Below are positions 1 through 4,844 of a stretch of DNA of 4,844 bases, one piece after another. The notes beneath the pieces are model-generated. The model had not been told where the DNA came from and did not search any database. It worked only from the letters and a program-made list of their open reading frames with translations. The stretch lies in IMG/VR virus record IMGVR_UViG_2602041863_000001, positions 1-4,844 of that record, one strand, 5' to 3'. How positions within the stretch are numbered: the first letter of the stretch is position 1; each line of letters opens with the position of its first letter. Origin of the DNA: a virus (lineage: Duplodnaviria; Heunggongvirae; Uroviricota; Caudoviricetes). The position numbers and the translations under genes were made by a program.

Positions 1-2454
1 AGTTCCATTCCCCACCACCGTGCCACTTGATGCACCATCCAGCCAGTCGAAATTCATACCGCCACTGTTTGGTCTCCTTAATGGAACGGTATGAGTATGT
101 GCGCCAGCACTATTTGCAGTACCAGATACATTGTGGGTATGTGCACCTGTGTTATTCGTTGATTTAGTACCGTAATCAAACGAAGATGTGGTTTTCGTAC
201 CCAAATCCGTATTGGATGCGCTGGCGCTGTGGGTGTGCGATTTAATGCCATCCTGTTCCAGAGACAATACGTCCCGACCACTGGCGGGTTTGCCCTTGAT
301 TGTCCAGCCACGCATATCCGGGATCACGCCTGACGGATAAGCGGCTGCAAGTTTCGGGTATGCAGATTTGTCAAAAGTCTGTCCCTGCATCAGGGCGTAA
401 CCAGACGGCACAGTATCTGATGGCCACGGCAGCGGAACACCTGGCGGAAACGCTTCAATATTTGCCGAGCCGTCAAATTTTACGCCGTTAATTGTCCTTG
501 CCGTTTTCAGCTTTGTTGCTGTAGCAGCATTGCCGGATAGTTCGCCTGAAAGACCACCGCTGAATGTCTGTTTCGCCGCCCATGTCTGAGCTTCGTCGAT
601 AATTGGCACACGTCTTGTCGTAATCGTGCGGCTTCCCGGATTTCCTGAAATGCGAACCATAAAAAAGCGGTAATTCGCTTTACTTACAGTGCTGCGCCAT
701 ACATGCATTGAGCGCCCCGTACCAGAATCATCACTCGGACCAACTGCGATGTTTATCAGGTTGCCATCAATGACGCCCCAGTCCATACCGTCGGGAATAT
801 TGGTCATGTTATCAAGCCGAACGGTTATCAGACTGCCCGGCACAAAATCGTAGGTCTGCCAGTCCAGGCTGGTGAGTTTTGCCACTGCGCCACCGATACC
901 CAGATTCAGGGGAAGTGAATAAGATGTGTAAACTTCCCGCCATTCGCTCCACGAGCTGCCGGTATAAACGCGCTCAAACGTGCGACCTTTAAGGGTTGCA
1001 CCTGTTCCGGCGGTTGTATAACGTTGCCATACGTTAACGCCATCAAAGCGCCTCAGCACTTCCAGAATACCGAGTACAGTCACGCCGTTTCCGTCCAGTA
1101 TTGGACCATTGGTCGCTTTACCTGTAACGCTGTAAATACCTGGTGAGGTTACATCATTCAAATCACCGTCGTAATAACGGCTTTCTGACTGGTAGCCCAC
1201 TCTTGACCACGGCTCCCATTGTGGGTTCTCTGCATCCCACGAGGCCGAAAGACAGCGAACATAAACATTTCCACGGCGGGTCGTGTAACGCTGCGTTCGC
1301 GAGTAACCACCACCTTCAAGAACTTCAAGGAGTCCCTGACCATAACTTCCTTCTTCCGGATAGTTGCGGTCAAATGAAGCGATTGAGCCACTACTGTTTC
1401 GCCATAAACCAAGATGCTCTGCGCCTCCGAGCGTGTTCAGGTCAATGGTTGTGCTCAGGGGGCGTGTTGCAGACTGAACCTGACGCCAGTAACTCCACGG
1501 ACCGTCTGAACCATTCCATGTGCCAGAAAGGTTGCGCATATAAACATTGCCTGTTCTGGTGGTGTAACGCTGCATTCCTGCAAAATTACCGCCATTGAAT
1601 ACCTCCAGTACACCGACTGCACCGTCTTCAGGGAAATTTTTAGCAGCCGTCGCGTTAGTGGATGTAGCTTTAGACCAGACGCCAAGATAAGCCTTAACGG
1701 GACCAAATGTATTCAAGTCAGCATCAAGCGGCATTTCGCCATTGTTTTTCATAAACGTCAGGCTGGTAACGCCAACATTGTCCAGAAAAGCGCCCTTATC
1801 TGGAATATCGTCACCGTTCTGGTCTTTCTGCATACGTTTTTCAGCATTGTCATAGGCTGCTTTTACTGCCTTTGGCGTTGCCGCCAGCTCTTCACTGGTG
1901 CTGTTTGTTGCGCTACTTAACTGAGTAAAACCTTTTTCTGTCAGCGTGGCGTCAGGATGGCGGCGGGATTGCTCATGCTCTGCGATTTTGTCATCGACGT
2001 AATCCTGCGTCGCCATCACTGTGCTGGCATCAATACTCAGCTCAACGGACGCTACGTTGCTGACAGTAATAACCATGCGGCAGGTCTGCGCGCGCCCGGA
2101 GCCTTCAGCGAGTTCAGGCTTATAGCTTTCCGCCATGTTAGCGACCGCAATCAGTGTTCCGGCATCGTCATACAGACCCAGCTCACGCATCCAGAAGCCG
2201 CCCACTTCTGGCGGTACAACCAGTTCAGCCACGATATAGTTTTTATTCTTGTTATCCACGCTGACTTTATTCAGAGCGTGACGCCAGACCTCATGCACCA
2301 GTTTCGTCTGACCGGCATCCGGCACCGGCAATTTGCCATTACCGTCACCCACGGCCATTGCAGACAGAGTTACTTTTTTCCCGCCGGGGACAGTGGCGGC
2401 TGCCAGCTTCGCGGCTCCGGCAGTAGTGATAGCGGTTTTAAATTTCGTGCTCAT
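1..2454 (-). CDS. phage side tail fiber protein (lambda Stf / P2 gpH type); 5' end complete, 3' end runs off the window start (818 codons in window)
   Basis: ATG at 2454-2452 on the minus strand, preceded by GTGAGAAACA and the TAA of the upstream frame. I hand-translated every codon down to position 1 and found no stop. This ORF is absent from the supplied track, apparently because it has no stop inside the window. N-terminus [63 protein letters not shown]...[18 protein letters not shown] is the conserved virion-proximal domain shared by lambda Stf, P2 gpH and Mu S. Conserved linker motif [27 protein letters not shown] at about 457-537. Tail-collar-like segment [33 protein letters not shown] at about 304-402. 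His-x-His motifs (HTH at 229-237; AHTHNV and AHTHTV within about 91-144). Confidence 0.9.
931..1608 (-). repeat. three tandem protein-level repeat units (about 90 aa spacing) inside the tail fiber shaft
   Basis: Hand translation shows three related units: [44 protein letters not shown] (about 1477-1608), [44 protein letters not shown] (about 1198-1329) and [45 protein letters not shown] (about 931-1065). Short nucleotide identities only (e.g. cagcgttacac, aatgtttat), so this is an old duplication rather than a recent one. Confidence 0.55.
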
Positions 2455-2464
2455 TGTTTCTCAC

Positions 2465-2827
2465 TTATCCGGGATAAACAGTAATAACATCACCATCACA
2501 GACCACACCGCCTGTATACAGATAGCCGGGAATGTCCTGGATAATGTTCAGGCCGATAAGGTGGCGACTTGCGGGTTTGGCATCGGCAATCAGCCGTTCC
2601 ATTTCCAGATACATTTCCTCGGTCACACCACTGTCCAGCGTGCCAACATCAACCTTGAATGTTCCGGGTTCGCCGTCGAACTCCCACCACTCAGACACGC
2701 GAATGAGGTATCCCAGCGGCTCAATGGCCCGGCGCAGTGCGCTGATGGTCCCTTTGTGTCGGTGTAACCGCGCTTCGCCTTCTGCGTCGCGGTGGTTTTT
2801 CGTGTTGCAGGCTTCCGCGTTGTCTTT
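2465..2827 (-). pseudogene. open frame without ATG or RBS immediately upstream of the tail fiber; possible 3' remnant of a baseplate gene (P2 gpI position). The track's 77-aa ORF 2465-2698 is its GTG-initiated tail
   Basis: The frame is open for 120 codons from the TAA at 2828-2830 to the TAA at 2465-2467, which lies 10 nt before the fiber ATG. Translation: KDNAEACNTKNHRDAEGEARLHRHKGTISALRRAIEPLGYLIRVSEWWEFDGEPGTFKVDVGTLDSGVTEEMYLEMERLIADAKPASRHLIGLNIIQDIPGYLYTGGVVCDGDVITVYPG. The only start in the track is GTG at 2698 with no Shine-Dalgarno upstream. The assignment rests on position (in P2 the baseplate gene I directly precedes H); I cannot verify homology from memory. Confidence 0.35.
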
Positions 2828-3564
2828 TTACTTTTGCTGCTTTCGTCCTGCGCCTGCGGTGTGCTGGCGTCTTCTGGTTCGGCTGCGGAATCGGCTTTTT
2901 TCAGGGCGCGGGAAAGGGTTGCAATCTCGCGTTTCACACCTGCGTTCGGGTTCAGGTGCATCGCTTCGCGCAGCAGCTTCAGTGATGAGGCCATGCTGTC
3001 CGCATCGCTCAGGCCACGGCGGGCAAAGGCGCACGCCTTGCATAATTTGGCGCGCACTTCGTCCGGCATATCCTGGTTGGCGACAATTTCCCAAAGTGTG
3101 TCCAGTGGTTCGATAAAGGCGGACAAATCCGCGTCGGCATCCGTCCCGGCCTGCGTCAGTACCGGGTTGCAGATTTCTTCGGTCAGTACCGTGGCAGCAG
3201 TACGGCCAAAGTTATCCGGCATGATGAGGTTGTGACGGACCACATACGCACCAATACGCAATGCCAGCGGAAGATCGCCGCAGTCAATCGCCCACACCAT
3301 CAGCGTGGCAATCACCTCATCTTGCTGCCCGCCGTCAGCCTCCAGCGTTCCTTCAATCCAGCCGGAAAAGTCCGGTAACAACTCTTTTTTGATGGCGGCT
3401 TTGGCGCTTCTGGCCTGTACGCCCTTAAGTCGGGCCTGTGCCAGACGCAGACGATACAGCACCTCTTCATGCGCGGTACGTGCGGCGTGATCCACGCCTT
3501 CATTCGCCCGGCCTGCGCGCTGCGCCATCACGTTCTGCCAGTGTTGCTGTGCAGGGGTAATCAT
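2623..3564 (-). CDS. phage terminase endonuclease / small subunit, P2 gpM family (313 codons; the last roughly 50-65 codons look like a read-through extension)
   Basis: ATG at 3564-3562 with GGAGAG 5 nt upstream. The protein MITPAQQHWQNV...KKELLP...LMVW..D.GD...AL.I..Y...............TEE...DMPDEVRAKL...AGVKREI..L...LK followed by a basic K/R/T-rich tail matches my recollection of P2 gpM (MTSPAQRH...KRELLP...DMPDEVRAKLHK...AGVKKEIERLEREL...) at roughly 35-40% identity. The ORF is longer than P2 gpM (about 247 aa as I recall), and the C-terminal GPSAHCAGPLSRWDTSFACLSGGSSTANPEHSRLMLARWTVV has an odd composition. Confidence 0.8.
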   Translation of the reverse strand: MITPAQQHWQNVMAQRAGRANEGVDHAARTAHEEVLYRLRLAQARLKGVQARSAKAAIKKELLPDFSGWIEGTLEADGGQQDEVIATLMVWAIDCGDLPLALRIGAYVVRHNLIMPDNFGRTAATVLTEEICNPVLTQAGTDADADLSAFIEPLDTLWEIVANQDMPDEVRAKLCKACAFARRGLSDADSMASSLKLLREAMHLNPNAGVKREIATLSRALKKADSAAEPEDASTPQAQDESSKSKKTTRKPATRKTTATQKAKRGYTDTKGPSAHCAGPLSRWDTSFACLSGGSSTANPEHSRLMLARWTVV

Positions 3565-3569
3565 TCTTT

Positions 3570-3575
3570 CTCTCC
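3570..3575 (-). promoter_or_regulatory. Shine-Dalgarno sequence (GGAGAG) for the gpM-like gene
   Basis: Minus-strand sequence reads GGAGAG-AAAGA-ATG, giving 5-nt spacing to the start codon at 3564. Confidence 0.5.
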
Positions 3576-3581
3576 GTTACA

Positions 3582-3600
3582 GGCGGGCATGATGCCCGCC
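3582..3600. repeat. perfect 19-bp palindrome GGCGGGCAT-G-ATGCCCGCC (GC-rich hairpin) in the capsid-fragment/terminase intergenic gap
   Basis: Read directly: 3582-3590 ggcgggcat, 3591 g, 3592-3600 atgcccgcc (exact reverse complement). It lies 10 nt after the TAA of the capsid-like frame (3610-3612) and 18 nt before the gpM-like ATG. No U-tract follows on either strand, so it is not a canonical intrinsic terminator. Confidence 0.6.
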
Positions 3601-3609
3601 GTGAGTTGA

Positions 3610-4068
3610 TTAGCTGTCGGCGAACTTCAGGCCTGTGACCATCGCGCACTTGCCATAGTCTTCAACGACATAAGCGTCATTGATGGACTGGTAGGTGGCG
3701 ATGCGGTTGTATTCCGGCTCGTCTTTCATCAGGCGACGCATTGAGCCTCTCTGCCAGTAAATTGACAGGTTGTTGAATGAGGTGATCAGCATCGTTGCAT
3801 CCGGGAAGAACGGCGCAAGGAATACATCCAGCCCACCAATGGTGCGCGATGACAGGATGAGCTGTCCGGCGAGTAATTCCGCATTGGGATTCTGGCCGCT
3901 GATGCTGTTCAGCACGGGCAGACGCAGCGAGTTAAACAGGTTGCGCCCCATAATCACCACGAGGTCGTCTGCTTCCTTGTGCCATTCATCCAGCAGGGAT
4001 GAGCGCGCGTCCTGTATCCGGTTTGCGTACAATTTCAAATCCCTGCGGTGCAATGATGCTGCCGTCAA
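3610..4068 (-). pseudogene. C-terminal fragment (about 150 codons) of a P2-family major capsid protein (gpN-like); N-terminal roughly 200 codons absent
   Basis: Translation ...DEWHKEADDLVVIMGRNLFNSLRLPVLNSISGQNPNAELLAGQLILSSRTIGGLDVFLAPFFPDATMLITSFNNLSIYWQRGSMRRLMKDEPEYNRIATYQSINDAYVVEDYGKCAMVTGLKFADS aligns with the C-terminal third of P2 gpN as I recall it (...PWYQEDPDLVVIVGRQLL...YFPADAMLITKLENLSIYY...RR...NIDYVVEDYAAGCLVEKIKVGDFS). The frame is closed by a TAA at 4087-4089 just upstream; the only start in the track is TTG at 4068; the preceding gene overlaps it out of frame. Confidence 0.6.
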
Positions 4069-4844
4069 CGTACAGGCTGCCGCCCCTTAACAGGTGCTGC
4101 ATCTGCTGTTCACCGATATGCAGGCCGAGAGATTCGGCAGATTCCCGCCATTCTTTAGCGAGTAATTCGTGGTTATCAGGCAAAGGCCGCTGCTGTTTGC
4201 GGCTCTGTGTCCAGCTCTGCATTTCATCACTGCTGTTTTTTGCCTGTTTGTCACGCAGCGAACGCATCAGCGCCCGGCGTTCGTGCCGTTTCAGTGAGCG
4301 CATCCAGTCATCCACATCAACGCCGTCAGGAAGCTGCGGCCACAGTGCTGGCCGTTCTTCCGGCTGTTCTGTCCCGTTGTTGTCCGTTTCCTGTACACGG
4401 GGACAGTTATTGCCACGGGTCCAAGGGGCGGCAGGGCCGCCCTGAAGGTCAAAACCATTTTCGTGGGCGTTGTCTTCCGGTTCTGGTTTACGTCTTACCA
4501 GCTTCCAGTTATCCGGATGCGTGCACACACGGGAGGATTCCCCGATGAGTGGTGACCAGATCCCGTAAATCTGTACGCTCTGTTCGCCGTAATCGTTCAG
4601 CTCATCTGCGAGGTCGTAGGCGGTGCGAATCAGGTAGTCCTTGCGTGGAACAAGCACGCCACCCTGTTTTTCAATGTAGGTGGCAAAACACCCGGCATCG
4701 GCGGCAGCGAGTACCGCATCCATTGCATCATCTTTCAGCCGTTGCGGGCCTTCCGGATTGCGTGCCATCTGGCTGGCAAGGCGGCGCAGTTCACGCCACA
4801 CCTGACGGGAGGGGATGCCAAAGAACTGGAACTGACGGACCCGG
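3986..4844 (-). CDS. hypothetical protein, 5'-partial (open to the window end); charged, Pro/Glu/Arg/Gln-rich, function unknown
   Basis: The frame is open from the window edge to the TAA at 3986-3988 (286 codons: RVRQFQFFGIPSRQVWRELRRLASQMARNPEGPQRLKDDAMDAVLAAADAGCFATYIEKQGGVLVPRKDYLIRTAYDLADELNDYGEQ...DDWMRSLKRHERRALMRSLRDKQAKNSSDEMQSWTQSRKQQRPLPDNHELLAKEWRESAESLGLHIGEQQMQHLL...). The track start at 4801 is a GTG; the real start is upstream of the window. The overlapping plus-strand ORFs are Cys/Ser/Arg-rich antisense artefacts, which supports minus-strand coding. The last about 30 codons overlap the capsid-like frame and are probably out-of-frame read-through. Confidence 0.45.
   Translation of the reverse strand, partial: RVRQFQFFGIPSRQVWRELRRLASQMARNPEGPQRLKDDAMDAVLAAADAGCFATYIEKQGGVLVPRKDYLIRTAYDLADELNDYGEQSVQIYGIWSPLIGESSRVCTHPDNWKLVRRKPEPEDNAHENGFDLQGGPAAPWTRGNNCPRVQETDNNGTEQPEERPALWPQLPDGVDVDDWMRSLKRHERRALMRSLRDKQAKNSSDEMQSWTQSRKQQRPLPDNHELLAKEWRESAESLGLHIGEQQMQHLLRGGSLYVDGSIIAPQGFEIVRKPDTGRALIPAG

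Follow-up and report, generated by a model that had tools for sequence, protein, structure and literature searches.

The window, the whole 4,844-bp stretch of DNA that we analysed, is an entire scaffold of draft assembly GCA_000497015.1 (L022). Every gene lies on the minus strand, in the order gpA part, gpN C-terminal part, gpM, I C-terminal part and fibre H. The window contains the following features, including the two joints at which the gene order is broken:

1-2454, minus strand: tail fibre gene H, with its start codon at 2454; 817 of 885 codons lie in the window and the left end is open (Pfam, identity to L003).
2465-2766, minus strand: 3' remnant of tail protein gene I, residues 76-175 of 175; the native start is absent (PF09684).
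2765-2767, unstranded: joint 1 (2766/2767), with a 2-nt TA microhomology (alignment to L003).
2623-2766, minus strand: gpM run-on, out-of-frame gene I sequence giving 47 extra codons and a stop (ORF list, joint sequence).
2767-3564, minus strand: gpM, the small terminase subunit; all 266 sense codons are present and the native stop is lost at joint 1 (PF05944).
3610-4016, minus strand: 3' remnant of capsid gene N, residues 217-350 of 350; the N-terminal 216 residues are absent (PF05125).
4014-4016, unstranded: joint 2 (4016/4017), with a 3-nt GTA microhomology (alignment to L001).
4017-4844, minus strand: internal part of replication endonuclease gene A, approximately residues 541-816 of 940; the right end is open.
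4403-4440, minus strand: sequence like the P2 origin nick site, inside gpA'; a weak, putative assignment.

The capsid, gpM, tail protein I and N-terminal fibre products all match their families (PF05125, PF05944, PF09684 and PF12571) above the curated Pfam cut-offs. Together these four families identify P2-family (Peduoviridae) structural and packaging genes. A sequence-only reading of the window had proposed a capsid C-terminal fragment, a gpM-like gene and a fibre, and Pfam and identity to L003 locate all three at the coordinates given above. It had also assigned the capsid-like and gpM-like frames to the P2 family, which agrees with PF05125, PF05944 and 98% identity to phage P88. Searches of the window for Rfam families and for defence families gave no match.

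The gpM frame matches PF05944 with an E value of 1.6e-36. Its residues 1-266 are 100% identical to the intact gpM of L003, 98% to P88 gpM and 36% to P2 gpM. The TAA stop of the parent has become TAC in the window, changed at joint 1, and the frame plus its run-on forms a 313-aa ORF (2623-3564). PGAP calls gpM at joint 1 a pseudogene (L001). Thus of the two long frames first described as intact, the fibre is open in the window, and gpM is complete in its sense codons but has lost its stop. Joint 1 lies exactly at the gpM stop codon and spares every sense codon; this could appear designed and is a point against undirected decay. A breakpoint placed at random, though, would leave just such a 47-aa junk extension.

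The capsid fragment (134 codons) matches positions 201-324 of the 327 in the PF05125 profile (E = 2e-42) and is 100% identical to L003 gpN 217-350, 98% to P88 and 40% to P2. The tail protein I remnant covers PF09684 profile positions 71-139 of 139 and is 99% identical to L003 gpI residues 76-175; PGAP annotates it in L001 as 'phage tail protein I, missing N-terminus'. The fibre carries PF12571, PF03406, PF07484 and PF03335, equals residues 1-817 of the 885-aa L003 fibre at 100% identity and is annotated in L001 as a tail-collar fibre protein. Over its N-terminal 204 aa it has 85% identity to P2 H and 67% to P88 H. A mosaic origin, suspected from base composition, is borne out: gpM, gpN and gpA are 97-98% identical to P88 and 33-40% to P2, but the fibre N-terminus is nearer to P2. 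The difference in GC content that was seen by eye is real as well, with 58.9% in gpM and 51-52% in the fibre.

To the right of joint 2 lies a fragment 97% identical to P88 gpA 540-814, an identity also checked by translation against L001 gpA. The frame reads 8 more codons past the joint and stops at 3986-3988. The full product of the truncated gene, seen in L008 and L010, is 824 aa long and contains PF05840. This truncated gpA retains the entire region homologous to P2 A, together with the origin-like sequence. The latter is a weak blastn match to the P2 ori region (76% over 38 nt, E = 0.004), in which P2 GCCGCGCCTCGGAGTCCTGTCAATAACTG compares with GCCGCCCCTTGGACCCGTGGCAATAACTG in the window; the position of the P2 nick site is taken from the annotation of the P2 record. 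Given the retained gpA region and the origin-like sequence, the remnant may have a partial replication capacity.

We mapped the joints by aligning the window to L003 and L001 and by a breakpoint extension test. Window positions 1-2766 correspond to L003 14278-17043 and positions 2767-4016 to L003 22238-23487, both without a mismatch, and positions 4014-4844 correspond to L001 25081-25911. The mapped segments overlap by 2 nt at joint 1 and by 3 nt at joint 2. No IS ends or meaningful repeats were found at either joint.

At joint 1, 5,194 bp are missing (L003 17044-22237), comprising L, X, holin, endolysin, spanins, R, S, V, W, J and the 5' part of I. This is the intervening gene block whose absence had been noticed from the gene order. 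The head genes do lie close to the fibre, as was claimed, but are not joined directly to it: the gene I remnant sits between them. The ATG-less frame of 120 codons reported there consists of the 3' 302 nt of gene I and about 60 nt of out-of-frame gpM.

The loss at joint 2 amounts to 6,064 bp relative to L001 (about 19017-25080). Gone are the remainder of N', the genes for the terminase large subunit (P) and the portal (Q), the portal-proximal region where cos is presumed to lie, two small ORFs, the partition genes (parM and the gene paired with it) and the last 124 codons of gpA. O is also absent from the window, as the comparison with L003 and L001 shows. Out-of-frame overlaps at 3986-4068 and 2623-2827 had been taken as scars, and they bracket the true joints at 4016/4017 and 2766/2767. 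For the right-hand scar the joint holds, and the ORF to the right of 3986 turns out to be no head gene but that of the gpA replication endonuclease, an early gene fused to the capsid remnant. As in a cryptic prophage, essential genes are gone and truncated genes abut at both joints.

The gene juxtaposition would have arisen by two RecA-independent (illegitimate) deletions at 2-3 nt of microhomology. One deletion would run from the gpM stop codon to the middle of gene I, taking 5.2 kb with the genes for lysis, for the baseplate and for completion of head and tail. The other would run from the middle of capsid gene N to a point 124 codons short of the end of gene A, taking about 6.1 kb. The out-of-frame overlaps would then be the upstream frames reading across each joint until the next chance stop.

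The parent prophage is P88-like and sits beside the glyW-cysT-leuZ tRNA cluster in an O6:H16-type E. coli. This setting extends beyond the short window; L001, L002, L016 and L008 each carry the element between tRNA-Leu and a phage integrase gene. The closed genomes that have joint 1 show ogr, D, FI-U, G and H to one side and the early genes to the other, and the RefSeq annotation already marks the prophage pieces as pseudogenes. At 97-98% identity, the gpM, gpN and gpA pieces match P88 closely, and the gene order of L001 and L003 is that of P88. Hence the proposal of a deletion-decayed P2-family prophage stands, now with two mapped joints, a P88-like parent and a place beside tRNA-Leu. We conclude, with a probability of roughly 0.93, that the window holds part of a defective P88-like (Xuanwuvirus, Peduoviridae) prophage of O6:H16-type E. 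coli, shaped by two illegitimate deletions.

Both joints recur within a narrow group of strains. The whole 120-nt query spanning joint 1 occurs in 2 of 5,426 complete E. coli genomes, and the 313-aa fusion ORF, unique to this joint, is indexed in 47 collection blocks. Joint 2 occurs in none of the 5,426 complete genomes. It is carried by L008, L010-L015 and L020-L025, that is, by three isolate assemblies (the window's own scaffold included) and about ten metagenome contigs produced with different assemblers.

The same prophage has at least eight distinct deletion joints and one IS1 insertion in near-identical strains. Alternative joints are N'/P' in L001, parM'/Q' in L005, H'/T' in L013 and L015, J'/O' and P'/A in L002, and V'/N' in L016. 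A sibling prophage at flk-pdxB adds four further deletion joints. L002 and L016 have lost gpM by deletion, and L013, L015 and L026 have a truncated fibre. When genomes are compared, the same joints recur, and sister strains also hold different deletions of this prophage. The decay is also recent: window positions 1-4016 show 0 mismatches to L001 and to the intact late genes of L003. On this reading, the gpM and fibre frames have stayed open because too little time has passed since the deletions for point mutations to collect.

Which functions the remnant could still perform depends on what the deletions removed. With up to 3 mismatches allowed, neither L001 nor the window matches the P2 cos 19-mer, and blastn with the P2 cos region finds nothing in L001, L002, L003 or L008 and only chance-level matches in the window. 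A linear P88-type genome record starts inside the interval deleted at joint 2, and the portal-proximal region is 94% identical to P88 at the DNA level. From synteny with P2 and from the start point of that record, cos is presumed lost. The deletions also took the intergenic stretch between P and O and all that lay upstream of gene I, where P2 has late promoters, and we infer that the late promoters of the retained genes went with them. A consensus scan found 0 sigma-70-like promoters in the window, with 3.6 expected, a result still compatible with expression. The remnant would be unable to form heads or baseplates or to lyse its host, and packaging would presumably be impossible too. It is most likely inert cargo heading for loss, its lack of function being inferred from these deletions.

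Retained genes in a decayed element might instead be domesticated, as the sequence-only reading considered. The host would then keep gpM (TerS) and/or fibre H (with G) for a benefit, for example packaging interference with incoming P88/P2-like phages or a supply of fibres. The gpM and H frames are both open, most variants keep the tail sheath-tube block as well as the fibre and its assembly gene, and after the deletions the genes are co-directional and downstream of the early operon. Yet the open frames are uninformative on function because the retained DNA shows zero divergence from the intact copy. This zero divergence, together with the loss of gpM or the fibre in the sister strains named above, gives no sign of the purifying selection expected for a domesticated gene. 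Furthermore, gpM has no stop and has gained 47 junk residues, the regions holding the P2 late promoters are deleted with no promoter-like site found in the window, no defence family matches, and the architecture is limited to a tiny clade, as the complete-genome counts for both joints show. We therefore regard domestication as very unlikely. With A', N', M, I', H and G now on one strand downstream of the early operon, derepression may, with a still smaller chance, give a read-through unit that makes an extended small terminase (+47 aa) and free tail fibres. If so, the products could hinder packaging of superinfecting P88/P2-type phages or enter their virions and alter host range, which would give the remnant a phage-interaction phenotype that arose by accident but could be selected.

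A reduced, satellite-like element that redirects helper packaging with its own TerS and uses the fibre for host range was also proposed. Some PICI satellites do carry their own TerS, and the element has an integrase, a repressor, early genes, most of gpA with the origin-like site and a TerS gene. The flanks in related genomes include the integrase and tRNA-Leu, but primase, AlpA, Sid, Psu and delta-like genes are not annotated among the 50 features of the L001 locus, where every phage gene is of P88 type. TerL, the portal and the presumed cos are gone, since the portal-proximal region, which holds the cos site in P2 and the start of the linear P88-type record, falls inside the deleted interval. 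In sequence (97-100% identity) and in order, the retained genes match those of an ordinary P88-type phage, not of a separate satellite lineage; about 10 kb of tail genes are still carried, and random deletions differ by strain. A satellite is therefore already largely refuted and has next to no probability. Equally remote is an assembly artefact, in which a short chimeric scaffold would wrongly link parts of one complete prophage or of two. The window is a whole 4,844-bp draft scaffold and O6:H16-type genomes can carry two P88-like prophages with identical late genes, but two closed chromosomes carry joint 1. Joint 2 is seen in L008, L010-L015, L020, L021 and L023-L025, which come from separate projects and assemblers (SPAdes-style NODE contigs, MEGAHIT-style k127/k141 contigs, NCBI isolates), and several of these contigs are longer and run into the expected flanks. 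Since the joints occur in independent assemblies and, for joint 1, in closed genomes, the juxtaposition is not a misassembly.

Among known phages, the defective prophage is closest to Escherichia phage P88 (Xuanwuvirus P88, NC_026014; PMC5285337). Both have the gene order A, parM, (cos), Q, P, O, N, M, L ... I, H, G and share a sheath-to-U block on the opposite strand. Compared with P88, the element is missing essential late genes over 5.2 kb and over a further 6.1 kb or so, if not more. The fibre mosaic also differs (885 aa, with an N-terminus nearer to P2 and a different distal part), as do the repressor/integrase region and the attachment site. With P2 (Peduovirus P2, NC_001895) it shares family-level homology of gpM, gpN, gpI, gpH and gpA and the O-N-M-L...V-W-J-I-H-G order. 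In contrast to this shared order, gpM, gpN and gpA have only 33-40% protein identity to P2, the P2 cos 19-mer is absent, gpA has 940 aa (761 aa in P2) and the tail sheath operon has the opposite orientation.

The satellites and cryptic prophages of E. coli offer the other comparisons. P4-like and PICI satellites are likewise chromosomal and have an integrase and, in some PICIs, a TerS. Unlike them, the element has no primase, AlpA, capsid-size or helper-manipulation genes, its cos/pac is presumably lost, and all that it contains belongs to one ordinary phage genome. Prophage decay by deletion is a general phenomenon, and the remnants in E. coli K-12 are examples. Like these cryptic prophages, the element has truncated genes at its joints, has lost morphogenesis and lysis genes and keeps an integrase and cargo. 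Compared with classical remnants it is much younger, with zero point-mutational decay and with alternative deletion states in sister strains.

The remnant is a textbook defective prophage of an ordinary kind, and there is no sign that its surviving genes are kept for a purpose. An open frame in a remnant that has not diverged from the intact copy is not evidence of domestication, and this caution applies here. The value of the locus is modest and lies in a very young decay series: at least 12 different joints in two sibling P88-like prophages, with retained DNA at least 99.8% identical. Such a series could inform the rate of deletion, the size spectrum, the use of microhomology and any preferential removal of lysis or virion genes.

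The element is an ordinary, very young defective P88-like prophage. All meaningful coding in the window lies on the minus strand and consists of the following pieces, named in P2 style with a prime for a truncated remnant.

4844-4017, minus strand: internal part of the replication endonuclease gpA (A'), about residues 541-816 of the 940-aa gpA in related prophages; the frame is open at the window's right end and has 97% identity to gpA of phage P88
4016-3610, minus strand: last 134 codons of the major capsid protein gpN (N'; PF05125, profile positions 201-324 of 327), residues 217-350 of 350, 100% identical to the intact copy
3564-2767, minus strand: all 266 codons of the small terminase gpM (PF05944), after a 45-nt spacer behind gpN; identity 100% to the intact copy, 98% to P88 and 36% to P2
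2766-2465, minus strand: last 100 codons of tail protein I (I'; PF09684, profile positions 71-139 of 139), residues 76-175 of 175
2454 to beyond position 1, minus strand: tail fibre H, 817 of 885 codons inside the window, with a 10-nt spacer before its start

These pieces, their spacing, the frame without an ATG and the higher G+C content of gpM (58.9% vs 51-52% in the fibre) had been read correctly from the sequence alone, as Pfam matches and coordinates confirm. The diagnosis of a deletion-decayed prophage also stands and can now be made precise. What had gone unrecognised is that the open reading frame to the right of 3986 belongs to an early replication gene, gpA. Hence the right-hand scar is a second large deletion and not a boundary between head genes. 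The window coincides with the entire 4,844-bp scaffold KI544480.1 of assembly GCA_000497015.1, and no extension is possible in its own assembly. The scaffold ends, window positions 1 and 4844, fall inside the fibre gene and inside gpA. Presumably the assembly broke at both ends because of prophage repeats; no second copies explaining both ends of KI544480.1 were identified.

We set the breakpoints by three alignments: to L001, a closed O6:H16 genome whose copy of the prophage is less deleted; to L003, a sibling prophage that is near-intact; and to L002, a sister strain. Joint 1 lies at 2766/2767. Window positions 1-2766 equal L003 14278-17043 and positions 2767-4016 equal L003 22238-23487, each with 0 mismatches, and at the crossover the parental sequences have only TA in common. 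The deletion removed 5,194 bp, comprising L, X, holin, endolysin, spanins, R, S, V, W, J and the 5' part of I. It broke within the gpM stop codon (TAA to TAC), and thus the gpM frame runs 47 codons into the out-of-frame gene I, to 2623. This read-on across joint 1 is the overlap noticed previously at 2623-2827.

At joint 2 (4016/4017), GTA is common to both parental sequences. Relative to L001 about 6,064 bp were lost: the rest of the capsid remnant, the terminase large subunit P, the portal Q, the DNA past the portal gene, two small ORFs, parM with its partner, and 124 codons at the 3' end of gpA. After the joint gpA reads 8 further codons to a stop at 3986, and upstream the capsid frame stays open, spuriously, as far as 4068. 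Together they account for the other reported overlap, 3986-4068. A repeat search and an Rfam scan found no IS ends, long direct repeats or RNA genes at either joint. The 2-3 nt of homology at the joints suggests that both deletions were illegitimate and RecA-independent.

Misassembly, with the intervening genes intact elsewhere, had been named as the alternative. Joint 1 occurs in two closed chromosomes, 2014EL-1346-6 and B2C, and 47 blocks of the public collection index the 313-aa fusion ORF that is unique to it. Joint 2 was found in 0 of 5,426 complete genomes; it occurs in the assemblies of isolates L008 (GCA_000806245.1) and L021 (GCA_029359405.1), as well as in about 10 metagenome contigs (L010-L015, L020, L023-L025) that stem from several projects and were built by several assemblers. 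From joint 2 across the whole early region to the integrase, L008 has 100% identity to L001. Since the joints recur in closed chromosomes and independent assemblies, misassembly is excluded, and the intervening genes are missing from the locus.

The closed genomes place the element between the glyW-cysT-leuZ tRNA cluster and the gene for a phage integrase. One side carries hok, ogr, D, a sheath-to-U tail block, an acetyltransferase gene, G and H, and the other the early genes. Gene order and sequences match Escherichia phage P88 (Xuanwuvirus, Peduoviridae), in which the tail block likewise lies on the opposite strand. An inversion of the sheath-to-U block in the relatives was rejected, because this is the native arrangement in P88. 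A truncated gpD in the relatives was rejected as well: an independent gene call gives a 369-aa gpD, and the P88 homologue has 366 aa.

P88 is a P2-like coliphage with a lysin, replicase and terminase distinct from those of P2 and a P2-related, hypervariable fibre (PMC5285337). The literature search that found this description found nothing specific to this remnant. The label P2-family holds at that rank, but the parental phage is of P88 type: gpM, gpN and gpA are 97-98% identical to P88 and 33-40% identical to P2. Unlike all other element genes, the fibre N-terminus (204 aa) is closer to P2 (85%) than to P88 (67%). Judged by sequence, P88-like head and replication genes combined with a P2-like fibre match the P88 description. 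Phage records match the window only from about 488-503 upward, as P2-type fibres with a DNA identity of 86-95%; none is close to the distal, C-terminal part of the fibre (window 1-502).

A serine acetyltransferase-like cargo gene lies between tail gene U and fibre assembly gene G (L001 13671-14216; L016 17894-19216, where it is split by IS1). At this position P88 has an invertible fibre segment and a DNA invertase. Another site-specific integrase directly follows that of the prophage, together with a DUF2787 gene and small hypothetical genes (L002 29476-33299; L016 36768-40591). This region may be a separate small island at the same locus.

None of the records inspected holds an intact parent at the leuZ attachment site. 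The best intact late region is that of L003, the sibling prophage at flk-pdxB. This P88-like prophage (L003 5200-40000; L026 6400-31000) has a different repressor/Cox/integrase region and matches the window at 100% identity in its late genes. FDAARGOS_1077 has a near-intact copy, and the copy in strain F5656C1 has suffered several deletions, with four further joints. Both prophages apparently occur in some strains (e.g. E143). This suggests that co-resident prophages have recombined recently or exchanged sequence by gene conversion.

The leuZ-site prophage itself forms a natural decay series, with at least 8 different deletion joints and one IS1 insertion in near-identical strains.

Deletions in other copies of the leuZ-site prophage (coordinates of each record)
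L001: N'/P' deletion at about 19325, removing O
L005: parM'/Q' in addition, about 6890
L013 and L015: fibre/tape-measure deletion in addition, 3497/3498
L002: J'/O' and P'/A joints, about 18272 and 19850
L016: V'/N' and the same P'/A joint as L002, about 24596 and 27143; IS1 insertion 18111-18808

Three deletions span the lysis cassette: joint 1, V'/N' in L016 and J'/O' in L002. These independent events, too few for a test, hint at selection against the lysis genes.

The long open frames of gpM and the fibre had been taken as a possible sign of domestication, that is, of retention under selection. Substitution rates in E. coli are of the order of 10−7 to 10−6 per site per year. At such rates 4 kb would stay unchanged for centuries, and thus an open frame of 266 or 885 codons is the neutral expectation. 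Over window 1-4016, neither L001 nor the intact late region of L003 shows a single mismatch. When synonymous and non-synonymous changes in gpM and the fibre were compared, no joint carrier differed anywhere in window 1-3834, so that no dN/dS is obtainable for either gene. L010, L011 and L025 carry both joints and 30-44 clustered, mostly synonymous differences within window 4076-4835 (gpA'), and are otherwise identical. Such clustering resembles exchange for another gpA allele, or a chimeric metagenome assembly, more than divergence in place. Sister strains have been cut otherwise: L002 and L016 have no gpM, and L013 and L015 have a truncated fibre. The lost gpM stop codon also speaks against domestication. 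In P2, Ogr-dependent late promoters sit in the P/O intergenic region and upstream of gene I (P2 record); the remnant has lost that intergenic region and all the DNA upstream of gene I. A consensus scan of both strands of the 4.8 kb found 0 sigma-70-like promoters, against 3.6 ± 1.9 in shuffles, which is consistent with wall-to-wall late-gene coding sequence. No product matches any known defence family, and Rfam, promoter/terminator and defence-family scans of the window returned nothing relevant. Hence domestication is not supported.

Nor is a satellite-like element with its own TerS. A satellite must be packaged. The portal-proximal region, the portal and the terminase large subunit all lie within the joint 2 interval. 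In P2 the cos site adjoins the portal gene (P2 record). In the P88 group the DNA past the portal gene is conserved, and a linear P88-type genome record starts there, at about L001 22474. The P2 cos 19-mer GGCGAGGCGGGGAAAGCAC, confirmed from the P2 record, has no match in L001 or the window at ≤3 mismatches. With blastn, the P2 cos region had no significant match in L001, L002, L003, L008 or the window; P88-type phages evidently use a cos other than that of P2. With the P2 19-mer unmatched, it is synteny and the start of the linear record that suggest the loss of cos with joint 2. No primase, AlpA, Sid, Psu or comparable gene is annotated in the full element, and all retained DNA is a subset of an ordinary P88-type genome.

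Parts of this defective P88-like prophage may still work. The truncated gpA has 816 native residues plus 8 and keeps the entire P2 A-homologous region (P2 residues 42-740); the 124 lost residues lie past it. A P2 ori nick-site-like sequence (…CCTTGGACCCGTGGCAATAACTG…) sits at about 4403-4440 on the minus strand, inside the retained gpA. Integrase, repressor and early genes are intact in L008, and A', N', M, I', H and G are co-directional after the deletions. Read-through from the early promoter on derepression is thus conceivable, though of low probability, and no observation requires it.

In closed relatives, RefSeq annotation already labels the pieces of the remnant as pseudogenes. Beyond that, the remnant is of interest only because it belongs to a natural series in which a single prophage lineage has undergone independent deletions.

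Follow-up and report, generated by a model that had tools for sequence, protein, structure and literature searches.

Which tail fiber is encoded by the long reading frame that leaves the 4,844-nucleotide viral stretch analyzed here (the window) at position 1, where in it does host specificity lie, and can the phage that carries it still use it? On the minus strand, translation from an ATG at 2454 gives an uninterrupted frame of 818 codons up to position 1. This frame is aa 1-818 of the 885-aa protein WP_001397297.1, found in genomes that are 100% identical over window positions 1-4016, and 5′ 92% of the fiber gene is present in the window; those other genomes supplied the final 67 codons, the chaperone, and the remaining part of the locus. 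A stop or frameshift just beyond the window, which would make the fiber a truncated one, is absent there, and the frame reaches 885 aa. RefSeq annotates the protein as "phage tail-collar fiber domain-containing protein"; 391 public contigs encode it without change, and it falls in a cluster with 310 members. In PHROG, every family at the top of the ranking is a tail fiber or tail protein family (best E, 5e-261). The domain searches recommended by the initial annotation (DUF3751 and tail collar) returned PF12571 (DUF3751) as well as the collar family PF07484 (aa 672-719), next to PF03406 (aa 170-210) and PF03335 (aa 735-748). NCBIfam has no family for the fiber, and Rfam no RNA family in the window, the GC content of which is 0.49 to 0.59. 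Plus-strand open reading frames inside the fiber gene (e.g., 1143-1598 and 1957-2484) were treated as antisense artifacts. In sum, no observation speaks against this identity, and we put a probability of about 0.93 on the reading that the region makes up the 5′ 92% of the gene H-equivalent fiber of a P2-like (Peduovirus) Escherichia coli prophage, a modular homotrimer with a gpH N terminus, knobs, and a tip of the lambda Stf/T4 gp37 type. The earlier view of a mosaic tail fiber that is incomplete in the window was borne out by domain, structure-database, and fold searches. The features are compiled in Table 1.

Table 1. Features of the window (positions counted from its first letter; aa, residues of the fiber)
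Feature	Position	Strand	Basis or remark
Tail fiber gene, equivalent of P2 gene H, codons 1-818 of 885	1..2454	-	Leaves the window at position 1
gpH-type N-terminal baseplate-attachment domain (PF12571), aa 1-151	2002..2454	-	Pfam E 2.9e-57
PF03406 repeat and Mu S-like connector, aa 168-233	1756..1953	-	Pfam E 8e-22
Knob domain 1, aa 236-332	1459..1749	-	Repeat comparisons, AlphaFold2 and Foldseek, NCBI homolog names
Knob domain 2, aa 333-424	1183..1458	-	43% identical to knob 1, hhalign probability 99.9%
Knob domain 3, more divergent, aa 425-512	919..1182	-	32% identical to knob 1
Fourth beta-sandwich, knob-like domain, aa 513-620	595..918	-	Detected by fold only
Conserved junction GNAATATKL…FDGSANI, aa 641-666	457..534	-	Putative site of C-terminal cassette exchange
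Collar domain of gp37/Stf-type tip, aa 669-735	250..450	-	PF07484, E 1.7e-11
Outward needle strand, aa 736-788	91..249	-	Residue-by-residue alignment with 2XGF
Most of the hypervariable head (tip), aa 789-818	1..90	-	11-25% identity versus 70-90% in flanks
3′ remnant of baseplate gene I, without N terminus	2465..2767	-	PF09684, RefSeq pseudogene
Terminase small subunit gene M, 3′-truncated, fused to I remnant	2767..3564	-	PF05944, E 1.6e-36
P2-family major capsid gene N, 3′ fragment (~135 last codons)	3610..4016	-	PF05125, positions 201-324 of 327 only
Replication endonuclease gene A, internal part, fused to N fragment	4014..4844	-	99.9% identical to L001 19081-19911

The N terminus places the fiber in the gpH type, both by its PF12571 domain and by the position of the gene. 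Residues 1-204 are 85% identical to aa 1-204 of P2 gpH (NP_046775), and the likeness to P2 gpH stops there; both the knob block and the gp37-type tip are missing from the canonical P2 protein (669 aa). The gene lies between baseplate gene I and the tail fiber assembly gene (G/tfa), as in a P2-like late cluster: a remnant of I is directly upstream of H in the window, and the order I-H-tfa is intact in the loci of two sister strains (L002 and L006). The arrangement I-H-G is common to P2, the Peduoviruses P24A7b, P24C9, and "P2SIDE7", and Yersinia phage vB_YpM_22. Behind the N-terminal domain, the Mu S structures 5YVQ and 8JU3 (aa 110-176) match aa 168-233 of the fiber, and lambda orf-401, the N-terminal half of Stf, matches in the PF03406 repeat only (aa 168-207). 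The initial annotation had assigned the first 150 or so residues to a "Stf/gpH/Mu-S attachment domain"; the gpH type stands, but lambda Stf and Mu S share only the PF03406 segment of 40 to 65 residues that follows. We propose that the gpH-type domain would plug a homotrimeric fiber into a P2-type baseplate and that the short conserved repeat and connector would join this domain to the knob shaft.

The shaft had been described as three related units of about 90 residues. Pairwise BLASTP (43% identity and E of 6e-24 for units 1 and 2, 32% and 6e-5 for units 1 and 3, and E of 0.02 for units 2 and 3) as well as hhalign profiles (E of 7e-32 for knobs 1 and 2 and 4e-6 for knob 3 against each of the other two) demonstrate that the triplication is real, but the units are globular knobs of the type known from R pyocins and from Staphylococcus phage receptor-binding proteins (RBPs) rather than plain shaft repeats, and a fourth knob-like domain that has no sequence relation to knobs 1 to 3 comes after them. 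A recent DNA duplication as the origin of the repeats was rejected, since no DNA-level direct or tandem repeats are left among the three units; the triplication is therefore old. In an AlphaFold2 model of aa 225-640 (pLDDT, 78), the top Foldseek matches in the PDB were the RBPs of phi812, 80alpha, phi11 (gp45), and P68 and the R1 pyocin fiber 6CL5 (E of 2e-7 to 3e-5, probability 1.00), with 2e-6 for 6CL5 and 2e-7 to 8e-7 for phage RBPs with knob/tower domains; global TM-scores are low (0.19 to 0.32) because the relative domain orientation in a monomer model is arbitrary. Consistently, homologs of the block are named "pyocin knob domain-containing protein" at NCBI, and Buth et al. treat phi11/80alpha-type RBPs, P68, phi812, and the R1 pyocin fiber as knob-bearing (PMC6116203). 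No match to a pyocin-knob model was obtained in the Pfam or NCBIfam copies searched. Going by the predicted fold, the block belongs to the fibers with tandem antiparallel beta-sheet knobs of the R-pyocin type. The fibers of pyocins R1 and R2 (6CL5 and 6CL6) and the Staphylococcus RBPs (phi11 gp45, 80alpha, and phi812) have tandem knobs of the same fold, and pyocin fibers also possess a His-x-His iron site (PMC6116203), but sequence identity to these proteins is only 10 to 17%, and pyocin fibers end in a lectin-like foot, whereas the knobs here are internal and followed by a gp37-type tip. By analogy, three homologous knobs and the fourth knob-like domain would form a beaded shaft that is stiff and possibly glycan binding.

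The knob block is not confined to P2-like phages. The large distal tail fiber subunit of the T-even-like Shigella phage JK23 (P0065) is 62% identical over the block, and the identity in T-even-like distal fibers ranges from 52 to 62%, with quite different C termini; three further distal long-tail-fiber proteins of this kind (P0106-P0108) have only the distal part of the block, that is, the end of the third knob and domain 4. The presence in T-even-like fibers indicates that the block travels between P2-like phages, which are temperate, and T4-like phages, which are virulent. T4 gp37 itself was considered as a carrier, but the block is absent from it, and T4 shares only the distal 250 aa.

Between the knob block and the tip lies the conserved linker NAATATKL...FDGSANI that had been noticed in the sequence alone. 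About 30 phage records in the list, from Peduoviruses and from P2-like phages of Escherichia and Yersinia, are 82 to 94% identical to aa 22-673, knob block and junction motif included, and then diverge; unlike the fiber described here, most Peduovirus relatives continue with a P2-type C terminus after the motif, and in the alignment the "P2SIDE7" fiber switches to it directly after FDG. The motif is present in 89 of the 120 knob-block homologs, with no fewer than five different sequences coming after it; in certain proteins, the JK23 distal fiber among them, it is found upstream of the knob block. As judged from these alignments, the motif behaves as a cassette boundary, and recombination at this conserved junction would swap distal cassettes.

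The distal cassette itself belongs to the gp37/Stf family of tips (Bartual 2010; Magaziner and Salmond 2022), with a collar, an out-and-back His-x-His needle, and the conserved C-terminal NTVKNIAFNYIVRLA. Residues 653-885 align with the T4 gp37 tip crystal construct 2XGF (E, 2.4e-82) with seven out of seven His-x-His motifs in register, three of which start in the window (aa 740, 772, and 786) and four beyond it (aa 825, 839, 848, and 857). This alignment and the PF07484 match confirm the collar-like segment and the T4 gp37-type His-x-His motifs reported before. Over 250 aa, the protein and T4 gp37 are 59% identical, and with lambda orf-314, the C terminus of Stf, the figure is 65%; identity amounts to 79% (T4) and 85% (lambda) in the collar segment and to 70 to 83% in the outward needle strand. 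By analogy with T4 gp37, with which the ligand residues of the His-x-His motifs are conserved, each needle chain would run out and back, and its seven motifs would coordinate an axial metal, three chains together providing octahedral coordination of Fe(II).

The picture changes at the very tip. In a five-way alignment, collar and needle are 70 to 90% identical to those of T4, lambda, P24A7b, and Citrobacter phage phiNP, whereas aa 789-824 are only 11 to 25% identical. This variable stretch coincides with the head of T4 gp37, residues 938 to 955, which control OmpC/LPS recognition (PMC5221442). The head (aa ~789-824) is therefore the likely receptor-specificity determinant; placed at the hairpin, it would contact the receptor, which in characterized relatives is LPS and/or a porin. 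In a gp37-type fold, the chain extends to the head and then returns, so that the outermost part, the likely determinant of specificity, is encoded at window positions ~1-90. The receptor-binding end, which had been expected beyond position 1, is thus mostly inside the window; only 67 residues remain, which finish the head and then form the returning needle strand and the C terminus, mostly toward the collar.

Directly after the fiber gene, the genomes identical over window positions 1-4016 encode a tail fiber assembly protein (Tfa) of 205 aa (PF02413) that is 80% identical to lambda Tfa and 28% identical to T4 gp38 (E, 5e-19). A tfa-type chaperone had been predicted at this place, and a chaperone of the gp38/Tfa type with 184 to 207 aa directly downstream is characteristic of the tip family; this family of T4/lambda receptor-binding proteins with their chaperones has already been described, with more than 200 members (PMC9659904). 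By analogy, folding of the cassette would depend on this immediately downstream chaperone. After tfa comes a hexapeptide acetyltransferase of 181 aa on the opposite strand (convergent), followed by tail genes. The acetyltransferase gene ("serine acetyltransferase"; L001 7671-8216 [+], L005 5796-6359, L012 4501-5046, and L011 1281-1835) sits in the slot of P2 fun(Z). Its 3′ end overlaps that of tfa by 37 bp, in the prophage described here as well as in Escherichia phage vB_EcoM-613R2, and the combination of fiber, tfa, and convergent acetyltransferase is also present in Hafnia phage yong2 (53%) and Citrobacter phage phiNP (40%). The enzyme may be a receptor- or LPS-modifying moron that travels with the receptor-binding cassette.

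Compared with the nearest known systems, each part of the fiber has a relative, but the combination differs. T4 gp37 and gp38 share the collar, the needle with seven His-x-His motifs, the C-terminal element, and a homologous chaperone, with 70 to 79% identity in collar and needle, but the head is only 11% identical, and the receptor is therefore probably different; furthermore, aa 1-780 of T4 gp37 are unrelated to the fiber, which here is carried by a P2-like phage that is temperate. Lambda Stf (orf-401/orf-314) and Tfa have the PF03406 repeat in common and the 65% identity extends over the distal 256 aa, but Stf has an unrelated N terminus, extra needle repeats (at least eight His-x-His motifs), and another head. 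The side tail fiber of vB_EcoM-613R2 (ON470591) comes with the same knob block, Tfa, and tip variant (98.9% over the tip region) and with the same convergent acetyltransferase (98.9%), but differs in its N-terminal attachment domain and has one PF03406 repeat more. It is the only sequenced phage of the collection with this exact tip variant.

The remainder of the window describes the state of the phage. All other genes lie on the strand of the fiber gene, and the prophage FDAARGOS_1077 (L002), an apparently complete copy, served as the reference for mapping the junctions between them. One deletion of ~5.2 kb joins I to M with a 9-bp overlap at window positions 2758-2766; missing as a result are J, W, V, and the genes for tail completion, lysis, and head completion. 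The other, with a 3-bp overlap at 4014-4016, connects N to A and has eliminated the genes for the scaffold, the terminase large subunit, and the portal along with accessory genes. The frame of gene A, which corresponds to a segment within the annotated replication endonuclease gene of L001, runs on into the N remnant, where it ends at a stop after 9 codons; a 313-aa open reading frame (2623-3564) is gene M reading into the out-of-frame I remnant. Window positions 1-4016 are 100% identical to E. coli O6:H16 strain 2014EL-1346-6 and strain B2C, and positions 1-2766 to many other E. coli chromosomes, but no record covers the whole window, and the exact combination of junctions is absent from the complete-genome collection. 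Sister E. coli strains (L001, L002, and L006) carry differing deletion variants, from apparently complete to heavily eroded, in all of which H and tfa are identical. The two deletions relative to L002 thus reveal a decaying P2-like prophage with a fiber gene that is still intact.

In the same three loci, the tail genes FI, FII, E, E′, T, and U (~650-7500) are opposite in strand to H-tfa and D-ogr, whereas they are codirectional with H-G and D-ogr in P2. A nucleotide comparison of these neighboring tail genes with P2 was nearly empty, and the genes were mapped by protein comparison; by tblastn, the gpD homolog spans aa 15-384 (L002 1703-651), of which RefSeq annotates 266 aa only. Either the block was inverted or its gene order is specific to the lineage; no inverted repeat was found to flank it.

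Three other ways to look at the fiber deserve consideration alongside the main reading. The fiber could be part of an invertase-switched host-range system like Mu S/S′-U/U′ with Gin, P1 with Cin, or e14 with Pin, in which an alternative tip and chaperone are inverted downstream, and the initial annotation had raised an invertase-controlled alternative tip beyond position 1. Fibers with PF03406 repeats include the invertible fibers of Mu and P1, and the Mu S-like connector at aa 168-233 fits such a system. However, in three genomes with identical fiber DNA, the 9 kb beyond position 1 consist of one tfa, the convergent acetyltransferase, and tail genes, no invertase, recombinase, or second tfa or tip is annotated there, and long inverted repeats were not found in the same 9 kb; a switch is refuted for these identical loci and highly improbable for the fiber of the window. 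Another idea is that the knob block (aa 236-620) provides a second, lateral carbohydrate site, so that O-antigen or LPS sugars are bound by the knobs and a core or porin receptor by the tip. In R pyocin fibers, putative binding sites are located on Knob2 and on the C-terminal lectin domain, ~100 Å apart (PMC6116203), and both the fold match and the movement of the block as a unit between P2-like and T-even-like fibers are in line with the idea. On the other hand, one and the same block is paired with several distal cassettes and is 80 to 98% conserved among E. coli fibers, and no ligand site was identified in it; a conserved block with varied cassettes points to a structural spacer more than to a determinant of specificity, and we consider a lateral site unlikely. 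A wider idea, in which tip, Tfa, and acetyltransferase would travel as a three-gene unit, with the enzyme modifying and so masking in lysogens the LPS or surface sugar used by the tip, and with the four-knob block as a second lateral glycan site, is decidedly speculative; the receptor-binding protein of phiNP is reported to use LPS glucose (PMC9659904).

The third alternative is that the fiber still works: it might be domesticated or complementable and retarget particles of a co-resident P2-like phage or tailocin. Several independent deletion variants have kept H and tfa intact and identical, 391 contigs encode the protein, docking on related baseplates is plausible with an N terminus 85% identical to that of P2, and chimeric P2/pyocin fibers are known to work (PMC6116203). 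However, the late promoter region, genes V, W, and J, and most of I are deleted in the window, and descent by itself would lead one to expect retention in a handful of closely related strains. We therefore regard continued function as improbable. With the baseplate, lysis, head-completion, scaffold, portal, and terminase genes lost, its own prophage is unable to build the fiber into particles, and in our reading of a decaying P2-like prophage, the fiber is therefore a relic here or, at best, a store of sequence with which incoming P2-like phages could recombine.

In sum, the modules are from described families, the mosaic principle is textbook knowledge, and the identical protein is catalogued in RefSeq. 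Its value is mostly in correct annotation, as a clean and well-delimited case of tail fiber mosaicism. Furthermore, pinning the head to ~36 residues could aid host-range engineering in P2-like phages or R-type tailocins.

Follow-up and report, generated by a model that had tools for sequence, protein, structure and literature searches.

The terminase small subunit gene (gpM) of the stretch of DNA analysed here ends in a C-terminal extension that is overlapped by a long open -1 frame. The two features together are almost certainly a deletion scar in a decaying P2-like E. coli prophage and not a programmed frameshift. The whole stretch, 4,844 nucleotides long and called the window below, is part of a defective P2-like prophage of the P88/Xuanwuvirus type in E. 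coli. A 5,194-bp deletion with a TA microhomology has brought the two leading bases of the gpM stop codon up against codon 76 of the tail gene I, probably by illegitimate recombination or replication slippage. With TAA changed to TAC, translation of gpM would enter gene I DNA off-frame and continue for 47 codons. Both peculiarities of the locus follow from this: there is a 313-codon gpM ORF because the gpM stop codon TAA became TAC, and there is a long -1 frame because that is where the gene I remnant has its own reading frame. The initial annotation, made from the letters alone, had also judged a deletion scar likelier than a -1 slip, and that judgment is now backed by a junction mapped to the base, by the 5.2 kb found to be missing and by pseudogene calls in RefSeq.

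The native end of gpM and the deletion junction

The 313-codon ORF runs on the minus strand at 3564..2623. Its product is a P2-family terminase small subunit, matching Pfam PF05944 (E = 1.6e-36) over the full profile, positions 1-130, which places it in the P2 gpM family. The synteny is also that of the family, with a C-terminal fragment of the capsid gene N immediately upstream. The gpM of Escherichia phage P88 (Xuanwuvirus; YP_009113070.1) is encoded by a CDS of 801 nt and is 266 aa long, ending in ...KAKRG-TAA. The native part of the window gene equals it in length and C-terminus at about 97% DNA identity, and the two share the basic Lys/Thr/Arg tail and a T AAA AAG heptamer at codons 245-247. 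What differs is the sequel. In P88, 101 nt of intergenic DNA separate the TAA from gene L, whereas in the window the corresponding codon is TAC and is followed by gene I from codon 77 onward. The close relatives in IMG/VR agree with P88. The set comprises 80 loci, one of which carries the window junction, leaving 79 intact relatives; gpM is 266 aa in 78 of the 80, and the TAA stop is present in 79 of the 80.

These comparisons revise where the abnormal part of the ORF begins. The initial annotation had put the heptamer roughly where P2 gpM would end, which is numerically right (P2 gpM is 247 aa) but misleading, since the native gpM in the clade of the window has 266 aa. It had asked for intact homologues to be consulted on the native stop, and these place it not at the heptamer but 19 codons downstream, at 2766-2764, where intact genes have TAA and the window has TAC. 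Likewise, the roughly 66 zero-frame codons that had been described as odd in composition are all there, running on past codon 247, but the first 19 of them are the native gpM tail, and the abnormal, scar-derived part amounts to 47. The Lys/Thr/Arg-rich stretch that directly follows the heptamer belongs to the tail that gpM normally has in this clade.

The junction itself was located in two ways. In a megablast search of phage genomes with positions 3700..2400, the matches break abruptly at 2765/2764. Positions 3700-2765 are about 96-97% identical to the capsid and terminase small subunit genes of P88-like phages (Xuanwuvirus), and positions 2764-2400 match the 'tail protein I / tail fibre' entries of P2-like phages. 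In a three-way, base-by-base alignment of the window, P88 gpM and the intact gene I of FORC_031 (175 aa), the window is gpM through 2765 (...GGT TA) and gene I from 2766 (TA C ACC GAC...). The breakpoints cut into both ORFs: the gene I remnant is without its own N-terminus, and the gpM stop codon is disrupted. On the Pfam profile PF09684 (Tail_P2_I), the remnant matches only positions 70-139 of 139, and it does so in the -1 frame. Its DNA is 100% identical to the intact gene I of both FORC_031 and RIVM_C019217. No Pfam domain was found in the 47-codon extension. The coordinates of these features are collected in Table 1.

Table 1. Features of the window around the gpM extension, with the genes lost at the junction.
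Feature	Position	Strand	Description and basis
Tail fibre gene H, 5' part	1..2454	minus	ATG 2454-2452; 885 aa in full-length copies; runs off the window
Tail/baseplate gene I remnant	2465..2764	minus	Codons 77-175 of 175 plus stop; -1 frame relative to gpM; Pfam PF09684
Read-through extension	2623..2766	minus	47 codons, YTDTKGPSAHC...ARWTVV, plus TGA (2625-2623); gene I DNA read one base off-frame
Former gpM stop codon	2764..2766	minus	TAA in intact phages, TAC (Tyr267) here; base-by-base three-way alignment
Deletion junction	2765..2766	minus	2-nt microhomology TA (gpM stop codon / gene I codon 76); three-way alignment
gpM tail bridge, heptamer to gene I remnant	2767..2827	minus	About 21 native codons, stop-free in the -1 frame by chance
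Native gpM coding part (P2-family terminase small/endonuclease subunit)	2767..3564	minus	266 codons, ends ...KAKRG; PF05944 and comparison with P88
T AAA AAG heptamer	2824..2830	minus	Ser245 third base, Lys246, Lys247; codons 245-247 are AGT AAA AAG; direct reading
Second deletion scar, gpA fused to the middle of capsid gene N	4014..4016	minus	3-nt microhomology TAC; context 3986-4844
Lost genes	5,194 bp of the RIVM_C019217 prophage		Head completion L, X, holin, M15 endolysin
Lost genes, continued	5,194 bp of the RIVM_C019217 prophage		DUF2570 (lysB-like), small overlapping ORF at the lysC position, tail completion R, S
Lost genes, continued	5,194 bp of the RIVM_C019217 prophage		Baseplate V, W, J; first 76 codons of gene I

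The missing DNA can be read directly from an intact prophage in E. coli RIVM_C019217 (L092). Window positions 1-2766 align to 740-3505 of that locus and window positions 2758-4016 to 8693-9949, with 100% identity on the I-H side and 96.8% on the M-N side. The flanks of the junction are thus 5,194 bp apart in the RIVM_C019217 prophage, and those 5,194 bp are absent from the window. The lost block comprises 11 complete genes and the 5' part of gene I. The junction is already known in annotation, as two pseudogenes: for identical DNA in NZ_CP024232 (E. coli O6:H16 2014EL-1346-6), RefSeq/PGAP records two abutting pseudogenes, a gpM 'missing C-terminus' and a 'phage tail protein I, missing N-terminus'.

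In all of this the window is like other cryptic or defective P2-like prophage remnants of E. coli, whose internal deletions leave pseudogenes that are truncated or fused and that RefSeq/PGAP labels 'incomplete; partial in the middle of a contig'. The DNA on either side of its junction lines up in order with segments that lie apart in intact P88-type prophages, genes essential for morphogenesis and lysis are gone, and the breakpoints fall within ORFs at a tiny microhomology. Nothing essential sets it apart from such remnants. The one curiosity is that the breakpoint lies inside a stop codon, which leaves gpM with its full native coding sequence plus a 47-aa nonsense tail.

The heptamer and the open -1 frame

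The layout that first drew attention to a possible frameshift is real. Direct reading places T AAA AAG at 2824-2830, over codons 246-247, with a -1-frame TAA (2830-2828) inside it, as had been reported; this is the sole -1-frame stop between 3214 and 2467. The -1 frame had also been described accurately, as running open over 120 codons and ending just short of the fibre ATG. It extends over 2827..2468 and is closed by TAA at 2467-2465, and the fibre ATG (2454-2452) lies 10 nt beyond its end. The frame is, however, a composite of 120 codons: the gpM tail supplies the first 21, which contain no stop, and the rest is the gene I remnant (codons 77-175) in its true frame.

Each element of this arrangement has an ordinary origin. 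The -1 stop at the "slippery" site is automatic, because any NNT AAA makes TAA in the -1 frame. The 21-codon bridge is of a commonplace kind, since 46% of 21-codon windows of this gpM are stop-free in the -1 frame. The gene I remnant would have landed in the -1 frame with a chance of about 1 in 3. The window has six copies of AAAAAG where 2.7 would be expected; three of the six lie in gpM, and at least six copies were found in 10 of 200 shuffles. The coincidence of heptamer and -1 opening that the initial annotation had thought worth a check is therefore built into NNT AAA and is no greater than chance expectation. T AAA AAG encodes Ser-Lys-Lys in the Lys-rich C-terminal tail of gpM and is nothing more than that.

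Programmed frameshifting and other readings

One alternative is a programmed -1 frameshift at T AAA AAG, which would make a gpM-I' chimera here or, in intact phages, a gpM variant of 284 aa. In its favour, the heptamer has the right zero-frame register and is followed by an open -1 frame, and AAA-AAG is a slip-prone Lys-Lys pair in E. coli, as in sites of the dnaX and IS911 type. Even so, we regard programmed frameshifting as very improbable. The heptamer is non-canonical, departing from X XXY YYZ by its first base, T. A slip of the A-site codon from AAG to AAA is possible, but in the P-site the tRNA-Lys on AAA must re-pair on UAA, with a mismatch in the first position. The site resembles the P2 E/E+E' site (TTTTTTG) and A AAA AAG sites of the dnaX type in having a run of identical bases in the X XXY YYZ register and an open -1 frame, and with dnaX it has the AAA-AAG pair itself in common. 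It differs in being non-canonical through its first base, T, in having neither stimulators nor a -1 ORF conserved in relatives, in owing its -1 ORF to a deletion, and in lying in another gene than the known P2 site.

With respect to stimulators, the initial annotation had seen no convincing downstream structure, and folding agrees. The 84 nt downstream have a folding energy of -19 kcal/mol (z = -0.82), which 39 of 200 shuffles equal, and the only solid hairpin begins about 31 nt downstream of the heptamer, against the 5-9 nt expected for a stimulatory hairpin or pseudoknot. A good upstream SD-like element at the right spacing was not found; that side offers just a weak AGGA at a distance of about 15 nt. 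The missing downstream structure is not decisive alone, because the genuine P2 E/E+E' frameshift site is also without one (PMC3091744). In the literature searched, no -1 frameshift in gpM or another terminase gene of P2-like phages was found, and E/E+E' at TTTTTTG in the tail operon was the sole case in that group.

The T AAA AAG heptamer is identical in intact P88 and in 79 of the 80 close relatives, but this is uninformative because the identity among those loci is 97% or more. The -1 frame behind it is another matter. In 77 of the 79 intact relatives it reaches a stop within the M-L intergenic region after 37 codons and fuses to nothing, so that the long -1 ORF of the window is owed solely to the deletion. 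For a wider view, we compared nine divergent gpM genes, among them those from P2 (247 aa), Fels-2 (217 aa), a 186-like phage (249 aa), Aeromonas phage LPM4 (257 aa), Ralstonia phage RSA1 (240 aa) and three Klebsiella phages (217, 288 and 306 aa). By tblastn, homology ends at about residues 222-241. Beyond that point the tails vary in length, most are of low complexity, and the whole proteins range from 217 to 306 aa. The heptamer thus sits in a poorly conserved basic tail. Among these divergent genes, Lys-Lys heptamers are absent or at non-homologous positions, and the -1 peptides of P88, P2, Fels-2 and the Klebsiella phages bear no relation to each other. The search for the same heptamer and frame organisation in relatives, which had been suggested as a check, accordingly turned up neither a conserved heptamer in divergent gpM nor a conserved -1 ORF.

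Two of the divergent genes have Lys-Lys heptamers of their own. Klebsiella phage Kp4846-1 (L086) has a canonical A AAA AAG in the basic tail at gpM codons 277-278, and P2 (L084) has G AAA AAG at codons 243-244, four codons before the stop. Behind each of them the -1 frame stays open for 39-52 codons, reaching into the M-L intergenic region or across it, and the peptides bear no relation to each other. These heptamers are most likely a by-product of Lys-rich tails.

A fusion of terminase to baseplate protein would also be without a biological rationale, and the element lacks genes that virion production requires. As far as sequences can be compared, the frameshift alternative fails every available comparative test. 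With the native gpM stop located elsewhere and the heptamer not conserved in divergent homologues, the frameshift idea of the initial annotation does not stand. That the heptamer supports a biologically used -1 slippage, with a minor 284-aa isoform in intact phages and the gpM-I' chimera in the scarred prophage, would be a great surprise. Low-level spontaneous slippage on A-AAG by tRNA-Lys may nevertheless take place alongside a deletion scar.

A second alternative accepts the deletion and supposes that the host retains the 313-aa extended gpM as a functional neo-protein. Many assemblies do preserve exactly this 313-aa ORF, and the neighbouring fibre genes are intact in the lineage. Yet the extension is off-frame gene I sequence with no domain match, the copies are near-identical clonal DNA, which points to recent common descent and not to selection, and the prophage goes on losing pieces around the extended gene. 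Moreover, the O region, presumed to be the site of the O-N-M-L late promoter, is deleted in the version of the prophage found in the window. A selected fusion is extremely unlikely on these grounds, and the extended gpM is probably non-functional and without selected function.

A sequencing or assembly artefact has a negligible probability: a mis-join can give in-ORF breakpoints and a single-base error can destroy a stop codon, but the change is a 5.2-kb deletion and no point error, and an artefact is rejected because independent assemblies share the identical junction, namely two complete genomes, one IMG/VR contig, NCBI drafts, Logan SRA assemblies and ENA metagenome contigs from different projects.

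Distribution of the scar and stepwise decay of the prophage

The deletion scar is rare. The exact M-I junction is present in 2 of 5,426 complete E. coli genomes, whereas the normal gpM 3' end is present in more than 1,000, and among the IMG/VR loci it is confined to 1 of 80. The exact 313-aa ORF appears in 47 index blocks of public assemblies, which include NCBI drafts, SRA assemblies and metagenomes. Carriers include 2014EL-1346-6, B2C and GCA_000806245.1. This distribution, rare and lineage-restricted, indicates clonal inheritance.

The window also carries a second deletion scar (Table 1). There, a truncated gene for the replication endonuclease gpA (an 824-aa gene call in L097-L099) is joined to N at about codon 216, and past the scar the gpA frame continues for 10 more codons to a stop at 3986. 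Relative to the version of the prophage in L094, about 4 kb is gone at this point: the gpA 3' end, a parM-like cargo gene, portal Q, terminase P and the 5' part of N. GCA_000806245.1 and some metagenome contigs show the same gpA-N arrangement. The scaffold gene O region, which is deleted, presumably held the late promoter for O-N-M-L, going by the organisation of the P2 operon. Since the second deletion fuses gpA to the middle of N, the native late promoter would be gone in the window's version.

Carriers of the M-I scar differ from one another in what else they have lost. L002 and L093 retain Q, P and a longer N fragment, and the window type (L097-L100) is without them. Across L002/L093, L094, L097-L100 and L102, the extra deletions are P-N, parM-portal, gpA-N and H-tape-measure; in L102, a further loss between H and the tape measure gene T appears from truncated adjacent gene calls. 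FORC_031, a sister copy, has an independent O-J deletion beside I-H DNA that is 100% identical. The prophage lineage is thus decaying stepwise, with a shared M-I scar and later deletions layered on top of it.

Some genes have come through this decay. The tail fibre gene H is intact and 100% identical across many E. coli genomes, even where baseplate and head genes have been lost. A serine acetyltransferase (hexapeptide-repeat) gene, at 10801-11346 of L002 and therefore outside the window, lies between the fibre assembly gene and the tail genes and is read from the opposite strand. It is retained in all of the decayed copies and looks like moron-type cargo.

One locus was considered as an independent M...I deletion, which might have marked a hotspot, and was rejected. 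In E. coli EC9682 (hit H53; NZ_CP095271.1, L103), positions 2775-3708 have the order ...R S V W J I (pseudogene), then 'M (C-terminal 125 aa) L X holin lysin ... R S. The order at the junction is reversed, I followed by 'M, and the breakpoints are others; it looks like a tandem-duplication junction and is a different event from the window's scar.

The gpM extension carries little weight beyond correct annotation, being a feature of ordinary gene decay. It does illustrate that a stop codon clipped by a deletion can yield both a long ORF and a layout that seems ready for frameshifting, and such a locus should not be reported as recoding. For the biology of these elements, the locus is a tidy example of stepwise prophage decay, and its scars could serve as clonal or lineage markers for the ETEC-type strains that carry them.

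Follow-up and report, generated by a model that had tools for sequence, protein, structure and literature searches.

The stretch of DNA analysed here (4,844 bp at its full length, referred to below as the window) was found to carry the 3′ part of a P2-family capsid gene in a reading frame which is overlapped by an upstream ORF. A preliminary description had offered two readings of this arrangement, namely a deletion junction that left a pseudogene or a fragment that was kept for a purpose, and had regarded a programmed fusion of the two frames as unlikely. The question raised by the locus is which of these readings applies. Comparison with related prophages indicates that the truncated capsid gene is very probably a deletion scar, that is, a non-functional pseudogene remnant in a decaying P88-like (P2-family) prophage of an ETEC lineage. 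The kind of feature is already known, being ordinary prophage decay.

Source and Gene Order of the Window

The window is 100% identical, in reverse complement, to the entire contig KI544480.1 (4,844 bp) of assembly GCA_000497015.1, the proteins of which (ESS97783.1 and ESS97784.1) are named by NCBI as those of Escherichia coli CE549. Strain CE549 is an LT+/STh+, CS2/CS3/CS21 ETEC of ST4 from Beijing, with a draft genome obtained from 101-bp Illumina reads at 300x (PMC4415261). All long ORFs of the window are on the minus strand, in the order (from position 4844 down) gpA′, capsid remnant N′, gpM, a remnant of tail protein I and the start of the tail fibre gene H (Table 1). The prophage locus of E. 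coli O6:H16 strain 2014EL-1346-6 (L001) was used as the parental-type reference, and the corresponding locus of strain FORC_031 is referred to as L002. The segment of L001 which matches the tail fibre gene (13563–16016) sits inside a CDS labeled “phage tail-collar fiber domain-containing protein.”

The ends of the contig fall inside the tail fibre gene (position 1) and inside gpA (position 4844), the probable cause being repeats common to other P2-like prophages; among E. coli genomes with a match to the window, the median number of matching places is 2 and the maximum 13. Because the contig ends inside the prophage, its chromosomal site in CE549 is taken from relatives. In both complete genomes (2014EL-1346-6 and FORC_031) the prophage adjoins tRNA-Leu/Cys/Gly-pgsA, and the same site is presumed for CE549.

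TABLE 1. Features located in the 4,844-bp window (position 1 is its first letter).
Feature	Position	Strand	Evidence or remark
gpA′ (replication endonuclease 3′ part, to codon 816/940)	4017..4844	-	99.9% identity to L001 5106–5936; off contig end
J1 deletion junction, 3-bp microhomology TAC	4014..4016	-	Three-way alignment and overlapping BLAST pieces
gpA′ foreign tail GRALIPAG (8 codons) and TGA 3988–3986	3986..4013	-	Capsid DNA, wrong frame
Capsid remnant N′ (codons 217–350 and TAA 3612–3610)	3610..4016	-	PF05125 match; P88 gpN identity
Frame B upstream extension, gpA DNA out of frame	4017..4089	-	Bounded by SNP-made TAA 4089–4087
N-M intergenic hairpin, 8-bp G+C stem, 3-nt loop	3582..3600	-	Same hairpin and predicted fold in intact P88
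gpM small terminase subunit, 266/266 codons, stop lost	2767..3564	-	PF05944, E = 1.6e-36
J2 deletion junction and 47-codon gpM read-through tail, stop 2625–2623	2623..2766	-	2-bp microhomology at 2765–2766
Tail protein I remnant (~codons 76–175 of 175)	2465..2766	-	PF09684 positions 95–139 of 139
Tail fibre gene H, 5′ 2.45 kb, off contig end	1..2454	-	100% identity to L001 13563–16016

A Capsid Gene Fragment in the Second of Two Frames

Two minus-strand frames are found at the capsid remnant. No stop interrupts frame A between the contig end (4844) and a TGA at 3988–3986, which confirms that the upstream ORF runs into capsid DNA and stops at 3986, and frame B extends from TAA 4089–4087 to TAA 3612–3610. 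Relative to frame A, frame B is +1 (mRNA phases 2 and 0), so that a +1 shift would indeed be required to fuse the two.

Frame B matches profile positions 201–324 of 327 of PF05125 (Phage_cap_P2) with an E-value of 2.6e-42 and 145.5 bits (cut-off 27), a match far beyond chance. The closest capsid protein is gpN of phage P88 (Xuanwuvirus, Peduoviridae), which has 350 residues; window 4014–3613 codes for its residues 217–350 (134 residues, 38%) and is followed by the same N-M hairpin and gpM as in P88. The remnant and P88 gpN are 97.8% identical in nucleotides; 6 of the differences are synonymous and 3 nonsynonymous, and there are 0 indels. To L001 the remnant is 100% identical. The reduction of the capsid gene to its C-terminal third and the capsid origin of the fragment, both claimed earlier, were thus borne out by the P88 alignment and the profile match. 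A full-length capsid (~327 profile positions, 350 aa) is not covered by the remnant, which on sequence grounds is a fragment derived from a member of the P2 capsid family and not an intact member. Structures have been solved for P2 gpN (PDB 7jw1) and for a P2-family capsid (7oz4).

Compared with P88, residues 1–216, the native start and the upstream scaffold/protease gene gpO with its upstream intergenic region are absent, and the 5′ flank of the remnant consists of out-of-frame gpA DNA. With gpA DNA preceding it, the remnant has neither its own start codon nor the normal head-gene context (Q, P / O, N, M, L): O, P, and Q are missing from the contig and L is deleted downstream.

The beginning of capsid homology, given as about 4040 in the preliminary description, has to be corrected, as the capsid DNA starts at 4016 and positions 4017–4089 are gpA DNA read out of frame. 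The statement that frame B has no ATG holds upstream of the capsid homology but not within it, where five in-frame ATGs are found (3951, 3792, 3741, 3729, and 3642). TTG or GTG codons occur in this frame at 4068, 4053, 4038, 4032, 3960, 3957, and 3915. The GenBank product (ESS97784.1, 116 aa) starts at GTG 3960, and other gene calls give 140 aa from a start at TTG 4032; a frame B product of 4032–3613 would include peptides such as LPVLNSISGQNPNAELLAGQLILSSR. The frame-B stop at 4087–4089 is present as described, but it results from a SNP peculiar to the CE549 contig. At window position 4087 the minus strand has an A in this contig only and a C in 7/7 other carriers of the junction and in two parental-type genomes. 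The change is synonymous in gpA (AGG vs. CGG, Arg) and makes a TAA in frame B, where TAC is found elsewhere.

Identity of the Upstream ORF

Over window 4014–4844 the sequence agrees at 99.9% of positions with an internal part of the gene (gpA) for a 940-aa “replication endonuclease” in 2014EL-1346-6 and FORC_031. The truncated gpA′ is complete on the metagenome contig L004, where its product has 824 aa (816 + 8). PF05840 (Phage_GPA) was identified at residues 179–503 of this product (E = 1.3e-129) and also in the 940-aa parent, and gpA′ shares 31% identity with the A protein of P2 over 687 residues. Being cut after codon 816 of 940, gpA lacks its C-terminal 124 residues, and the end of gpA′ reads Thr816, GRALIPAG, stop.

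The nick site of the P2 ori is located at 29892, inside gene A at codon 620, and aligns to gpA residues ~675–690, corresponding to window ~4395–4440. As the breakpoint is downstream of this position, gpA′ seems to have kept the ori-equivalent region; a deletion which removed the replication origin together with the gpA C-terminus was considered and rejected on the same ground. The truncated nuclease gene and the presumptive ori are both still present in the prophage.

The gpA/N Deletion Junction

By BLAST, window 1–4016 corresponds to L001 12001–16016 (100% identity) and window 4014–4844 to L001 5106–5936 (99.9% identity), the two pieces overlapping at window 4014–4016. A three-way alignment of the window with L001 gpA and the L001 capsid fragment gave a sharp switch at a TAC which is common to both parents (gpA codon 816 and capsid codons 216/217). 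The breakpoint, designated J1, was in this way mapped at 4014–4016 against both P88 gpN and L001. Since both flanks match L001 collinearly, the window represents the 2014EL-1346-6 prophage minus 6,067 bp exactly.

According to RefSeq, this 6,067-bp interval begins with the end of gpA (124 codons) and stretches to codon 118 of a 253-aa capsid fragment; between these are genes for ParM, a partition protein, a ClpX zinc-finger protein, a hypothetical protein, the portal protein and, in truncated form, the large terminase. As the missing interval consists of ordinary P2-family genes (cf. the gene order of P88), the longer form is regarded as ancestral and the window as derived, with the immediate ancestor of the window presumed from this sister strain. 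In L001 the ParM/partition-like genes and the ClpX zinc-finger gene are situated after gpA (6389–8464), and they are deleted in the window.

One 6,067-bp deletion joined gpA codon 816 to codon 217 of a capsid gene N already truncated at its 5′ end, the probable mechanism being illegitimate recombination between the two copies of the 3-bp TAC. The capsid frame is left as a +1-offset remnant of 134 codons, deprived of its native start codon and presumably of most of the capsid fold; gpO and everything else upstream of capsid codon 113 had been lost already in the parental-type prophage. As the two genes are joined out of frame, gpA reads GRALIPAG and then stops at 3986–3988. Of the two readings first offered, the deletion junction leaving a pseudogene is the one that agrees with these results, as gpA and gpN are unrelated genes, 6 kb apart in the parental-type prophage, which meet at TAC. 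The two parental sequences, the breakpoint, the extent and gene content of the deletion, the relation of the frames and the recurrence of the junction were observed directly; the recombination mechanism, together with the lack of productive expression and of function of the remnant, is what we infer.

Occurrence of the Junction in Other Assemblies

The 37-mer of the junction (GTACGCAAACCGGATACAGGACGCGCGCTCATCCCTG) was found as an exact match in eight contigs, namely that of CE549, one of the isolate GCA_029359405.1 and those of six ENA metagenome assemblies, with contig names of both SPAdes and MEGAHIT style. Some carriers extend beyond both ends of the window (L004, 9,044 bp; L005, 8,398 bp). 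On L004 the early region continues uninterrupted into the 824-aa gpA′, and on L005 the tail fibre gene is followed by genes for a tail fibre assembly protein, an acetyltransferase, gpU and the tape measure, as in the complete genomes. The J1 junction was present in none of 5,426 complete E. coli genomes. An exact search of one-genome-per-species GTDB contigs gave no match either, which is expected and uninformative.

Among the carriers, the number of substitutions in window 1–4016 is 0, which indicates that the deletion is recent and has been clonally inherited. J1 may therefore serve as a clean clonal marker for a CS2/CS3/CS21 ETEC sublineage (CE549 being ST4), visible also in metagenome assemblies. 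The metagenome contigs L004 and L011 have the exact junction with 30–44 differences, all of which are on the gpA side (equivalents of window 4221–4841). Such a distribution points either to recombination with further P2-like gpA genes or to consensus assembly from mixed strains.

A Second Junction Downstream of gpM

The gpM gene is 97.5% identical to that of P88 up to two bases into the stop codon. At this point a second junction (J2) changes the stop from TAA to TAC, and 47 codons are read into out-of-frame DNA of tail protein I. The resulting fusion product of 313 aa is present in databases as a “terminase” (ESS97783.1 and ETS26354.1). In L001 the corresponding RefSeq labels are “gpM … missing C-terminus” and “phage tail protein I … missing N-terminus.” The tail protein I remnant is 100% identical to the intact gene of FORC_031 from L002 15413 onward. 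All genes between M and I of an intact P2-family genome are gone at J2, and in P88 these include head completion, lysis, tail and baseplate genes. Like this 313-aa “terminase,” the “major capsid proteins” of 116 and 140 aa called on the contig owe their existence to deletion junctions, and all of them should carry a pseudogene label.

The N-M hairpin is located between the capsid stop and the ribosome-binding site of gpM. It has a perfect stem and is conserved in intact P88, and it is therefore an inherited intergenic element, which may have a role in mRNA stability or attenuation.

Expression of the Remnant and Alternative Explanations

No sigma-70-like promoter was found on either strand in a scan of positions 3400–4400, and no well-spaced Shine-Dalgarno sequence was seen before an in-frame ATG of frame B when the sequence was read by eye. 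The best candidate for a Shine-Dalgarno sequence is AGGGA, 7 nt upstream of TTG 4032. Ribosomes may start at a low level at TTG 4032, GTG 3960, or ATG 3951, or may re-initiate once they have passed the gpA′ stop. Across its 134 codons the frame of the remnant is open, with no stops or indels, which is to be expected since the deletion is recent. Tests of selection of the dN/dS type were rejected as uninformative for the remnant, there being 0 substitutions since the deletion. The differences from P88 (6 synonymous, 3 nonsynonymous) go back to the time when the gene was functional and do not reflect selection after the deletion. In a capsid protein of the HK97 fold, residues 217–350 alone would be without the N-arm, E-loop and spine helix.

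A junction of this appearance could in principle come from chimeric assembly of short reads or from an indel error that splits one gene, and a short 4.8-kb contig from a draft of 101-bp Illumina reads (PMC4415261), containing a P2-like prophage of a type that is repeated in E. coli genomes, might be thought open to such an artefact. However, the identical 37-nt junction is found in seven other contigs from different projects and with different assembler naming styles, some of which (L004 and L005) reach well past both contig ends. As frames A and B belong to different genes, a single capsid ORF is also beyond restoration by any indel, so that the indel error envisaged at the outset does not account for the arrangement. 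The same junction in eight independent assemblies excludes an artefact for practical purposes, making it extremely improbable. Nearer still to nil is the probability of a programmed +1 ribosomal frameshift in the 31-nt overlap (4016–3986) by which gpA′ would be fused to the capsid fragment. Frame B is +1 of frame A and both are open across 4016–3989, and the two overlapping frames offset by +1 resemble those of genes with programmed +1 shifts such as prfB. Unlike prfB, the overlap has no shift-prone codon or stimulatory element, was made by a recent deletion between unrelated genes and is conserved in no relative; no relative has such a fusion, and the resulting protein would be a replication nuclease with an incomplete capsid fold attached. 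Direct reading of the overlap mRNA (ACA GGA CGC GCG CUC AUC CCU GCU GGA UGA) revealed no known +1 shift site (neither the CUU-UGA-C type nor CCC-N before the stop). The earlier view that a programmed fusion is unlikely is thus shared here, given the lack of a shift motif, the recent origin by deletion and the occurrence of the arrangement in 0/5,426 complete E. coli genomes.

A C-terminal capsid fragment might instead be retained as useful, as a dominant-negative piece or decoy against superinfecting P2-like phages or by modulating a capsid-sensing defence, and features in keeping with this are the frame that is intact across 134 codons, the 116- or 140-aa product predicted by gene callers and the persistence of the junction in at least eight assemblies, gut metagenomes included. 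This explanation is nevertheless considered very unlikely. There is zero divergence since the event, so that the persistence of the junction is attributed to clonal descent rather than selection, and the junction is absent from the 5,426 complete genomes. The breakpoint is an arbitrary one within the capsid protein, with a microhomology of only 3 bp, and neighboring genes are randomly truncated likewise. Neither a promoter-like site nor a Shine-Dalgarno sequence at suitable spacing from an in-frame ATG was seen for the fragment, the residues of which would not include the N-arm, E-loop and spine helix. The proposal of a fragment kept for a purpose consequently found no support in the expression signals or in the capsid side of the junction, which has 0 substitutions. 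It is highly improbable that the 134-residue remnant, if translated, would act as a dominant-negative subunit or decoy which poisons P2/P88-like capsid assembly; if true, the ETEC clone would have an immunity to superinfecting P2/P88-like phages encoded by a prophage remnant. Read as a deletion scar, the locus implies no new biology unless the remnant proves to be expressed, and its value lies mostly in annotation and in the clonal marker.

Progressive Decay in Related Prophages

Cryptic and defective prophages of enterobacteria decay by successive deletions. The prophage described here is like these: several genes are independently truncated, there are fusions out of frame, the junctions show short microhomologies, and head and lysis genes are gone. 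It differs only in the breakpoints. It has tail fibre, I′, M and N′ sequences identical to those of the parental-type O6:H16 genomes 2014EL-1346-6 and B2C, with the same M/I′ junction. Relative to 2014EL-1346-6, another 6,067 bp are gone from the window, beginning in the 3′ end of gpA and ending at capsid codon 216. An earlier P′/N′ junction had already cut the capsid gene of 2014EL-1346-6 at ~codon 113, with loss of gpO and of all that lay between this codon and the terminase gene.

The early region and tail fibre are the same in the FORC_031 prophage, which instead possesses an O′/J′ junction and an intact gene I. At L002 13321–15194 a truncated terminase is present together with a gpO stub of 58 codons joined to what remains of baseplate J, gene I being intact. 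FORC_031 thus represents an alternative state of decay, and therefore independent deletions from a common ancestor are indicated. Sister strains of the same prophage accordingly show the junctions P′/N′, M/I′, and O′/J′. As read from J1, J2 and these other deletion states, the pattern is one of progressive decay, and the sister strains provide a tidy small case of stepwise prophage decay.

In another, unrelated E. coli P2-like prophage (L013 5481–6534), the capsid gene is split into ORFs of 172 and 177 aa, and the large terminase gene is interrupted by an IS with transposase genes. Among the other fragments of the 90% protein cluster to which the remnant belongs, the 177-aa one (P0005) is the most widespread. 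The possibility that C-terminal capsid fragments are a recurrent and possibly selected module was considered and rejected, as P0005 is the 3′ half of a split capsid gene and there is no common architecture. In view of J2, the P′/N′ and O′/J′ junctions and the 172/177 split, truncated capsid ORFs are regarded as routine by-products of prophage degradation.

A serine acetyltransferase gene was found after the tail fibre assembly gene in L001 (16801–17346) and is also present on L005. It is a possible lysogenic-conversion cargo gene.
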